Position numbers and translations under genes: made by a program. This document shows positions 1 to 64,000 of a stretch of DNA of 64,000 nucleotides, piece after piece; within the stretch, counting starts at the first letter, position 1; every line of letters begins with the position of its first letter. The notes below the pieces were generated by a model, which ran no database searches, was not told where the DNA came from, and worked only from the letters and a program-made list of their open reading frames with translations. Where the stretch lies: sequence record LC819007.1; one strand, 5' to 3'.

Positions 1-711
1 TTCCAGCAACGGCCGAATCTTCAGCAAGCGAGCCCGAAGCGTCTGGGCCAGATCCACATAGTGCTTGAGCGCCGTGGAGGTTTTGCTGAAGGTGTCCGGA
101 ATCTGCTTGGAGAGTGCGAACACCGTCTTGCGGAACAAGCCGGCCGCCATCTCAGTAAAGCCTTCGTTGCCCGGCATGAGGATGCCGTGAACCGCAATCG
201 AACCAACCACACCCGGACCCATGCGAGCAAGCGCAGCCGGATCATCTCCCGGCATGGCAGCGGCCACCGAGGCTGCGAGCGGCTTCACGGGAACGAAGTC
301 AGCATCGCGGTCCATGTGCAGCACACCCTTATGGTCCACGTACGCTTCCTGCGACGCCTGTACCGCAAACATCTCGGGCTCCGTCGTCGGCAGTGGCTGG
401 ACTTCAGCAAAGCCACTGGATTCCCGATAGGTTTCCAGTGCGCCTTTATCAGCCACCGCGTAGACTTCACCCTTGTGGTTCTTCTGCAGCGCTTTAAACT
501 CGTCCACCCGTTGTTGCTGGTGATCGGTCAACTGCACCTTCTCATCGGACACCACTGCGCCTGTTTGTGCACCGCCCGTCAGTGCTTCCAGTGAGCCCTG
601 GATTTCATGCAGATGCTGATAGCGCTCCTCGACTTCCGTGTCGAGGATTTCGCCACGCATCACTTCTTGCATCAAGTCGGGATTCCCGCTTGCATCGGAG
701 GTAGGGTACAT
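1..711 (-). CDS. Internal head protein of the phiKZ-like paralog array, partial (runs off the left edge)
   Basis: Not in the ORF track. ATG at 711 overlaps the TAA of the upstream gene (TAATG); frame open to base 1: MYPTSDASGNPDLMQEV...GSLEAL...GALETY...PGNEGF. Contains (S/A/G)-x-E protease-like sites. Confidence 0.75.
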   Translation of the reverse strand, partial: MYPTSDASGNPDLMQEVMRGEILDTEVEERYQHLHEIQGSLEALTGGAQTGAVVSDEKVQLTDHQQQRVDEFKALQKNHKGEVYAVADKGALETYRESSGFAEVQPLPTTEPEMFAVQASQEAYVDHKGVLHMDRDADFVPVKPLAASVAAAMPGDDPAALARMGPGVVGSIAVHGILMPGNEGFTEMAAGLFRKTVFALSKQIPDTFSKTSTALKHYVDLAQTLRARLLKIRPLLE

Positions 712-1895
712 TACTTCTTCACCTCTTCATACTTCTTGATGGACTGGGCACACCAGCGCAGCAAAGCCTGCATGGTGCGGACGGTATAGCGCAGATGCAC
801 GATGTAGCTGTTCTGGCCGAGGGCGGTGATATTGCGCAGTGCGACGATCGACGTCTGATCAGCTTCCTTGGTCTTGGCAAACGCCGCATCGCGCAGAATC
901 TGCTTGAGCAGTTCTTCATCACGAGCAAAGCGGATCACGTCTTCACAGACCTTGAGCGAAGTCCGGCAGATCGCCCGAATCTCATCCGGCGAGAGCAGCG
1001 GGAAGAAGTTCACCCGCAGCGAGACTTCGGAGTCGCGTCGGATGCCGCAGTGATACGTGAACGTCCCGTTGTCGCGCACTTCATCGGTAATCACCCCGAC
1101 GATGTGGTTCTGGCCAAACATCGCTTCCGTGGCGTAGTACGAGTTGCCGGGGGCTTTCTTCTCGCTGAAGATGGCAGACAGGGAGCCCGGATCAACCGAC
1201 TCCATATCTTCTTCGATCCCGGACTTCAGCTTGTCGTGCAGGGCTTTCGCTTCCTGCATCACGCGGCCGTAGTTCTTCTCTTTGGCCGCAGACACCAGCT
1301 TGGCCGTTTCCGACACAGCCGAGAACTGTTGCTGCTTCTGGAAGTTGTGGGCAATCTGTTCCCACAGCTCGTGCGGCTTGCCAGGCGAAGCGCCGTCGAC
1401 GTGCAGTGCATTCATCAACGACTTGTCCTTGATCACCAGCTGCGACGCCACTGAGGCGGAGATCGAATCAGCGTGGCCGATATAGGACTTGATCACGGGG
1501 ATCAGTTTGCGTGCGGTGGACTTGTGCGTGCTGAAGAAATCGAACAGTGTCTTGAACACGCGCTCGACGATAGCGTACAGATACAGAATCACTTTCTTCA
1601 GACGGCCCGCTTTGGGCTTGTCGTCGTCATCGTCTTCGAGCGCCGCCGTCGGGATCTCGAAACGATCGATGTAGTTCTCTACTGCCACGTCGTAGAACTT
1701 GGTCGCCGATGCGTCAGCCTGGTCATAGTCGAGCTTGCCGAGCTTCTCGGCAGCGTCCAGGGCTTCGACAGCATAAGCGATGGCTTCTTCGACATGGTCC
1801 GGATTGTCGATGGGATGCTGGTCCTCTTCGCGGGGATAACTGAACGACGCGGCCGACCCACCCATGGTCGAAAATCCTGCTTGAAACGTATCCAT
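711..1895 (-). CDS. Internal head (inner-body-like) protein, paralog family
   Basis: 394 aa; acidic N-terminal propeptide ending TAALE, then amphipathic helix RLKKVILYLYAIVERVFKTLFDFF; AAGGA RBS; tandem with paralogs. Confidence 0.75.
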   Translation of the reverse strand: MDTFQAGFSTMGGSAASFSYPREEDQHPIDNPDHVEEAIAYAVEALDAAEKLGKLDYDQADASATKFYDVAVENYIDRFEIPTAALEDDDDDKPKAGRLKKVILYLYAIVERVFKTLFDFFSTHKSTARKLIPVIKSYIGHADSISASVASQLVIKDKSLMNALHVDGASPGKPHELWEQIAHNFQKQQQFSAVSETAKLVSAAKEKNYGRVMQEAKALHDKLKSGIEEDMESVDPGSLSAIFSEKKAPGNSYYATEAMFGQNHIVGVITDEVRDNGTFTYHCGIRRDSEVSLRVNFFPLLSPDEIRAICRTSLKVCEDVIRFARDEELLKQILRDAAFAKTKEADQTSIVALRNITALGQNSYIVHLRYTVRTMQALLRWCAQSIKKYEEVKK

Positions 1896-1969
1896 GATGG
1901 TTCCTTAATAAACAAAAAGGAGTAAGGGAGCGCAAGCTCCCTTACTCCTCCAGGATGTCGACTGAGCGC

Positions 1970-3361
1970 TTACTTCGCAGCAGGCTTGGCTTTCGACACT
2001 TCGACCGATTTCTCGACGTAGCGAATGAAAGACGCGGCGTTCTGGATGTTCACGCGCAGCAGCTGCGGCACGACGACAGTCGCGATAGCGGTGAGCGTCT
2101 TCAGATACAGCTCGACCATCTTCACCGACTGACCGCTTTCCGCGACCTTGGCAAAGCCTTCGATCTTGGCGAGACGATCGGCCAGATGGTTCTGGTCGGC
2201 GTTCCACTTCTTGACGAGTGCGAGCATGTCAGTGGCGAGCTTCTTCTCCACCACGGGGATGCTGCCGCCTTCGACGAGCGGCACTTCACCCGGAGCGACA
2301 CCGGCCTTCACGACACCACCCTGATCCATCGGCTTCGAGAAGGCGAGGTACAGTTGCAGGCCGCCGATCTGCGGCTCGGTCATGCCGCCTTCGAGCTGTG
2401 CATTGCTCGTGAGCTTGGGCTTGAGTTCGCTGACGATCGAGTCGGGGATCTTCGAGTATTCGAACACGTGCTGGCGCAGACCACCGAGGATCTTCGACAG
2501 TTCGACGTACACCGGCAGGGCGTCTTCTTCGCCCTTCTTGGCGGTTGCCGACAGTGCGTTCAGGAACGAATCGTTGAAGAAGCCGTAAAGCGTCTTCGTG
2601 GCGAATTCAGCGTAGCGACGGAACTGAGCGTTCGCATCGCCAGCGTTCTTCACCATACGCAGCGACTTGACGAACGCTTCGTCTTCGATGGTCGCATTGC
2701 CGTCGATCTGGTTGACTGCAGCGAGTGCGCGCTCGGCCTTGGCCGTCAGGCCGTTGAACTTCTGCGCGATGCTGCGCACGACGTTGACGATCCAGGCGAT
2801 GATCTTCTTGATACCGGCGAGCAGACGATCGAGAATGCTCTTCGACTTTTCCTTTGCTGCCGCGCCGACGGCCGCCACTTGACCTTCCGGTCCGGCTTCG
2901 GCAACGTCGCTGTCTTCCAGAGCAGCCAACGCATTGGGGATATCCACGCGCAGACAGATCTGTTCGAGTGCCATGGCGTAACCCGCCACGGTGGCCTTGT
3001 TGGCCTGACCGGTCTTCAGCGCCATATCGCAGATGTAGGCGAGCTCTTCCAGAGCAGCGCCGGCGGAAACAGCTTCTTCCAGATCCTGATTGACGGAATC
3101 CGACGTGTTGCTGATTTGTTCGACATCGTTATCGAACACTTCGCCCGACAGGTCGTCGTTTTCAGCAGCGAGCGTGGAGTTCTTTTCCATCAACGTGGCG
3201 ACAGCATCCGTGTCGGAGTCGATGTTGGTTTGCGTAACGGGCGGAGCGCCCGCGCTGCCTGCCTGCAACTGAGCGACAGAGTCAACTGCGGATACATCCG
3301 TGCTCGCCTCTTGCTGCAGCTCTTCCAGAGCGGCAGTAATGAAAGGACTGCGTTTTTTCAT
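1970..3361 (-). CDS. Internal head (inner-body-like) protein, paralog family
   Basis: Start moved to ATG 3361 (MKKRSPFITAALEEL) to match paralog N-termini; several AALE sites; helix ILDRLLAGIKKIIAWIVNVV. Confidence 0.75.
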   Translation of the reverse strand: MKKRSPFITAALEELQQEASTDVSAVDSVAQLQAGSAGAPPVTQTNIDSDTDAVATLMEKNSTLAAENDDLSGEVFDNDVEQISNTSDSVNQDLEEAVSAGAALEELAYICDMALKTGQANKATVAGYAMALEQICLRVDIPNALAALEDSDVAEAGPEGQVAAVGAAAKEKSKSILDRLLAGIKKIIAWIVNVVRSIAQKFNGLTAKAERALAAVNQIDGNATIEDEAFVKSLRMVKNAGDANAQFRRYAEFATKTLYGFFNDSFLNALSATAKKGEEDALPVYVELSKILGGLRQHVFEYSKIPDSIVSELKPKLTSNAQLEGGMTEPQIGGLQLYLAFSKPMDQGGVVKAGVAPGEVPLVEGGSIPVVEKKLATDMLALVKKWNADQNHLADRLAKIEGFAKVAESGQSVKMVELYLKTLTAIATVVVPQLLRVNIQNAASFIRYVEKSVEVSKAKPAAK

Positions 3362-3446
3362 GGTGTCTTGTCCGACTAGGTTATCAATGGAGGTCCGTTG
3401 AGTACACATACCCACGGGAATTTGAGCCTCGATCACAATATAGCCA

Positions 3447-3479
3447 GCATAAAAGCGGCAGGCGAGGTGCCCGCCGCTT
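3447..3479 (-). terminator. Terminator hairpin followed by TTTTATGC
   Basis: AGCGGC stem; minus strand continues TTTTATGCTGG. Confidence 0.7.
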
Positions 3480-3505
3480 CTACACTTACTACTGAGGCCG
3501 GAGAC

Positions 3506-4915
3506 TTATTCCTTCGAACCACGCGCCGCAGCTTTCGCTTCAGCGATCGAGAAACGAATCCAGCGCGACGCGCCGAAGTGGTTGTAGTACAGGCCGTGTG
3601 CCGAACCGAACGTCGTACCCGCCACCAGATCCGACAACAGACGCATCAGGTTGGAATACTTCGAGAGCAGGCGACGTGCTTCATCAGCATTGTCGCCGCC
3701 ACCGCTGCGATGCGGCTTCGACTTGGTGTCGTCACCGATTTCGAACAGGGCGTTGATTGCCATGTCGATCGCGCGATCAGCCTTGCCAGCCGATTCCTTC
3801 AGCTTCGCGAGGTCTGCAGCCGAAGCACACTTGATGCCGGCGGAGAACTCGGTCTTGCCGTCGTCGAACGTGACTTGCTGGCCTTCCATGCCGCCCGTAC
3901 CGTCGATCGTCAGACGATCCGGCAGGTTCACTTCGACCGTCACCGACGAATGCTGGAACTTCGAGCGACCCATTTCGGCCAACGGCTTCGCAGCGCTGAT
4001 GGCGCTGTTCATGCGGTTGATGACGTCCTTCGGCTCGCTCAGCACCCATGCCTGGCTCATCGCGTGCATTTCGCTCGACACACGATTCACGAGCTTCAGC
4101 ACTTCGTTGAACTCAGCCAACGAGTTGTCCACGACTGCGATCGGGGTCTTGGTCGACGAAGGCGCGTAGAAACGCTCCTGCACCGCCTTTTCCCACTTCG
4201 CGTTTTGGAACGGTTTGCCGGCGACGCTCGCCAGAATGCCCGCTTCCTTTTCCAGCTTCGCGTACACCGACACGGTGCCACGGAAGTAGTCGGCGAAACG
4301 CTTGAGCTTTTCAGCGGTCAGGTCGTACGCCTTCTTCATGAACTTCGCAGCAGCTGCGTAGACCTTTTCAGCGCGGTCACGCAGTTGTTCGACGAAGCTT
4401 TCCGTCGCGATGCGGCGGTCGAAGCCGAACGATTCGAGTGCGACCGATTCCGACAGGGGCTCGCCCACGCCAGCAGCGTCGAGCGCCGTGGTGAGCAGCT
4501 GCACCGTTTCCGGGGTCAGGCCGTCGCCGCTGACAGCGGGCACCGGCTCGCCGGCGTCTTCGCCTTGCGTGACTTCCGTTTCAGCCGGCTCTTGCAGGCT
4601 GGCTTCAGCTTGTTCAGCGATTTCTTCGAGCGACGCTGCGTAACGGCAATAGCGCATCGTCACAGCTTGCAGATGTTCCAGGGCCAGGGTATGTTCCTGG
4701 CTTTCGGCGACCGTGTCGATCTCGTCGTGCTTGGCGATCTCGGCATCTTCGCCGAAGGTCTTGTCGGCCTTGACGTCATCCGTCGACGGCTCTTCGAGGC
4801 TGCCGTCTTCCTTGAAGCCGGGCTTCGGCTGGAACGTCGACAGCTCGGTCACCTGAGCGATATCGACAGTACCGGCTTCGGCTTCCAGTGCTGCGGTGAA
4901 AAGATTTCGTTTCAT
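3506..4915 (-). CDS. Internal head (inner-body-like) protein, paralog family
   Basis: MKRNLFTAALEAE; VALESF and IATESF sites; acidic propeptide followed by a basic mature region. Confidence 0.78.
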   Translation of the reverse strand: MKRNLFTAALEAEAGTVDIAQVTELSTFQPKPGFKEDGSLEEPSTDDVKADKTFGEDAEIAKHDEIDTVAESQEHTLALEHLQAVTMRYCRYAASLEEIAEQAEASLQEPAETEVTQGEDAGEPVPAVSGDGLTPETVQLLTTALDAAGVGEPLSESVALESFGFDRRIATESFVEQLRDRAEKVYAAAAKFMKKAYDLTAEKLKRFADYFRGTVSVYAKLEKEAGILASVAGKPFQNAKWEKAVQERFYAPSSTKTPIAVVDNSLAEFNEVLKLVNRVSSEMHAMSQAWVLSEPKDVINRMNSAISAAKPLAEMGRSKFQHSSVTVEVNLPDRLTIDGTGGMEGQQVTFDDGKTEFSAGIKCASAADLAKLKESAGKADRAIDMAINALFEIGDDTKSKPHRSGGGDNADEARRLLSKYSNLMRLLSDLVAGTTFGSAHGLYYNHFGASRWIRFSIAEAKAAARGSKE

Positions 4916-4996
4916 GTTTATCTCAGTTCTTGAAGTCGATGGAGGCTTCAGAGTAAAGCCCGTCGTAAGATAGGCTTTACTCCTCTCTCAGGACGA

Positions 4997-6346
4997 TTAC
5001 TCGCCCTTCTTGCCGAAGGCGCCTGCAACCTTGTCCTTCGCAGCGGAAGCGGCTTCACCAGCTTTCTCGCCGATCGACTTGTCACCGCGATGGGCTGCGA
5101 TTGCAGCCATGCAGTATTGCAGTGCGATCGTCGAGGCCGACGTAGCGTACGCGTAGGCAGCGACTTGCGGACCCTTGATGATGCGCGGCACGACGGCTTG
5201 CATCTGCTTGAGGACCTTGCTGTCGGCTTCGCCGGCGCTGCCCTTGGCCTTGCTGGCTGCGCGGTCGAGTTCCTTGTTCAGGTCGTCGAGCTGCTTCAGA
5301 TTGCTCTGATAGATCTTGACGAGCTGGCCGAGGCCGACGACGTATTCCGCGATCGCCTTGATCTCGTTGCCGTCGGGCGCAGCGATTTCCGCTTGCGGCT
5401 TGACTTCGTCGAGCTTCTTGACGCCGTGGTTCCAGTGGTTGAGCGCGTCGACGTTTTCCGGCACCGTGAAGAAGGCGCGGTAGCCGCCGAAAAACGGCTT
5501 CGTGACGAGGGTCTTCGTGCCCGCTGCGGCGCCCGCAGCTTGAGCTTGTTCAGCCGATGCGTCTTCGTCGTATTCGCCGCCAGCTTTCGCCAGGGCTTCG
5601 AGGAAGCGATCCATCACGCCTTCAGCAGACGAGCTGCCGGCAGCCACGACGTCGATACACGTACGCGCTTCCTTCGTGAGTTCGACCGAAGCCTTGCCGC
5701 CTTGATCGTTCGCGAATTCCGACACCGACATCATGACTTCGCCGACTTCGACGTTCTTGTACGTCGCGATCTTGTCGAGCAGGCCCTTGTCGGTGATCTT
5801 CGCACCTTCGGTCGTGGCGAGCGTCTTCGTCGCTTCGATGATCTTCTGCGCCTGGTTGGCGTTCTTCACGATACGATCCGTGAACTTCGCCCACGTTTCG
5901 CGAACCCATGCGCCGATCTTCTTGCCGAAGTTGCGCAGCATTTCCCAGACCTTGGCTGCGAACGCCTTGATGCGCTCCAGAACCTTGCCCTTGTCGGGGT
6001 TGCCACCCTTGTCGCCCGTGAGGGCCATCGCGCCACCCGGCGTCGAAGCGACCAGGTCGTTCGATTCCAGTGCCACGTTCACAGCCTTGGCCGCGAACGG
6101 CTCCATCGGCTGATCCATTTCGCCCGGTGCATCTTCCACCAGGCTGATGATGTCTTCCAGACCCTGTGCTGCGTCGGTGATCTGTTCGACGTCGCCGTCG
6201 ATGTCACCCGATTCCTGCGGGAAGTCGACACCAGCGGTTTCTTCGCTGAAGTCGCCGTCCACCGGTTGTTCCGGCGCGATGGTCGCGTTCACGTCTTCCG
6301 CGAACTCTTCCAGCGCAGCCATGGTTTGTGCGAAGGATTGTTTCAT
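4997..6346 (-). CDS. Internal head (inner-body-like) protein, paralog family
   Basis: MKQSFAQTMAALEEF; VALESN site; helix VLERIKAFAAKVWEMLRNF. Confidence 0.78.
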   Translation of the reverse strand: MKQSFAQTMAALEEFAEDVNATIAPEQPVDGDFSEETAGVDFPQESGDIDGDVEQITDAAQGLEDIISLVEDAPGEMDQPMEPFAAKAVNVALESNDLVASTPGGAMALTGDKGGNPDKGKVLERIKAFAAKVWEMLRNFGKKIGAWVRETWAKFTDRIVKNANQAQKIIEATKTLATTEGAKITDKGLLDKIATYKNVEVGEVMMSVSEFANDQGGKASVELTKEARTCIDVVAAGSSSAEGVMDRFLEALAKAGGEYDEDASAEQAQAAGAAAGTKTLVTKPFFGGYRAFFTVPENVDALNHWNHGVKKLDEVKPQAEIAAPDGNEIKAIAEYVVGLGQLVKIYQSNLKQLDDLNKELDRAASKAKGSAGEADSKVLKQMQAVVPRIIKGPQVAAYAYATSASTIALQYCMAAIAAHRGDKSIGEKAGEAASAAKDKVAGAFGKKGE

Positions 6347-6425
6347 TTTTCCAGTATCCGATTTTGGTGTGGAGATTTCAGACAGGGGAGATTCGCGTCT
6401 CCCCTGCCCTACTCACGAATTACGT

Positions 6426-8684
6426 TCAGGCCTTGGCCGCGACCGCGGTGCTCTTGTCTTCAGCAGCGCCACCGAGGCTCGCTGCGACGTAGTCGAGCGC
6501 GAAGCCCAGGTTACGCGGCAATGCACGGTTGATCGCGTGGATCGGCAGCTTCGGCGAGGTCATGAACAGCGAGTTGATGAACACCAGCGACTTGCGCAGG
6601 CCTTCACTCTTCGCACCGACTTCGTCGAGCATCTGCTTGAGCGCACCATTGGCCATCGCCGTGACGGTGTCCTTGCGCTTCTTGATTTCCGCGTTCAGTT
6701 CCTTGATGCCGCCGCGATTGCCGTCGCTTGCTTCGCGAGCGGCCTTGGCCAGTTCCGCCACCAGTGCGCAGATCTTGCCGGCTTCGGCTTGATCCAGTGC
6801 CTTGACCGAGTTCGACGGTGCTTGCGCGCCGGTGTTCTGCACCGAGCTCGACATGCCACGGATGCCTTCAGCCGACGACGGGATCGAGGTGACCAGCACT
6901 TGGCTGTCCAGCAGCGAGAACGCCATCATCTTCAGCAGGTTCGAGTTGTCGCCGAACTTGAAGTCCATCGGCTTGAACGTCGAGCGGTGACCGATCGCTT
7001 CCATCTGTTCGGCCCACTTCGCGAGCGTTTCCGAGATCTTGCCGCGCAGCTCTTCTTCCTTCTCCGGCGTCTTGACCATTTCTTCCGCGAGGTCGAGGGC
7101 CTGGAGATACGGCGCGTAGGTCTTCGGATCGTTCAGCGACTTGGCGAATGCAGCCAGCTCGCCCAGGTACTTCGGCAGATCTTCGATTTGCTTGTCGCCA
7201 GCGGTCAGCTTCTTCGCGAGAGCCTTGCTGTCGATGTCGCCTTCCACCATCTTCGCGCCCTTGACACGCTCAGCGAGCTTGTTGGCACGTGCTTCGACCG
7301 CAGCGAAAGCGTTCGTGAGACGTTTGTACGTTTCGACGATCCACTGCGTGAGGCGTTCGAATGCGTCTTGCAGCGCCTTGATGATGCGGCGGATGAACGC
7401 AACGATCTGGTCCTTCGCACCGTTGGCACCGTCGATCTTGGCCGACGGCGTTTCCATGTCTTCCAGCGCCGGGATCATCAGCGGCTTGACCTTCAGCGAC
7501 TTCGTGACCGTGTTCAGGTTGTTGCGCAGGAACGAAGCACCGAAGATGTCCAGGCCACCGCGTTGAGCAGCAGCATCGAGAATCGCCACGCAGCCTTCGA
7601 GCGACTCGGTTGCGTCCGTGAGCTTGCTGACGTCGTCTTGCACGTCTTCGGACTGGTCTTCGATTTGGTCGACGGCGTCCATTTCGCCTTCGACTTCTTC
7701 TGCTTCTGCGTCGCCGATGTCGGCGTCGTCCACCACGTCGCCGGGCTCGCCCGTCGAAGCAGCATCGCTTGCAGCAGCGGCAGCAGCCGATGCGTCGGTC
7801 TGGTCTTCAGCGCTTTGTGCAGCGTCCGCGGCAGCAGCCGGATCGGTTGCAGCAGCGTCGTCAGCGCCCGGCGTAGCCGAAGCGTCGTCAGTCGCGCCTG
7901 CGGCGGCATCGTCGCCTGCAGCAGCAGCGTCATCGGTAGCGCCCGCCGAAGCGTCGTCACCGGTTGCAGCACCACCAGCAGCGTCTGCAGCGGCCGCATC
8001 TGCGTCCGGAGCAGCTGCGCCATCGCCACCAGCAGCAGCGTCGTCACCCGTTTGGGTCGCGGCGTCAGCGTTGGCATCGTCGCCTTCCGGCGGCGTCGCG
8101 CCGTCAGCACCAGCTGCGGCTGCATCGGCGTCGTCCGTCGATTCGTTCGCGGGCTTGGCCTTCGGCTTGGCCGGCTTCGCGCCACCCTTGGCACCCTTGG
8201 CCGTTTGCGTGGCCGCTTGATTCAGAATGCGATCGAGCTCGCCGCACTTCTGCTTGAGTTCCTTCTGCAGTTCTTCGATCTGATGGCCCTTGATAGCGCC
8301 GTAGATGCCGCCGAACAGGCCACCGAGCAGTGCGCCTTGGAAGATCGTACCGAAGCTTGCGCCTTCGACCTTTTCCTTGAAATCTTCCGCCGAGAGCTTG
8401 CCTTCTTTCACGGCCTTCTTGCCGTTGTCGATGGCTTGCGTCTTGATGGCTTCCGTGATCTGCTTGATTTCCTTGCGGAGCTTGTCCACTTCAGCAGCAC
8501 CAGCACCGCCGACGATGATGCCAGCGCCCGGGATGACCCAGTTTGCGCCGCCCACGACGAAACCGAGCAGCGCGCCCGCGACGCCTTCATTGGCCGGAAC
8601 GTACTGAGCGACTTGCGACGGTTTCGGCAAGTCGTCGGTGAGTTCTTCCAGGGCGGCAATACCCAGTTGCGACTTAAACTTCAT
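6426..8684 (-). CDS. Large internal head protein: glycine-zipper N-domain + Ala/Asp-rich linker + inner-body-like domain
   Basis: Start moved to ATG 8684 (GGAG RBS; MKFKSQLGIAALEEL). Two GALLG hydrophobic segments, a ~150-aa low-complexity A/D linker, then PALEDME and the paralog-type domain. Confidence 0.75.
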   Translation of the reverse strand: MKFKSQLGIAALEELTDDLPKPSQVAQYVPANEGVAGALLGFVVGGANWVIPGAGIIVGGAGAAEVDKLRKEIKQITEAIKTQAIDNGKKAVKEGKLSAEDFKEKVEGASFGTIFQGALLGGLFGGIYGAIKGHQIEELQKELKQKCGELDRILNQAATQTAKGAKGGAKPAKPKAKPANESTDDADAAAAGADGATPPEGDDANADAATQTGDDAAAGGDGAAAPDADAAAADAAGGAATGDDASAGATDDAAAAGDDAAAGATDDASATPGADDAAATDPAAAADAAQSAEDQTDASAAAAAASDAASTGEPGDVVDDADIGDAEAEEVEGEMDAVDQIEDQSEDVQDDVSKLTDATESLEGCVAILDAAAQRGGLDIFGASFLRNNLNTVTKSLKVKPLMIPALEDMETPSAKIDGANGAKDQIVAFIRRIIKALQDAFERLTQWIVETYKRLTNAFAAVEARANKLAERVKGAKMVEGDIDSKALAKKLTAGDKQIEDLPKYLGELAAFAKSLNDPKTYAPYLQALDLAEEMVKTPEKEEELRGKISETLAKWAEQMEAIGHRSTFKPMDFKFGDNSNLLKMMAFSLLDSQVLVTSIPSSAEGIRGMSSSVQNTGAQAPSNSVKALDQAEAGKICALVAELAKAAREASDGNRGGIKELNAEIKKRKDTVTAMANGALKQMLDEVGAKSEGLRKSLVFINSLFMTSPKLPIHAINRALPRNLGFALDYVAASLGGAAEDKSTAVAAKA

Positions 8685-8826
8685 GGTTTTCTCCATTCGA
8701 ATGGAATTGATCTTGAGGATTCGCGCGAATCTTGAATAGACAAACTTCCCGCCAGCATAAAGGCGGCGGAGTCGTTCTATACAATGGGTTTTGACTAGGC
8801 GACGTATTTACATCGCCTAGCTGCGC

Positions 8827-9426
8827 TTAACGCGTGTTGTGTTCGCCGAAAAGCGTGTAGAGCGTGGTCACCATATCGGTGAAGCCGCCTTGGTGGGAGA
8901 GCCACCGGCAGATCACATTCGGCATGTTGTTGCTGGTCTGGATCTGCGAGCGGACACTATACCCATCGGGCAACATCGTGAAGAGGCCGTCTTCGAAAGT
9001 CGGTGGGCTGTTCGGATCGTTCGAGCCCGGACCGATCAAGTGCTCCCACATCGAGACAGGCATCTGGCGCTTACCGCCCGTGATAAAGCGCACGGTATCG
9101 CTGATGAAGTCAGCGTGGGTTTGCGTGAAGGTCGGGGACTCTTTCTGCACCGCAGCCCAGAGGCCGAAGTTGTTGACGCCGAAAGCCTGACCGGCGATGC
9201 GGATCACGCGTTCCCGGAAATCGAAGTCGGTGTGAATCACCTGACGACGCACGAGCTGGTTGTAGACTTCCACGACCGACTCGTTAGCCACCACGTGGTC
9301 AACGGCTTGCGGATCGAGATCGAAGACCGAGAGGATCGGGCGGGACTTCCACGTCTGGTAAGTCTCGCTCGAATTGGCCTTCGACCCGAAGAAGCCTCGC
9401 ACGTACAGTTTGAGGTCATCGCGCAT
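8827..9426 (-). CDS. Conserved phiKZ-like virion protein (hypothetical)
   Basis: 199-aa ORF with GAGGA RBS, 3 nt downstream of the next head gene; typical codon usage. Confidence 0.6.
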   Translation of the reverse strand: MRDDLKLYVRGFFGSKANSSETYQTWKSRPILSVFDLDPQAVDHVVANESVVEVYNQLVRRQVIHTDFDFRERVIRIAGQAFGVNNFGLWAAVQKESPTFTQTHADFISDTVRFITGGKRQMPVSMWEHLIGPGSNDPNSPPTFEDGLFTMLPDGYSVRSQIQTSNNMPNVICRWLSHQGGFTDMVTTLYTLFGEHNTR

Positions 9427-9429
9427 GGA

Positions 9430-10329
9430 TCAGTCCTCGTTCAGTTCGGCGATCTCGCGGGAGAGGTCTTCCGTGAGGGATTGCAGGTAGGAGATCTCGC
9501 GCTCCAGTGCGGGATCTTCCTTACCCTGGCGCGTACGCTCCAGTTGCATCAGGCGGAGCTTGGCCATCTGCAGTTCGCTTTCCGCTTCCTTGGCCCGTGC
9601 GACCTTCGCTTCGACAGCGTGCATGCGCAGACGACGGATCGGGTTCCAGGCGAAGTTGCTGATCGAGAACATGAACGGGTCGATCTTCGTTTCGCCGACC
9701 GTGTTCTTCAGGCTGCCGTAGTTGGTATCGTCCGCGAGGATGTCGGGGATCTGATCCAGACGGTCGACCATTTCGGTCGCCGGCTTCGCGAGCACGTTGA
9801 TTGCGTTGCAATACGGCAGCAGACCCTTGGTGAACCACTCGACTTCTGCCGGGATCATGTCCGTGGACGGAATCGGCTCCATCTTCTTCTCGTCACGTTG
9901 AGCTGCGACTTCCGTCTTGAGCGCATACGTGAAGAGCTTCGCGGTGAAACGCGCCGAGAAGGTGATCGCGTCGACGAGCTGGACCAGGTTGGCCTTGCGG
10001 TAGTTCAGACCCTTGGCGGCGATCTTGTCTTCGAACTCGCCCTGCACGATGGCTTCGAGCGCATCGATCGTGCCGGTGATATTGCTGGTGTTGGCGGCCA
10101 GATAGCCGAAGATGCCCTTACCGCCGGCGCCTTTGACGACGCCAGCGAAGGTCGACTGGACCTTGCGCATCTCATCGCTCTTGAACTTCGAACCGAACAT
10201 CTTGTCGGTGCGAGCCAGGAGGTCAGACATCTGGGTGAATTGGGTGCGGGCGAACCGCAGGTCTTCCAGCAGGCCGGATTTACCGAACATGGTGGAGATC
10301 TGTTGTTGGATATAGGTCGTGATCTTCAT
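9430..10329 (-). CDS. Major inner-body protein (phiKZ gp90-like)
   Basis: Start moved to ATG 10329 (MKITTYIQ). Helical protein ending GKEDPALEREISYLQ; synteny between the gp89-like gene and the paralog array. Confidence 0.6.
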   Translation of the reverse strand: MKITTYIQQQISTMFGKSGLLEDLRFARTQFTQMSDLLARTDKMFGSKFKSDEMRKVQSTFAGVVKGAGGKGIFGYLAANTSNITGTIDALEAIVQGEFEDKIAAKGLNYRKANLVQLVDAITFSARFTAKLFTYALKTEVAAQRDEKKMEPIPSTDMIPAEVEWFTKGLLPYCNAINVLAKPATEMVDRLDQIPDILADDTNYGSLKNTVGETKIDPFMFSISNFAWNPIRRLRMHAVEAKVARAKEAESELQMAKLRLMQLERTRQGKEDPALEREISYLQSLTEDLSREIAELNED

Positions 10330-10414
10330 GTTTTTACTGAGTCGCTTTCGGCGAAACAAAGATGAACGGTACAAACAATAGCAGGGCGCTAAGCCCCGCT
10401 ATCGTTCTTCTCTT

Positions 10415-11728
10415 TTACGCGCGGAACGAGGAGCCTGCACGGAACATGTTGAGCACGTCGCCAATGTCCGGGCCACCGTTCTTGTTCGAAGCCTTCAGAT
10501 CGCGCTCCGAGAGTTCGGTGTATTCCGGGATATCCCGGGTGTAGACACGCACGCGGCCCCACTGCTTGTCGATGATGAACATCAGCATGCCGTAGCCTTG
10601 CTGGAAGAGCTTCTGACGCGTGTTGAAGTCCTTCAGCTTGCCGTAGATCTTCATCTCCAGCGCTTCGGCCGTAGCCGACGACATCACAACGATGTTCGAG
10701 GCGTTGTTCGCCGACACCGAAGCGGAGAGCGCTGCGGACAGACCGTTCTGACGACGCTTTTGCATCATCTGCAGGTACACGCCCGTCTTGTCGGCCTTCA
10801 GGTTCTTTTTGTGCGCGTCGATCAGGTCCTGGCAGAACACGAGATCACGCCAGAAGTCGATCCCGCCCAGACGCCACTTCTTGAAGCGTGCGCCGAAGCT
10901 GATGTCTTCCGAGCCCGAAGCGAGAATAGCCACGAGCGGAGCCGTACCGATGTACATTGCGTTCAGACGGATCACGACCGGCACCGTCACTTCACGTTCG
11001 TTCTCTTTGATCGTGAGGTTGATCATGCGGCCCGCGCCGAGGTTGACCGGATCGCTGATGTCGACGGCCTTGCCGATCGACACTTGACCCGCGTAGTTCA
11101 GCGCGGATTGTGCGCCAGCCTTGGCACCGGCTTTGGCGCCACTGGCAGCATCGTCGATGGCGGTCGAGAACGGCGTGGGCGTGCCCTTGCCGACGGGTTG
11201 CTGGCCTTTGATCGACCACGGATCATTCGATTCGAGTGCCGGCGTTTCTTCGACGTCCGCAGCACGCTTGGCAGCGGCTTCGGCATCTTTCTTGACGGCG
11301 GCTTCGAGGTCTTTCAGGTCCTGCGGCAGTTCGCGCACTTCGCCGTCGACCACGAGCCGATCGTCGAACTCTTCGAGCGCGGCCGAAGCCAGTCCGCCGA
11401 TGGTGCCGATCGCCGAAGCCGTCGGGTTGCGCCGCGTGGCAAACTTGTCCAGACGCTGCTGCACGGAGGCATTGCCAATGCTAATGTTGTGCATTGAAAA
11501 TGCCCGGAGGTAATAGCCGGCGAAGATCGATTGTGCCAGTTGAAGCGTGTCCGGCAACAGGTCGGAATTGCGCAAGTCTTCATCAACCAAGGTCGTCGGA
11601 GCGATCTCGCCTGCCTGGGCATACCCCACCAACGAGTCACCCTTGGGCAAGTCTGCCAGCATCTTGAAACCGTGCTCGATAGCAGCACCGGCTACCTTCA
11701 TTCCGTAGTTTGCTGCAAGTGTGTTCAT
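10415..11728 (-). CDS. Head protein (phiKZ gp89-like)
   Basis: Start moved to ATG 11728 (MNTLAANYG). AALEEF and PALESN sites; conserved-looking WRLGGIDFWRDLVFCQDLID segment; divergent from the gp88-like gene. Confidence 0.6.
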   Translation of the reverse strand: MNTLAANYGMKVAGAAIEHGFKMLADLPKGDSLVGYAQAGEIAPTTLVDEDLRNSDLLPDTLQLAQSIFAGYYLRAFSMHNISIGNASVQQRLDKFATRRNPTASAIGTIGGLASAALEEFDDRLVVDGEVRELPQDLKDLEAAVKKDAEAAAKRAADVEETPALESNDPWSIKGQQPVGKGTPTPFSTAIDDAASGAKAGAKAGAQSALNYAGQVSIGKAVDISDPVNLGAGRMINLTIKENEREVTVPVVIRLNAMYIGTAPLVAILASGSEDISFGARFKKWRLGGIDFWRDLVFCQDLIDAHKKNLKADKTGVYLQMMQKRRQNGLSAALSASVSANNASNIVVMSSATAEALEMKIYGKLKDFNTRQKLFQQGYGMLMFIIDKQWGRVRVYTRDIPEYTELSERDLKASNKNGGPDIGDVLNMFRAGSSFRA

Positions 11729-11755
11729 TTTTTGTTTCCCAAAAAGAAGGATTTG

Positions 11756-12940
11756 ATGATGTCTAATTTGTTTACTGATGTCTGGGGGAGGACATTCACC
11801 CAGGGTGGAACGGTAAACGGTGTAGATGACGTGTGGGCGCGCAGTCCGGTGGGTAACCCGAACACTGCAGTTACTGAGACGTTGTATGGTATTAACCACC
11901 GCAGTCTGAGCAACAGTATTCCCATCAACAAGGACTACTATGGTCTGGCCTTTTTCACCAAGCCGGATTTGCGCTTCACCACGGACAATCTCATTAAGCT
12001 CCGTAAGTTCGCACCCATGCTGACTTCACGTGAAACCTCGCTACCGCGCGCAATTCGCGCGATGCTGGATTTTCGCCACAACACTCATAATGAAGATAGC
12101 TACAATTGTGCCCTGATTGATCCGAAGCAGATCTTCATTCCGATCCTGACCAACCAACTGGTGTCGATGTCGGGCTGGCCCGACGTCGAAGCACCGACCT
12201 TCAAGAGTGATGCAGGTGTCTACGGCGAGGAACATTCGTTCGTCGACGGGATCACAGACATCTACCGGACGTGGGACATGACGGCCAACTTCCGGAACAT
12301 TCCCGGCGATCCTATCACGGCGATGTTCTGGTACTGGATCTCTTATGCTTCAGCGGTGTTTGAAGGCACCCTGACCCCATACGCAGATAACATTGCGGAA
12401 AACGTGATCGACTACCAGACTCGGATCTACCGGGTGGTGTTGGATTCGAGCAAACGCTTTGTTCAAAAGATTGCGTGTACGGGCGCAGCGTTTCCGACGG
12501 GTGTACCGATGGGGATGTCGTTCAACTTCGAGACCGATACCCCGATCAACCGGTTGGACCAGATCCCGATCTCTTTTCGCTGCATCGGCGCCGAGTATCT
12601 GGATGACATGATCATCCACGATTTCAACAAGGCGGTGGTGATTGGCAACCAGGATATGGCGGATGACCAACGCGATGGCGCGGGCCTCGTCAAGGTGCCG
12701 TACGAGTTCATCTACCTCTTTAACTATCTGGGCTATCCGCGCATCAATATCCAGACCTTTGAGCTGGAGTGGTGGGTGTACAACAACACCTATCAGGAGA
12801 TGACGGGCAGCTCAGGTGATGGGGCTTCGATGCCGGACGTGGATCTGGCGGATGTGGACTCGGGCGATCTGAATACCTACACGGGCATCCCGATGACTGG
12901 CACGTCCTCGACCTCACCGGGTGGCGTCCCGAACAAATAA
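11756..12940 (+). CDS. Virion structural protein (phiKZ gp88-like, tail/baseplate-associated)
   Basis: Start moved to ATG 11756 (AGAAGGA RBS). Beta-rich protein co-oriented with the large baseplate-like gene; assignment by synteny. Confidence 0.6.
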   Translation: MMSNLFTDVWGRTFTQGGTVNGVDDVWARSPVGNPNTAVTETLYGINHRSLSNSIPINKDYYGLAFFTKPDLRFTTDNLIKLRKFAPMLTSRETSLPRAIRAMLDFRHNTHNEDSYNCALIDPKQIFIPILTNQLVSMSGWPDVEAPTFKSDAGVYGEEHSFVDGITDIYRTWDMTANFRNIPGDPITAMFWYWISYASAVFEGTLTPYADNIAENVIDYQTRIYRVVLDSSKRFVQKIACTGAAFPTGVPMGMSFNFETDTPINRLDQIPISFRCIGAEYLDDMIIHDFNKAVVIGNQDMADDQRDGAGLVKVPYEFIYLFNYLGYPRINIQTFELEWWVYNNTYQEMTGSSGDGASMPDVDLADVDSGDLNTYTGIPMTGTSSTSPGGVPNK

Positions 12941-12953
12941 TCAGGTAACCACT

Positions 12954-15890
12954 ATGACTGCAACATTTTCCGATCTCTCAACCAGTCTGAATGCGTTTCG
13001 CTATAACCCGACCCGGATGCAGGCAGTGATCCTGCGGGCGGTGCGCGACGTGTACGACGGCAAGTACGACATCGTCGATCCGAGCAATCCCTTCGTGCAC
13101 TTGGTGGAAGCCACGGCGACCGTCGGGGCTTCGGTGATGACCGAGTCGGCGGCAAATAACCGCAAGCAGTACGCCAAGGTTGCGCAGAACATGCAAGACC
13201 TGTATCGCCACATGAACTATGGCGACTTCACCGACATCTTCGCTTTGCCCTCACAGGCAGGCTTTGTGATCGGCTTCGACAAGGACGAGCTGATCTCCCG
13301 GATGGTCTCCGTGCCTGGCACCGAGATCCGCAAAATCGTGATTCCGCGTAACACCACGATCTCGATCTCGGGGGTGTTGTTCTCGTTGCAATATCCGATC
13401 GAGTTGCGGCAGTTGGCGCACGGTGGTTTGCAGGTGGTGTACGACGTCTCCAAGACGACCCCGCTTAAGACCATCGAGTCGAACGTGATCGACTGGAAAT
13501 CGATCCGGGACAGTTCGGGCAACGAACAGATCTTCTTCCCGGTAATGCTGGACCAGTTCAACATCACGACGCTGAGCGACGTGGTCAACAGCACGCAGAA
13601 GTTCTCGCTCTCCACCACGATCTCCGATCAGTTTTACTTTGCTCGGGTGTGGCGCGAAGCGTCGGATGGCAGCTGGGTGGAAATGGATACCACTTACAGC
13701 CAGGACATCTACAGCAACAACGGCCCGGTGGCAATTGTCAAGGTGGTGGACAAGCAGGTGACGGTAGAGATTCCGATCGTGTTCGTGAAGACCGGTCAGA
13801 TCTCGGGCAAGATCCGCATGGACGTTTACCAGACCAAGGGGCCGCAAACGCTGGACCTCTCCAGCTTTGACTACAAGCAGTTCGTGGTCAACTGGCTGGC
13901 GATTGACGTGAACGAGCGGGACCAGTATGTCTCGCCGCTGAAGGCCATGACCTCGACCCAGGTGTATTCGAGCGCCATGACGACGGGTGGCCAGGACGCC
14001 ATGACCTTTGACGCCCTGAAGGATCGGGTGATCTCGAATGCGTTTGGCTCCACGGTGTTGCCCATCACGCCGGCACAGGCTCAGAAGAAGCTGGAGCGCG
14101 ATGGCTACAACATCGTGAAGAATCTGGACCACGTGACGGATCGGGTGTTTGCAGCAGCGCGTGCGATGCCGGACCCGACGGACACGGATCTGATCACCCC
14201 GGCCTCTGCCGGTATTCACACGCTCTCGGACACCATTGAACATCTGAGCGTGTTGTCGACCACCTACAGCAACAACAACGGCGTGAGCCTGACGGTGACA
14301 CCCAATACGCTGTACAAGGTGGTGGGTGGCGTGTTGCAGGTGTGCTCGGATTCCGAAGTGCAGTTGCTCAACTCGTTGCCGGGTGACAAGAAGGCCACGG
14401 CGATCACGCAGGGTGGGTATTTCTACTCGCCGTTCCACTACGTGTTCGATACCGACAACAACACCTTCGACTCGCGGGCCTACTACCTCGACTCGCCGGT
14501 AGTCAATTCGCGCAGCTACGTGGATGAGAACGACCTGACGCTGCTGTCAGTCGCCACAGGTTCGGCTGTCCTGCAGCGTACACCTTCGGGTTGGTCGTTG
14601 ACGCTGGCGACGTCGTCGAGTGCGGAGTTCCAACAGCTGGATGACGAGAACGTGCACGTCACGCTCGCCTACCAGCCGGATCGTTCGGGTGACTACGCCT
14701 ATACCCTCGGCACACTGCTGGGTAAGCTGGATACGGGTGAGCGGGTGTATCAGTTCGACATCAAGACGAGCTACGACATCGATGCGAATAACTCGATGGA
14801 GTTGACCAACTTCATGATGTACGAGAACACCCAGCAGTTCCTGCGCACGACGCTGGAGCAAAGCTTTGACGTGTTCTGGTCAGTGTCGGTGCCGATGCCC
14901 TCGGGCTGGGAGCCGGCTGCATTCGATCCGTTGATTGGCCGCTTCCTGCTGCCGGAAGGTACTGTCGGTGTCTCGCGTGAACGAGTGGACCTGATTCTGG
15001 GTTATGCGTTGACGAACCTGTGGACGCGGGCCCGGACGGTGGTGGGTGAGAACGACTACGCGGTGTGGGATGTGGATGTGCAAGCCACTTACGAGAAGGA
15101 CGTCTACCAAGCCGATCCGGTCACGGGTGCTGCATTCACGATCGTTAATGGCCAGCTCGTCTACACTAAGCTTCACGCTGCGGGTGATCTGCAATTTGAA
15201 GCGGACGGCACGACCCCGATCTACAAGTATCACAAGGGCGACATCAAGAAGGATGCCTATGGCAATCCTGTCGTGGTGGGTGGGCGCAAACTCACACGTC
15301 AGATCGATCTGTTCCTGCTGGAAGCGCAGTATTTCTTCGCGACCAACAAAGTCACGACCGATTACCGCAAGCAGCTGGTGGATACGATCGTGGGCTGGAT
15401 CGCTAACGATCTGAAGAGCCTCTCGACGATGCTGCTGGACAAGACCTCGATTTACTTCTATCCGGTGCAGAACGTGGGCTCGGTGGATGTGGTCTATGGT
15501 GCGGGTCTGAAGTCGACGATTGATGCGGGGCAGTATTTCAACCTGCGTCTGTACGTGAAGGACTCGGTCTACAAGAACGACAAGCTGCGTGATGCACTGA
15601 CGCGGGCAACGGTGGTGACCTATAGCGAATGCTTGAAGTCGAAGACCGTGTCGAACTCGCAGATCGTGGATGCGCTGAAGACGACCTACGGCGATGACGT
15701 GGTGGCCTTTGATCAGGAAGGCTTGGGTGGTGAGGCAGCTTTGTCCATCTGCACGATGGTGGATGACTCGGCCCGTCTGACGTTGCGTAAGAAGCTGGAG
15801 TATCGTCCGGATCAGACGTTTGCGTTGCGGGAAGACGTGAACATCGAGTTCGTGGCGGCAGAACGCGCTGGCGTGGTGTTCGACCAGTAA
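12954..15890 (+). CDS. Large baseplate wedge-like virion protein (phiKZ gp87-like)
   Basis: About 978 aa from ATG 12954. N-terminal DPSNPFVHLVE...LYRHM and GGQDAMTFDALKDRV segments resemble baseplate wedge (gp6/J-like) proteins; synteny. Confidence 0.6.
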   Translation: MTATFSDLSTSLNAFRYNPTRMQAVILRAVRDVYDGKYDIVDPSNPFVHLVEATATVGASVMTESAANNRKQYAKVAQNMQDLYRHMNYGDFTDIFALPSQAGFVIGFDKDELISRMVSVPGTEIRKIVIPRNTTISISGVLFSLQYPIELRQLAHGGLQVVYDVSKTTPLKTIESNVIDWKSIRDSSGNEQIFFPVMLDQFNITTLSDVVNSTQKFSLSTTISDQFYFARVWREASDGSWVEMDTTYSQDIYSNNGPVAIVKVVDKQVTVEIPIVFVKTGQISGKIRMDVYQTKGPQTLDLSSFDYKQFVVNWLAIDVNERDQYVSPLKAMTSTQVYSSAMTTGGQDAMTFDALKDRVISNAFGSTVLPITPAQAQKKLERDGYNIVKNLDHVTDRVFAAARAMPDPTDTDLITPASAGIHTLSDTIEHLSVLSTTYSNNNGVSLTVTPNTLYKVVGGVLQVCSDSEVQLLNSLPGDKKATAITQGGYFYSPFHYVFDTDNNTFDSRAYYLDSPVVNSRSYVDENDLTLLSVATGSAVLQRTPSGWSLTLATSSSAEFQQLDDENVHVTLAYQPDRSGDYAYTLGTLLGKLDTGERVYQFDIKTSYDIDANNSMELTNFMMYENTQQFLRTTLEQSFDVFWSVSVPMPSGWEPAAFDPLIGRFLLPEGTVGVSRERVDLILGYALTNLWTRARTVVGENDYAVWDVDVQATYEKDVYQADPVTGAAFTIVNGQLVYTKLHAAGDLQFEADGTTPIYKYHKGDIKKDAYGNPVVVGGRKLTRQIDLFLLEAQYFFATNKVTTDYRKQLVDTIVGWIANDLKSLSTMLLDKTSIYFYPVQNVGSVDVVYGAGLKSTIDAGQYFNLRLYVKDSVYKNDKLRDALTRATVVTYSECLKSKTVSNSQIVDALKTTYGDDVVAFDQEGLGGEAALSICTMVDDSARLTLRKKLEYRPDQTFALREDVNIEFVAAERAGVVFDQ

Positions 15891-15901
15891 GCGGCTAAGC
15901 G

Positions 15902-15936
15902 GCATAAGGGCCGGGGGTGACCCCGGCCTTTTATGC
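15902..15936. terminator. Bidirectional terminator flanked by GCATAA/TTATGC
   Basis: GCATAAGGGCCGGGGGTGACCCCGGCCTTTTATGC between convergent genes. Confidence 0.85.
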
Positions 15937-15948
15937 TGTCGTGAGACT

Positions 15949-17025
15949 TTATGCGGTCAACACGTCGTAGGCGATCTTGTGGACCGTATCCAGACGCGTG
16001 CACAGTCCGACGTAAGCCGTCATGTCGGAGAGCACCTTCTGCACCAGCTGAAGCTTCTGCACCGATTCTTCCGAACCGTCACTTTGCAGCTTTTGCACCT
16101 GACCCTGGAGGCTCTCGATATACTTCGTGAGCGTGTCCAGCGTGTAGGTGGCTTGTGCGTAGGTGATGGCTCGGCCGAGGATGGCGTTGTTCAGACCGTA
16201 GACAAACTTCATCAACGTGTCGTCGTTCTTGCTGCCTTCCTTGGCCTCGGTATTACAGACAGCCACCGCACGCATCAGATCAGCGATGTCGTCTTCGACG
16301 CCGTCAAGGTGTTCGACATCGGTCCGGGCGATCTTCTTGGCCAGACCCATAGCCGACTCGTAGGACGCATGGAAGGTCTGGTCCAACGAGACGCAGAACA
16401 GAACCAGACGTTCAGCCCCGAGGTTCTTCTCGATGGCTTCGGTCTTCTCTTCCATGAACTTCTCGACGGCTTCCTTGCGGGTGAACTTCTTGCCGAGGTA
16501 ACCCTCAGCCCGCGCGAATGCTGTTTCGAGCACGTCCTTGCTGATCACCTTCTCAGCGACGACGACATCACCTTGTTGCTTGGCAGCCTGGGCCGAGGAG
16601 TCCTTCGCCTTGTTGATGGCGGTCGCAGCATGTGCTGCTGCCGCGGCTTCACCGGACTTGGCTTGACGGATCACGTTATCGACCACCTTGGCCAATTGGT
16701 CATCCGTCGGACCCTTCAGATGTTTCAGTCCTTCTTCCCGCGCTTTCGCATCCTTACCGCGACCACCCAGGAACTTCTTGATGTGGTCGACGATACGACG
16801 GATAAACGCCATGATCGCTTCAACCATGCGCTTGACCACACCCAGCTTTTCCTTGCCGTCCTTCTTGGTGTCGGAGTCGGTGGATTCCAGCCCCACCGAG
16901 TACCACGACTTACCGAGCTTGACGCTGGTGCTGTAGTAGTCAAGCGTGCCTTGCGACACGGCCTTCTCCAACGCCTGGGCTTCCAGGGCGATAGAGTGTG
17001 CGAATTCTTCTGTGTTGTTATTCAC
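15949..17025 (-). CDS. Internal head protein, second paralog cluster
   Basis: IALEAQ and VGLEST sites, then helix VVKRMVEAIMAFIRRIVDHIKKFL. Confidence 0.65.
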   Translation of the reverse strand: MNNNTEEFAHSIALEAQALEKAVSQGTLDYYSTSVKLGKSWYSVGLESTDSDTKKDGKEKLGVVKRMVEAIMAFIRRIVDHIKKFLGGRGKDAKAREEGLKHLKGPTDDQLAKVVDNVIRQAKSGEAAAAAHAATAINKAKDSSAQAAKQQGDVVVAEKVISKDVLETAFARAEGYLGKKFTRKEAVEKFMEEKTEAIEKNLGAERLVLFCVSLDQTFHASYESAMGLAKKIARTDVEHLDGVEDDIADLMRAVAVCNTEAKEGSKNDDTLMKFVYGLNNAILGRAITYAQATYTLDTLTKYIESLQGQVQKLQSDGSEESVQKLQLVQKVLSDMTAYVGLCTRLDTVHKIAYDVLTA

Positions 17026-17039
17026 GATGGCTTGTCCTA

Positions 17040-18470
17040 TTAGCCGAGAATTGCTTCCGCTTCACCCTGCTCCATGCCGAGGTTCTTGGCCTCTGCCAGC
17101 ACTTTCTCACGCAGCTTGGCGGAGACCGCTTGCTGCAGAGTTGCTTTCAGATTGGCCAGACCGCGCAGGAAGCCGATCAGCTGTCCGATCACCGAGTACG
17201 AGAACGCGATACGTTGCGTGGTCGGAATGATGACCTGCTTGTTGAAGTTCTTGAGTGCGTCGAGCGAGGCCTTGGCCTGTTGCTCCAGCTGCTTGTCCGG
17301 CGTGTACAGCTCCATGCGATACAGCGACTCGGTAAGCGTCTCCATTCCGGAGAGGAGCTTCTGCTGGTCATGCATGTCCGACTCCAGCATCTCGCGACCG
17401 TAGATGAATGCGGCAGTCATCTTGGGCGACGCAGCCAAGCGGTAAAAGTCTTCCCACTTCTCAGCGCGATAGTCCGAGTTCAATTGCTTGAACGCGATCA
17501 GGGCTTTGGCGTGCGCGTCAGCAGCCGCGACGATCTTGCTGAAGTGGTCGCCCGTCACTGCTTTCTCGACGCCGTCGTAGTCCTTGCGGGACACTGCGCG
17601 TTGCAAGTCAGCGAGCAGGATGTTCACGTTGACGATGCTGTCTTCATGCGTGGCCATCAGCGGAGCGATACTGTCCTGATCACCCAGGAACTTGGTGACG
17701 AACGGCAGCTTCGAGAGCATCGCGTTCAGCTCCATCAGCAATGCTTCGTTGAACACTTCGGCCGGACGCATCGTATCGACCACCTGCAACAGCTTGGCGG
17801 TCTTCTCAGCCTTGGCTTTGGCTTGTGCGGCGACTTCCTGATCGTGCTCGGCTTGCTTAGCCGCTTCGTCAGCCTGACGCTGCAGCACAATCGCACGTTC
17901 CTTAGCCTGCTGGATGATCTCGGCCGTTTCTTTCTCGTAGCCGCCGAGTGCGGCACCCACTTGCTGCACTTCTTCCTTGGCCGTGCCCAGCAACTTCACG
18001 TTCTCGGGCGTGGTGATTTGCTTCTCACCGACACGCGAGACCAGGCCCTTGAACCAGCCGACGATCTTGCGATACATGTCGACGATGAAGTCCTTGATCT
18101 TCTGCAGGATGCCGCCCTTCTTTTCCTCGACCTCTTCGTTCGCCACCTGCAACAGCGTACGGCTCGGGTGTTTGGTGAAGAATTCGACCGGCCGGTCGTC
18201 ATTCAGGAAGCCGGGCATCAGGCTTTCGCATTCCAGGGCGATGGTCTGATCCATGCCCTTGTTGGCCTTGATGCTGCCTTGCAACAGTTCGAGATCGCGC
18301 AGCTGCACTTCGAGGTCTTCGACGCCGACCGCGATCAAGTCGATGTCATCACGCAGCTCGGGAAGTTCCCCGTTGTCGCTTTCCTTGAAAGCGTTGACGG
18401 TAACTGCCGGGGCTGCTTTCGGTTCCATGCTGTCGTCTGCCAGCAGGAATTCGTCATTCAATCCGGACAT
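17040..18470 (-). CDS. Internal head protein, second paralog cluster
   Basis: Start moved to ATG 18470 because the track start lies inside the upstream terminator. IALECE and VANEEV sites; helix ILQKIKDFIVDMYRKIVGWFKGL. Confidence 0.7.
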   Translation of the reverse strand: MSGLNDEFLLADDSMEPKAAPAVTVNAFKESDNGELPELRDDIDLIAVGVEDLEVQLRDLELLQGSIKANKGMDQTIALECESLMPGFLNDDRPVEFFTKHPSRTLLQVANEEVEEKKGGILQKIKDFIVDMYRKIVGWFKGLVSRVGEKQITTPENVKLLGTAKEEVQQVGAALGGYEKETAEIIQQAKERAIVLQRQADEAAKQAEHDQEVAAQAKAKAEKTAKLLQVVDTMRPAEVFNEALLMELNAMLSKLPFVTKFLGDQDSIAPLMATHEDSIVNVNILLADLQRAVSRKDYDGVEKAVTGDHFSKIVAAADAHAKALIAFKQLNSDYRAEKWEDFYRLAASPKMTAAFIYGREMLESDMHDQQKLLSGMETLTESLYRMELYTPDKQLEQQAKASLDALKNFNKQVIIPTTQRIAFSYSVIGQLIGFLRGLANLKATLQQAVSAKLREKVLAEAKNLGMEQGEAEAILG

Positions 18471-18504
18471 GGTGGATGTTCTCTCAATAATCAATGGAAT
18501 AAAG

Positions 18505-18533
18505 CTCCAGTGGACCGCGTCCACTGGAGCTCT
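18505..18533 (-). terminator. Terminator hairpin
   Basis: AGCTCCAGTGGAC/GTCCACTGGAGCT 13-bp stem after the stop at 18547; T-rich tail on the minus strand. Confidence 0.7.
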
Positions 18534-18546
18534 GTGTTGCTGAAGC

Positions 18547-19875
18547 TTAGAACTCGATCTGGAAGCCCTTGCCGTTCAGTGCCTTGACCAGCTGGGCTTT
18601 CTGCTCTTGCGACAGACCCGAACCAGCGTTGACTACCGCCTTCTCGAATGCGTCGACCAGACCCATCAGGGACTTGCCCACTTCGTTGATCGAGGACACT
18701 GCATCAGCCCGCACCTTCCACAGCCGCAGAATGTCTGCACCGAGCTTGGCAAGACGACGATAGAGGCCAGCGATCTTCTGCGCGAAAGCATTGCACTTCT
18801 CAGCCGGGACATCGTCCGGGATCATTTCCAGGATGTCTTCGAGCTTGGTCATGTCGCTCATCTGGATCACGTGCTTGACCGCGCCCACCATGTTTTCGAC
18901 CTGTTGCTGAATCGACACGCGCTTGAAGTCTTCGGCGGCCTGGGAGACGTTCTCGTACAGCTGATTGAACGGCACCGGCTTGTCATCGCCCATCTCGGAC
19001 GATTCCTGGTCGTTGACCACCATGTTCTTCTCGAACGCGTCCAGCTCATGGGCAATGCCGTCGATGCCTTCGATGGCCTGATAGAACTGCTCAGCATGGC
19101 GCGTCTTCATTGCCGTGTCGGCAGCCTTGCTGGCCTTGAAGAGGATCTGGGCGATCGCCGAGTTCGCATCTTCCTTGAACAGCTCTTGCACCGAGACGAT
19201 GCCCTTGGCCAGTCGGTAGTGCACCGGGTTCTCCGACATCTGCTGTTCCAGACGTTCAGCCGAGGAATGCAGGCCGTTCAGCTGATCGGTCAGGCTCGCT
19301 GCGTAGGCTTTGGAGTCGCCATCGATCCAGCGCGCGATTTCATCCGCGGCTTCAGCGGGATCATCCGGCAGGCTGGTGATATAGGCGATCGCTTCCTTGT
19401 TGCGGCGTTCAGCGACGAACTGCTGCAGGCTTTCGTCCAGCTCGGTGGCGCCGGGCTTAGAGAACTTGGCCGTGAGCCAGCTCATGAAACGCTTGTACAG
19501 ATCCGCCACGAAGGTACGTACCTTCTGCACGATGGCCTTCAGGGTCTCTGTAACGGCCTTCACGCCGTCGTTGAGCCCTTCCAGCGACGGACGGTGCGTA
19601 AATACGGCGTGACCGCCTGCGCGCTTCAGGAAGCCCGGATCGAGCTTGTCGAGTTCGCGCGCCATATCGAGATTGATGCCTTCGATGGCCATGCGCGAGC
19701 CCAGTGCTTCGAGGGCGCACGCGGCGTCATCCAGCACGTCGAGATCGTCCTGCACCAGGTATTCACCCGGCAGCTCCATGTCCGCGTCTTCCGCCCGGTC
19801 TTCTTCACCGGAGAGCGGTACGTTGGTGATTTCGAGTTCCGGTTCGTCCTCGATAACGAGAATCTTCAGGGACAT
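18547..19875 (-). CDS. Internal head protein, second paralog cluster
   Basis: AGGAG RBS; MAIEGI and PSLEGL sites; helix LKAIVQKVRTFVADLYKRFMSWL; F-T-x-H/R-P-S motif shared with 17040..18470. Confidence 0.7.
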   Translation of the reverse strand: MSLKILVIEDEPELEITNVPLSGEEDRAEDADMELPGEYLVQDDLDVLDDAACALEALGSRMAIEGINLDMARELDKLDPGFLKRAGGHAVFTHRPSLEGLNDGVKAVTETLKAIVQKVRTFVADLYKRFMSWLTAKFSKPGATELDESLQQFVAERRNKEAIAYITSLPDDPAEAADEIARWIDGDSKAYAASLTDQLNGLHSSAERLEQQMSENPVHYRLAKGIVSVQELFKEDANSAIAQILFKASKAADTAMKTRHAEQFYQAIEGIDGIAHELDAFEKNMVVNDQESSEMGDDKPVPFNQLYENVSQAAEDFKRVSIQQQVENMVGAVKHVIQMSDMTKLEDILEMIPDDVPAEKCNAFAQKIAGLYRRLAKLGADILRLWKVRADAVSSINEVGKSLMGLVDAFEKAVVNAGSGLSQEQKAQLVKALNGKGFQIEF

Positions 19876-19884
19876 GTTCGCTCC

Positions 19885-20337
19885 TTATGCCGTAGCGAAG
19901 TTGTCTTCGATGACGTTGCAGATGTGCAGATACACGCGGCCGATGGCCTGGTTGTTCGTGTTGCAGAACGCGATCGTTTCCGGCGAGAAGAACTTCGGCA
20001 CGCCGAACACCGAGCAGAAGAAGTCGCCCGGTACTTGATCCATACGTGGGCACTTGTGGATTGCTTCGTAGCGCAGCAACCAGAAGTTGCGGGCAAAGTC
20101 GAGCGCGAGTGCCGTGTCGAGCACGGAGACTTCGTTCAGCGAGCTGACCACGCGCTTGGCGAACGATTCCACCGTCATGCGGTAGTGCGTTTCAGCGTCG
20201 TCCACTTCCGAGGACGGCAATACGGCGTTGCACGCGCAGGCATAACCGATAGCGATGGCGGCGATACGATGACGCTCCTGCACAGGGCCCTGGAGCGATT
20301 GCATCACATTCACGAAGGGAAAGAGTTTTGCATTCAT
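19885..20337 (-). CDS. Hypothetical protein in the head gene cluster
   Basis: 150-aa ORF between head genes, co-oriented, 9 nt from the next gene. Confidence 0.65.
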   Translation of the reverse strand: MNAKLFPFVNVMQSLQGPVQERHRIAAIAIGYACACNAVLPSSEVDDAETHYRMTVESFAKRVVSSLNEVSVLDTALALDFARNFWLLRYEAIHKCPRMDQVPGDFFCSVFGVPKFFSPETIAFCNTNNQAIGRVYLHICNVIEDNFATA

Positions 20338-20402
20338 GGTGAACTTTGTAAATCTGAATGGGGTGGTAAAAGCCAGGGATATACTATCCCTGGCCTGTGC
20401 GT

Positions 20403-21674
20403 TTAACTTGCGCCGAGTTGTGCTGCACGCACGAAGAGATCGTTGGCAGCCAGGCTTTCGAGACGGTCCGTGTACTCACGCGAGGCACGGGCATCCATCT
20501 TGCCGCGACGGAGCATGTCCATGAATTTGACGATCAGCGCCGGGTCCGTATCACCCCGGTAACCCTGGATGATCTTGTCGGTAAGCTCGATGCTGGCGAT
20601 TTCTTCCAGCAGCTCTTCCTTGGGCAGATCCATCGTCTTGATCTTCTCGACGAACTGGTTGCGCATCTTCGTTGCGTTCTGCTTGAAGGTCGTGATATCC
20701 GGCGCGTTACCGGCGTCCTTGAAACCGCTGAAGACTTCGTAGCCACCGAAGAGCAGGATACCCAGACCGACGGGTCCCAGGATCGGCGTCGTGATAATAC
20801 CGAAGAGGGCCCAACCGAGACCCTGCAGGATGCCATAGCTGCGCGGCTCGCCGCCCATGAACTTCGCACGCATCGTGACGATCGCGCGGCCTGCGCCGTG
20901 ACGGGCTGCGAAGATGTCGGCGAGTTCTTCTGCGGTGTCCATCGAGAAGTAACGCTTGTTGTCGAGCTTGCGCGGCTCGATTGCCACAGCGGTCGCCAGC
21001 ACACGGAAGGCCACTTCGGCCGACGCGTTCTCGTCGATGCTTTCCAGCCAGTCCTTGTTGTCGATGGCCATGTTGTCCGCGGCCTTCGTCAAGATCAGCT
21101 TGACCTTCTTGTCGGCTTGACCGTTGGTCAGTTCCGCCCAGGTACGCTGAAGCACGATGCTGGTGACGACCGTGTCGGTGAGGAACTGCAGGAACGTGTA
21201 GGCGTGACCCACTTCGTGCAGAATCACCCCTGCCGTTTCTTCCGGCGTGAACGTCGTGCCAAACAGGAACAGCTGGCCGATAAACATGCGGTGCATGATC
21301 TCGGAGAGCGCACCGCCGACGCGGGCGTTCGCCGGGTCGATCCAGCCCTTCTTCTCCAGATTGTAGAAGGAGAGCTTGTCGGCGTTGAAGTTCTTTTCGA
21401 GGAACTTGTTGAGTTCCGCACGGTTCAGCGCATTGCCACGCGTGAGCGACGGAATCATCACACAGGCGTTGTCGTAGTTGGGGATCACGCGGGCATTGGT
21501 GAGAATGCCGGTGTGCTCGTACACACACTTGTCGATGCGGACGCTGAACTTGTTGACGGCGTCTTGTGACTTATCGCCAGCCGCACGCACATCCTGGACG
21601 ATCAGTGTAAGGGCCTTGAAAAAGGCGTCGGACTGGAAAGCAATGCTTTCGTTCCCGATGAAGAGGAGGTTCAT
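20403..21674 (-). CDS. Virion protein with HExxH zinc-metallopeptidase-like motif and hydrophobic hairpin (phiKZ gp84-like)
   Basis: ILHEVGH plus downstream EELADIFAARHG (M48-like third ligand); hydrophobic GILQGLGWALFGIITTPILGPVGLGILLFGG; N-terminal IGNESI site. Confidence 0.65.
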   Translation of the reverse strand: MNLLFIGNESIAFQSDAFFKALTLIVQDVRAAGDKSQDAVNKFSVRIDKCVYEHTGILTNARVIPNYDNACVMIPSLTRGNALNRAELNKFLEKNFNADKLSFYNLEKKGWIDPANARVGGALSEIMHRMFIGQLFLFGTTFTPEETAGVILHEVGHAYTFLQFLTDTVVTSIVLQRTWAELTNGQADKKVKLILTKAADNMAIDNKDWLESIDENASAEVAFRVLATAVAIEPRKLDNKRYFSMDTAEELADIFAARHGAGRAIVTMRAKFMGGEPRSYGILQGLGWALFGIITTPILGPVGLGILLFGGYEVFSGFKDAGNAPDITTFKQNATKMRNQFVEKIKTMDLPKEELLEEIASIELTDKIIQGYRGDTDPALIVKFMDMLRRGKMDARASREYTDRLESLAANDLFVRAAQLGAS

Positions 21675-21856
21675 AAACTCTCAGCCATGAATTGTTGAAA
21701 TTGACGCCTGCTCGGAGCTTTCCGTTAAAGAAAAACCCCTTGGTCTATTGTTTGATCAGCGGGCATATGGCTCGCGCTAACCATCACAAGAATACCCTTA
21801 CAAACGCAGCGATAGTGTCATACTAAAAGGCACGGTCCGCGGTTCGAGCACAAGTT

Positions 21857-23740
21857 ATGTCATCGAAAAAAGTAGAGATTGCCAAGGAAGACATCGCCGG
21901 CATTGAATGCCGTCACGTCGTGTTTATTCCTCCTTCCAACGACTCACCGGACGACTATCACTTAATCAAAGAAGTAATCCACACCAAAGACGGCAAGCGG
22001 GTGCCGAATGTGCGGATCGTGAAGAACTACCAGCGCCCCTTCTGGATTGCTAAGGAAGGGTTCCGTCGCTACAAGCAGAAGAAGGAATGGGAGGATATCT
22101 CCAAGCTGAAGGAATTCCGTTGCCCCCAGTCTCAACTGGTCGAGCGCGCCTCCAAAGCGTTGGGGATCTTCAAGCCTCCCCGGAGTCTGAAACAACTGTC
22201 CCGCAGTCCTTACCTGTATGGTTCGGACATTCTGTCGACTTCGGTCATCAAGCAGGAAGTCTACCGGGATCGCTGGCCTGAACTGAATACACCGTCCAGT
22301 ATCGCTGCCTCGGATACGGAAACGGACATGATCAAGGGTCATGGTCGCGTGATCATGCAGACCGTGTCGTACAAAAACAAGGTCTACACGGCGGTGGTGC
22401 GGGAGTTCCTGGAACAAGTCGGTGGGGATGACAAGTTTAAGATCGAGAAGTGCAAGGAAGCGCTGATCAAGTATCTGGACGTGGACGAGCCGGTCTTCGA
22501 GAAGGACGGTAAGACTCCGGTGCTCAATAAGGACGGCACGCCGAAGGTCACTAACGTCTTCCGGGATCGCAAGCTGGAATGGGAACTGGAGTTGGTCGAG
22601 AACGACGGCGTAGCGGTCTACCGGGCGTTGCAGAAGACGCACGAGTGGCAGCCTGACTTCCTGACCTTCTGGAACATGGACTTCGACATCGGTAAGATGA
22701 AGGAGTCGCTCGATTTCCACAAGATCCCGTTGGCTGATGCGTGGTCTGATCCGGCTGTAGCACCTCAGTACCGTTTCTACGAGTACAAGCAGGGTTCGAG
22801 TCAGAAGGTCACGGCTTCGGGTAAGGTGACACCGATTGCACCGCACGCTCGCTGGCATACGCTGTACGTGCCGGCTTCGTTCTACGTGATGGATGCGATG
22901 TGTGCGTACAAGCAGGTGCGTACCGGTAAGCAGGAAGAGCGGTCGTATTCGCTTGACTTCATCCTGAACAAGCACCTGAAGCGCGGCAAGCTCAAGTTTG
23001 ATGCAGCAGACGGATTGGCCAAGTCGGACTGGCACGTCTTCATGCAGCGTCACCATCCGATCGAATACATCATCTACAACGTGTTCGATTGTATCGGTAT
23101 TGAACTGCTGGACGAGAAGACCAAGGACTTGTGCGTGTCGGTGCCCTCGGGTGCGGCGATGTCGGATTACTCGAAGTTCAACTCGCAGCCGCGTCGTGTG
23201 GTGGATAAGCTTCACTACTTTGTGCAGGCACGCGGGAAGGTGATCGGGACGACCTCGGACGAGATGGCGGTGGAGTTTGACTCCAGGACGATTAACCTGA
23301 AGAACTGGATCGTGATGCTACCAGCACACTTGGTAGCGGATAACGGTCTACGGATCATCAAGGAGTATCCAGAGATCGCCAGTAACTTGCGACTCCACAT
23401 CGGTGACTTGGACGTCTCGGCGTCTTATCCGAATGGTGAGTCGGTCTTCAACATCTCTCGTGAGACGACGAAGAAAGAGTTGCTTACGATTGAAGGGGTC
23501 TCTGAGTCGGTCCGTCGCATGCAGGGCATCAATCTGTCTGGTGGTGCTACCAACGCGGTCGAGTTCTGTACAGGTATGTTCCACATGCCGCAGATGACAC
23601 AGTGGCTGGAAGCTTACAAGCGTCAGGACGATCTCGTGGCAGTCGCACGGGATATGGCTGAGTGGGTCGACGACAGTGCAGCAGCTGCCGATGCAGTGAT
23701 GGTAGTGGCTGATCTGGAATACGAAGACGAAAACACCTAA
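21857..23740 (+). CDS. Split family-B DNA polymerase, N-terminal subunit (3'-5' exonuclease + palm motif A; phiKZ gp82-like)
   Basis: ExoI ASDTETD, ExoII FWNMDFD, ExoIII YNVFDC and motif A DLDVSASYP; no motifs B/C, consistent with the split polymerase of phiKZ-like phages. Confidence 0.85.
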   Translation: MSSKKVEIAKEDIAGIECRHVVFIPPSNDSPDDYHLIKEVIHTKDGKRVPNVRIVKNYQRPFWIAKEGFRRYKQKKEWEDISKLKEFRCPQSQLVERASKALGIFKPPRSLKQLSRSPYLYGSDILSTSVIKQEVYRDRWPELNTPSSIAASDTETDMIKGHGRVIMQTVSYKNKVYTAVVREFLEQVGGDDKFKIEKCKEALIKYLDVDEPVFEKDGKTPVLNKDGTPKVTNVFRDRKLEWELELVENDGVAVYRALQKTHEWQPDFLTFWNMDFDIGKMKESLDFHKIPLADAWSDPAVAPQYRFYEYKQGSSQKVTASGKVTPIAPHARWHTLYVPASFYVMDAMCAYKQVRTGKQEERSYSLDFILNKHLKRGKLKFDAADGLAKSDWHVFMQRHHPIEYIIYNVFDCIGIELLDEKTKDLCVSVPSGAAMSDYSKFNSQPRRVVDKLHYFVQARGKVIGTTSDEMAVEFDSRTINLKNWIVMLPAHLVADNGLRIIKEYPEIASNLRLHIGDLDVSASYPNGESVFNISRETTKKELLTIEGVSESVRRMQGINLSGGATNAVEFCTGMFHMPQMTQWLEAYKRQDDLVAVARDMAEWVDDSAAAADAVMVVADLEYEDENT

Positions 23741-23744
23741 GCGT

Positions 23745-23782
23745 CATAACGGAGAGAGGGGAAACCCTCTCTCCTATTATGC
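23745..23782. terminator. Bidirectional terminator flanked by CATAA/TTATGC
   Basis: GGAGAGAGGG/CCCTCTCTCC stem between convergent genes. Confidence 0.85.
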
Positions 23783-23784
23783 CG

Positions 23785-24612
23785 TCAATTGACAAACGCG
23801 GTTGTGGGTGGAATAAAATAACTCCCACCTGCGACGCGCGCCAAACCGTTGGTGTACCGGACTTCATCAAAGATCAGGTCCGCGGCCTGACTGGTCAGTG
23901 TCCAGTTGTTACCAAAGTCCAGCTGGGTGTTGTATCCCGGTCCTGCCCATGCCGGATTGGCTACTGAGTAGATCAGCTTGCCATCCACATAAACCTGGAA
24001 CTGTTTGTTCTTCATCTGGATCAGGAAGAGTCTTGACTGAGTCGTGCTCAGCAGATTCCAGAGATTCGCGCCAGTATCCAAAGTCGTGTTATACCAGGTC
24101 GAGCCTGAGCCCGTCAGTCCCTTGAGCGAGAGACCGAGGTTACCGTTGGCTGCGACAAAGACATAGCACGACATCAGGACAGAGGACGTATAGGTGCCTG
24201 AGGGCGGATAGCCGTAGCTCGGAAAACTCGTCGTGAGATCAGGCGAGTACCGGTCACAGAAAATCGGATTGAGCTTGGAGAGCGTTGCGTTCTTCTTGCT
24301 CAAATAGACTTCGACTGTAAAGTCATTCGCGTGGACAAAATCGCCCACTTTATTGGCGTTGACAAAGATTACCGATGTTGATGCAGGCGAGCAATCCACA
24401 CCGGTGGTGCCATACGCTCTGCCTGCCGCAACATACTTGGCCGACGAATAGAGCCCTGCCGAAGGGTGGCCATGCACGTCAGGAGTAACGATCGAGGCAG
24501 AGCCACTACCGGCTGCCTGTCCATCCGTACCATCCAAGTGCAAGAGCACACCACTGGCAGAATTGAAGTCGTAACTCGCAATCTGATTGCCGCCAAGGAG
24601 TGCTTCTAACAT
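23785..24612 (-). CDS. Putative fibre/receptor-binding protein with LamG/ConA-like lectin domain
   Basis: Starts MLEALL; DFTVEVY, QFQVYVDG and LIFDEVRYTNGLAR match the phage LamG-like pattern. Confidence 0.65.
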   Translation of the reverse strand: MLEALLGGNQIASYDFNSASGVLLHLDGTDGQAAGSGSASIVTPDVHGHPSAGLYSSAKYVAAGRAYGTTGVDCSPASTSVIFVNANKVGDFVHANDFTVEVYLSKKNATLSKLNPIFCDRYSPDLTTSFPSYGYPPSGTYTSSVLMSCYVFVAANGNLGLSLKGLTGSGSTWYNTTLDTGANLWNLLSTTQSRLFLIQMKNKQFQVYVDGKLIYSVANPAWAGPGYNTQLDFGNNWTLTSQAADLIFDEVRYTNGLARVAGGSYFIPPTTAFVN

Positions 24613-24622
24613 GTTCTTTCCT

Positions 24623-25462
24623 TTAAACGTCCAGGACGTTCTGGGAGGGGTAACTGCGGTTATTGCCCCAGATCAGACGCAGACCGCCGTCTAAGCCTGG
24701 TGAGTTCGGGTTGACTGCACGAGAAGAGGAAGAGCCACCGCCAAACTCTCCTGAGCCGGTGAGCTTCGAGCCGGGGTTACCGTTGGTGTTGCGTGTTGAG
24801 ACAGCTGCACCACTCGCTCCTAAACCTAGCAGTCCAGTGCCGCCGCCTCGACCACCAATACCGTTGTCGGTGTATGAAGAGCCACCTGTACCGCCCGAAG
24901 CACCGCCGCCACTACCGGCAACGCTGGCAGAAATATCCGATCCATTCCCGCCCGGGCCGTTGTATCCACCTGCACCGCCACCACCCGCAACCGCGTAGTC
25001 ATAGGCCACGCCATTGCCGCCGTTACCGCCCCCGTCGCCCAGATAGCTACCACCCTTGCCTCGGGACGAGTCAGAGCTCGTAGCGCCACCAGCATCCCCA
25101 CCATAGCCCGCAAAGAGCTTAGTGGATGCACGAGCCAAATAAGTGTCACCGCCTCGTGTACCGATCGCTGCACCCACACCAGTAATACCGAGCGCGCCAA
25201 CCACCACAATCAAGTGTTCACCAGGTGTGACAGGAATCGCATTCTTCCAACCCAGTCCACCGCCGCCACCTGACGAACCCCAGTGGCCAGTGTCGGCATA
25301 CGTGTTGACCCAACCGCCGCCACCTGCGCCGATACCTACACCGCAAAGGAAGTAGATGCCGTCGGGTACGACAAAGTCATACGTGCCCGGCGTTGTGAAC
25401 GCCATTTGTCCCGGGACGCCTACCGTGGCTTTCTTCGGGACAGACATTAACATTTCAAACAT
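24623..25462 (-). CDS. Glycine-rich putative tail-fibre-like protein
   Basis: Starts MFEMLM; FTTPGTYDFVVPDG...GIGAGGGGW, GGG-rich body, ends GGLRLIWG; AAAGGAAAG is the RBS of the next gene. Confidence 0.65.
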   Translation of the reverse strand: MFEMLMSVPKKATVGVPGQMAFTTPGTYDFVVPDGIYFLCGVGIGAGGGGWVNTYADTGHWGSSGGGGGLGWKNAIPVTPGEHLIVVVGALGITGVGAAIGTRGGDTYLARASTKLFAGYGGDAGGATSSDSSRGKGGSYLGDGGGNGGNGVAYDYAVAGGGGAGGYNGPGGNGSDISASVAGSGGGASGGTGGSSYTDNGIGGRGGGTGLLGLGASGAAVSTRNTNGNPGSKLTGSGEFGGGSSSSRAVNPNSPGLDGGLRLIWGNNRSYPSQNVLDV

Positions 25463-25479
25463 CAGACCTTCCCATGAAA

Positions 25480-26328
25480 TTAAACGTCAGGTACGTAGTT
25501 CGGATATTGACGACCATCGCCCCAGACAATCCGACAAGCACCGGACAAAGCCGGTATGTTGGCAAAGCCACTACCACCTGCTTCAGAGGCACCACCACCG
25601 AACTCTCCTGAACCTGGATACTGCGAACCCGCTCCGCCGTTCGTGTGGGCTGATGAACCTGCGCCAGCACCATTAGCGCCCTGACCCAAAATACCTACAC
25701 CGCCGCCGCGGCCACCAGAGCCAGCCGTACCGCCGCGCACTACACCGAAACCACCGCCACCGCCACCGCCAACACCATTACCGCCCGCCTGAGTGGCACC
25801 GCCGCCTGCGCCGCCGCTACCTGAGTAACCACCGGCTCCAGAACCACCGCCTGCCTGTTCCCAGAAATAGATGTTCGCACCACCATCCCCACCACCATCA
25901 CCGACACCGCCAGCATTAGTGTTGGTAATGGTGGTGCTTTCTGTTTGTCCGCCGCCCGTGCCGCCATTGGCCTGGAGAAGTACTGTGCTACCACGCAGAA
26001 TCTGAGTGTTACCACCGTTGGCAGCGCGACCAGTCTTAACACTTGCCCCACGAAGGCCCACGACAACTGTCAGGATTTCACCAGGGGTAACCGGAATACT
26101 CGCTTTCCAGCGTAAAGAACCGCCGAAACCCGTCGAACCCCATGTACCGCTAAAGCCAGAGGTATGATCCCAACCACCGCCGCCTGCGCCGACTCCTACT
26201 GCTGAAATAGAGAACACTCCGGCCGGAACCTGGAACTGATAAGTCCCGGGGGTCGTAAAGGCAGCTTGTCCAGCGCCGCTTGTGCTGCCTCCCGATACTT
26301 TGGATGTTACTAATAAAGCTTCTAACAT
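25480..26328 (-). CDS. Glycine-rich putative tail-fibre-like protein (tandem paralog)
   Basis: Starts MLEALL; FTTPGTYQFQVPAG...GVGAGGGGW, ends GACRIVWG; clear paralog of 24623..25462; GAGGA RBS. Confidence 0.65.
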   Translation of the reverse strand: MLEALLVTSKVSGGSTSGAGQAAFTTPGTYQFQVPAGVFSISAVGVGAGGGGWDHTSGFSGTWGSTGFGGSLRWKASIPVTPGEILTVVVGLRGASVKTGRAANGGNTQILRGSTVLLQANGGTGGGQTESTTITNTNAGGVGDGGGDGGANIYFWEQAGGGSGAGGYSGSGGAGGGATQAGGNGVGGGGGGGFGVVRGGTAGSGGRGGGVGILGQGANGAGAGSSAHTNGGAGSQYPGSGEFGGGASEAGGSGFANIPALSGACRIVWGDGRQYPNYVPDV

Positions 26329-26349
26329 AACCCTATCCTCGGCTGGGTC

Positions 26350-26360
26350 TATTTAACATA
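26350..26360 (-). promoter_or_regulatory. Putative late promoter TATGTTAAATA
   Basis: Identical 11-mer also at 34865-34875; both lie 14-22 nt upstream of MLE-type fibre genes; contains the phiKZ late TATG consensus. Confidence 0.5.
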
Positions 26361-26408
26361 GTATTTTGACAGCATAAATGGGAAGAGGGGGCTACCCTCT
26401 TCCCGTGA

Positions 26409-26909
26409 TCACCATGCGTACCTGCGACGACGCTTCGTTTCGACGTATTCTTCCATGGCGACTTCCTGTTTAGGCAGGATGTACCAATGGCCTTTTACGC
26501 CTTCGTAGCTCAAAGGCTTACCTTTCTCGAAACCGAGTTTGGTAAAGAGCTTGATCGATTTCTCGTTGCTCTCTTCAATCCAGACAATGCCAGGACTGTG
26601 CGTTGTGAAGAAGTCTCTTAACGCCCACTGCATAATACCCATGCCACGATACGCTGGGTCCAGATACAGTGCGCCTGAACGCCAGTGCCGCACATCCCTC
26701 ACCATCGTAGTGTACGGCATAAAGAAGCCGGCTATGCGCCCGCTAGCCATATCTACGATGACTTGTTTGATACCTGGTCGACGCAGTTCTTCAGAGTCAA
26801 GAAACGGATCTTCTTCCGCATCGGCGATCGTCTGCATCAACTTCTTCTGCATGGACAGAGGGAGTCTTACATTCTTGATCACTTGATACTGCTTAAACTC
26901 GTTACTCAT
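26409..26909 (-). CDS. GNAT-family N-acetyltransferase
   Basis: Motif A LYLDPAYRGMGIM, and NEKSIKLFTKLGF (N...Y/F..LGF); GGAGG RBS. Confidence 0.85.
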   Translation of the reverse strand: MSNEFKQYQVIKNVRLPLSMQKKLMQTIADAEEDPFLDSEELRRPGIKQVIVDMASGRIAGFFMPYTTMVRDVRHWRSGALYLDPAYRGMGIMQWALRDFFTTHSPGIVWIEESNEKSIKLFTKLGFEKGKPLSYEGVKGHWYILPKQEVAMEEYVETKRRRRYAW

Positions 26910-26930
26910 CCCTCCTCTCCCAAATTGGCG

Positions 26931-26965
26931 GCATAAAAGAAAATCGGATGGTTTCCCACCCGATT
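26931..26965 (-). terminator. Terminator hairpin followed by TTTTATGC
   Basis: AATCGG..TGG/CCA..CCGATT stem; about 420 nt downstream of the nearest minus-strand stop. Confidence 0.65.
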
Positions 26966-27378
26966 CCCTGTATTGCTAATGGACAGCCCGCGCCCTACAA
27001 ACCTCCCAATATAAGGCGACCCTACGAATGTAAAACCAGGTGGAGGACATCTTAACGTAGTTGGTCGATTACGCTGCTGCTACTACCCAAGGGGCAGGTT
27101 CCTGCAAGTGGATTGAATGCCTTCGTCCTTTTGCGGGATACTGGCATTCGAACCGTTCAAATTGTCAAAGAATGCAACGCGTCATCCCGACGTGGCTGCT
27201 TCCTAAGTGGATTCTACGGAACGTGATTGGACTTCCTGGAGTGATATTGCTCAGTGGCATGCCCTGTCCGCGTCTCGGTCTCTGTGTCTTTGCCTTTGCT
27301 GTATTCCCGCAGTGGGATTTAGTCAGCCATTACGGAACGTTTGAGACCTTACTTCGTTTCCACATAACATACGTTAAG
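26966..27378 (-). ncRNA. Candidate structured non-coding RNA (~410 nt)
   Basis: No minus-strand ORF of 60 aa or more. Nested inverted repeats 27051-27059/27370-27378 and 27131-27141/27301-27311; TATGTTA near the 5' end; terminator at 26931-26965. Confidence 0.4.
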
Positions 27379-27383
27379 CACTG

Positions 27384-27731
27384 TTAATTTTTACCCTGCC
27401 CTTTCTTCATCTCCGCTAAGAGATCGTTGAGCTCCTGGGTTTCTTGAGGTGCGTGCTTTTCCATCACCTCCAGCATCAAGTCGCACATGTAGGGCGGCTG
27501 ATTCAGGAACTCCGTAAAGGACATGTGAAACGCTGTCCCAACCCGAAGGTCACGAAACGCTTCCATGCGCTCGCGCAAGCGAGAGGCGACGATCGTATCC
27601 TCGCACCAGTGATGTCTCACCAAAGCGAAGTGATCGTCGGGTTGTCCACGATGGTCGTAGATACCATGCGCCTGCTCGTACCGCTCCCGCATCAAGATCT
27701 GTACGTCGGTGCTCACGAACCTTTTGGGCAC
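27384..27731 (-). CDS. C-terminal extension (GT-like) reached by -1 frameshift from 27827..29560, or a small standalone protein
   Basis: Frame is open without stops from the slippery site (27869) through GTG 27731. C-terminal FHMSFTEFLNQPPYMCDLMLEVM resembles tail-chaperone GT / T4 gp51-type tails. Confidence 0.65.
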   Translation of the reverse strand: MPKRFVSTDVQILMRERYEQAHGIYDHRGQPDDHFALVRHHWCEDTIVASRLRERMEAFRDLRVGTAFHMSFTEFLNQPPYMCDLMLEVMEKHAPQETQELNDLLAEMKKGQGKN

Positions 27732-27826
27732 GCGAGCAATGTCTCCGGTGTACTCCTCGATCAGGACGCCGTCGCCGAACTTCCAATCCCCAACATGCTT
27801 GGAATGGGCAATTTCGGCTTCGGTGG

Positions 27827-29560
27827 TCAGCGGCGGCTGATGATATCGACGCGCTGCGCGAGTAGGGTAAAAAAAGTGTTCACCACATCGAGCGGAATCA
27901 GGTGCGGGAAGCGGGGCAGACCCATTTCCTTGCCACTGGTTTCCGGGATCGCGACCAAGGCACGAGTTGAGTCGTCCTTGAACTTGTTGATCGCTTCTTC
28001 CAGGATGGCGGTGGCTTCCTCGTCCATCGACAGCACGTTCAGAATCTCCGCGATGTCCTCGCGGCTACTCGTTTCATGCCCTTCGATGAAGATCGACTTG
28101 ATCCACGCACCGTTGTTCCGCAGACGCGACGCCTTGGCGTGCGTAGCGATCATCCGGTTGCGTTCCTGTTCGTTCGGGGCGGCCTGCGTGAACGTCGAGT
28201 CCACGGTCTGCACGATACCGGCGATCCAGTGCTCACCATCAGCGATGTAGTTGTCCACATCGGTTGCAGCCACCAGCACTTCCAGACCCTCACGGATCTT
28301 GACGCGCCGGCCCTGCGCCAGCGACGGAATGAACGTCGACTGGTATTCCTTCACGCGATCGAGCGTCATCGAACCACGTTGGCGGCTAACCATGTGGGAG
28401 CGATGCTTGGCGTCGAAGCTGGCGTTGTCCACCCACATCAGCTTGGCGATGTTGATCTTGGCCGAGATCGTCTGGGTATTCTCGATCCCTTCCTTGGTCA
28501 CCAACGAGCGCACGTAGTCGAAACCACGCGGCCAGATGAGACACGCCATGCCCCAGAACAGGATGTTCAGATCCTGAATCTTGATCAGTGAACGCAACTC
28601 TTGATTGCTGTCCACCCGCACGCTGTGTTCGTAGATGTGCTCGAAACAGAAGTCGAGCAACCAGCTGTTGATGTAGCTCTGCTCGTTGGAGAACACCAAA
28701 CCAAAGGTCTCGCGACCCAGCTCGATCTTCTCTTCCTGCAGACGACGTTGCAACTCGATCAGCGACGACTCGGTCGGCGCCGACAGCGTGATCCAGAAGC
28801 CCGAGTGCCACAGCGGAATCGAGACGATACCACCGAAGCCCATGATCGAGCGCACCCGCAGGATCGCCTTCTCGCCGGTGTAACCACTGGCGCCAGCTTC
28901 TGCGAGCCGCGGCGGCGTAAAGCCGAGCTTGCCCGATTCGGTTTCCAGATACTGCAGGTAATTACTGCCTTCAGCTTTGACGGACGATTCGAAACGTCGA
29001 TCGATGAATACACTGCGCGAAGCAGCGGCCACGATCGATTGGTTCCAATCCGCACCTTTGCCGCTGCGCAAGGCATTCGGCGAGACGAACGCACGAATGC
29101 GCTCGTCGACTTCCTTGCCACGTTCAGCGAGGAAGAACATCACTTCGCTCGTCCCGTTCAGGTCCGTGCGATCGGCCAGAGGCACCGGCTGGCTGGCGTT
29201 GTATTCCATCGTCAGCGTCACGCCCTTGTTCTCCGAGGGCTCGAACGTCAGGCCCTCGTAGTCGGCGTGCACGGCATCGGCCGCACCGATGTTAAAGCCG
29301 CCGCCGGTGGTTTGACCCACCAGCACCGGACGATCCTTCTGGTCCTTCGGCTGCGCTTGCGGAGCTGCAGCGGCCTGCTGTTGGGCAGGCGCAGCTGCTT
29401 GTGCTTGAACAGGCGCTGCCGGAGCAGCAGCCTGCGGTGCAGGTGCCCGGATGGGCGAGGGGACCTTCACCACCGGGTCCTGAGCAACCGGCTGGGCCGG
29501 CAACTCAGCTTGCGGGGTGACGTCGATCCCGGCCTGCACTTGATCGTTATTCTCACTCAT
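27827..29560 (-). CDS. Conserved phiKZ-like protein, possible tail/baseplate-hub assembly chaperone (G-like)
   Basis: 577 aa; P/A/Q-rich N-terminal ~100 aa then a globular region; ends in a T TTT TTT slippery heptamer 14 codons before its stop. Confidence 0.6.
   Translation of the reverse strand: MSENNDQVQAGIDVTPQAELPAQPVAQDPVVKVPSPIRAPAPQAAAPAAPVQAQAAAPAQQQAAAAPQAQPKDQKDRPVLVGQTTGGGFNIGAADAVHADYEGLTFEPSENKGVTLTMEYNASQPVPLADRTDLNGTSEVMFFLAERGKEVDERIRAFVSPNALRSGKGADWNQSIVAAASRSVFIDRRFESSVKAEGSNYLQYLETESGKLGFTPPRLAEAGASGYTGEKAILRVRSIMGFGGIVSIPLWHSGFWITLSAPTESSLIELQRRLQEEKIELGRETFGLVFSNEQSYINSWLLDFCFEHIYEHSVRVDSNQELRSLIKIQDLNILFWGMACLIWPRGFDYVRSLVTKEGIENTQTISAKINIAKLMWVDNASFDAKHRSHMVSRQRGSMTLDRVKEYQSTFIPSLAQGRRVKIREGLEVLVAATDVDNYIADGEHWIAGIVQTVDSTFTQAAPNEQERNRMIATHAKASRLRNNGAWIKSIFIEGHETSSREDIAEILNVLSMDEEATAILEEAINKFKDDSTRALVAIPETSGKEMGLPRFPHLIPLDVVNTFFTLLAQRVDIISRR
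27869..27875 (-). other. Programmed -1 ribosomal frameshift site (T TTT TTT)
   Basis: Minus strand AAC ACT TTT TTT ACC; 7-T run phased as X XXY YYZ; the -1 frame equals the frame of 27384..27731 with no intervening stop. Confidence 0.65.
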
Positions 29561-29575
29561 GTTACGAGTTCCTGG

Positions 29576-30379
29576 TTACGCCGGTTCGGCTTCCGTTTCA
29601 GCAGCGGGTGCAGCTTGCGGATCTTCGGGGACCGGCACGGGATCAGCGCCCGTCGTATCGGCGACGATGTTCTTGATCTTCGCGAGATTCGACATCAGGC
29701 TGTGGTTCAGCTGGCTGGCGAGGTCGGGGTTGGTCTCCTTCAGCGCGATCAGAGCTTCTTGCAGCTGCTCCGAGGCGTGCACGACGATCGGCATCAGCGC
29801 CGAGTCGTAGCGTTCCATGAACTGAACGTATTCCGAGAACACCGCGCACGAGATCATCAGATCTTCCTGGCTGGTGGCGCCGGCGTCCTTGTCCTTGTGC
29901 TGGTTGCGGATCTTGTTCAGTTCTTCGACCAGACGCTTTGTGTCGTTCGTGATCGCATGGATGTTACGCGAGAGCAGACGCTTGTTACGCACCTGCTCCA
30001 GCAGTTCTTGTTCGCGCAGCAGCGGCACGAGCGCGAGCGACGTACGCAGCAGGTCGACGCAGGCGAGGTAGATGCCGTTGACTTCGGCCCAGGCGTTGTT
30101 GGTCGCGAAATAGTGGTCCGCGTGCTTTTCCCACGAACGCTTCTCGCCCTTACGCGAGCGCTGGTCCTTGCCGATCGTGCCCTTGCCCATTTCCATGACG
30201 GCGTCGGACAGGAGCTTCTTCGCGCGCGGCGACGGCACGGCGGCCGCTGCTGTCATCAGTTGACCTACCGTGGCGATCGCGGCGACGGAGTCTTGTTGCT
30301 GTTCTGCTTCTTTCAGCTGGGCAGCCGGCGTCTTGGGCCATTTGATGCCCGGATTCTTGGGTCGGGATTTCTTTGCCAT
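29576..30379 (-). CDS. Conserved hypothetical protein (basic N-terminus, helical core)
   Basis: 267-aa ORF 15 nt upstream of 27827..29560; strong phage-like codon usage. Confidence 0.7.
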   Translation of the reverse strand: MAKKSRPKNPGIKWPKTPAAQLKEAEQQQDSVAAIATVGQLMTAAAAVPSPRAKKLLSDAVMEMGKGTIGKDQRSRKGEKRSWEKHADHYFATNNAWAEVNGIYLACVDLLRTSLALVPLLREQELLEQVRNKRLLSRNIHAITNDTKRLVEELNKIRNQHKDKDAGATSQEDLMISCAVFSEYVQFMERYDSALMPIVVHASEQLQEALIALKETNPDLASQLNHSLMSNLAKIKNIVADTTGADPVPVPEDPQAAPAAETEAEPA

Positions 30380-30417
30380 GATAGTGGTTTGGTGAATCTG
30401 GGGTGTTGATGGAACAT

Positions 30418-30425
30418 GTAATGTG
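30418..30425 (-). promoter_or_regulatory. Possible early (virion RNAP) promoter variant CACATTAC
   Basis: One mismatch from the CATATTAC copies elsewhere; about 40 nt upstream of ATG 30379. Confidence 0.35.
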
Positions 30426-30558
30426 GCGAATCTTTTGACACGTCGAAAAAATGACGTCCGCCAAATACAGCACTACAGAATTTCAAGCTAGGTAAATAAT
30501 TACATGCAAACTATTTACCTACGATTTGGGTTCTATAGAAAGACATGAGGAAGTTTAA

Positions 30559-31437
30559 ATGCTCGCTATTCTGCAAGACCATCTGAGTCTGTCCGTCTCG
30601 CCGGAGTTATACTCCCTGTACGAGCGGGCCAATGACCTGTTCGACAAGTACGACCTCGAAGACTATCAGCTCGGCTACGAAGACCTGTTGGTCTCGGCTG
30701 ATGGTGCGGGTGACGGGGTGTCGGTCGCCGACAATGACGCGATCTGGCGCCTGACCATGCAGTTCCTGCGTCAGATCACTACCGAGCACCAGATCACACT
30801 CTCGGATGACGCCTCGCTCCTGAACTACATCCAGGTGCTGGAGTTCGTGCGTCAGATCGAAGCCACGGAGCTGACGCAAGAGTGTCTGGATGCACTCTCC
30901 TGTGACGAGTTCGACAACAAGGACGCGTTCGAGCGCTGCATGCTGATTGTTTCCGACATTCCGGAAGAAGAAAGCATGCTCTTCATTGACTCTATCCCCG
31001 ACTGTGTGATCGCAACGATGCGGGAGTATTTCTTCCGTCGCACTGAACTGGAGATCGAGACCGATCGTCTGGACCCGGCCTCCAAAGAGATCTACCGGGA
31101 GATGGACAAGTTCGCTCGTGTGGTGAAAGGTCAGTCAATGCGCTGCTACCAGTATCTCTTCAACGATGAAGGGGCGCTAGGTCTGCCGTTTGAAGCTCAC
31201 TGGCGCGAGAACGAAGAGTACCTGCTGCGTCTGCCGGTTGAAGCTATGGTCTACGAGTGTATCGGCTATGCGCTGATCTCCGAAGGCGGGCTGAACAATC
31301 CGCAGGCGACCATCATGGACTGTGTGGGCAAGGCTGTCTCGGATATCGAACGCACGACTGCCATCCAGTACCAAATTTCCAAAATCCTGATCGACTACCG
31401 GAATGAAGTGGCCTCCGGCATCGGTCTCGTTGTCTAA
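30559..31437 (+). CDS. Conserved phiKZ-like hypothetical protein (acidic, helical)
   Basis: 292 aa; GAGGA RBS; co-transcribed with the vRNAP beta-prime fragment. Confidence 0.7.
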   Translation: MLAILQDHLSLSVSPELYSLYERANDLFDKYDLEDYQLGYEDLLVSADGAGDGVSVADNDAIWRLTMQFLRQITTEHQITLSDDASLLNYIQVLEFVRQIEATELTQECLDALSCDEFDNKDAFERCMLIVSDIPEEESMLFIDSIPDCVIATMREYFFRRTELEIETDRLDPASKEIYREMDKFARVVKGQSMRCYQYLFNDEGALGLPFEAHWRENEEYLLRLPVEAMVYECIGYALISEGGLNNPQATIMDCVGKAVSDIERTTAIQYQISKILIDYRNEVASGIGLVV

Positions 31438-31445
31438 GACCCGTC

Positions 31446-32786
31446 ATGAATAAACGAGAGTTTTATCTACGTGCGCTGAAGAATGACGCGTATCTGGTTA
31501 CGGCCTGGAACATTGCCTGTTACAGCCTGATCGCCGAAGGCCACGAAGACTGGAAGAAGAACGCCTATCCGTACCGGCTGGTGCAGATGGCGAACGGCTA
31601 CTACTTCGTGGACCCGGACGACACCTCGAAGCTGATTCAGATCGAGGACAGCATCCCCGGCAAACCGCTCTTCGCTCGTAACGAGCTGATTGAGCTGGAT
31701 GTGGGTGAGCTGGCCAACGTCTACGACAAGGTGATTACCACCTACGGCAACGTGCTGGCGAACCAGTTGATGCTGGTGCGTGCCTTTGGGGGCAAGATCA
31801 AGTTTATGGTCGGTCGGATCAGCGTCAAGAAGATCGAGAAGATCATCGAACTGCGTCTGGAAGACAAGCCTGACCCCAAGATGCTGGTGGAGGCCGGACT
31901 GGGTGCGGAGGAAGGCAGCAATCCACTCAAGGCGCCGCTTTACGTCGACGAATACCTGCGCTTCTGTGACGGTGCGTTCTCGCTTGTGGCCTACACCCAG
32001 CTGTTCACTCCTGCAGATACTCGCAAGACCATGACACCGCCTCCGGGGGTCAAGGAACTGCGCGACATGCTCGTCAAGCAGAACAAGGATCACCTGCATG
32101 ACCGGGCGGTGGTGGCCGACATCGGGGAAAAGCTGCAGAAGCTCGACGCCGAGTACCTGAAGGGTGACCGGGGTGAGGACTTCCTGATCTCCAGCAAGCT
32201 GCGCAAGATCGTGCGACCGCGTCTGTTCCTGATGTACGGTGCAGAATCGGGCGTGGAAGAAAAGGTGGACGTCGACCTGATCCAGAACTCCTTGACGGAA
32301 GGCTGGGACATCGACAAGTTCCCTTCGATGAACAACGCCCTGCGTGCGGGCTCGTTCAACCGCGGTAAGCAGACCGAGCTGGGCGGTGAGGCTGTGAAGG
32401 ATCTGTTCCGGGCTTCTGGTAACTTGAAGATCTCCAGTCCCGACTGTGGCTCGACCGTGGGCCTGCCTTCGTACTTCGAAGAGGAAGACGCTGACCGGAT
32501 CATTGGCTTTAGCGCCATCGAGCCGGGTGGTCCGACCAAGATCACGCAGGAGAACGTTGGCAACTACCTGGGTAAGCAGATTCACTTGCGCTCGCCCATG
32601 ACTTGTAAGAACTCGGTGACCGACTACTGCGCGGTGTGTCTGGGTGATCGTCTGGCGAACACGCCGACGGGTCTTTCGATGGCCGTGGCTGACTACGGTT
32701 CGGCGTTCCTGTACATCTACATGTCGGCAGCGCACTCGAAAGGTATTCAGGTGGCACGACTGGACATCAAGAAGCAGCTGATGTAA
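31446..32786 (+). CDS. Virion RNA polymerase beta-prime subunit, C-terminal part (phiKZ gp80-like)
   Basis: NALRAGSFNRG, LGGEAVKDLFR (bridge-helix-like), DCGSTVG and LRSPMTCK...YCAVCLG zinc site of beta-prime; second such gene besides the nvRNAP copy. Confidence 0.88.
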   Translation: MNKREFYLRALKNDAYLVTAWNIACYSLIAEGHEDWKKNAYPYRLVQMANGYYFVDPDDTSKLIQIEDSIPGKPLFARNELIELDVGELANVYDKVITTYGNVLANQLMLVRAFGGKIKFMVGRISVKKIEKIIELRLEDKPDPKMLVEAGLGAEEGSNPLKAPLYVDEYLRFCDGAFSLVAYTQLFTPADTRKTMTPPPGVKELRDMLVKQNKDHLHDRAVVADIGEKLQKLDAEYLKGDRGEDFLISSKLRKIVRPRLFLMYGAESGVEEKVDVDLIQNSLTEGWDIDKFPSMNNALRAGSFNRGKQTELGGEAVKDLFRASGNLKISSPDCGSTVGLPSYFEEEDADRIIGFSAIEPGGPTKITQENVGNYLGKQIHLRSPMTCKNSVTDYCAVCLGDRLANTPTGLSMAVADYGSAFLYIYMSAAHSKGIQVARLDIKKQLM

Positions 32787-32793
32787 AACGACG

Positions 32794-32828
32794 GCATATT
32801 GGGCAGGGCTTGCGCCCTGCCCTTTATG
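32794..32828. terminator. Bidirectional terminator flanked by GCATA/TATG
   Basis: GGGCAGGGC/GCCCTGCCC stem between convergent genes. Confidence 0.85.
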
Positions 32829-33410
32829 TCAGCTTACCGGGAAATCTGCTTTCTTGATCTTCACCATGCGGCCATCAGGGTGATGCCACACGATGCCTTC
32901 AATCGGCAGATCCTTCAGGTACGCCCTCAACCCATCAAAGGTGCGCGGACAGTCTTCGATCACATCCTGCCCGTGCGGGTAGAGGCGATGTTCAGTCAGT
33001 CCTTCCGGATTGGCGCCATGACGCGTTCCAATTTTTGGCCCGCACGCTTCGTAGGTCCCATTGGGGATTCCATCAGGGTAGCTCTCACGAGCCCGGTTCA
33101 CAGCTTCCATCACGTGCTTACCCGACGGGGTATCGGCAGTGACCCAACCCGGCCAGTGACCGGTAATCGGATCAGGTTCCGGTTGGGCGGGGACAAACGT
33201 ATCGGGACGCTTACGACCTGTCTTCAGATCGTAACGCATGAAAACCTGGCCGTCCTGGATAAGCACGGCCACACCATCCCACTTACGCGTTGCAACGCCT
33301 TCTCCTTCAGCCACCCATTGTGCCGCGAGCATGACTTCGTCACGCACACGACGCTCGCCGAGCTCATCACGCTCAAGATTACGATGGAATAACGAAACGA
33401 TCTTCTTCAC
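32829..33410 (-). CDS. ATP-dependent RNA-ligase-like nucleotidyltransferase (DUF5565 / RLIG1-like)
   Basis: Motif I ATRKWDG, GTYEACGPKI, EGIVWHH (IV) and MVKIK (V). Start moved to GTG 33410 with a GGAG RBS (MKKIVSLF). Confidence 0.75.
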   Translation of the reverse strand: MKKIVSLFHRNLERDELGERRVRDEVMLAAQWVAEGEGVATRKWDGVAVLIQDGQVFMRYDLKTGRKRPDTFVPAQPEPDPITGHWPGWVTADTPSGKHVMEAVNRARESYPDGIPNGTYEACGPKIGTRHGANPEGLTEHRLYPHGQDVIEDCPRTFDGLRAYLKDLPIEGIVWHHPDGRMVKIKKADFPVS

Positions 33411-33500
33411 AACAACTCCGATAGTGGATAGAAAAGTTTCGAATCCCACCACCCCCACCGGAGCTACTACTTTACAACAGGACTATTACGGCAGCACAAA

Positions 33501-33522
33501 CGCCGGGGGTCCCACCCCGGCG
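33501..33522 (-). terminator. Intrinsic terminator
   Basis: CGCCGGGG/CCCCGGCG 8-bp stem followed by TTTG on the minus strand, just 3' of the tRNA-like element. Confidence 0.6.
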
Positions 33523-33540
33523 CCTGCGGTTAGCTAGGTA

Positions 33541-33604
33541 TGGTCATTGCTCTCTGAGGATGGATTCGAACCATCTTGCTTGGGCTGAGCCCGGACCCAA
33601 TGAC
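33541..33604 (-). ncRNA. tRNA-like element (perfect T-arm, closing stem, encoded 3' CCA); not a canonical tRNA
   Basis: Minus strand GATGG-TTCGAAT-CCATC; GTCATTG/CAATGAC closing stem; ends ...TGACCA; no normal D or anticodon arm. Confidence 0.4.
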
Positions 33605-33795
33605 AGGCCGACTGTGTCGATTGCGCACACACAAGGAATGAATCTACGCAATCCCGCTTTAGGTGTTCACAGTCCTGCAGACTTGGCTTACGCCTCCTCC
33701 ACTTTGTATACCATTTTCACCCCTCGTCCCGCTAACGAGCACGAATGCATGCGACTGCTAGTGCTCCATGGTATTTCTGTTGCTGTAAAAAAGAA

Positions 33796-34104
33796 CTAGA
33801 TACTGTCTCGCGGAGCCAGCACCTCTTCGAGCACGACCGCTGGCGAGTACATCGCCAGCATCTTGTCGTGGTCCATGCCTTGTTCCATACGCATCTCGGC
33901 AAGCGTATAGTCGTTTTCCAGAGCGACCTTGATACCGCGCGAGGTCAGCATTTCCTGGATCAGAGCGAGAATGGCGGTTTTGCCACTGCCCACGCCACCC
34001 GATACAGCGATCTTGACAATCGGGCGATCGGTATTCGCTAGTACGTCCGTGGCGAGACTAAGTTCCGGACGAACACGCACTTCTGCTACGGGGGTGTCAG
34101 ACAT
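33796..34104 (-). CDS. Small P-loop (Walker A) protein
   Basis: 102 aa, KIAVSGGVGSGKTAILALIQEML; AAGGAG RBS. Confidence 0.7.
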   Translation of the reverse strand: MSDTPVAEVRVRPELSLATDVLANTDRPIVKIAVSGGVGSGKTAILALIQEMLTSRGIKVALENDYTLAEMRMEQGMDHDKMLAMYSPAVVLEEVLAPRDSI

Positions 34105-34164
34105 GAAGCTCTCCTTGGTTGGGTTAGTTACATCAATAACTTAAGCTCGGAGTAAAATCCGGCT

Positions 34165-34851
34165 TCAGTCAACGACGAACGTACCCGACGGCGCAGTAAA
34201 GGGGCCTTTGTATCGTGCGACATTGGAGATACGGAATTCATCCATGTAGCCGCCCAAGGAATAGGCACCTGCGAAGTCACCACCGATCTGCATCGGAGAG
34301 GAGTTATTACCAAAGGTCTGGGTGGTCACTGCAACCTGGGCCTGTTGCGCGCCGTCGATATAGATCGTCCATTTGCCGTTATAGCTTTCCAGGGCAAAGT
34401 GCTGGCGTGTCTTGACCTTAAGCGCTGAGAGCGGCGCATTGATAGTCGGTGTACCACCAGTGGCATCATCCGCACCAACGAACATACCACCTGACGTAAT
34501 CTGAATCCGTGCCGAACTACCGGACGAACTCGACGCCTTGTAAAGCGCGGTCTGAAAGCCTGAGCCGACCGTATTGAGATACATGAAAAACTCAAGCGTG
34601 AATTCCCCGCTAAGACGAAGCTCGGGTGCATCAGCAGCCTGGACGTAACTCGTACCCGCCGTGACTGCGAGTGACGTGCTACCAATTAAGGGTTGGGCAT
34701 TGGACAGAGCCGCAGAACCAAAGACAGAGAAGTTCCGTGCTGGGTTGGCGGCGTCGGTAAAGACGGTGGAACCATTCGCGCCCTCAAAGTGCATCAAGAG
34801 CTTGGTTTTGACAGCCCGTGTAAGAGGAACAGACAACAACATTTCTAACAT
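34165..34851 (-). CDS. Putative fibre/receptor-binding protein with LamG/ConA-like lectin domain
   Basis: Starts MLEMLL; LLMHFEGANGSTVFTDAA, EFTLEFF, WTIYIDG and GGYMDEFRISNVARY. Confidence 0.75.
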   Translation of the reverse strand: MLEMLLSVPLTRAVKTKLLMHFEGANGSTVFTDAANPARNFSVFGSAALSNAQPLIGSTSLAVTAGTSYVQAADAPELRLSGEFTLEFFMYLNTVGSGFQTALYKASSSSGSSARIQITSGGMFVGADDATGGTPTINAPLSALKVKTRQHFALESYNGKWTIYIDGAQQAQVAVTTQTFGNNSSPMQIGGDFAGAYSLGGYMDEFRISNVARYKGPFTAPSGTFVVD

Positions 34852-34864
34852 GGCGGCGTACTCG

Positions 34865-34875
34865 TATTTAACATA
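34865..34875 (-). promoter_or_regulatory. Putative late promoter TATGTTAAATA
   Basis: Identical to 26350-26360; 14 nt upstream of ATG 34851. Confidence 0.5.
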
Positions 34876-34926
34876 CGATTCCGCGAGTCCTTTGTATGAA
34901 TTACCTCACCCACCTAGGAGACACCG

Positions 34927-35061
34927 ATGCTGTACATGCCGACGATTGCTGCGTATATGGGCGTTCGCGCCTGTATGACCATGAGCTGGATGTGGCCCAT
35001 GACCGTCATGCAGATGTTTATGCCTGTCGCGCCGCAGGCTGATATTCGCCCTCGGCCTTAA
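34927..35061 (+). CDS. Unannotated 44-aa methionine-rich peptide
   Basis: AGGAG RBS 7 nt before ATG; MLYMPTIAAYMGVRACMTMSWMWPMTVMQMFMPVAPQADIRPRP (10 Met). Confidence 0.5.
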   Translation: MLYMPTIAAYMGVRACMTMSWMWPMTVMQMFMPVAPQADIRPRP

Positions 35062-35228
35062 ATTTACCGGCCTACCTTATTGGATGCGAGTGCGTGACAC
35101 CACTCGTGGGGATGCTGCGAAATGCACACCGGAGGTGTGGGAAATATTAAGCTATTATACCTAGTGCGTAAGCACTCTGGAATCTTATAGAACAACAATA
35201 ACCTAATCACACGTAGCGGAGATAGACC

Positions 35229-35450
35229 ATGAGCGGCTGCTGTATCGCTCCGGATACCACGGAGCTGGAAGAAGAATGCATGGACCGGCTAATGCCGTGG
35301 AAGTGCTACTCGAACGATCTGCGTCAGTTCGAAGAGTTTCCTACCATCACTGCCATGGCTGCGGCTAAGGGCGTGAGCGTGGAAATGATCATGAATGCCA
35401 TTGGCGGAAACAAGGGCAACTTCGAAGGCATGCATTTTGTCAAACGCTGA
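35229..35450 (+). CDS. Small protein with NUMOD1-like helix-turn-helix
   Basis: GGAG RBS; EFPTITAMAAAKGVSVEMIMNAIGGNKGNFEGMHF fits the NUMOD1 pattern. Confidence 0.5.
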   Translation: MSGCCIAPDTTELEEECMDRLMPWKCYSNDLRQFEEFPTITAMAAAKGVSVEMIMNAIGGNKGNFEGMHFVKR

Positions 35451-35529
35451 TCCGAACGGGGAGGGTAACCTCTCCGTTTATGCCGCCTATTCGATGTAGT
35501 ACCTTTCCATCCACTTTAATAACAACGCC

Positions 35530-35889
35530 ATGCATCTCTTTCTCCATTTCACTTTCCCGGTCTTGTTCTTCTGCTTGATCGGCGGTCACTTCTTCGGCGA
35601 CTTCGTATTCCAAAACGATTTCGTCGCCAAAGCGAAGAACTTCACCCTCACACCCGATCCGCGTTTCTGGGTGCCGGTGCTGCTCAGTCATTGCTGGGTG
35701 CATGCCATGTTAGTACTGGCGATTACCGGTACATTCTGGGCAGGGCTCTTCATGCTCGTGACCCACTGGTGTATCGACTGGTTCAAATGTGCGGGTTTGC
35801 TCGGCAAAGACGGCTTGGGCTTCGTGCTGGACCAGTTACTACACCTCGTGGTCGTGTTCGTGCTTGCGTGGACATTGGCGCCGCTCTAA
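35530..35889 (+). CDS. DUF3307-like membrane protein
   Basis: LIGGHFFGDFVFQNDFVAKAK, HCWVH, THWCIDWFK and LDQLLH with hydrophobic helices. Confidence 0.75.
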   Translation: MHLFLHFTFPVLFFCLIGGHFFGDFVFQNDFVAKAKNFTLTPDPRFWVPVLLSHCWVHAMLVLAITGTFWAGLFMLVTHWCIDWFKCAGLLGKDGLGFVLDQLLHLVVVFVLAWTLAPL

Positions 35890-35964
35890 GGCTCTATTGT
35901 GTGCTAGGGTAATCCCTCCATCTATTACCCGCATTTTCCATTCATTTTCTTGGAGTTTAATTCC

Positions 35965-36774
35965 ATGGGCAAGCAAAACGCCAAGGCTGGTGGTTTCCAG
36001 CTGGCGCAACAAGTCGCGCAACAACAAGCGGCTGAACAAGCCAAGCAAGACAACGCGTCGCAAGAAAGCACCACCCCGGTCGTGAAGCAAGAAGGCGTCG
36101 CTGACGAAAGCAAGAAGGACGTCGTCGAGCAAGGCGAGCAATCGCAAGAAGGCACGCAGGAAAGCACCCAGGAAGGCGCTGAAGGCACCGGTACGGGCTC
36201 GCAGGAGCCGACGGACATCATCACCATCCCGATCACGCCGGTCGCTCCTGCGGCCGCTCCGGTCGTGGAAAAGGCTATCGTCGTCGAGAAGTCGCAACCG
36301 GTTCCGGCCAACGCGACCCTCACCGAAAAGCTGTCCTCGATCCTGAAGGACGTGCCGCCGGCGCATCAGACGGATATCAACCGCATCCTCACGTATCTCG
36401 AACGCATGACGCCGAAGCGTCCGATCGACACGAAGACGGGTGTGGCTGAACAAGTCGCGCTGTACCGTTCGATCCAGAACATCATCAACCGTCAGGAAGA
36501 CTACTTCACGCAGTTGTTCTCGGCGTTGCTGTTCATCTTCAAGAGCGAAGCGCAAGGCGCGCTGGGCGATCGTTATCGCAATCGTTTCATGGACAACGTC
36601 ACGTTGGCCGCGGGCGATCGCAAGGCCTTCGCACACATCGGTCATGCGCTGTTCCTGCTGGCCGATCCGCAAAGCCGTCAACTGGCGCTGCGCCAGCTGA
36701 ACCTGGAAAAGGTTCTGGAAAACGGTCTCACGGCAGCGGGTCAGGCGCGCGTGCTGCATTACTTCGGCGTGTAA
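35965..36774 (+). CDS. Conserved phiKZ-like (probably virion) protein with disordered N-terminus
   Basis: Start moved to ATG 35965 (GGAG RBS); Q/E-rich N-half and a helical C-domain. Confidence 0.65.
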   Translation: MGKQNAKAGGFQLAQQVAQQQAAEQAKQDNASQESTTPVVKQEGVADESKKDVVEQGEQSQEGTQESTQEGAEGTGTGSQEPTDIITIPITPVAPAAAPVVEKAIVVEKSQPVPANATLTEKLSSILKDVPPAHQTDINRILTYLERMTPKRPIDTKTGVAEQVALYRSIQNIINRQEDYFTQLFSALLFIFKSEAQGALGDRYRNRFMDNVTLAAGDRKAFAHIGHALFLLADPQSRQLALRQLNLEKVLENGLTAAGQARVLHYFGV

Positions 36775-36850
36775 GCTTTCAGGCTTAATCCCTCCTTCTA
36801 CTCCTGCGGGGGGTAGAAGGAGTTTATGTCTTCTAAAAGGAGAAGCGACT

Positions 36851-37693
36851 ATGGCGATGACGAAATCGCAGGTCAAACAACTGCAACGTGCGTTGCGTGA
36901 AACGGTGATGCCCAATATCTCCGTGGACGGCGCATGGGGCAAGCAGTGCGACGATGGCCTGGCAGCCTATGCTCAGACCACCGGCACGGATACGGCAGGC
37001 GCTACGGCCCTGCTCACGGCTTATGCGGAGCTGCGTTTCGTCAATGACGACGCGTTCGCTACTGCTGCAGCGGCTCTCAGTGTTCCCGAGAGTTATGTAC
37101 GAGCTATCGCTCAGGTGGAGACCAACGGCGATGGTTTTCTGAAAGACGGGCGCGTCAAGATCCTGTTCGAGCGGCACTGGTTCTACAAGGACCTCACCGC
37201 AGCTCTTGCTACGTCGTCCGATGCGCGCGTCCATGTGGCGGCGAAGCTGGGTATTGCTACGCAGTCCTCTGTCTCCCAGCTGATGGCAGAGATGGTCAAA
37301 CAGCAGAATAACATCTGCGACCCGACCCGTGGCGGCTACAAGGGCAACGAACTGGAGTGGGATCGTCTGAACCTGGCGATGGACTACGACGTCGAAGCGG
37401 CCGCTCAGTCGGCTAGTTATGGCGGCTTCCAGTTGATGGGCTTCAACTTCAAGCAGTGCGGTTACCCCAACGCGCGCACGATGATGATTGATCTCGCGGG
37501 TTCGGAGTCCAAGCAGTTCCTGGCTGTGGTGGCGTTCATTAAGGCCAACCCCAACCTGCTCTCGGCGGTTCGAGCAGCAGACTGGGCGAAGTTCGCTATG
37601 GGCTACAACGGTTCCTCGTACAAGGAAAACAAGTACGACACCAAGCTGGCTGATGCGGTCACTGCTTTCAACAAGCAAACTGCACTGGCTTAA
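36851..37693 (+). CDS. N-acetylmuramidase (DUF3380-type) endolysin-like protein with N-terminal PG-binding-like segment
   Basis: IAQVETNGDGF...ILFERHWF, SASYGGFQLMGFN and WAKFAMGYNG; N-terminal LQRAL...VDGAWG; AGGAG RBS. Confidence 0.88.
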   Translation: MAMTKSQVKQLQRALRETVMPNISVDGAWGKQCDDGLAAYAQTTGTDTAGATALLTAYAELRFVNDDAFATAAAALSVPESYVRAIAQVETNGDGFLKDGRVKILFERHWFYKDLTAALATSSDARVHVAAKLGIATQSSVSQLMAEMVKQQNNICDPTRGGYKGNELEWDRLNLAMDYDVEAAAQSASYGGFQLMGFNFKQCGYPNARTMMIDLAGSESKQFLAVVAFIKANPNLLSAVRAADWAKFAMGYNGSSYKENKYDTKLADAVTAFNKQTALA

Positions 37694-37711
37694 GCAAAAA
37701 AAAAATAGCGA

Positions 37712-37756
37712 CATAAGCAGAGAGAAACGACCTCACGGTCGTTTCTCTCTTTATGC
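37712..37756. terminator. Bidirectional terminator flanked by CATAA/TTATGC
   Basis: AGAGAGAAACGACC/GGTCGTTTCTCTCT stem between convergent genes. Confidence 0.85.
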
Positions 37757-37765
37757 CGTTAAGGC

Positions 37766-38896
37766 TTAAGCACGAATGCCGGCAGCGAAATCAGTCAGCT
37801 CCTTCAGCAGACGGGCCGTGTAAGTGGCCGTCAGTTGAATCGGGCTGAACCAACGCGGATGCTCGGCGTCCTTGTCCGACAGGCCGACCATGTACACCGC
37901 GATGTGATCCGGTTCGAGAATCGGCAGCGTCCAGACCAGGATCGTCGACTTCATGCGCAGAACAACACACTCGGGCAACGAGTCACCGGCGAAGAAGCCA
38001 CTCGGCAGACCGGCGCGGTCCTGCGCCGCAAGTTGCAGCGGGTTGGCACGCTTGTACCACTTGAAACCATCCGAGCCCACCGTGATCGTCCCGCGACCAT
38101 TCGGCAGCCACGGACCGGCGGCGAAGATGTCGAGCAGCGGCGATTCCGGTCCGAAGATAATGCCGAGGCTGTTTTGTGGTGGCTGACTGACTTGCGTCTG
38201 AGCGACGGGTGCATCGTTCAGAGCCTTGACGGGCGGCAGACCACCCGAGGTCGGTGCGAGGTTCAGGTCGACCGGCGAATGAATCGCCATACCAGCCGAC
38301 GTCGACGCCGACGTGTAATCCGCTTCGCTCAGATCGAGCTTTTGCAGATCCTGACGACGTGCTTCTTGTTCAGCTGCGTGAGCGGCGGCAGCGGCGCGTG
38401 CACCACTAACCGTCGGAGTGCCGTCAGGCAACGTACCCGGTGCCATGGGCGGAATCGTGCGACCAGCAGTCGGTTCATCGATTTCACTAGCCGACGCGTG
38501 ATCCATGGCTTCGACGGGCGGCGGACGACGCGAGGCCAGTGCGGCCTGTGCAGTGTTTTCACGCAGCCGGGCGATGGCTTCGTCCAGCGTAGCGGCCGAC
38601 TTGGCAGCCACATCGACAGCCGGCGTTTCTTTGCCACCGATCGAGTTCCGATAAGCCTGAAGGTGATTCGAGTAATACGCGGCCATCGATTCCAGATTGT
38701 CCTTGACATTCTGGATGTCGACGAGACCTTGCTTGGTCAGAATCGACGGGCAGGTGTCACTACCCGGTTGCCACTGCACGGCGTCGCGCAACACCGTTTC
38801 GAGAATCTTGTTCGCGTTGTCGGCAGCGGTTGTGATCGCGCCATGGAGAAACTCCAGACGCTGTTGAACCGATTGATGGATATTCGTGTCGGACAT
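37766..38896 (-). CDS. Hypothetical protein (coiled N-region, A/P-rich linker, small C-domain)
   Basis: 376-aa ORF downstream of the helicase, ending at a bidirectional terminator. Confidence 0.65.
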   Translation of the reverse strand: MSDTNIHQSVQQRLEFLHGAITTAADNANKILETVLRDAVQWQPGSDTCPSILTKQGLVDIQNVKDNLESMAAYYSNHLQAYRNSIGGKETPAVDVAAKSAATLDEAIARLRENTAQAALASRRPPPVEAMDHASASEIDEPTAGRTIPPMAPGTLPDGTPTVSGARAAAAAHAAEQEARRQDLQKLDLSEADYTSASTSAGMAIHSPVDLNLAPTSGGLPPVKALNDAPVAQTQVSQPPQNSLGIIFGPESPLLDIFAAGPWLPNGRGTITVGSDGFKWYKRANPLQLAAQDRAGLPSGFFAGDSLPECVVLRMKSTILVWTLPILEPDHIAVYMVGLSDKDAEHPRWFSPIQLTATYTARLLKELTDFAAGIRA

Positions 38897-38939
38897 GATG
38901 ATGGAGGAAACGCCTGACGGATGGCTCCGTCAGGCTAGG

Positions 38940-40520
38940 TTAGTGGATCGTTGTATTACCTGCGTGCATCACTTCACCAACCACATACGGCAAGGTGATG
39001 AGATGACACTCTGCCGCTTTCTCAGCCAGCAGTAACTCTTTCTTGATGTGGTACTCCATGTGCTTGGGTATTTCCTCACAGATGAGATACTCAAACTCCA
39101 CATCCACACCGTCGATCTTGCGCAACCGCCCAAAGCCCTGAATGTTCGCCGCCGACGCGCTCACATTGTTCGTCAGCAATACCGTGATCAGGCCCTTGAT
39201 GTCGTGCCCCGTACCGGCCGAGCCGATCGTAGACACACAGACTGTGGCGTTCATCAGGTTGTCGTACGGATCGTTTTCCACGTAACGCCGGATATCCAAG
39301 TCCGGGTGACGCTTCTTCAGATACTCCACGATAGCCGTACACATCTGGATCGACGCTGCGTAAATCAAACACTTCTGACCGGGCTCGAAGCGCGTCAAGA
39401 ACCGCACCTGGAACCGATGATCAATCAGGTCAAGATAGTGCCTCAACAACCAACCATAGCGATTGCCGAAGAAGTTCTTCTCGTACGCCATGTGCGAGTA
39501 GTTGGCTGACCCCATCTCGGTTGTTCGTAAGTTCTCCACGCCTTTGATGCGATAGCGCACGGCGTAAGACTTCACGTACTTGTCTTCCACGACTACCTTA
39601 CACCGTTCTTCCGGCGGATAGGCAATCTCCTGCATCTTGCGAATGAACTGGTCATCCGAGATCAGCGTGGCAGACAAAGAGATGGACCACTCGATGTGCG
39701 TGTACAGGTCGATCTTGAAGTTGCAGTGGAAATCTTCGTGCACTTCATCGATGATCCGCAGACCGGCCTGAATCACCTGACAGAACTGTTCGGGCAAGCA
39801 GTCGTAGCCCATATCCAGAATCGCATCGCCCTTTTGCTCATACAGGTCAATGTAGTTCTGGAAGGTCCGGTTCGACACGAGGATCGCTTTCGCTTCCAGC
39901 GTGCCTTCCTTAGCGGCCCGAATCACTTCCATCAGCATGGCGGAGCCTTGCACGACGATCACGTCACGCGAGGCTTTCATACCGAGCAACTCTTCCAAGT
40001 CACTCGGCCACTTCTTCAGATACTTCGGCTTCAGAAACGCAACAATGCGCTTATCCAGCTGCGACGCAAACCACGACGCAACGAAGGTCTTCCCCTTGCC
40101 CGGAGGAATCCCCACAAACTTACGTCGGGAAGGCTCAGGCGAGATGTTGTACTGATTGATCTCGACCTGATAGTCACGAGGCGTTTTCTCCTTGGTGATC
40201 TCGCAGTCAAGCTTGGCGGCATCGACGTACCCGTATTCCTGCACAGTCCAGCCGTGCTCAGGTACACCTGTGTCTGCGAGGTAATGCTGAAAAGCCTTCC
40301 ACTGGCCAATGTGGAGGCGGATGTGGTTCTTGCGGGCCACTTTCGCCGCAAACACCTTGAGTGGACCACGCTTGAAGAAGCGCCCCACTTTGATCATGCC
40401 GAACTGGATATAGTTGCGGACAAACTTCTCCACAATGGCCTGTCCAGACGGCGACATGTTCTTCACCACGACGTGATGCGAGAACTTGTCGATCTCAAAA
40501 TACTTGCTGACAGCACTCAT
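38940..40520 (-). CDS. SF2 (DExH) helicase (phiKZ gp75-like)
   Basis: Walker A PPGKGKT, DEVH, SLSAT (III) and QGFGRLRK (VI); follows the nvRNAP beta/beta-prime genes as in phiKZ. Confidence 0.9.
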   Translation of the reverse strand: MSAVSKYFEIDKFSHHVVVKNMSPSGQAIVEKFVRNYIQFGMIKVGRFFKRGPLKVFAAKVARKNHIRLHIGQWKAFQHYLADTGVPEHGWTVQEYGYVDAAKLDCEITKEKTPRDYQVEINQYNISPEPSRRKFVGIPPGKGKTFVASWFASQLDKRIVAFLKPKYLKKWPSDLEELLGMKASRDVIVVQGSAMLMEVIRAAKEGTLEAKAILVSNRTFQNYIDLYEQKGDAILDMGYDCLPEQFCQVIQAGLRIIDEVHEDFHCNFKIDLYTHIEWSISLSATLISDDQFIRKMQEIAYPPEERCKVVVEDKYVKSYAVRYRIKGVENLRTTEMGSANYSHMAYEKNFFGNRYGWLLRHYLDLIDHRFQVRFLTRFEPGQKCLIYAASIQMCTAIVEYLKKRHPDLDIRRYVENDPYDNLMNATVCVSTIGSAGTGHDIKGLITVLLTNNVSASAANIQGFGRLRKIDGVDVEFEYLICEEIPKHMEYHIKKELLLAEKAAECHLITLPYVVGEVMHAGNTTIH

Positions 40521-40586
40521 GTTTTCTCGCCTTCATACAGGACTCTATGGGATATCTCTCCCAGGTAAGAAAATATGGGCTGCTGT

Positions 40587-40730
40587 TTAACCAGGTACAT
40601 GGCAGTCATGGCCCCAGCAATCAGGGCACGGACCCGGCACCCGCGTGTCATAACGCGGACAGTAATAACGACGCACGGGTTGTTCTTGCTGCTGTACTGG
40701 TTGCGGCGCAGGCTTTTCAGGTAGCGTCAC
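40587..40730 (-). CDS. Small Cys/His-rich peptide (47 aa, possible zinc finger)
   Basis: GTG 40730 with a GGAGG RBS inside the phosphatase 3' end; ...YYCPRYDTRVPGPCPDCWGHDCHVPG. Confidence 0.45.
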   Translation of the reverse strand: MTLPEKPAPQPVQQQEQPVRRYYCPRYDTRVPGPCPDCWGHDCHVPG

Positions 40731-41352
40731 TTTCTGCTTCCTCCCGATCCATGTGCGCATGCAGGATACAGCTCCACACACGCTGGTTGCCGTGATCGCC
40801 GTCATCACGATACGCGATGAGCGAACCGTCGCGGCCATAGCACTTCACCAGACGGCCGGTGCATTCAGCAATCGCCAGTGCGGCGGCTTTCGAGCGCGAC
40901 TGGCCCATGTTGCAATGAACCACGATGGTCGGTGCGTCCTTGTGCTTGAGCACAAAGTCGACGATTGCTTCGCCGTCTTCGAGACGACACCAGCGATCCC
41001 CCTGAGCCTCGCTACGAACGCTCACGTGGTCATGAAAGCCCCGGTGCAGTACTTCGACGTCATCCGGCTTGCGGAAGAACTGGGGAGGCTCTGCGTGCGT
41101 GTCAGTGATACTGATGATCGCATCGCCCGAACGGTACGGATAACCCGAGGCGTCATTACGCGACATGAAGATCACGCGTTTCGTACCCGGAGCTTCTGTC
41201 ACGGGCTTTTGTTTGTTCTCCTCGGCCTTGGCGTTCTCTTGCGGACTCAGGAAAGCCTTCTGAGGTTTGGCGGGATCGTAGAACGCTACACCTGCGCGCT
41301 CTGCCTGGCGCTTTTGTGCTGCGCGCTGTTCGTATTTGCTGACTTTCGGCAT
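40717..41352 (-). CDS. Cys-based (PTP/dual-specificity-like) phosphatase
   Basis: VVHCNMGQSRSKA = HCx5R loop; DAIISIT and FHD upstream motifs. Confidence 0.85.
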   Translation of the reverse strand: MPKVSKYEQRAAQKRQAERAGVAFYDPAKPQKAFLSPQENAKAEENKQKPVTEAPGTKRVIFMSRNDASGYPYRSGDAIISITDTHAEPPQFFRKPDDVEVLHRGFHDHVSVRSEAQGDRWCRLEDGEAIVDFVLKHKDAPTIVVHCNMGQSRSKAAALAIAECTGRLVKCYGRDGSLIAYRDDGDHGNQRVWSCILHAHMDREEAESDAT

Positions 41353-41424
41353 GGTCTATTCCAAAAGAAAAAAGAGGCAACACAAAACCCGGAGGTTTCC
41401 CTCCGGGCTTAGCGCAACGTGTCG

Positions 41425-42627
41425 TTACTTCGTTTCGTAGAGCTTGATCACCGGCTTGCCAGCTTCGATCTGGATCGCGAGAACCCAGTCGTGCTTCTTC
41501 GCTTCCTCGATGAGTGCTTTCGCACGCTTCTTGATGCTGACGCCAGCTTCGGCGCGCACCGTGATCATCGCACCGTCCTTGTCGAACGGAATCAGCTCGA
41601 CAATCGTGCCGCTCGGGCTGCGGTTGATGATCGGCCACAGGTCGAAGCTCTTCGCCAGGTCGAGCAGTTCGTTGATCTTGCCCATCAGCACTTGCTTCTT
41701 CGCCGTCTTGGACAGCTTCGCTTGTGCTGCGTGTTCACGGTACTTGAAGACGATACCGTTGAGCGTCAGGTCGCCATCGACCAGACCACCCGCCGCGCGG
41801 ATTTCCTTGACGACTGCGTCGAACTTGTCGAGGAGTTCCTTGCCCTTCTTCGCGTCTTCCGACACATTCACGAGCGTCTTGACCAGTGTTTTCTTGGCCG
41901 GAGCTTTCGACAGCGAATTGCTGACCGATTCGACGATATCCGCGGCTTGCTTAGCCGTAGCGTTTTCCGGAATGCCGACATTGATGACACGACGAGCAGG
42001 CTTCTTCGTAGCGACGGTCTTCTTAGCCGTCACGTCGATCACGCGCTTGGCCGGTGCAGCAGGTACGTCCTTCAGCGCGTCAGCCGCCTTCTTGATGGCC
42101 TTCTTCGCTGCCGGAGCGATATCCGACTTCACTGAGCCGACAACCGGAGCCGGAACCTTCTTGGCCGGTGTCGAACGCACAACTGCTGCTGCGTCAGCCG
42201 GCTCGGCAGTCTTCGTCGTGCCGACTGCGCGCTTCACACGACCGAGCTTTTGCGGAGCTTGTGCACCCGGAAGCAAGCCGAATGAGCCGGAGAGTGACGC
42301 GTTCTGAATCTTCTTGTTCGAGCGCGTGGTTGCCTTAGCCGTCGAGGGCGTGACAACCTTGGCCATCGGGTCATTGACCGGCTCGACTTTCTTCGCGAGC
42401 GGATCGGGCACTTCGATTTTCGTTTCCAGCAGGCTCTTAGCCTTTGCGCCCGCCGGATCGTTCACGAGACCCGTCTGCGAGGCCGGCGTGGTGCGCTTGA
42501 TGCGCTTCACAGCGGGCTTCTTCGGTGCAGGAGCCGAGGTCTTGTCAGCGGTCTTGACGGTGGTAGCTTTTGCTGCAACGCGCGCTGCAACTTTGGAACC
42601 GAACTGCGCTTTCTTGATGGTCGTCAT
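41425..42627 (-). CDS. Lys/Ala/Pro-rich histone-H1-like protein with C-terminal globular domain
   Basis: About 270 aa of PAKK/AAKK/TAKK-type low-complexity sequence, then about 130 aa with folded-looking sequence; AAGGA RBS; own terminator. Confidence 0.7.
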   Translation of the reverse strand: MTTIKKAQFGSKVAARVAAKATTVKTADKTSAPAPKKPAVKRIKRTTPASQTGLVNDPAGAKAKSLLETKIEVPDPLAKKVEPVNDPMAKVVTPSTAKATTRSNKKIQNASLSGSFGLLPGAQAPQKLGRVKRAVGTTKTAEPADAAAVVRSTPAKKVPAPVVGSVKSDIAPAAKKAIKKAADALKDVPAAPAKRVIDVTAKKTVATKKPARRVINVGIPENATAKQAADIVESVSNSLSKAPAKKTLVKTLVNVSEDAKKGKELLDKFDAVVKEIRAAGGLVDGDLTLNGIVFKYREHAAQAKLSKTAKKQVLMGKINELLDLAKSFDLWPIINRSPSGTIVELIPFDKDGAMITVRAEAGVSIKKRAKALIEEAKKHDWVLAIQIEAGKPVIKLYETK

Positions 42628-42729
42628 GGTTTGTCCTTTAGAGTAAATGACGTGGTGTGATTACTGCAGAGAATGATTGGGTGAAGTAAAAAGCAGCATA
42701 AAGCAGGGACCGAAGTCCCCGCCTTACAC

Positions 42730-44760
42730 TTAGTAGTTGCCGCGACCACCAGCCAACCGGTCTTCCTGCTCCGCAACTTCACGCGGCATCAGAATCCCGT
42801 CGAACGGATGGTTCGGTCGATTCTTGAGACTGAACGACTCCGGTGCGTAGATCCCTTCGGCGTGATGTTCGTACGCCATGAACGGTGCCAGCGACCGATA
42901 CGCGATGATGTTCCGCAGAACGCCCAAGCCGCTTTCCGTCCACGGCTTCGGCATCGAGTAGTCGTAACGTTCAGCAGAGCGGATCAACGCCCCACGCAAC
43001 GTCACCGACACCACAGCGAGGTTCACCCGCGCTTTACGGTTCATCAGCTCCGTCAGCTCCACGAGGGTCGAGGCAGGGTCGATCAGGCGATCGCGCTCCA
43101 CCACTTCCTTCACGGTCGACTCCAGCACCTTTGCGATGTCTCGCGAGTGGTCCGACATGCTGAAATCTCGCATCGGCAACGACGCGAACGGCACATTCCA
43201 CTTCCAGCCTTTCAGCGGGATCACGTAGCAGCCCAGTTCTTCATCCACCGTATAACTCACGGCCTTGATGTGTTCCAGGAATTCGTACGTGAGGAATGGT
43301 GCACGCTTGCCGTCCTTGATGGTGACTTCTTCGCCATCGCCATTGGCTCGCCGGATCGTGACTTCCGAGAGTTCTGACATGCGCGATTCCATCAACACCT
43401 GGACGTTGTCGACGTTGTAGATGTCGGACAGGTTCGGCGCCGCTTCGCAATCGAACAACAGCGACAACTCGCCGTTCTTGCCATCGGGCTTGAGCGTATC
43501 GGCGAACAGATACCGATTGCCGTCGCTCGACAGCTTGACGAACAACTGCGTACGCGCGTCGAGTGTGGCACCCTTGATGCTCTTGGACGAATCCAAGTGC
43601 TTCGTGGACAACACGCCCTGTGCGTTCTTTTCCGTCACGTGCGTACAGTTCGCATGGCCGATGTTGCTGTTGGACGGGATCAGTTCGCTCATCAAGCCGT
43701 AACACGTCGAGCAGATGCCGTTCGGGTCCGGATGCGCACAGTACATCACATTGCGCAGCTTGATGCTTTCGCCGATCAGATACTTGTCGTCCCGATGCAC
43801 CGTCTTCAGAATGCCATCGCTGTCGACGTAGTGGTTGCCTTCGAGAATCTCCAGATCGCTCGGTTTGTCCTCGTGCTTGCCTTGCACCCGCCAGTTCAAG
43901 AACCGGGTCGTGCCGCAGTCCATGTGGTGCAGATTCTCCACCCCCATGTCCATTGTGCGCAGCTTACGCGAGAAGTATTCCGTATCCTGCAGGTCGCCCT
44001 TGGATGCATTCAAGGCCTTGGCTGCCGAGCGCGACTCGATCTGGATGTCCCGTTGCGAGCGGATACCCTGATAATAGCCGCGCATGATCGGAATACCGAA
44101 ACGCTCGTTGTTGATGTCCGTCAAGAAACCACGCGGTCCCACGCACTGATGCACCTGCTTGGCCGAAACCAGACCGGAGCGATACAGCTTCGAGAGTGCG
44201 TTGTTGCGCAACGACGCCTTGTGCATCAGCACCGCATCCACCGTGTAGTAGATATCGGCGATGGACTCTTCATCCGGCTTCGCACGCTCGTACGCCGCCA
44301 CCACATCCGCATCCTTGAACACGGCGTGGAAGTCGAACAGATTCAGCGACGTGATATACGCGCCAAGGTAGCGCACCATGTCGTTGTAATGCTGGTTCGA
44401 GATGTTGTACGCCAACTCTGCCAGTTCGAAACGCAAGTCCACCATGCGCTCGATCGTGTGCGTCTTGGACAGATAGTCGGCGCAATCCCAAAGGACGTTT
44501 TGGATCAGCTTGATGTGCGTCTCCATGCCCAACCGCTTACCGCCCAACGCTGTCGAGATATGATGCCGACGCGTGATCGGCAATCCGGGATATGCTGCGT
44601 GAAACTCCCAGAAGTACCGACTGTAGATGACCTCCTTGTGGTTGGTCTCGATTTCCTCACCGTCGTCAAAGACGAGAATGAAGGGTCCTGCCAGCGAACG
44701 CCAGGTATCCTGGACACTGAGTCCGAGAATAGTCCGGGCCGCGATACGTTTTAGTGACAT
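42730..44760 (-). CDS. Non-virion RNA polymerase beta-prime subunit, C-terminal part (phiKZ gp74-like)
   Basis: CVGPRGF, TEYFSRKL (bridge helix), CGT...CAHPDPNGICSTCYG zinc site and QGVLSTKH (trigger-loop-like). Confidence 0.9.
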   Translation of the reverse strand: MSLKRIAARTILGLSVQDTWRSLAGPFILVFDDGEEIETNHKEVIYSRYFWEFHAAYPGLPITRRHHISTALGGKRLGMETHIKLIQNVLWDCADYLSKTHTIERMVDLRFELAELAYNISNQHYNDMVRYLGAYITSLNLFDFHAVFKDADVVAAYERAKPDEESIADIYYTVDAVLMHKASLRNNALSKLYRSGLVSAKQVHQCVGPRGFLTDINNERFGIPIMRGYYQGIRSQRDIQIESRSAAKALNASKGDLQDTEYFSRKLRTMDMGVENLHHMDCGTTRFLNWRVQGKHEDKPSDLEILEGNHYVDSDGILKTVHRDDKYLIGESIKLRNVMYCAHPDPNGICSTCYGLMSELIPSNSNIGHANCTHVTEKNAQGVLSTKHLDSSKSIKGATLDARTQLFVKLSSDGNRYLFADTLKPDGKNGELSLLFDCEAAPNLSDIYNVDNVQVLMESRMSELSEVTIRRANGDGEEVTIKDGKRAPFLTYEFLEHIKAVSYTVDEELGCYVIPLKGWKWNVPFASLPMRDFSMSDHSRDIAKVLESTVKEVVERDRLIDPASTLVELTELMNRKARVNLAVVSVTLRGALIRSAERYDYSMPKPWTESGLGVLRNIIAYRSLAPFMAYEHHAEGIYAPESFSLKNRPNHPFDGILMPREVAEQEDRLAGGRGNY

Positions 44761-44816
44761 ATTGCTTTACCTTTGAGAGAACGAGTCCGGTGGGTTAGGC
44801 CGGACCCAAGGAGTTG

Positions 44817-47120
44817 TCACGTAACGAACGTGATCGCCGACGGCTTCGGCTCCATTTCCTGGTACGGCGCATACGTGAACTTCCATCCGTTACACAGGGC
44901 CAGGTGCTTCACCAGTTCGAGCGGCTTCGCGTTGCCCAATGGAATCTTGCTACGATCCACGAGAACGTCGATGTCAGTCGGCTTGTCGGCCCGCAGGATG
45001 TTGTACACGCCCATGCGGTGTGCTGCGATGTTGTTGTTGCGGTCAATCAGCTCCGCCATCGGCCGCCAGCCCATATAGGCTGTGCCAATCGCGGTTTCGG
45101 TTTCACCCCAAGCCCGGATCGCCTGTTGACGCCATGGCGATGCATGCTTGTCCTGGTTGTTGATGTGCGACAGGATACCGAAGTTCTGCAGCTTGCCAGA
45201 CGGAACAGCCGTCCAGTCATCACCCGTTTTCTCCAGCAGAATGAAGTACACCTCGCCGATCAGGATCTTTTCCTTCGTGGTGACGAATCCGCCCGTATGA
45301 TCACGATACGTCACGTGACCAATCTGCGGCATGAAGTGCTTCTGGATTTCGTCGACGACATCCGGCAACTCAGGATCGTTGTTACTCGGATGGAAGATGT
45401 AGATGCCATCTTCAAGGAACGAGGTCATGTGTTCATGAATCAACCCCGCCGCTGCTTCGCTCGCGTAGAACTCGGCCTGTTGCGGACTGACTGTCCGGAT
45501 GAAATGCATGAACCGATCCCAGGCGCTCATGGCGGCCGGATCTTTGTTCTTGTATGCGATTTCCACCCGTGTCTTTTCCGCCAGGTTCAGCTTCTGGCCA
45601 TGCGTGCCCGGATACGGCACGTTGAACAGATTGCAGAATTCCTTGTTCAGATCGCGACCGGCTGCGTTAAAGCCCTGTTCGTAGAGACGACCCAGGTTCT
45701 GACGTGACACAGTAGCACCGCCGTCCATCGCGATATGCGCGCGATTGCCGAACTCGTCCACCGGCATGTCTTCCTTGGGCACCACCTTGACCACAACGCC
45801 CTTACCACCCCAGCAGTCGGTGATCTTGTAACCTTCCGTCGGTGTCGCTTCGTACTCGACCACGAACTCGATGGTGAAATCATCCATCGGGGAGGCACGG
45901 TAGATCATCTGCACGCGCTGTTCTTCGTTGGTGGCTTCCTGCTGCAGCACTGCGTACGCATGCTTGACCAGGTTCTTGAAGTTGTGCGTGATCTTGAACG
46001 TGCCTTTCGGGCGATTGTTCTTGAGCTCGTTATACTTCGCGAGCACCGCACGATAATAAACCCGTGCAGCCGCATCATACTTCAGGGCTTGATCGTTACA
46101 GATGCTCGGCGAGAACGGTGCGCGCGATACGTCATGACTGACACGGATGTCAATCACACGACCCCGGCTTGTTGCAATGCCGGTTTCACGATCGATCTTC
46201 GCCGACGGCACATACGTCAGCTTGTCGAACACGTAGTTCACTTCACGCGAGGCCGTTGCCGACATCTCGACGGCCGAGTAGATGTCGCTGTAACTACGCA
46301 ACGCCATCAACAGACCATCTTCACGCACGTAATCCCCGATTTCCGGGAACGGCTTGTACACCGTTGCGTCGCCATACAGGTTCAGCGGGAAATGCGTCGA
46401 ACCGTAAGCGACCGTGCGCTTTTCATACTTGTGAATCTTCAGCCACGGCACGGCTTCATCAGAAAGCAAAACACCGTCCTCAGCGACTTCCGGGAAGCTA
46501 CCGAAGATGACGTTCAAGTTAATACCGTAGCAGTAGTTGCCATCCGGACGCTTGGACGGCGAATCCTGCAGCACCGTGTCACCGCGCCACATCGTGCCGC
46601 GCGTCGTCGCACTCGGGACACGGATGTTACGGGCATGTTCCGTGGGCTTCAACGGAAAGCCGAAATACTGGTGGTTCGAGAAGAAATCCTTCAACGACAC
46701 GCAGTCGACTTCGTACACCGTCTTGCCATTGTGATCGAACTCGGACTCGACGATCAACGTCGTTTCCGGATTGTGCCGGATCGCATCCGCCCCAACCACC
46801 TTCGGGTTATAGAACGGAATCATGGCCAGCACTTCGCAATCGTGCTCAACCTTCGTCGAGAACGTTGCTTTGCCGTATTGAATCTCGGCCCCTGATTGAA
46901 TGCGTCGCGGTGTGGACTTATCGAACACCAAACACTGAGACGTGTGGCTTGCACCAAACATCTGAGCACGAGATGACGAGATGGTGCCGGGGAACGGCGC
47001 CAAACTCATCACGTTCGCCAACTCCGGAAAGAGTTGGTTTGGTTCGTAATGATAGTTCCAGACCGACGAAAGCGCATGTGCCAGTGTGGTGTTACTGGCA
47101 CTAATGTTGTCCTCTGCCAT
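44817..47120 (-). CDS. Non-virion RNA polymerase beta subunit, C-terminal part (phiKZ gp71-73-like), uninterrupted
   Basis: SSSRAQM, EDGVLLS, KITDCWGGKGVV, GEVYFILLEK and QAIRAWGETE match beta-subunit motifs. Confidence 0.92.
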   Translation of the reverse strand: MAEDNISASNTTLAHALSSVWNYHYEPNQLFPELANVMSLAPFPGTISSSRAQMFGASHTSQCLVFDKSTPRRIQSGAEIQYGKATFSTKVEHDCEVLAMIPFYNPKVVGADAIRHNPETTLIVESEFDHNGKTVYEVDCVSLKDFFSNHQYFGFPLKPTEHARNIRVPSATTRGTMWRGDTVLQDSPSKRPDGNYCYGINLNVIFGSFPEVAEDGVLLSDEAVPWLKIHKYEKRTVAYGSTHFPLNLYGDATVYKPFPEIGDYVREDGLLMALRSYSDIYSAVEMSATASREVNYVFDKLTYVPSAKIDRETGIATSRGRVIDIRVSHDVSRAPFSPSICNDQALKYDAAARVYYRAVLAKYNELKNNRPKGTFKITHNFKNLVKHAYAVLQQEATNEEQRVQMIYRASPMDDFTIEFVVEYEATPTEGYKITDCWGGKGVVVKVVPKEDMPVDEFGNRAHIAMDGGATVSRQNLGRLYEQGFNAAGRDLNKEFCNLFNVPYPGTHGQKLNLAEKTRVEIAYKNKDPAAMSAWDRFMHFIRTVSPQQAEFYASEAAAGLIHEHMTSFLEDGIYIFHPSNNDPELPDVVDEIQKHFMPQIGHVTYRDHTGGFVTTKEKILIGEVYFILLEKTGDDWTAVPSGKLQNFGILSHINNQDKHASPWRQQAIRAWGETETAIGTAYMGWRPMAELIDRNNNIAAHRMGVYNILRADKPTDIDVLVDRSKIPLGNAKPLELVKHLALCNGWKFTYAPYQEMEPKPSAITFVT

Positions 47121-47270
47121 ACAGCTTTCCTTTATAGTCAGTCGCAGTAACGATGATATGTACGCCTGAACCTCCAGAATCCTCGTGTTTCACGACGAAT
47201 CGCACCTGGCTATTCAAAGCACACCATACCGAAGCGTAGTATTTTTCCTACTCGACGGTCCCGTTCAATT

Positions 47271-47280
47271 TAGTAATATG
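47271..47280 (-). promoter_or_regulatory. Early (virion RNAP) promoter CATATTACTA
   Basis: Identical 10-mer upstream of three nucleus/nvRNAP genes; resembles the phiKZ early consensus TATATTAC; 150 nt upstream of the nvRNAP beta gene. Confidence 0.65.
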
Positions 47281-47309
47281 TGTTCGTAGTCATTTCCACT
47301 GGGACTCCT

Positions 47310-47654
47310 ATGCAAGCAAGTATCGAGAAGCTGGCTCAAGCACCAGCCGCCGTTACCTTCGATGATCCCGCCTTTCGGGCAGTTCTCGAAGATCACCTGA
47401 CGTGGTTCAATGACCACGGACAAACGCGCACCGTACCCGTTACTGCGCATCAGATCGAAGTGTACGACTTCGACTGGATTGGTCTCCTGCAAGACCTGAA
47501 GATCGCATCGGACCTTCATTGGCTCACCATCCGCATGAACGGTGGGAAATCTCTCACCGATGTTCCGCAAACACTGCGTTCTTTGCGTGTGGCGGACTAC
47601 AGCGTGGTCAAAAACCTGGTGATGCTCAACTCCAGCAGCAAGCGCATCAAGTAA
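47310..47654 (+). CDS. Small conserved phiKZ-like protein (possibly baseplate/LysM-like)
   Basis: Start moved to ATG 47310; FDWIGLL...LHWLTIRMNG motif; lone plus-strand gene ending at a bidirectional terminator. Confidence 0.6.
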   Translation: MQASIEKLAQAPAAVTFDDPAFRAVLEDHLTWFNDHGQTRTVPVTAHQIEVYDFDWIGLLQDLKIASDLHWLTIRMNGGKSLTDVPQTLRSLRVADYSVVKNLVMLNSSSKRIK

Positions 47655-47670
47655 CAAAAAAGAAAAAGCA

Positions 47671-47735
47671 GCATAAGTACCCCATCCCCGCCAATGCATC
47701 CCGAAGGACGCATCGGTGAGGATGGGGCGCTATGC
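47671..47735. terminator. Long bidirectional hairpin flanked by GCATA/TATGC
   Basis: CCCCATCC...GGATGGGG outer stem with an inner stem; convergent genes. Confidence 0.75.
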
Positions 47736-47745
47736 CGCCTTCACA

Positions 47746-49503
47746 TCAACGGAAGAATCCGCGCTGTGCGAGCTGGTTCTGCTGTGCCGTTTCCACGGCG
47801 GTGCGCAGATAGCGCGGCACCGTGGTCTGACGTTGCAGTTGCTGCGATTGCATCGCCGTTGCGCTTTGCACGTGCATCTGCGAGAGCAGGTTCTGGAACA
47901 TCACCGGATTCGCACGATACATCTGGATTTCGGCTTCGCTCAGTCCCGGCACTTGCGACGGATCGCTGATTGCCTGTTGCATGCCCATACGCTGCATGCC
48001 CATCGGCTGACCCATCGGCACCACACCGACGCCTGCTTGCACTTGCGCCAGCGGTACGTACACCTTACCGTCGACGATTGCAGCACCTGCCGGCACAGCG
48101 CTCACGCCCTGACCTTCAACCGGGATATACAGCTGGCCGTTGATCAGACGTGCCGATTCCGGCACTTTCTGCGCTTGCGGTTGCATTTGCATCTGTTGTT
48201 GCGGAATCATGCCCGGCAACACCTGGCCCGGCAGACCCATTTGCTGCTGTTGCGGCGGTTGCTGTGCTGCGAGCAACGTACCAACCGGCGGCGTCGCCGG
48301 AACGTGTGCCGACAGCGGCGGCTGGTGATACGAGAGACCGGCCACCTGTTTCGCTTGTTGATCGGTGATCTGATGCGTAGCGTGTTCGACGGTCGGGGCG
48401 GCAACACCCAGTTTGAATCGCGGCTTCACGGGAACGTGGACCTCTTGCTGTTGGGGGTGGTGAGCCACAAACGTGGCAGCGGGAACACCTGCGGTTTGCG
48501 CCGGTGCATTGGCGATCGAGGCCGAGATCGTCGGGGCGACATCTGCTGCGACCACCGTACGTTGCAGCGGCGTATCGGTGATCTTCGCCGGCGCGAGCGC
48601 TTGCTGGATGCGTTCGCTCGGTGCATTGCCTTCGAGCAGCGGAATACGACGGATTTCCGGCAGCAGCGGCGAGATATCCGCGAAGTCATCGCGCCAGTCG
48701 TTGACGATCAGCAGCGCCGTGCTCGTGTTGATCACCGGTTCCAGAATCGACACCGCCTTGTTCTGCACTTCCGTGTACATACCGTACAGTTGCATCAGTG
48801 CTTCCATCGACGGCGCGATCTTCGAGTCCGAACCCACTTCGTAGAACTGCGGCTCACGAATGCCTGCGAAGAGGAATTCGTACATGCTGCGCAACATCTT
48901 GACATCCGCGATGCGCAGCTTGTGACCGGCGACTTCTGCCGGCTTGTTGTCCTTCGGCAGCAGTTCATACAGCGGGAAGTGACACACAGCCACACGCGAG
49001 CGCTTCTGACCCTGGAACACGCGGCCCTTGATCACCGAGAAGCGGATGAACTCCGCGTTCTTCTTCGACACGCGCTTGGCCGAGACGAGATCCGTCAGCA
49101 ACTTGACGAACTTCGCATCGGAATCCGAGAACGGGCCGAGGTAAGAAGCCTGTTCCGGCGTCAGGTCCTTGTGCATGTCCTTCTTCACGCCGAGTTGCGC
49201 GATGTCCAGCAGCAACATGCCGAGCATGAAGTCCGAATACGCGTTCATGCGCTCACGGAACTTCTCCAACACACGCGATTCGCCGCCCGCGACGTTTTGC
49301 AGCAGCGGGTGGAAACCAATGCGACCCGACCAGTCCGTCTGTTTCAGCTGGTTGTCGGTGGGCAGCACCACGCGTTTCGAATCGACGAGCAGCGGCTTGG
49401 GGGTATCGCCGCCCGGCAGGATCGTGCTCACGAATCCTTCGCTGTCGGATACCATCCCGACAGCTGCCTGAACGCTCTTATACAGCTCGATGAGGGTTTT
49501 CAT
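47746..49503 (-). CDS. Conserved nucleus-block protein (phiKZ gp70-like) with Q/M/P-rich disordered C-terminus
   Basis: 585 aa directly downstream of the PicA-like gene; globular ~340 aa followed by a low-complexity tail. Confidence 0.65.
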   Translation of the reverse strand: MKTLIELYKSVQAAVGMVSDSEGFVSTILPGGDTPKPLLVDSKRVVLPTDNQLKQTDWSGRIGFHPLLQNVAGGESRVLEKFRERMNAYSDFMLGMLLLDIAQLGVKKDMHKDLTPEQASYLGPFSDSDAKFVKLLTDLVSAKRVSKKNAEFIRFSVIKGRVFQGQKRSRVAVCHFPLYELLPKDNKPAEVAGHKLRIADVKMLRSMYEFLFAGIREPQFYEVGSDSKIAPSMEALMQLYGMYTEVQNKAVSILEPVINTSTALLIVNDWRDDFADISPLLPEIRRIPLLEGNAPSERIQQALAPAKITDTPLQRTVVAADVAPTISASIANAPAQTAGVPAATFVAHHPQQQEVHVPVKPRFKLGVAAPTVEHATHQITDQQAKQVAGLSYHQPPLSAHVPATPPVGTLLAAQQPPQQQQMGLPGQVLPGMIPQQQMQMQPQAQKVPESARLINGQLYIPVEGQGVSAVPAGAAIVDGKVYVPLAQVQAGVGVVPMGQPMGMQRMGMQQAISDPSQVPGLSEAEIQMYRANPVMFQNLLSQMHVQSATAMQSQQLQRQTTVPRYLRTAVETAQQNQLAQRGFFR

Positions 49504-49569
49504 CCTTTGTCCTTTCGTTATTTGAGGGAAGAAAAGGGAAACGGGTTGCCCCGTTTCCCCGTTCAGGCT

Positions 49570-51267
49570 TTAGTAATCGCCTGCCAGACCACCGATGCGG
49601 CCGCTACCGTCGCCTTGCACGGCGATAGCGCTCGACAGGGAGTCATGGCTGCCCGGGCTGAGGATTGCTTTGCACGAATCAACCACCTGATCGATGGCTT
49701 GTGCCATTCCCGAGAGACGGCCCAGATCGGTTGTCACGATCGGAGCCAGCGACGAGGACGCGAAAGCCGGCACGACGTAGTCCATCCGGTCGTTTTGCCA
49801 CACGAGCTGGATATACACGTCGTTGAATGCATCCGCGAACACGTCGACTTCAAACGGGATTTCATCGCGTTCACTGACGATGTTCAGACACTCCATGATC
49901 AGTCGGCCCTTGAGGGCTTCCAGACGCTGGAAGAGCATCCCGTCATTGTCCATCCCATCACACGCCTGAATGGTGACCTCGGTGACACCACTCAGATTGT
50001 TGGCGTTGAACGCCAGGGTTGCTACACCCGACATCGACATCAGCGCCAGCACGGTTTGTGCAATCGCCGTCGCGTGCAACGAGATCGTGTACGCGCTGCC
50101 GATCGATTCCACCTGACGACCATCCGGAATCACGATCGCACCGGTTTCGTACGAGCGACCGAACACTTCAGCACGATCGTCGATGGTTGGATCGAGCATC
50201 ATCAGATCGCTGTAGGTGAACTGCGCAGTCGTGCCCACGCCATTGCCCAGCTTGCGATTCATCACGTGGATGAAACCGCTGTTGGAGAACGGTGTGTCCT
50301 GAATGCGCTGGCTCGCGAGCGAACCCGTTGCCGTGCCGTCCATGTTCATCGGATCGAACTCTTGCAGCGAGTTCTCGAACAGACCCTTGACCATGCGGCT
50401 GGCGAACGTCGGCACCAGTTGGTTCTGGTCGGCCGACATCATCGGCACATGCGTGAGCAGGCTGTCAAGATCCTGATACGTCATCGCTTGCGGTTCGCCG
50501 AACTGCGCCGCTTGCTGCATGCCGTTGTACAGCTGGACCTTGTCGACCGCCTTCAACACATCCGACGGACGCGTCAGATACATGTTCTCACCCATCCCGT
50601 TCAGACCGCCGAAACCTTGGTTACGCACCACGGCGTTCGTGCGGCCAATCGTCGGCACCGGATTGCCGAAACCATCCATGCGACGCATGCGCGCTTCGGT
50701 GACGTGGTTGATCACGAACACCATCTGCGGGCTGATGTGCACGCTGGTCATGCCCATGCCTGTTGCGGCTGCTTCGTCGGTGTGACCCGAGATGAATTCC
50801 GTGCGGGTGAATTTACCGTTACGGAACACGTCGACCACCATCGTGAAGCGGAAACGCTCCGCCCACCAGCCGTTGTCGATGCTCGCTGCGCCATCGGGCG
50901 TACCCGAGAAACGCACGAAGTCACCACCCTTCTGACCCATCACGTTACCCATGTTGATCGGGTCGAGTGCCGAGAGGCCGTTGCGCTGGATTTCATCCGC
51001 GAGGATGTTCAGGCTCGTGTCGCTCGCGACGATGTCGTAGGAACGACGTTGTTGGTCCGCTTGCGGACGCGTGAGACCCAGATAGAGTTTCCGGATCTCC
51101 ATGTGCATGGCGCCTTGCGCTTCGACCGACGCTTGCGGCATGCCGAAGTTGTACGTCTGCTGAATCAGGCTCGGAGCCCCGAGTGTCTGACTCGTTGCAT
51201 CCAAGCTTCCGAAGCCCTGACCTTGACCGATCTGGGCGTCCAGGCTACCGAAGTTGAAGTTGCTCAT
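49570..51267 (-). CDS. picA: Phage nuclear import factor PicA/Imp1-like (phiKZ gp69-like)
   Basis: Syntenic position immediately after the gp68-like subunit; GWWAERFRFTMVV and YLTRPSDV segments; assignment mainly by synteny. Confidence 0.65.
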   Translation of the reverse strand: MSNFNFGSLDAQIGQGQGFGSLDATSQTLGAPSLIQQTYNFGMPQASVEAQGAMHMEIRKLYLGLTRPQADQQRRSYDIVASDTSLNILADEIQRNGLSALDPINMGNVMGQKGGDFVRFSGTPDGAASIDNGWWAERFRFTMVVDVFRNGKFTRTEFISGHTDEAAATGMGMTSVHISPQMVFVINHVTEARMRRMDGFGNPVPTIGRTNAVVRNQGFGGLNGMGENMYLTRPSDVLKAVDKVQLYNGMQQAAQFGEPQAMTYQDLDSLLTHVPMMSADQNQLVPTFASRMVKGLFENSLQEFDPMNMDGTATGSLASQRIQDTPFSNSGFIHVMNRKLGNGVGTTAQFTYSDLMMLDPTIDDRAEVFGRSYETGAIVIPDGRQVESIGSAYTISLHATAIAQTVLALMSMSGVATLAFNANNLSGVTEVTIQACDGMDNDGMLFQRLEALKGRLIMECLNIVSERDEIPFEVDVFADAFNDVYIQLVWQNDRMDYVVPAFASSSLAPIVTTDLGRLSGMAQAIDQVVDSCKAILSPGSHDSLSSAIAVQGDGSGRIGGLAGDY

Positions 51268-51326
51268 CTTGCTTTCCTTTCAAGTTTTTGATCCGAGAGT
51301 TCGCTTCTCCCGGACCGAGGTGGTGT

Positions 51327-53057
51327 TTAGTTGTACTGCCACGGCGCAAAATCCTGGGTGAGGCTCATGCCCAGGTTCTTCGCCATCAAATCTTGATACA
51401 CAGCCATCGGATCGATCCGAACCATGGGACGCTCCGCCAACCACTTCGCGTACTCCATGAACATCGTCACCGCTTTGGACGGAATGACGTACGTTCGGTT
51501 CGGCATGTTTCCTTGTACCCGACGCAGGGTTGCATCGCTGAAGGTACAATTAATATCGTACTCTTGTAAAGAACGCGCCAGTTCGTACACGTCTTCGAAC
51601 ACGAAGTTGCGTACTTTCTTCTGGTTTCGGCTGCGCTGCTCCATCGGGAAGATGGCGCGATACGCTTCACGATCGGCTGCGCGCAGTGGCGCAATCGACT
51701 CACCGATAAACCGCGTGCCTTCACCCGAGCTCGACATGCGCTCGTAAGCGCCGGTCACAAGCTTGGCCAGATCGATCTTGTTGTGGTGCAACAGAACCGC
51801 TTGCGCGAGTCCGAGCAATGCCACGACCCGTTCCTTGCGCAGGTTGCCGACAGTGCGAACCTGGCTATACGGATGGAACAACCACGCTGCGATGGTGATC
51901 TGTTCGTCCGCGAGTGCTGCGTTGTGCAGCGACTTCGACGATTCCAATGCATCTGCCACCAGTTCGTAGTCGATACCCGGAGCAACACGCTCCAGCAACG
52001 ACATCGGATCACGCTCACCCTTCACCAGCATCTCGACCTGCCGTTCGAGATAATGATCGCCGAGTGCTTCCTGACCAACCGTCAGTGCAATCCGATTGCG
52101 GAATCCTTCCAGATACGACTGGTTGTTTTCATCCGCAGAATACGACGTTTCGGCGAACTTGTTCTTGATCGCCGGCTGGGAACTGGCAATCGTGGTGACG
52201 CGATGCCGCACGTAGTTATACAGTGCAGACACCACTGGCGTGAGGTTATTCACACCCATCACATCCACCACCGGCAAACGGTTGATCACGAGACTGGTCA
52301 ACGCCCAGTACACAAAATCGTCCGAACCGATCCCCATCAGCACCGCCGCGGGGTTATTCCGATCGTTGCCGATCGTGTGGTCCACGAACTGTTCGAGTCG
52401 TGCCATGGCTGCATTCTGCGCCGGCCACGCTTGTTCGATCAGGCTATACGTGAGCATATCTTTCAGTTCACGCGAGAGCACCGACTTCGTGAGCGCCGCA
52501 AAGTCGAACCAGAACGGACACGCCGCGCGCACGATAATCGCGAGCGGGATGAGTCCCTTGTAATCCTCCAGCAGGTAAGTACGCTCACGCGTACCCGGCA
52601 TCGTTTCCGGATTGAAGACGATGTTGATGTCCGCCGGAATGCGCGGCTTCAACGACGACCACACCCAGTTGTAGAAGTGCGTCGGATCGATCTGATCGAA
52701 AAGCGTCTTGGCCATCGGCCGAATGGCTTCGATCAGGTCTTCGCAGTCGTCCTGCTGCATGTTCGTTTCTCGCAGCACCTGATGGATGTTGCGATACTCG
52801 GCGAAGATGGCATCCTGCTTGTCCATCGGCAGCAGTGCGAAGTACATGTTGACCTGATCGAATGCATCCGCGTTCGTATCCGGGTCGGAATTCCACGTCC
52901 GTGGCGGGAAATTCCATTGCAGCTGGTCGGTCCCGTGTTCGATGATCATGAAACGCTTGCTACGGGCTTTGCCGTAGGAATGCGAGTACATCGCGAGATC
53001 CGGATCATCTGAGCCATCAAGCTGAAAGTCAGCCTGGCTCACCACTTTGATCTTCAT
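51327..53057 (-). CDS. Non-virion RNA polymerase fifth (sigma-like) subunit (phiKZ gp68-like)
   Basis: 576-aa helical protein between the ChmC-like and PicA-like genes; RERTYLLEDYKGL; early promoter 50 nt upstream. Confidence 0.7.
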   Translation of the reverse strand: MKIKVVSQADFQLDGSDDPDLAMYSHSYGKARSKRFMIIEHGTDQLQWNFPPRTWNSDPDTNADAFDQVNMYFALLPMDKQDAIFAEYRNIHQVLRETNMQQDDCEDLIEAIRPMAKTLFDQIDPTHFYNWVWSSLKPRIPADINIVFNPETMPGTRERTYLLEDYKGLIPLAIIVRAACPFWFDFAALTKSVLSRELKDMLTYSLIEQAWPAQNAAMARLEQFVDHTIGNDRNNPAAVLMGIGSDDFVYWALTSLVINRLPVVDVMGVNNLTPVVSALYNYVRHRVTTIASSQPAIKNKFAETSYSADENNQSYLEGFRNRIALTVGQEALGDHYLERQVEMLVKGERDPMSLLERVAPGIDYELVADALESSKSLHNAALADEQITIAAWLFHPYSQVRTVGNLRKERVVALLGLAQAVLLHHNKIDLAKLVTGAYERMSSSGEGTRFIGESIAPLRAADREAYRAIFPMEQRSRNQKKVRNFVFEDVYELARSLQEYDINCTFSDATLRRVQGNMPNRTYVIPSKAVTMFMEYAKWLAERPMVRIDPMAVYQDLMAKNLGMSLTQDFAPWQYN

Positions 53058-53105
53058 GGCCTTCCTTTGTTGGTGAGAGTGTCCCTATCGCACATAGGTT
53101 CACAG

Positions 53106-53115
53106 TAGTAATATG
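53106..53115 (-). promoter_or_regulatory. Early (virion RNAP) promoter CATATTACTA
   Basis: Second identical copy, about 50 nt upstream of ATG 53057. Confidence 0.7.
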
Positions 53116-53178
53116 TTCCCAAAGAAACATTGGTTTTAACGGTATTTCTTTAGCCTGTTTGTCGCACGAAGGCTTTTA

Positions 53179-53216
53179 AGCCTGCGGTCCTTTTCGGGAC
53201 CGCAGGCTCTTTATGC
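53179..53216. terminator. Terminator hairpin after chmC
   Basis: AGCCTGCGGTCC/GGACCGCAGGCT 12-bp stem; TTTATGC on the plus side. Confidence 0.75.
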
Positions 53217-53235
53217 GCTGAAGTTCCGCCGTGGC

Positions 53236-53967
53236 TTACCAGGGGATGTCGTCGCTAGCCATGTCACCGCCGCCAGCATTGCTGAAGCTGCGACCGCCAC
53301 CGCCATTACCGCCACCATTGCCACCGCCGTAACCACCGCCGCCACCGTTACCACCACGGTTGCCGCCGCCACCGCCGAAGTTACCGCCTTGCTTCGGTTC
53401 CGGGTGCTTGTACTGCTCCTTCAGGATGATCGGCATCAGCTGACGGATCGAGGCAACCTGGCCGAGTGCCAGGAACTTCGATTCGAGCGCCTTCGGCATT
53501 TCGTTGCCGTCGCCGTCGCGGAAACGCGTCTTGGTGTCCGGCATGAAGCTGAACTTGATGTTCGGACGCTTGTCGAGCACGATCGAGATGAAGACGATGC
53601 CGTTTTCTTCACGGCCGACCACGAGACGGTAAATCAACACCGGACCGTCGGTCATCTTGCCCGGGCCGATGAACTTCTTGTCGTGATGCTCGTACGCCCA
53701 GCGGAACGGTTGGTCGGCGTTCGCTGCGTGTTCGATCATCGACAGGAACATGTTGAACTTGTCGAGCGGCACGTTCGCCTGAATACGACCGTAGTCGTTG
53801 TTCGCGTCGGCCGCGATGTTCGTACGCACCGTGATGATCGGATCGTTCTTCTTGACGTCGAACGACATGTTGGCAAACTTGCCTTCGCCGTTGGGCGCGT
53901 ACATCGACAGCGCGCGATGGTTGAGGACGGTTTTCGGGCGCTGGTTTTGGTTGTTGAATTCAGACAT
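53236..53967 (-). CDS. chmC: Nucleus-associated nucleic-acid-binding protein ChmC-like (phiKZ gp67-like)
   Basis: Beta-rich core plus Gly-rich tail ending DDIPW (SSB-like tail); syntenic position before the gp68-like gene. Confidence 0.65.
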   Translation of the reverse strand: MSEFNNQNQRPKTVLNHRALSMYAPNGEGKFANMSFDVKKNDPIITVRTNIAADANNDYGRIQANVPLDKFNMFLSMIEHAANADQPFRWAYEHHDKKFIGPGKMTDGPVLIYRLVVGREENGIVFISIVLDKRPNIKFSFMPDTKTRFRDGDGNEMPKALESKFLALGQVASIRQLMPIILKEQYKHPEPKQGGNFGGGGGNRGGNGGGGGYGGGNGGGNGGGGRSFSNAGGGDMASDDIPW

Positions 53968-54036
53968 GGTGATGTTGAGATTGTAAAGTTATCCTATTCA
54001 TGCAATGAAAGGACAGGGTAAAAAACGGCTGTGGGA

Positions 54037-54867
54037 TTACCAGTGTCTGAGATAAAGACGCAGGTTTTCCGCCAGAAACTTGTCCGACAGGGAGTTCAGC
54101 CCGTAGTTGATCTTGTCCAGACTCGTGGCAAAACTCCAGTTGTACTTCTTGCCCAGCTCGACCAGGGCCTTGCGATAGGTCATGCCGATCGGCCGGAACA
54201 GCTGGTTGTCACCGAAGATGGACAGGAAGCCCTCACGGAACGGGATCATGGGCAGATCCTTGCCGTTGTAGAACTTCGTGTACCACATGCTCTTGTCCTT
54301 GATATTACCGGTGTGGGACTCCAGCAGCGACAACGCGGGAAACGACTTGGTGGTGAGGTCAAACGCGAAATGCGTCAGCATCAACGTGTTGCCCACCTGG
54401 GGATCAGTGATCTTGAGCGGATAAAGTTTGATCAACTCCTTTTCGTTCTTGATGATTTCACCCAGCACGGTGGTCTGGCTCTTGGCGAAGAGGACCTGGT
54501 TGGGCGTACTGTCCACACGCAAAATCGCATGCGGGAAACGCCGTTCCAGGCCGATGTAGTCCGGACAGTAGAGCACCGTCTCGAACTTACCCTGGCTCTG
54601 CTCGTCCGCGATCTCCTTGTACTTATCCAGCTCATGCCGGAATGATTCAATGAGATCTTTCTGATCCACGTTAGCGACCTGATCACGACCGATCGCTTCG
54701 TAGTAGTTGCGGAAAAGCGTTTTCACATTCACCCAGTGGCCCGTGAAGTCTTTCATTACCTTCGGACCAGCCGGGTGATCGGGGTGGATACCAATAGCGC
54801 CTTCCACCGCCAGTGACGTGGCGATAGACAGCGGAAAGTATCCCGTAGCGCGTTCGGATGCATTCAT
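54037..54867 (-). CDS. Conserved nucleus-block protein (phiKZ gp66-like), possibly nuclease fold
   Basis: 276 aa between the SbcD-like and ChmC-like genes; WVNVKTLFRN, YCPDY and LLESHTG; function inferred only. Confidence 0.55.
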   Translation of the reverse strand: MNASERATGYFPLSIATSLAVEGAIGIHPDHPAGPKVMKDFTGHWVNVKTLFRNYYEAIGRDQVANVDQKDLIESFRHELDKYKEIADEQSQGKFETVLYCPDYIGLERRFPHAILRVDSTPNQVLFAKSQTTVLGEIIKNEKELIKLYPLKITDPQVGNTLMLTHFAFDLTTKSFPALSLLESHTGNIKDKSMWYTKFYNGKDLPMIPFREGFLSIFGDNQLFRPIGMTYRKALVELGKKYNWSFATSLDKINYGLNSLSDKFLAENLRLYLRHW

Positions 54868-54870
54868 GTT

Positions 54871-56028
54871 CTATACCAGTTCCGCGAGCTTGCGCTCAGC
54901 GAGGTTAAAGATCTCTGGGTCCAATCCCATCAGAGCCAGCTTCTCGGACATCAACTTCTGTACGTTCTGCCGCGTGATCTCGATCGGTGTGTAATCCATC
55001 GCTTTCTGCAACATTTCTGTTTGTTCTGCAATGGACTTGTCTTCATCCGCTTTACCCAATCCCGTCCAGAAGAAATGGGGATGGTCCTTTTCATACTGCA
55101 CGACAGCTTGCAGGATGGGATTGCCCTTATCCGCCAGAATCCGGATATGAGAGCCATCGGGTAGCGGCTCGATCGCAGTGAGAATTTTCTCATGAGACGC
55201 TTCGACATCCAGCATCTTGCAATCGACCGTATGGAAGATCTTGGCATCCTCGGTTTCCACGAACTGAATCTCGTAGTCATCCGCTGAACGCACAATCGCA
55301 CGCACGTGACCTTTCGCACCTTCTTCGCCATGCGAGATTCGATCAAACGAACCCTGCGCGATAATCCGGTCGAGCCGATTGAAGATGTGCACGTGACCGA
55401 TAAAGATCAGATACCGCACCAGGGCCAGATACGCTTCGGCCGAGTGTTTCTGCGCTTTCACCACTGGCGGCAATTGGAACTCAAACTGCCCGTGCATGAT
55501 GGCGTAATCCACCTTGTCGATACCCTGCTGACGCATCAGGTCTTTGACTTCATCCAGCGTTTTGTCTGCATCATCCGTCCATTCATCCGGCACGAACAAC
55601 ACGTGAATACTGAACTTTGGCATCCAGACGATTCGCAGCGTATCCACGTACAGCAGATCTGCATTGATATCCATGACTTTGTTCAGCCACTCAAAGCGAG
55701 CCGACTGATCCCGGTCATGACTGGGTGTACCGCGCAGCACCCACAGCTGAATATCCAGCGCCTTACACAAGCGCAGCATGTAGATGATCCACTCATCAAT
55801 CACGCTTACGTGGTCCTGCGGCAGGTTCAGTAAGTGGTCGTAGACGTCCCCTGCTAAAACAATTACATCCAACTTCGCGGTTTCCGCATCGCGCGGAAAC
55901 CGCTTCTTCAGTCTTTCCACCATTTCCTCGGGTGGGTTTTTCCCATGCCCGAGGTGGAGGTCGCTGGTCGAGGCGATGCGAAAATCCTTACGCGTGACCA
56001 GCAGTTCTTGTTCAGAGGAGGTCGCCAT
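54871..56028 (-). CDS. sbcD: SbcD/Mre11-like metallophosphoesterase nuclease
   Basis: SDLHLG, LAGDVYD, LRGTPSHD, MHG and GHVH motifs; start moved to ATG 56028. Confidence 0.88.
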   Translation of the reverse strand: MATSSEQELLVTRKDFRIASTSDLHLGHGKNPPEEMVERLKKRFPRDAETAKLDVIVLAGDVYDHLLNLPQDHVSVIDEWIIYMLRLCKALDIQLWVLRGTPSHDRDQSARFEWLNKVMDINADLLYVDTLRIVWMPKFSIHVLFVPDEWTDDADKTLDEVKDLMRQQGIDKVDYAIMHGQFEFQLPPVVKAQKHSAEAYLALVRYLIFIGHVHIFNRLDRIIAQGSFDRISHGEEGAKGHVRAIVRSADDYEIQFVETEDAKIFHTVDCKMLDVEASHEKILTAIEPLPDGSHIRILADKGNPILQAVVQYEKDHPHFFWTGLGKADEDKSIAEQTEMLQKAMDYTPIEITRQNVQKLMSEKLALMGLDPEIFNLAERKLAELV

Positions 56029-56605
56029 CGTTGAAGTCGAGTTGCGGCTTCTCCTTGCTTTCGGGTGAACCATCAGCGGAACTGCCGTCCGCCACCGTGC
56101 CGTCGAGCTTCAGAGTCTTGCCGTAGCGAGCCAGGATTGCGTTCCAGCGCTCCTGACGCTTTTTGATGATTTCATCGCGGTTTGTTGCAATACCACGTCC
56201 ATTAAATTCATGTTCGAGGTACATTTCTGCGCGACGCGGCGACTGATGCGAAAGCATAGCGACGGTGATCATCATCGACTGCAGGGAACCGCGCTTCTCG
56301 GCCTGGATTCGACTGAAGATATTTCGCTCCAGCAACGCTGGCATTCTGAAGAGTACGTTTCCTTCGGCATCAAGAACATCGACTTCAGAGAACGGACTGC
56401 CGGCCACAGCCGCCATCAGCAACGGAAATTCCGTGCTGACGACGTCACCGCTGAGGATGGGCAATATTTCTTTTACGAATGTACCTTCGGGAATCTGCTT
56501 CACTTCCGCATCCACAACAAGTGCTTTGTGGATGTTGGTGATGTCGCTTGCAAGCTTCTGTTCCTTGAAGCTTTGCATGCCACTTTTAGGCTGCTGTTGG
56601 GACAT
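56012..56605 (-). CDS. Conserved hypothetical protein
   Basis: 197-aa ORF overlapping the SbcD-like start by 17 nt. Confidence 0.65.
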   Translation of the reverse strand: MSQQQPKSGMQSFKEQKLASDITNIHKALVVDAEVKQIPEGTFVKEILPILSGDVVSTEFPLLMAAVAGSPFSEVDVLDAEGNVLFRMPALLERNIFSRIQAEKRGSLQSMMITVAMLSHQSPRRAEMYLEHEFNGRGIATNRDEIIKKRQERWNAILARYGKTLKLDGTVADGSSADGSPESKEKPQLDFNDGDLL

Positions 56606-56693
56606 AGCGGCACAAAACCTTTATAAAAAGGAGAGGGGAATGGGAGTAGGAGTATGTTTGCATACAATACTACTCCCGAATCGAAAAACGCTT

Positions 56694-57275
56694 TTACAGC
56701 AGATCGTGATTCACAGCGGGCAGCTGGTTCTCGCTCGCTTGCGGTTGCGCTTCGCCAGTCGGCGCATCCGGAGGCGTGTCTTGCGACAGACCGGTTTCTT
56801 CCGGCTTGAAGTAATCCGACACCACTGTGCAGCACATCAGCGACACACCATCGCCCTTGAGCACGTTGCCCAGCTGACGAATGATTTCGTTGCCCAGCTG
56901 ATCCGGTACGGCGACAAAGCGCGTCTTGCGCAGATCGAACTCGTCGGGCTGGTAGGCGTTGAACGAGAAGTTGCGCGCACCGTCCAGTGCGGTGCTGGCC
57001 GTGATCAGGATGAGGAAGCTCTGCTTGGAGAAGAGCCAGCGGTGTGTGAGTAGTGCCGCGGTCGTATCGCCCGGCATCATCACTTCCGGCTTGCAGAGAA
57101 CTTCTTCCGGACGAATCGGCAAATACGGCGTGGAGTTGTTGAACAACAGGCTGCCGATGTGGCGCATTGCTTCACCCACCGTACGATTGACATGACGGGG
57201 ATCTTCGACAGCGTGGCCGACTTCGTGCTCCACCATGTCGTGGATGAATTTCTGCAGGTCGTTGGGTTTATCCAT
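56694..57275 (-). CDS. Hypothetical protein
   Basis: 193-aa ORF with GAGG RBS, 8-nt overlap with the upstream gene. Confidence 0.6.
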   Translation of the reverse strand: MDKPNDLQKFIHDMVEHEVGHAVEDPRHVNRTVGEAMRHIGSLLFNNSTPYLPIRPEEVLCKPEVMMPGDTTAALLTHRWLFSKQSFLILITASTALDGARNFSFNAYQPDEFDLRKTRFVAVPDQLGNEIIRQLGNVLKGDGVSLMCCTVVSDYFKPEETGLSQDTPPDAPTGEAQPQASENQLPAVNHDLL

Positions 57276-57672
57276 TATTCACCTCGGTAATTGCTTTGAA
57301 CTTACCGTTAAAGTAAGTGAGCAAGCGGTTGGCGGTGTAGGTCACACCGTCCTCTGTAAAATTCAGAGCCAGTGTAATTTTTACCGTCGTTTGCGACTCA
57401 TTCGGATTGTCCAGCGCAAACTTGGCTTCCGCAATCACATTTTCGTAATAGCGGCCGAGGTACAGCTGAATGGACCGTGCAATCTGATCGGCAGTGGTGA
57501 GCGGGTCACCCGAATACTGTTCGATCGTGTATTGCAGGTTCGAAAGGTTACCGCGATACACATTGGACTGTTCCTGATCGGTACTGATCCAGTTGGCGAG
57601 CAACAGGTCGATCTTGGAGGACAGTTCAGTCACCCAACCTTGGGTGGACAACGAAGGAACTGGAATGGCCAT
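57268..57672 (-). CDS. Conserved small protein (possibly gp25-like baseplate fold)
   Basis: Start moved to ATG 57672 (MAIPVPSLSTQGW); the fold guess is low confidence. Confidence 0.55.
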   Translation of the reverse strand: MAIPVPSLSTQGWVTELSSKIDLLLANWISTDQEQSNVYRGNLSNLQYTIEQYSGDPLTTADQIARSIQLYLGRYYENVIAEAKFALDNPNESQTTVKITLALNFTEDGVTYTANRLLTYFNGKFKAITEVNNG

Positions 57673-57763
57673 GATAAAAAGAAAAAGAGTTGACATAAGA
57701 GCCCATACCATGCGCACCACCCGAGGGCGGCGCACACGGTATGGGTTAGCCTATGCCGGCTTG

Positions 57764-58066
57764 TTACAGCGACAGCGGACAGTCAAAGGTCCAGCCGAGA
57801 TCTTTGTACTGTGCTGCAAGCTGGCGACCATACGAGGACGCTTCAGCATGCGAGCCAAAATCGGCGACGGCCAAGAGGCGGCCATCCACGTGACGCACGT
57901 ACGTCGAGACGAACTCGGGGTTCGTGTCGTCAATCTGCACTTCTTGCTTGCCGTTGGCGTCCTTCTCACCAACGCTGCGAACGCCGTGTACCTCGACGCC
58001 TTTGAAGTTTTCCGGAACACCAAGGATCACTTGGGACGCGTAAATCTGAGCTTCGAACGTTTGCAT
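57764..58066 (-). CDS. Hypothetical protein (100 aa)
   Basis: Start moved to ATG 58066 with an AAGGA RBS; flanked by hairpins on both sides. Confidence 0.55.
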   Translation of the reverse strand: MQTFEAQIYASQVILGVPENFKGVEVHGVRSVGEKDANGKQEVQIDDTNPEFVSTYVRHVDGRLLAVADFGSHAEASSYGRQLAAQYKDLGWTFDCPLSL

Positions 58067-58128
58067 ACTACTTTCCTTTCTGTGGTTAAGGGCATAGAGT
58101 GGCGGGTTTCCCCGCCACGCCATGATTG

Positions 58129-58749
58129 TTACAGACTTGCGCCGTATTGACTGGTCGGGTCCTGCTCGCCAGCTTCATACGCGGCTTCAGCGGCCTCGTG
58201 CGTGTCGAGAATCGCTGCTACCTTACGCAGAGTCAACATCTTGTCGCGATCGTCAGGACGGTCCGCATACAGACTGTACTGCCACGATTGAGTCTCGTGT
58301 TCCACGAACACGCCATTCATCAACTGACGATAGGCTTCTTGTTCATGGCCGACGCGACCGGGTTCCGGATCGACATAGGTATCGCTGTAACCTTCCAGCT
58401 TACCGTCGTACCACGCCTGCCTAATCACGGGGGAAGTCATCACCCAGCCCTGCATCAGACTTTGGGCTGCCTGCAGCTGCGGAATCGTCAGCAACGGCTC
58501 AATCATATCTTGTCCCATCATGGACTCCATCTGATTGAGCACAGCTTCCGCGGCAATCACCGCCGCGTCACTGTTGATTGCATCGAACATGGCCATGGAC
58601 CGTTCATAGATCCGTTTGCCATATTCCGTTCCCGCACTCGCCAGAGAATTGATCTGGTTCTGCAGATAATTCACCGTGTTACTGCTCAATGTCCCGAACA
58701 AGCCTTTCCCGAACAAGGAACCTGTTGGGGCGGCGACGAGTCGTGCCAT
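58129..58749 (-). CDS. Conserved nucleus-block protein (possibly phiKZ gp59/Imp3-like)
   Basis: 206 aa right after the nvRNAP beta-prime N gene; WYDGKLEGYSDTY; AAGGA RBS; identity by synteny only. Confidence 0.55.
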   Translation of the reverse strand: MARLVAAPTGSLFGKGLFGTLSSNTVNYLQNQINSLASAGTEYGKRIYERSMAMFDAINSDAAVIAAEAVLNQMESMMGQDMIEPLLTIPQLQAAQSLMQGWVMTSPVIRQAWYDGKLEGYSDTYVDPEPGRVGHEQEAYRQLMNGVFVEHETQSWQYSLYADRPDDRDKMLTLRKVAAILDTHEAAEAAYEAGEQDPTSQYGASL

Positions 58750-58789
58750 CTCTTTCCTTTATGTACCGAAATCCGAACTGCGCTTGCGA

Positions 58790-60319
58790 TCAGTGCATTT
58801 GAGCGATGGGTGGTGGCGCATCCGGCAAAGCCATCATGCGCGCCAACGCTGACTGATCAAGTTCTTCATCCGTGGTTTCCATCCAGTTGGATGTGGTGCC
58901 CACCACCGTCTTGGAATGCTCCAACGCAGACGAGATGGCTCGGATGTTGTCCAGGCTGAACGAGTTCTTGTACGGCGCCAGATTCTTGAGCGCATTGGCA
59001 ATGTAGCCGTCCAGTGCAAGCGTGAACTGGAGTGCGTCACCGTCAAAGTCGCAGTTAAGCGGCCTGACGATCAGAATCGACATCGACACCGTTTGTCCTT
59101 CGTCCGGCGCTTTCACGCGGGCGATGAACACAGCCTGAATGGAACCCCGCTTAAGCGAAGGCGGACGATTCAGCGTCGCAGCGATACCACGCGGGTCCGG
59201 TGATTCAGCGATCAACTCTTTGAAGAGGTGATCCATCAACGGATGATACGTGGTGGCGTAGCGGTGCAGGAAGTCCTGTGCTTCGTTCGGCGTGAATCCC
59301 AACTTATACAGCTTGTTGGTCAAATGCAGCTGGAACACCGAAGTTGCCACACCCCACGGGATATAAATCTGCTCGTGATGATGCGGTTCGGTGATGGATG
59401 CCACCACAGCCCGGAAGCTGAAGTGACTACGCGTGGCGAACACGTGTTTCCGGAAGATCCCTTCCTTCTTCGCGAGTCGCTTACTGCACACGTAGTAGTA
59501 ATACTCGGCAAGACGCGCAACCGCACGTACTGCACGAGATTCCCGCAGCCGCAAACTGGTGGTCAGTTCGCCCTTCGACGACGGCGTATCGATGCCCGCA
59601 AGCGTGAGCACCGCATTGATCGCTTTCGGCGTGAATTCGTCGAGATACACGCCGCCAGATGTCCCGTCTTCCACCACCAACAACGACCGATGCGGAATCG
59701 GCAGATGGGAGGCAAACAGGCAATCCGGGTTTTCGTCCAGCATCTTGCGCAGGAAATCGGTCGTAACACGGCCTTTAACTCGCGACTTAAAGATGTTCAA
59801 CGAGAACAGGAATTCCTTGATCCCACCGGGACCATCCCATTTCTCGATGAAGTTGTTCAGCCCGCGCTCGAACGGCAATTGATCCGTAATCGGCGTGAAC
59901 TTGCCCACCTGGTTCTCAGGAACACGATACTGCGTATCCGTAAGATATTGAATCAGGTTAAAAGAACCAATACTGAAGCGCTCGCTCAGCATCGTCCAGA
60001 CGATCGGATTGATCAGACCGTTGACGCCTGCTGGGGCGCGAATCCACGTAACCGTCTCCAGTTCTTCCGCCACCACCTCTCGCACTTCGGTGAAGCAGAA
60101 GGGACATGTAGTCCTTAGTCGAAATTCCCCTTTGCTCTTGCCGCACGTGCACGATGGCACGTTGGAGAGCATGTCCGGTGTATGGCGCGTATAGATCGTC
60201 TTGTGGATCATCTCCATGTTCTGCTCGGTGAACGCGGGCAGATCATTGACGATTACGGGCTCTACGGACAGGGTTCTGTGGACATAATTAAAGTCCACGA
60301 GACTCTGATGAATACCCAT
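58790..60319 (-). CDS. Non-virion RNA polymerase beta-prime subunit, N-terminal catalytic part (phiKZ gp55-like), uninterrupted
   Basis: Zinc finger CTCG...CPFC, GIFRKHVFATRSHFSFRAV, LNRPPSL and catalytic PLNCDFDGD. Confidence 0.92.
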   Translation of the reverse strand: MGIHQSLVDFNYVHRTLSVEPVIVNDLPAFTEQNMEMIHKTIYTRHTPDMLSNVPSCTCGKSKGEFRLRTTCPFCFTEVREVVAEELETVTWIRAPAGVNGLINPIVWTMLSERFSIGSFNLIQYLTDTQYRVPENQVGKFTPITDQLPFERGLNNFIEKWDGPGGIKEFLFSLNIFKSRVKGRVTTDFLRKMLDENPDCLFASHLPIPHRSLLVVEDGTSGGVYLDEFTPKAINAVLTLAGIDTPSSKGELTTSLRLRESRAVRAVARLAEYYYYVCSKRLAKKEGIFRKHVFATRSHFSFRAVVASITEPHHHEQIYIPWGVATSVFQLHLTNKLYKLGFTPNEAQDFLHRYATTYHPLMDHLFKELIAESPDPRGIAATLNRPPSLKRGSIQAVFIARVKAPDEGQTVSMSILIVRPLNCDFDGDALQFTLALDGYIANALKNLAPYKNSFSLDNIRAISSALEHSKTVVGTTSNWMETTDEELDQSALARMMALPDAPPPIAQMH

Positions 60320-60430
60320 AAGACCAGTGGTGAGTTGTGACTTGTGGAAAGAAAAAAAGAAAGCCGCCGAAGCGGCTTCCTTCTACTTCAGAACACTCGG
60401 CCGAGGATTGCTCCTCGGCTGTTGTGCTCC

Positions 60431-62539
60431 TTAGTAGTTGCCCGTGCCACCGACGTTGGTGGTGCGAGCGTGCGCGTAGCGACCGAACGAGCCGGCCGAC
60501 ACACCTGCTGCAGCGTTGCGACGCATGCCCGACGGCACGAACGAACCAGCCGAACCCAGGCCCGTCGGCAGGTTGCGCATGTACGGTGCAACCATACGTG
60601 CGGTGCCCTGCGGTGCCGAGACGCCGACCTTCGTTTCGTACACGACGCCAGCTTCCGCGACAGCGGCGGCCAGTGCGTAGATGAACGTCGGGTTGAACGT
60701 CACGCGAACCGAGCGACCGGTGATGGTCATCGATTCGAACATGCCTTGCTGGATACGACGCGTTTCCGTCAGACGGAACATCGGATCGACTTCTGCGTTG
60801 GCCTGCAGGTTCGACCAGTCGTTGATGGTGTCCAGCTCGCTGTCGCCCGTTGCGTTGAGCGTGCAGAGGTAGTCACCGTCGCGGATGTCGCGCTTGCCGC
60901 CGGCCGCGAAGTAGAAACCGTTGTTCACGTACATGTTGTCGTTGAACACCGGTGCCTTCATCTGGCCGCCGTTTGCTGCCTTGTAGATCGGCGTGAACTT
61001 GCCGCCCGTCAGCAGGTCGCTTGCGTCGAACAGGTCCTTGATGGCGTTCTGGTCACCGCGTGCAGCTGCAGCGAACACTGCCGTGATCCAGCTCGACGGA
61101 CCGCTTTCCGGCACGTCCATGGAGATGAGCAGCGGCTCCATGTGGAAGTACGTCTGGATGACGGCTGCCAGTGCTGCGTCGTTGATCTGCGCGCTGTTGA
61201 GCGGCAGACGACCGGCCTTCGGCAGTTCGCCGCCGATGTAGCCGAGCGGCATTTGCTGCGGTGCTTCCAGGCCGATTGCCGACAGGTCGCGGATGTTCAT
61301 GCCGCCTTCCTGATGGCTCGCGCCGTTCTTGTGCTGCTGAATCAACGCGCCGATCCAACGGTTTTCGTTGTACAGCGATTGCGTCGTCGCGAGACCCTGC
61401 AGGATCACCGGCAGTTCGCACACGTCGTCCGGTGCATCGATGTTCGTGATGACCAGGCGCGGCGTGTAGATCTTCAGCTGATCAGCCGTTTGTGCCATGT
61501 TGCCCAGACCACCCAGTGCTGCGGGTGCGCTGGCCGACGACGGCGTCGACGTCAGGTCGATGTAGCCGAGGATCTGCGTGAGCAGCGTCTTCGCTTGCGA
61601 CGTGTTGTACTGGAACTCGCCGGTGTTCTGGGTTTGCTGCTTGCCCGTCAGCATCGACATTTCCAGCACGACGTCACCGCGCACCGGCTGGCCGTTCAGG
61701 TCGACGAAGTGACCCCACGACGACTTGATTTCGTTCTGGAACGTCTGTTGCGCCATTTCCGGCGTGATCGTCCACGAATCTTCGGCGACCATCGTCGCGA
61801 GCAGCACCGACGTTGCCGTCGTGGCATTCGCGATCACGTTGCGGACTGCTTCTTCCGAGCGCAGGTCCAGGTCGGCCGGCACGACGTTCGATTCTGCGTC
61901 GATCAGCGTGTAACCGCGGAACTTGTCCTGGATGATCTGCACAACACGGCCGCGCAGCGTCGCGTCGTATGCGTCCGCCGGAACGATCAGGCGTTCGAAC
62001 TTGATGCCGTTGCCGAATTGCGCTTCGACAGCGGTCTGGCCGCGCGCGGTTTGCGCGAGCAGCAGCGTGTGGTACGCGACGTACTTTTCAGCCGAGTTTT
62101 CCTGGCCCTTCAGCGTTGCTGCGACGACGAACGCCGAAATCAGCAGGCCTTCCTTCTCGCCGTCCAGCGCGAAGTAGTCGAACTTGACCGGCTGCTCGAC
62201 TTCGCTCTCGGCGATCTTGTCGGTCACTTCGACGATGGCGCGCATGGCCTGCGACGTAGCAGCGCGGGAGATGCCGTAGTTTTGACGGGTCGAGATCATG
62301 TTGCGGATTCCTTGCGATTGAGTATTGTTGGTGGTTTGTTGCGAAGCGGGTTGCTGGGTTTTCGGTGCGGCACCCTGCGTGCCGGTGGTCGTGCCAGCCG
62401 CGGCGGCGAAGCTCTGCTTCTTGCCGTGTTGCGCGGGCTGGTGTGCCGGTTTCGATTCAGACGTCGACGCCGATTTGTCGGCAGCCTTGTTGTCCTTGTC
62501 GTTACCGTTGCTACCGTCGTCATCGACTTCGATTGCCAT
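60431..62539 (-). CDS. chmA: Chimallin, phage nuclear shell protein
   Basis: 702 aa immediately upstream of the nvRNAP beta-prime N gene; disordered N-terminus, PRLVIT core, C-terminal SFGRY tail; AAGGA RBS and early promoter. Confidence 0.85.
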   Translation of the reverse strand: MAIEVDDDGSNGNDKDNKAADKSASTSESKPAHQPAQHGKKQSFAAAAGTTTGTQGAAPKTQQPASQQTTNNTQSQGIRNMISTRQNYGISRAATSQAMRAIVEVTDKIAESEVEQPVKFDYFALDGEKEGLLISAFVVAATLKGQENSAEKYVAYHTLLLAQTARGQTAVEAQFGNGIKFERLIVPADAYDATLRGRVVQIIQDKFRGYTLIDAESNVVPADLDLRSEEAVRNVIANATTATSVLLATMVAEDSWTITPEMAQQTFQNEIKSSWGHFVDLNGQPVRGDVVLEMSMLTGKQQTQNTGEFQYNTSQAKTLLTQILGYIDLTSTPSSASAPAALGGLGNMAQTADQLKIYTPRLVITNIDAPDDVCELPVILQGLATTQSLYNENRWIGALIQQHKNGASHQEGGMNIRDLSAIGLEAPQQMPLGYIGGELPKAGRLPLNSAQINDAALAAVIQTYFHMEPLLISMDVPESGPSSWITAVFAAAARGDQNAIKDLFDASDLLTGGKFTPIYKAANGGQMKAPVFNDNMYVNNGFYFAAGGKRDIRDGDYLCTLNATGDSELDTINDWSNLQANAEVDPMFRLTETRRIQQGMFESMTITGRSVRVTFNPTFIYALAAAVAEAGVVYETKVGVSAPQGTARMVAPYMRNLPTGLGSAGSFVPSGMRRNAAAGVSAGSFGRYAHARTTNVGGTGNY

Positions 62540-62621
62540 GATGCTGTTCCTTTACTAATGATGGTTAGATAAACAGGCTCTGCAGAGCTGTCTTGGAGCA
62601 TAGCGCACTGATACTCCAAGA

Positions 62622-62631
62622 TAGTAATATG
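62622..62631 (-). promoter_or_regulatory. Early (virion RNAP) promoter CATATTACTA
   Basis: Third identical copy, about 83 nt upstream of the chimallin ATG. Confidence 0.7.
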
Positions 62632-62886
62632 AGACTCAAAAATCTTTGAATCCAATTCCATCAGGTAGACAGCGTATGCCGAGGTGCCGCGACATCATAG
62701 TCGCGGGCAGAAGAGTGCACTTTGGCGGATTCTCTTCTACATAAAGATATATGGTGGTAAATTTTAACCTTTGTTCTTATTCTCCGTATGAAACACGGGT
62801 GAGCCACCCAATCTTGTAGACAAATTCAGCGGGACTCCCACTCTCAGAGGCCCAGCACCCAGAACTCACTATAGTCAGATCTAGCT

Positions 62887-63966
62887 ATGCAAAGCCTCTT
62901 TCGTCTTGAGCCCGATACCAATACGGGAAGTATTGAATTGCGGCAATGGCGGTACGCCAGTGATGGCTTGCTTCAGAACGTCGACAAAGTCGAGCAGTTC
63001 TACCGCGATTACCCCATCGCCGTTTCTGGCTCCCACCTTCTGGTACGCTTAATCCAGACGGTCAACGTGAGCCGCACACTCCCCTTCGATCGATATATCG
63101 CTAACTGCAGCGCTCGGTCATTGAATGTTGCACAGGCGTTAAAAATCACTTCAGCCCTAGGTAAGGGTCAGATGTGGGATGGCGTCTTCTACGGTGGCGC
63201 GCAGGAGATCATCCTCGCCCACGACACGTATTTCAACCTGCAGGACGCATACACCAACTGGAAAGACCTGCAACCCATCACGGTTTTGCTGCATCCTGAG
63301 TCGAATACGAATCTGCTGATCCCCGACGGTCGCAAGAACTCGCTCGATACGGGTGTGGCGGTCATTGCGGTGAACGTGCCGATGCTGATGGCCCAGTATT
63401 ACTGTTTTAATCAGGAACAGGACCAGAACGAACTGAACGGTAACCCTCGCCGGACTCTGTATCAGTTCATCCACAGCTATCCGCTGACGAATATGATCCG
63501 CACCCAGCTGGATAGCGCGTGTTTCAACCGTCTGTATAACCGTACGACGGGTACACCGAACGTGGATGCGATCCGCAAGCACAGTTTCTTCCTGATTGAC
63601 TACGATCAGGCGCTGGATACGACGGCAGAACAACAACTGGCGTGGCTGCGTCAGCAAAAACGGCGTTTTCCAGGCTTGATGGCGGCGACCAAACTGCCAA
63701 TCTGTGGTGATTTGTGGGAATTCTCGCGTATGCCGACAGTTCCCTACACGCTGCAGGTGTTTTGGGCCCTGACTGTTGCACGGATGAAGGAAGTAGCGTT
63801 CATGTGTTTGGCCATGAAGGACATCGAGACCAGTAACAAGCGGGAACTGGACACCATTCGTTGGTTGATGAAGCTCCATCAGACCAAACAGGTGGTCAAG
63901 AACTCGATGGGTATGGAAGCGTGGTTCAACGTAGCGCCTTACTTCGACATCGTCGGCATTGAGTGA
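62887..63966 (+). CDS. Conserved phiKZ-like core protein divergent from chimallin (probably virion structural)
   Basis: 359-aa ORF; position matches the conserved gene upstream of chmA in phiKZ-like phages. Confidence 0.65.
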   Translation: MQSLFRLEPDTNTGSIELRQWRYASDGLLQNVDKVEQFYRDYPIAVSGSHLLVRLIQTVNVSRTLPFDRYIANCSARSLNVAQALKITSALGKGQMWDGVFYGGAQEIILAHDTYFNLQDAYTNWKDLQPITVLLHPESNTNLLIPDGRKNSLDTGVAVIAVNVPMLMAQYYCFNQEQDQNELNGNPRRTLYQFIHSYPLTNMIRTQLDSACFNRLYNRTTGTPNVDAIRKHSFFLIDYDQALDTTAEQQLAWLRQQKRRFPGLMAATKLPICGDLWEFSRMPTVPYTLQVFWALTVARMKEVAFMCLAMKDIETSNKRELDTIRWLMKLHQTKQVVKNSMGMEAWFNVAPYFDIVGIE

Positions 63967-64000
63967 CGGCATAAAAGCGAGAGCGGGCATTTCGCCCGCT

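Follow-up and report, generated by a model that had tools for sequence, protein, structure and literature searches.

The final 64 kb of Ralstonia phage FLC4-3B (LC819007.1, 291 kb), matched at 100% identity and hereafter called the window, contain a gap of 474 nt (26910-27383) between two minus-strand genes, gp275 and gp274, and the question is what such a long stretch does in the genome of a jumbo phage whose relative RP12 has been described as phiKZ-related (PMC11530567). A first-pass annotation had taken it for the largest non-coding stretch and proposed a structured RNA; among the gaps annotated in GenBank in the last 50 kb of the window it in fact ranks second, after 62540-63171 (632 nt). 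The latter would measure about 347 nt if gp310 started at 62887, and another long annotated gap lies at 33411-33795 (385 nt). From the comparison of related phages, we estimate a probability of about two in three that the gap corresponds to a conserved multi-hairpin non-coding RNA element of ~430 nt, read from the minus strand.

The locus and its conservation

The gene order around the gap is gp270, gp271-273, gp274, gap, gp275, gp276 and gp277, where gp270 codes for a DNA polymerase, gp271-273 for paralogous proteins, and gp274 (26409-26909, minus) for a GNAT acetyltransferase that represents variable cargo outside the element. On the other side, gp275 (27384-27731, minus) is the last gene of a conserved gp277-276-275 block, from which gp278 and gp279 diverge, the second of these coding for a piece of the RNA polymerase beta-prime subunit. 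We identified gp276 as a homologue of phiKZ gp77, and the layout of gp80/gp79 divergent from gp78-gp77 is common to phiKZ and RSF1. The 115-aa helical product of gp275 has no Pfam family match, its PHROG matches are only to families of unknown function, and its AlphaFold2 model (all-helical, pLDDT 74) gave no fold match in the PDB; no match was found for gp276 among solved structures either. Among gp271-273, gp272 and gp273 are paralogues of one PHROG family (phrog_4474), and a Pfam glycine-rich domain was scored in gp273 only. This gene is annotated from 26061; its reading frame extends upstream without a stop as far as an ATG at 26328, within TATGTTA (window 25480-26328), and the extended product covers the entire Pfam glycine-rich domain PF21722. 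No tRNA or tmRNA genes were found in the whole window (ARAGORN for tRNA).

We compared the element in four independent lineages: FLC4-3B, FLC1-1B, IMG/VR contig 3300049460_000312, and RP12/RP31. A query of viral contigs with gp276 gave one new close relative, and scanning viral contigs, metagenomes and genomes for exact motifs returned only chance 17-20-mers beyond the known relatives. Identity to the FLC4-3B element is 90% in FLC1-1B (vs about 99% genome-wide), 78% in the IMG/VR contig (over 289 nt), and 83% in RP12/RP31 (two blocks). At the 4-fold degenerate sites of gp275-277, by comparison, identity is 0.50-0.67 with the IMG/VR contig and 0.48-0.58 with RP12. The 78-83% identity of the element, against 0.48-0.67 at these sites, therefore places its conservation on a par with that of the surrounding coding sequence, and since it stands well above the 4-fold degenerate sites the gap sequence is not drifting neutrally. 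As judged from these alignments, the element is under purifying selection.

The gene downstream varies among lineages: the FLC phages have a GNAT gene there, the IMG/VR contig has one resembling gp273, and RP12 has one for an SNase-type nuclease, so the element goes with gp277-276-275 and not with its downstream neighbour. Nor does it have the arrangement of a leader, riboswitch or attenuator, as the downstream gene is unlinked and a terminator followed by a TATG motif intervenes. The element is single-copy in each genome, with no paralogues. A covariance model of its 5' domain (R1) found no match in RSF1, phiKZ, three IMG/VR jumbo contigs or RaK2, where blastn gave no match either, and the family appears confined so far to RP12/FLC-type phages. 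The Rfam scan that had been suggested with the first-pass annotation gave no match: none of the 4227 models of release 15 reached its gathering threshold anywhere in the window, and permissive thresholds, applied to the element and two diverged relatives, yielded chance-level matches only (E > 0.1).

FLC4-3B and FLC1-1B are near-identical except in short patches of ~10% divergence (23100-23800, 27100-27700, 30700-31400), which probably reflect mosaic recombination with a third lineage. The patch at 27100-27700 separates the two phages at the element, and in the central patch FLC1-1B is closer to the IMG/VR contig than to FLC4-3B. Distant IMG/VR relatives carry, directly behind their gp275 homologue, a gene for a macro-domain protein of ~150 aa (L010:7713-8180, L011:7791-8276, L012:7877-8341, L013:7697-8140, L014:7713-8168); Pfam PF01661 was confirmed in two of the five proteins, and the other three are clear BLASTP homologues. 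In the Ralstonia clade, it is the non-coding element that occupies this slot.

Hairpins and strand

Five local hairpins and a terminator hairpin reappear in each lineage when these are folded separately. All are read here on the minus strand. The first, HP-A (27273-27350), is a three-tier stem-loop (GGUCUC/GAGACC, GCUG/CAGC, UCCC/GGGA) with 19 core pairs, 5 of them compensatory. It is followed by a variable linker (27204-27272) that is replaced or diverged among lineages and lies inside the FLC4-3B/FLC1-1B recombination patch, and then by HP-B (27165-27207; 13 pairs, 6 compensatory), HP-D (27113-27151; 9 pairs, 5 compensatory), the short HP-E (27081-27099; 6 pairs, 2 compensatory) and HP-F (27015-27069; 15 pairs, 3 compensatory), of which the closing helix is kept. 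HP-D corresponds to the GAATGCC/GGCATTC hairpin already pointed out in the first pass, and comparison bears it out: the stem GAAUGCC/GGCAUUC of the FLC phages has as counterparts AGGUG.GC/GCCACCU (IMG/VR contig) and CGGACG/CGUCCG (RP12), pairing being kept though the stem sequence changes with each lineage. In the MAFFT alignment one lineage is off by one register at HP-D, so that its pairs are undercounted.

The 5' domain, comprising HP-A and a flanking helix, has 95.8% of cells paired over 30 modelled pairs, a level reached by none of 500 shuffles, and slid controls gave 34-53%; its five compensatory pairs all fall within the 19 core pairs of HP-A. Folding beyond shuffled controls, an expectation that came with the proposal of a structured RNA, holds for the consensus and not for the single sequence. 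The column-shuffle test on the full alignment gave a consensus z of -6.7, against +0.9 to -3.4 for seven equal-size coding alignments of the same four phages, in a test where the shuffle does not preserve dinucleotides, the structures derive from the same alignments as the pair counts, and the lineages number four. The single sequence folded no better than its shuffles on either strand, with non-significant z values of -0.86 (minus) and +0.17 (plus). As far as four aligned lineages tell, compensatory changes preserve the five local hairpins and the terminator hairpin in every one of them; the covariation check that had been suggested for syntenic regions of related phages thus finds compensatory pairs in all six.

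The loop block of HP-F (27024-27058, ~35 nt) hardly differs between RP12 and the FLC phages, whereas the IMG/VR contig has another sequence in its place; this replacement within the 3' third in one lineage, together with the poor conservation of the central linker, speaks against a structured RNA. The block contains, on the minus strand, GAUGUCCUCCAC, including CCUCC, a stretch that we take to resemble the 3' end of 16S rRNA (anti-Shine-Dalgarno region). As an anti-Shine-Dalgarno-like seed the loop gave no signal: tried against the 56 initiation regions of the 64-kb window, a set made up of phage genes only, its best duplex reached -20.9 kcal/mol, no better than shuffled loops (-23.3 +/- 2.7).

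The nested long-range pairings on which the structured RNA had originally been based are not supported by comparison. The arms GGATTGAATGCC and GGCATTCGAACC are present in the FLC4-3B gap, and the outer inverted repeat (27051-59 with 27370-78) is indeed a perfect 9 bp in this phage, where by our own estimate ~0.4 such repeats are expected by chance in 474 nt. However, it is not conserved, having an A-C mismatch in FLC1-1B and being absent in the IMG/VR contig and RP12, and its 5' arm lies mostly upstream of the TATG motifs described below, reaching no further than the second base of the first motif. The inner pairing (27132-41 with 27301-11) also exists in FLC4-3B and is likewise not conserved; it competes with two conserved local hairpins and is weakened by a 4-nt deletion in FLC1-1B. 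A further proposed hairpin, GCAGG-TT-CCTGC, is not conserved and is impossible with its 2-nt loop. The direct repeats noticed in the gap are present, AAGTGGATT and TACGGAACGT each occurring twice, but only FLC4-3B has the second copy of TACGGAACGT.

Concerning the strand, HP-A and HP-B together contain 12 G-U cells vs 2 A-C cells when read on the minus strand, and a plus-strand reading would turn the 12 G-U cells into mismatches, which indicates the minus strand. For the 5' domain, the consensus energy is -23.7 kcal/mol on the minus strand vs -16.4 on the plus strand, and the shuffle z is -4.7 vs -2.6. The column-shuffle z of the full alignment is also strong antisense (-5.9), and the strand call therefore rests on the G-U counts, the 5' domain, the terminator, which would work as a signal only on the minus strand, and the orientation of the flanking genes, both minus. 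Purifying selection, compensatory changes and G-U strand bias across the four lineages thus back the structured minus-strand RNA put forward by the first-pass annotation.

Boundaries and competing explanations

The order of features is common to the four lineages: gp275 stop, spacer, a 20-mer with two TATG motifs, structured body, terminator, and a further TATG. The 20-mer (27352-27371, minus) is invariant and unique per genome, contains the two TATG in overlapping register (27368-71 and 27363-66), and is a candidate phiKZ-type start. The late promoters of phiKZ, recognised by the non-virion RNA polymerase, read T(-3)ATG(+1) with G as +1 (PMC7598289), a sequence that the doublet at 27363-71 matches as a putative promoter of this type. 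The minus-strand start with TATGTTA reported earlier is found at 27365-71. The density of TATG in FLC4-3B is 5.5 times higher in intergenic than in coding sequence, and inside the gap the motif occurs, in all four lineages, only at the 5' end and directly past the terminator.

At the 3' end, the element was also said to have its own terminator, and this stands: a predicted intrinsic terminator (26931-26971, minus), missed by a simple terminator scanner, consists of a 14-bp hairpin (26938-26969) and the U-tract UUUUCUUUU, with 8 of its 14 pairs compensatory. Both its position and the hairpin and U-tract arrangement are conserved in all lineages. The following TATG (26932-26935, minus) overlaps the end of the U-tract and is a candidate start for the gp274 mRNA. 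Measured between the TATG doublet and the last base of the U-tract, the element is ~430 nt long in FLC4-3B, ~445 nt in the IMG/VR contig, and ~310 or 470 nt in RP12, the last being given as two values because HP-E is there a terminator-like hairpin followed by TATG. In this RP12 counterpart (L003:4079-4116), UUUUAUGC comes after a long GC-rich hairpin; as predicted, this arrangement would split the RP12 element into two transcription units of ~310 nt and ~160 nt.

Similar modules, in which a GC-rich terminator hairpin and a U-tract running into TATG(C) lie just upstream of the next gene, recur ahead of many genes, in the window at 26370-26404 and 26931-26971, and upstream of the genes starting at 35530 (+), 36851 (+), 42627 (-), 57672 (-) and 58066 (-). 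The density of TTATGC is 13 times higher in intergenic than in coding sequence. Its sequence suggests that the module is a terminator and a start site in one.

These boundaries bear on whether the element would be a discrete transcript of its own, to which we give slightly less than an even chance. It may instead be no more than the 3' UTR, long and structured, of the gp277-276-275 mRNA, acting in cis, for example as a 3' stabiliser or processing platform, with neither a promoter nor a role in trans. The gp275 stop (27384) and the element are 12 nt apart with no terminator in between, so that read-through of the gp277-275 operon, which has a promoter-like region upstream of gp277, must also cover the element; moreover, the element always sits behind gp275 whatever the next gene. 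We nonetheless regard an exclusive 3' UTR as the less likely reading, as the 20-mer with the TATG doublet is invariant while the spacer that precedes it (12-13 nt) varies freely among lineages, a length of ~430 nt with six conserved hairpins far exceeds the needs of a 3' end, and the internal terminator-plus-TATG module of RP12 splits the element in a way that suggests separate RNA units.

Much less probable still is a role for the gap as DNA, be it a replication origin (an alternative already raised in the first pass), a packaging site, or a recombination anchor at the edge of a cargo island. The gap does lie exactly at the border between the core block and variable genes, and is reached by the recombination patch at 27100-27700. 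However, it is single-copy, has no iterons and no AT-rich unwinding stretch (GC 0.50), its terminator stems covary, and its helices tolerate G-U and not A-C, a signal that is specific to RNA and to one strand. Least probable of all is a decaying gene remnant or unannotated small protein(s): the macro-domain gene found in this slot in distant relatives is about as long as the gap, and two ORFs are open in FLC4-3B, one of 108 codons on the plus strand (27061-27387) and one of 24 codons on the minus strand, but no ORF is common to the lineages, which differ by 1-2 nt indels, substitutions have no 3-base periodicity, and tblastn with the macro-domain proteins gave no signal, leading us to reject a macro-domain pseudogene. 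On this comparative evidence, the gap is non-coding.

A candidate structured RNA and its context

We therefore return to the structured RNA. That the element functions as such appears likely from its pattern of conservation. What it would do is a more tentative matter: it may be the first member of a new family, that of large (~430 nt) structured RNAs that are transcribed independently and act in trans in jumbo phages of the RP12/FLC type. The phage's own RNA polymerase would make such an RNA, which would serve as the RNA component of a ribonucleoprotein, for instance as a scaffold or decoy in the course of infection. The relatives of phiKZ use their own RNA polymerases, and the DNA of phiKZ is shielded in a pseudo-nucleus (PMC7598289). 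In the scheme that we propose, the phage non-virion RNA polymerase would start at the G of one of the two TATG motifs, as at phiKZ late promoters, and read-through from gp275 may add to the element RNA. Transcription would halt at the terminator, releasing a stable RNA that would act via its fold, more likely as a protein-binding scaffold or decoy than by antisense pairing.

Several known phage RNAs offer partial parallels. GOLLD and ROOL are large, structured RNAs that phages and prophages often carry, and are represented as families in Rfam. The element would similarly be a large multi-helix phage RNA; however, it is smaller, single-copy and not beside tRNA genes, and the Rfam models gave not even a weak score. 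The pRNA of phi29, ~120-174 nt long and found in small phi29-like phages, is a structured part of a protein machine, a kind of role that the first pass had also suggested; unlike it, the element has no Rfam match and no link to packaging genes. Closer in taxonomic terms are the sRNAs of phiKZ-like phages, sRNA005 of 201phi2-1 and the phiKZ sRNA upstream of gp182, which are shorter than 250 nt, derive from 5' UTRs by early termination, and lie upstream of a tail gene (PMC11512511). Like these, the element is non-coding, belongs to a phiKZ-related jumbo phage, and conserves both a position adjacent to core genes and a predicted fold. It differs from them in its length of ~430 nt and its location downstream of the block containing the gp77 homologue, and has no sequence in common with them.

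To our knowledge, little has been mapped of the RNA biology of phiKZ relatives, for which the sRNAs described are all short and 5'-UTR-derived; an RNA of 430 nt with a conserved structure would be a tractable new object of study. The core block that the element adjoins lies next to the homologue of phiKZ gp80, which codes for a subunit of the virion RNA polymerase, and FLC4-3B is a culturable biocontrol phage. Should the element be only a 3' UTR, it would still be unusually long and conserved for a phage. The layout in which a terminator overlaps a TATG, for its part, may provide a practical rule for annotating transcription units in the RP12/FLC clade.

What the first reader, a model, noticed from the sequence alone, without database searches (positions are those of the whole stretch)
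27384..27880. Programmed -1 frameshift (T TTT TTT) fusing a 577-aa gene to the downstream ORF, a G/GT-like pair in a jumbo phage
Seen: near the end of 27827..29560 the minus strand reads AAC ACT TTT TTT ACC, with a 7-T run (27869-27875) phased as X XXY YYZ. The -1 frame is exactly the frame of 27384..27731. It stays open for 46 codons (YPTRAARRYHQPPLTTEAEIAHSKHVGDWKFGDGVLIEEYTGDIAR) before the track GTG, with no ATG in that stretch. Known: lambda G/GT and P2 E/E-prime tail-assembly chaperones use this architecture, and P2 slips on a U-run. Inference: two products are made, 577 aa and about 725 aa, possibly a tail or baseplate-hub chaperone pair. I am not aware of this being described for Chimalliviridae. 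Caveat: the operon has an early-like promoter and the first protein is far larger than typical chaperones, so the function may differ.
Basis: partly seen in the sequence, partly recalled or inferred. Interest (0 to 1): 0.8.

Follow-up and report, generated by a model that had tools for sequence, protein, structure and literature searches.

The report
Conserved frameshift site in jumbo phages
Near the end of a 577-residue gene of this Ralstonia jumbo phage, a run of T's that is kept in relatives as distant as phiKZ leads into a downstream reading frame with no conserved start codon, so ribosomes very probably slip back one base there and make a second, longer protein that no genome annotation lists.

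Summary
The window is Ralstonia phage FLC4-3B. Its gene gp276 is the phiKZ gp77 family. It reads AAC ACT TTT TTT ACC 13 codons before its stop. The -1 frame stays open for 161 codons, through annotated gp275, with no ATG, GTG or TTG for the first 46.

Comparison makes this far more than chance. I examined 43 non-redundant loci in 24 clusters at 50% identity. Hosts range from Ralstonia, Burkholderia, Pseudomonas (phiKZ, 201phi2-1, PhiPA3) and Erwinia to Vibrio and Bacillus.
- The small ORF is always in the -1 frame and open from the T-run (151-178 codons).
- 31 of 43 loci carry T_TTT_TTN; the rest carry near-heptamers.
- The two Phe codons are almost always TTT, even where TTC dominates the gene.
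- The first canonical start lies anywhere from +8 to +87 codons.
- The start-less bridge is under purifying selection in the -1 frame only.
- No in-frame fusion was found.

Best reading: a conserved programmed -1 frameshift gives a roughly 725-residue product beside the 577-residue one. It works like G/GT but is not a tail-chaperone pair. Function is unknown, with only a weak fold likeness to T4-like baseplate-hub assembly proteins. No description was found in the searchable literature. No product has been observed directly.

The parts
27827..29560 (-). Upstream gene (FLC4-3B gp276). Its 0-frame product is 577 residues. It is the ortholog of phiKZ gp77, 201phi2-1 gp136 and PhiPA3 gp074, and belongs to phrog_4585. 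Residues 1-98 are predicted disordered (Ala/Pro/Gln-rich); the rest is a confident mixed alpha/beta fold.
27869..27875 (-). Candidate recoding signal: the heptamer U_UUU_UUU in X_XXY_YYZ phase (ACT TTT TTT). It encodes the invariant Phe563-Phe564 at the start of the last helix of the 0-frame protein. I treat it as a signal in an intact gene, not as damage.
27827..27868 (-). Dual-coding overlap. In the 0 frame it holds the last 13 codons and the stop of gp276. In the -1 frame it holds the first 14 codons after the run. Its nucleotides are nearly invariant in the close clade: 0.89 mean pairwise identity against 0.72 for the upstream 60 nt.
27384..27869 (-). The -1 frame ORF: 161 sense codons plus stop, counted from the last T of the run. 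It matches phrog_12109 over residues 17-160 and corresponds to 201phi2-1 gp135 and PHIKZ076.4. The predicted structure is all-helical but of low confidence.
27732..27826 (-). The 'bridge': the part of the -1 ORF after the 0-frame stop and before the first canonical start codon. It is unannotated in the record. It is coding, because purifying selection is seen in the -1 frame only, and it contains the conserved HVGDWKFG motif.
27384..27731 (-). gp275 as annotated (GTG start, 115 residues). This is most likely a truncated description of the -1 ORF.
27846..27861 (-). Tentative: a small local hairpin (6 pairs, one bulge) that starts 7 nt after the run. It is not better than shuffled sequence and is not conserved across the family, so it is not claimed as a stimulator.

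Best explanation
This is a programmed -1 ribosomal frameshift. Ribosomes translating gp276 reach ACU UUU UUU with the two Phe tRNAs in the P and A sites. A fraction of them slip back one base and continue in the -1 frame. Those ribosomes skip the last 13 codons of gp276. They read the 161-codon downstream ORF instead. The result is a product of about 725 residues, in which the terminal helix of gp276 is replaced by a Pro-rich linker and a helical domain of about 145 residues. Ribosomes that do not slip make the 577-residue protein. The arrangement is ancestral to the phiKZ gp77 gene family of nucleus-forming and related jumbo phages. What is shown: the site, the frame relation, its conservation, the lack of a conserved start and the coding constraint on the bridge. 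What is inferred: that slippage occurs, that it happens on the ribosome, its efficiency (probably low, since no stimulator was found), and any role of the long form. My guess for that role is a substoichiometric adaptor version of a non-virion, possibly assembly-related, protein.
For: (1) In 43 non-redundant loci (24 clusters at 50% aa identity, 13 at 40%), the small ORF lies in the -1 frame and is open from the T-run to its stop, for 151-178 codons. Upstream of the run the same frame is closed within 4-6 codons in about sixteen of these loci. (2) Site counts: T_TTT_TTT 26, T_TTT_TTC 3, T_TTT_TTG 1 and T_TTT_TTA 1, so 31 of 43 are canonical X_XXY_YYZ. The rest are G_TTT_TTT 6, A_TTT_TTT 4, A_TTT_TTC 1 and A_CTT_TTT 1. 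The run is kept even where Phe-Phe became Phe-Leu. (3) Codon choice runs against usage. Outside the site TTT is 3/22 in FLC4-3B, and 0 of 14-24 in five other loci, yet the site is TTT TTT. (4) There is no conserved start. The first ATG/GTG/TTG in the -1 frame falls between +8 and +87 codons (phiKZ +85, AH06 +85, AgentSmith +87). Gene callers give 57-169 residues with starts spread over profile positions 2-81. (5) The start-less bridge is coding. pN/pS is 0.21 (FLC4-3B against L008) and 0.38 (against RP12) in the -1 frame, compared with 0.57-1.55 in the other frames. Given each gene's own -1 stop density, the chance that the bridge is open is 5e-8 in phiKZ and 1e-7 in AgentSmith. (6) No in-frame fusion was found. 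The 57 homologs of the large protein are 488-581 residues long. The best 150 of 742 clusters matching the small domain are all 169 residues or shorter. (7) It is not a sequencing error: the same run occurs in FLC4-3B, FLC1-1B, RP12, RP31 and several metagenome contigs.
Against: No protein, ribosome-profiling or transcript data for the long product were available. No stimulatory element was found. The downstream fold has z = 0.06, RNAalifold gives 0 conserved pairs, and there is no consistent SD-like motif upstream. Twelve of 43 loci lack a perfect heptamer, and two have only five T's (PS119XW, pVa-21). Some phages do have a start codon next to the 0-frame stop (RP12 and L045 ATG, 201phi2-1 TTG), so independent initiation is possible there. 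Phe-Phe is itself a conserved dipeptide, which explains the phase of the run though not the codon choice. Conservation of the overlap cannot be assigned to one frame.
Confidence: 0.6

Rival explanations
1. Programmed transcriptional slippage. The RNA polymerase (host or one of the phage's own multisubunit enzymes) stutters on the T-run. It makes a subpopulation of transcripts whose run length differs from the template, so that standard translation yields the same long protein.
For: The conserved element is a homopolymer of 6-8 T in 41 of 43 loci, and rU:dA hybrids are the most slippage-prone (established knowledge). No ribosomal stimulator was found. One deposited relative carries a single frame interruption in this gene, which shows at least that the run is unstable in copying or in sequencing.
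Against: From general knowledge, runs of 5-6 are too short for appreciable slippage during elongation by known bacterial polymerases, yet 13 of 43 loci have at most 6. The run is always phased as N_UUU_UUN in the 0 frame. It is extended almost only on the 5' side, where it completes the ribosomal heptamer, rather than lengthened to 9 or more.
Confidence: 0.15
2. No recoding. There are two separate proteins, and the small ORF is translated on its own. This would happen through termination-reinitiation or a non-canonical start (for example the CTG that overlaps the TGA in FLC4-3B) near the end of the large gene. The T-run would then be kept for another reason.
For: RP12 and L045 have an ATG, and 201phi2-1 a TTG, overlapping the upstream stop. 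The phrog_12109 profile begins about there. The 0-frame tail is conserved and modelled as a well-packed helix, so the short product is real.
Against: The start is not conserved even among close relatives. L008 has CTA where FLC4-3B has CTG. L042-L044 have their first canonical starts at +43, +37 and +30, after the conserved HVGDWKFG motif. phiKZ, AH06 and AgentSmith have none for 85-87 codons. This reading does not explain TTT TTT against codon bias in 24 lineages. It also does not explain why the -1 frame always opens just before the run.
Confidence: 0.17
3. Artefact or decay: either a homopolymer sequencing error has split one gene, or a once-fused gene is now a pseudogene.
For: Homopolymers are error-prone in sequencing. 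One relative (Xanthomonas phage RTH11) does show one frameshift in this gene as deposited.
Against: The same arrangement occurs in independently sequenced isolates and metagenomes of 24 lineages. Both the 0-frame tail and the -1 ORF are under constraint. No fused form was found.
Confidence: 0.02

Closest known systems
Tail assembly chaperone pairs made by -1 frameshifting (lambda G/GT, P2 E/E'); from my own knowledge, not tested with a comparator
   Same: The shift lies near the 3' end of the upstream ORF. The two ORFs overlap by a short stretch in the -1 phase. The outcome is a short product plus a C-terminally extended one. As I recall, P2 also slips on a T-run.
   Different: The upstream protein is 577 residues rather than about 100-150. 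The genes lie beside a virion RNA polymerase beta' fragment gene and small hypothetical genes, not between tail tube and tape measure genes. There is no sequence or fold match to chaperone families. The phiKZ ortholog was chosen as an early-expressed protein in PMC11849849.
IS3- and IS1-family transposases (orfA-orfB fusion by -1 frameshift); own knowledge, reviewed in PMC5009743, which one search listed but which I did not read
   Same: The downstream ORF has no dependable start codon of its own and is reached only through the shift. It uses a homopolymeric X_XXY_YYZ heptamer. Both the short and the fused products are used.
   Different: Those elements use A_AAA_AAG with a downstream structure or an upstream SD-like stimulator. 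Here the heptamer is U_UUU_UUN and no stimulator was found. The proteins are unrelated.
E. coli dnaX tau/gamma (summarised in PMC7412058)
   Same: One gene gives two products in a set ratio through a -1 shift on a homopolymeric heptamer.
   Different: In dnaX the shifted product is the shorter one. Here the shifted product is about 150 residues longer.
Proteins named 'Baseplate hub assembly protein, bacteriophage T4-like' or 'Baseplate hub subunit' in BFVD
   Same: Several independent Foldseek matches of the gp276 model (E = 6e-4, 0.011 and 0.035; TM 0.41-0.49 normalised by target). Two deposited orthologs carry such names. phiKZ gp77 is not named among the virion proteins of the phiKZ atlas, as would be expected for an assembly factor.
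   Different: The matches cover only about 320 of 577 residues at 8-14% identity. There is no Pfam hit. The gene is not in a baseplate module. I could not check with a tool which T4 gene product the family name stands for. From memory, T4 gene 26 also gives two products, but by internal initiation rather than frameshifting.

Membership tests
Programmed -1 ribosomal frameshift cassette | Slippery heptamer X_XXY_YYZ in the 0-frame phase | tested here: met
   U_UUU_UUU in the window. A canonical heptamer occurs in 31 of 43 loci and near-heptamers in the rest.
Programmed -1 ribosomal frameshift cassette | Downstream ORF in the -1 frame, overlapping the upstream ORF, open from the site, and without a start of its own | tested here: met
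   161 open codons with the first canonical start at +46. The same holds in all 43 loci, with starts at +8 to +87.
Programmed -1 ribosomal frameshift cassette | Site and frame relation conserved in relatives beyond what coding needs explain | tested here: met
   TTT TTT is used against TTC-biased codon usage. 24 lineages share the arrangement. Bridge pN/pS is 0.21-0.38 in the -1 frame only.
Programmed -1 ribosomal frameshift cassette | Stimulatory element (downstream hairpin or pseudoknot, or upstream SD-like sequence) | tested here: not met
   Folding z-scores of 0.06 and 0.28. RNAalifold gives 0 pairs over 19 sequences. Only a weak, lineage-specific hairpin is present.
Programmed -1 ribosomal frameshift cassette | Trans-frame protein product observed | not testable with these tools
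   Only protein-level detection of PHIKZ077 in infected cells was found. No data exist on the -1 ORF.
Tail assembly chaperone pair (G/GT type) | Located between tail tube and tape measure genes | tested here: not met
   The neighbours are a putative RNA polymerase beta' subunit, hypothetical genes and a GNAT-like ORF. In phiKZ and 201phi2-1 a DNA helicase gene is nearby.
Tail assembly chaperone pair (G/GT type) | Small upstream protein (about 100-150 residues) of a chaperone family | tested here: not met
   The upstream protein is 577 residues. There are no Pfam or PDB matches. The only chaperone-named Foldseek hit has E = 0.9.
T4-like baseplate hub assembly protein family | Sequence or fold homology to the family | tested here: inconclusive
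   Foldseek against BFVD gives E = 6e-4 to 0.035 with TM by target 0.41-0.49. There is no Pfam hit and no PDB hit.
phiKZ gp77 family (phrog_4585) | Full-length profile match and conserved synteny | tested here: met
   phrog_4585 matches at E = 4.5e-130 over residues 50-575. tblastn hits 173 phage records, including PHIKZ077. The 201phi2-1 record notes the equivalence.
phrog_12109 (small ORF family) | Profile match | tested here: met
   E = 1.9e-48, with residues 17-160 of the -1 ORF matching profile positions 3-146 of 147.

The most novel reading that the evidence does not exclude
The shift has no RNA stimulator and is kept in phages of both Gram-negative and Gram-positive hosts. Its efficiency may therefore be set by the phage itself. 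One route would be slippage-prone transcription by one of the two phage-encoded multisubunit RNA polymerases. Another would be a phage factor acting on ribosomes. Either way, the ratio of short to long gp77-family protein would change during infection and act as a timing switch.
Probability: 0.1. Interest if true: 0.85.

Novelty: new member of a known kind. Interest (0 to 1): 0.65.

Why it matters
If it is real, every phiKZ-like genome (173 phage records hit here, and 742 protein clusters for the small domain) lacks one protein of about 700 residues in its annotation. Those genomes also carry a wrongly bounded, or entirely missing, small gene. PHIKZ076.4 is annotated at 80 residues, and phage 9Ps-7B has no gene called there at all. 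It would be a recoding event in a widely conserved gene of the nucleus-forming phages, a group under intense study. It would give a handle on the unknown function of gp77. It would also offer a natural, stimulator-poor U-run frameshift site to study in Pseudomonas and Ralstonia. Neither a 2026 review of jumbo phage biology nor the other papers searched mention it.

Tried and rejected
- Two family scans failed because of an off-by-one frame reference. I repeated them correctly (then 15, 16).
- Function of the large protein: Pfam gave nothing. A PDB search by profile gave nothing. Foldseek against PDB gave nothing below E = 1e-3. Only BFVD gave weak matches to proteins named as baseplate-hub components.
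- Function of the small domain: nothing in Pfam or PDB. The AlphaFold model has pLDDT 59.6, too poor for a fold search.
- RNA stimulator: none found.
- Intrinsic terminator at the run: none on that strand.
- In-frame fused relatives: none. The 686-residue BFVD matches are simply longer large proteins of the SPN3US-like group. Two members of that group, Kwan and CR5, still have the run and a separate -1 ORF.
- Literature on a gp77 frameshift: nothing found. Other 'gp77' mentions refer to different phages' numbering.
- Essentiality in the PCH45 transposon study could not be located.
- fetched the wrong part of the record through my own coordinate error and was not used.
- The A10 run elsewhere in the window is intergenic.
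Full report
**What is there.** The window matches Ralstonia phage FLC4-3B (291 kb) at 100% identity. FLC1-1B matches at 99%, and RP12 and RP31 at 77%. On the minus strand, ORF 27827..29560 is annotated gp276 (577 residues), and ORF 27384..27731 is annotated gp275 (115 residues, GTG start). Thirteen codons before its TGA stop, gp276 reads AAC ACT TTT TTT ACC. From the last T of that run, the -1 frame is open for 161 codons to the stop of gp275. It holds no ATG, GTG or TTG in the first 46 codons.

**Identity of the two ORFs.**
- gp276 matches phrog_4585 at E = 4.5e-130.
- The -1 ORF matches phrog_12109, a 147-position profile aligned to its residues 17-160. This is well upstream of the annotated GTG.
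- tblastn finds the large protein in 173 phage records: Pseudomonas 69, Erwinia 35, Serratia 19, Ralstonia 13, Vibrio 10 and others.
- The 201phi2-1 record names the ortholog gp136 and notes its similarity to phiKZ gp77 and EL gp47. The ORF after it is gp135.
- In phiKZ the pair is PHIKZ077 and PHIKZ076.4. The latter is annotated at only 80 residues, with a 218-nt unannotated gap before it.
- In the phiKZ-type phage 9Ps-7B, nothing is annotated there at all.

**Comparative test.** I collected loci from annotated phage records, IMG/VR contigs and metagenome contigs. After removing duplicates, 43 loci remain. They form 24 clusters at 50% identity of the large protein, or 13 clusters at 40%.
- In all 43 loci the small ORF lies in the -1 frame of the large gene.
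- In all 43 that frame is uninterrupted from the T-run to the small ORF's stop, a span of 151-178 codons.
- The 0-frame tail after the run is 8-44 codons long.
- Upstream of the run the -1 frame closes quickly, within 4-6 codons in about sixteen of the 43 loci. The open frame therefore begins at the run.
- Using each gene's own density of -1 frame stops as background, the chance that the stretch from the run to the first canonical start stays open is 5e-8 in phiKZ, 1e-7 in Bacillus phage AgentSmith, and 5e-4 to 2e-3 in AH06, Proteus phage 10 and pEa_SNUABM_54.

**The site itself.**
- The heptamer in 0-frame phase is T_TTT_TTT in 26 loci, T_TTT_TTC in 3, T_TTT_TTG in 1 and T_TTT_TTA in 1. That makes 31 canonical X_XXY_YYZ sites.
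- The other twelve are G_TTT_TTT (6), A_TTT_TTT (4), A_TTT_TTC (1) and A_CTT_TTT (1).
- Twenty of the 24 clusters have a canonical heptamer in at least one member.
- The two Phe residues are invariant in the protein alignments, which explains the phase of the run.
- It does not explain the codons. Outside the site, TTT makes up 3 of 22 Phe codons in FLC4-3B and 0 of 14-24 in five other loci. It is at most 15% in most GC-rich lineages. Yet the site is TTT TTT in 36 of the 43 loci (26 + 6 + 4 in the heptamer counts above).
- In FLC4-3B the preceding Thr uses ACT, which is 2 of 30 Thr codons in the gene.
- Where the dipeptide changed to Phe-Leu, the run was still kept.
- In a nucleotide alignment of 19 lineages, the T's are the only invariant block.

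**No conserved start, yet coding.**
- The first canonical start in the -1 frame after the run lies anywhere from +8 to +87 codons: RP12 +14, FLC4-3B +46, phiKZ +85, AH06 +85, AgentSmith +87.
- Among close relatives of FLC4-3B, the first starts are at +43, +37, +30 and +14. The conserved motif HVGDWKFG lies upstream of the first three.
- Gene callers accordingly return products of 100-149 residues for close relatives and 57-169 residues across the family. Their first residues fall anywhere between profile positions 2 and 81.
- The bridge between the 0-frame stop and the first start is under purifying selection in the -1 frame only. pN/pS is 0.21 against L008 and 0.38 against RP12, compared with 0.57-1.55 in the other two frames.
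- The -1 frame peptides align from the run onwards across the family, including through regions that the records leave as intergenic.

**Fusions and errors.** None of the 57 homologs of the large protein exceeds 581 residues. None of the best 150 of 742 clusters matching the small domain exceeds 169 residues. The two parts were therefore never found joined in one frame. The same run occurs in independently sequenced isolates and metagenomes, so a sequencing error is excluded. One deposited relative, Xanthomonas phage RTH11, has one frameshift in the large gene. I count it and give no further detail.

**Mechanism.**
- The pattern is what a programmed -1 frameshift predicts.
- I favour the ribosomal mechanism for three reasons. 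The conserved core is always N_UUU_UUN in phase. The extra T's lie almost always on the 5' side, where they complete the heptamer. Thirteen loci have only 5-6 T's, which from general knowledge is too short for appreciable polymerase slippage.
- Transcriptional slippage remains possible, especially because these phages use their own RNA polymerases.
- No stimulator was found. Folding downstream and upstream is no better than shuffled sequence (z = 0.06 and 0.28). There is no conserved structure.
- There is no terminator at the run.
- A small hairpin 7 nt after the run is nearly invariant in the close clade, but it lies in the dual-coding overlap.
- With no stimulator, I expect the long form to be a minor product. 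This is inference.

**Function.**
- The AlphaFold model of gp276 is good (pLDDT 77, pTM 0.76). The N-terminal 98 residues are disordered. The Phe-Phe pair sits at the start of the last helix, residues 559-576. The long form would therefore lose that helix and gain a Pro-rich linker and a helical domain.
- The model has no match in PDB.
- Against BFVD it finds its orthologs. More weakly, it finds several proteins named T4-like baseplate hub assembly protein or hub subunit (E = 6e-4 to 0.035).
- Two deposited orthologs carry such names.
- phiKZ gp77 is not mentioned in the 40-protein structural atlas of the phiKZ virion. It was detected in infected cells. It appears in a set of early-expressed proteins (PMC11849849).
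- The small domain has no match anywhere, and its model is poor.
- Function is therefore unknown. A non-virion, possibly assembly-related, role is the best guess.

**Comparison and novelty.** It works like the lambda G/GT and P2 E/E' pairs and like IS3-type orfA-orfB fusions. It fails the defining tests of the tail chaperone family on gene position, size and homology. I found no paper that describes it. A 2026 review of jumbo phage biology contains none of the words frameshift, slippage or recoding. I rate it a new member of a known kind: a classical type of recoding in a new, widely conserved gene family.

Noticed in passing
window 37696-37705: An A10 run, the longest homopolymer in the window. 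It lies directly after the stop of the + strand ORF 36851..37693 and just before an inverted repeat (about 37720-37750) that looks like a terminator between convergent genes. It is intergenic and not a recoding candidate.
   Followed up: partly
window 27352-27371 (minus strand); L003 about 4871-4890: A 20-nt motif (TATGTTATGTGGAAACGAAG) just downstream of the small ORF's stop. It is identical in RP12 although the flanks differ, and it is unique in the window. It may be a transcription signal; its role is unexplained.
   Followed up: partly
L006 (Xanthomonas phage RTH11): The large gene of this deposited genome carries one frameshift, unlike the 43 non-redundant loci examined. Its annotated product therefore ends in an unrelated tail. 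This is either a homopolymer miscount or a real variant.
   Followed up: partly
L041 (phiKZ), L040 (9Ps-7B), L046-L050: Public annotations leave 100-220 nt 'gaps' after the large gene and call the small gene at very different lengths. PHIKZ076.4 is 80 residues, and 9Ps-7B has no call at all. The gaps are conserved coding sequence in the -1 frame.
   Followed up: yes
window 29270-29560 (minus strand; residues 1-98 of gp276): The N-terminus is an Ala/Pro/Gln-rich, predicted disordered stretch. It differs in length among close relatives (RP12's protein is 29 residues shorter), and tblastn does not align its first 74 residues to RP12 or RP31.
   Followed up: no
window 26409-26909 (minus strand); L003 5396-5758: The gene after the pair is a GNAT-type acetyltransferase ORF in FLC4-3B (Pfam E = 1e-6). 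RP12 has an SNase-domain nuclease at that place. This is a variable spot next to a conserved block.
   Followed up: no
L049 (Bacillus phage vB_BspM_AgentSmith): A 200-kb phage of a Gram-positive host has the same gene pair, the same -1 relation and a T_TTT_TTA site. There is no canonical start for 87 codons.
   Followed up: partly
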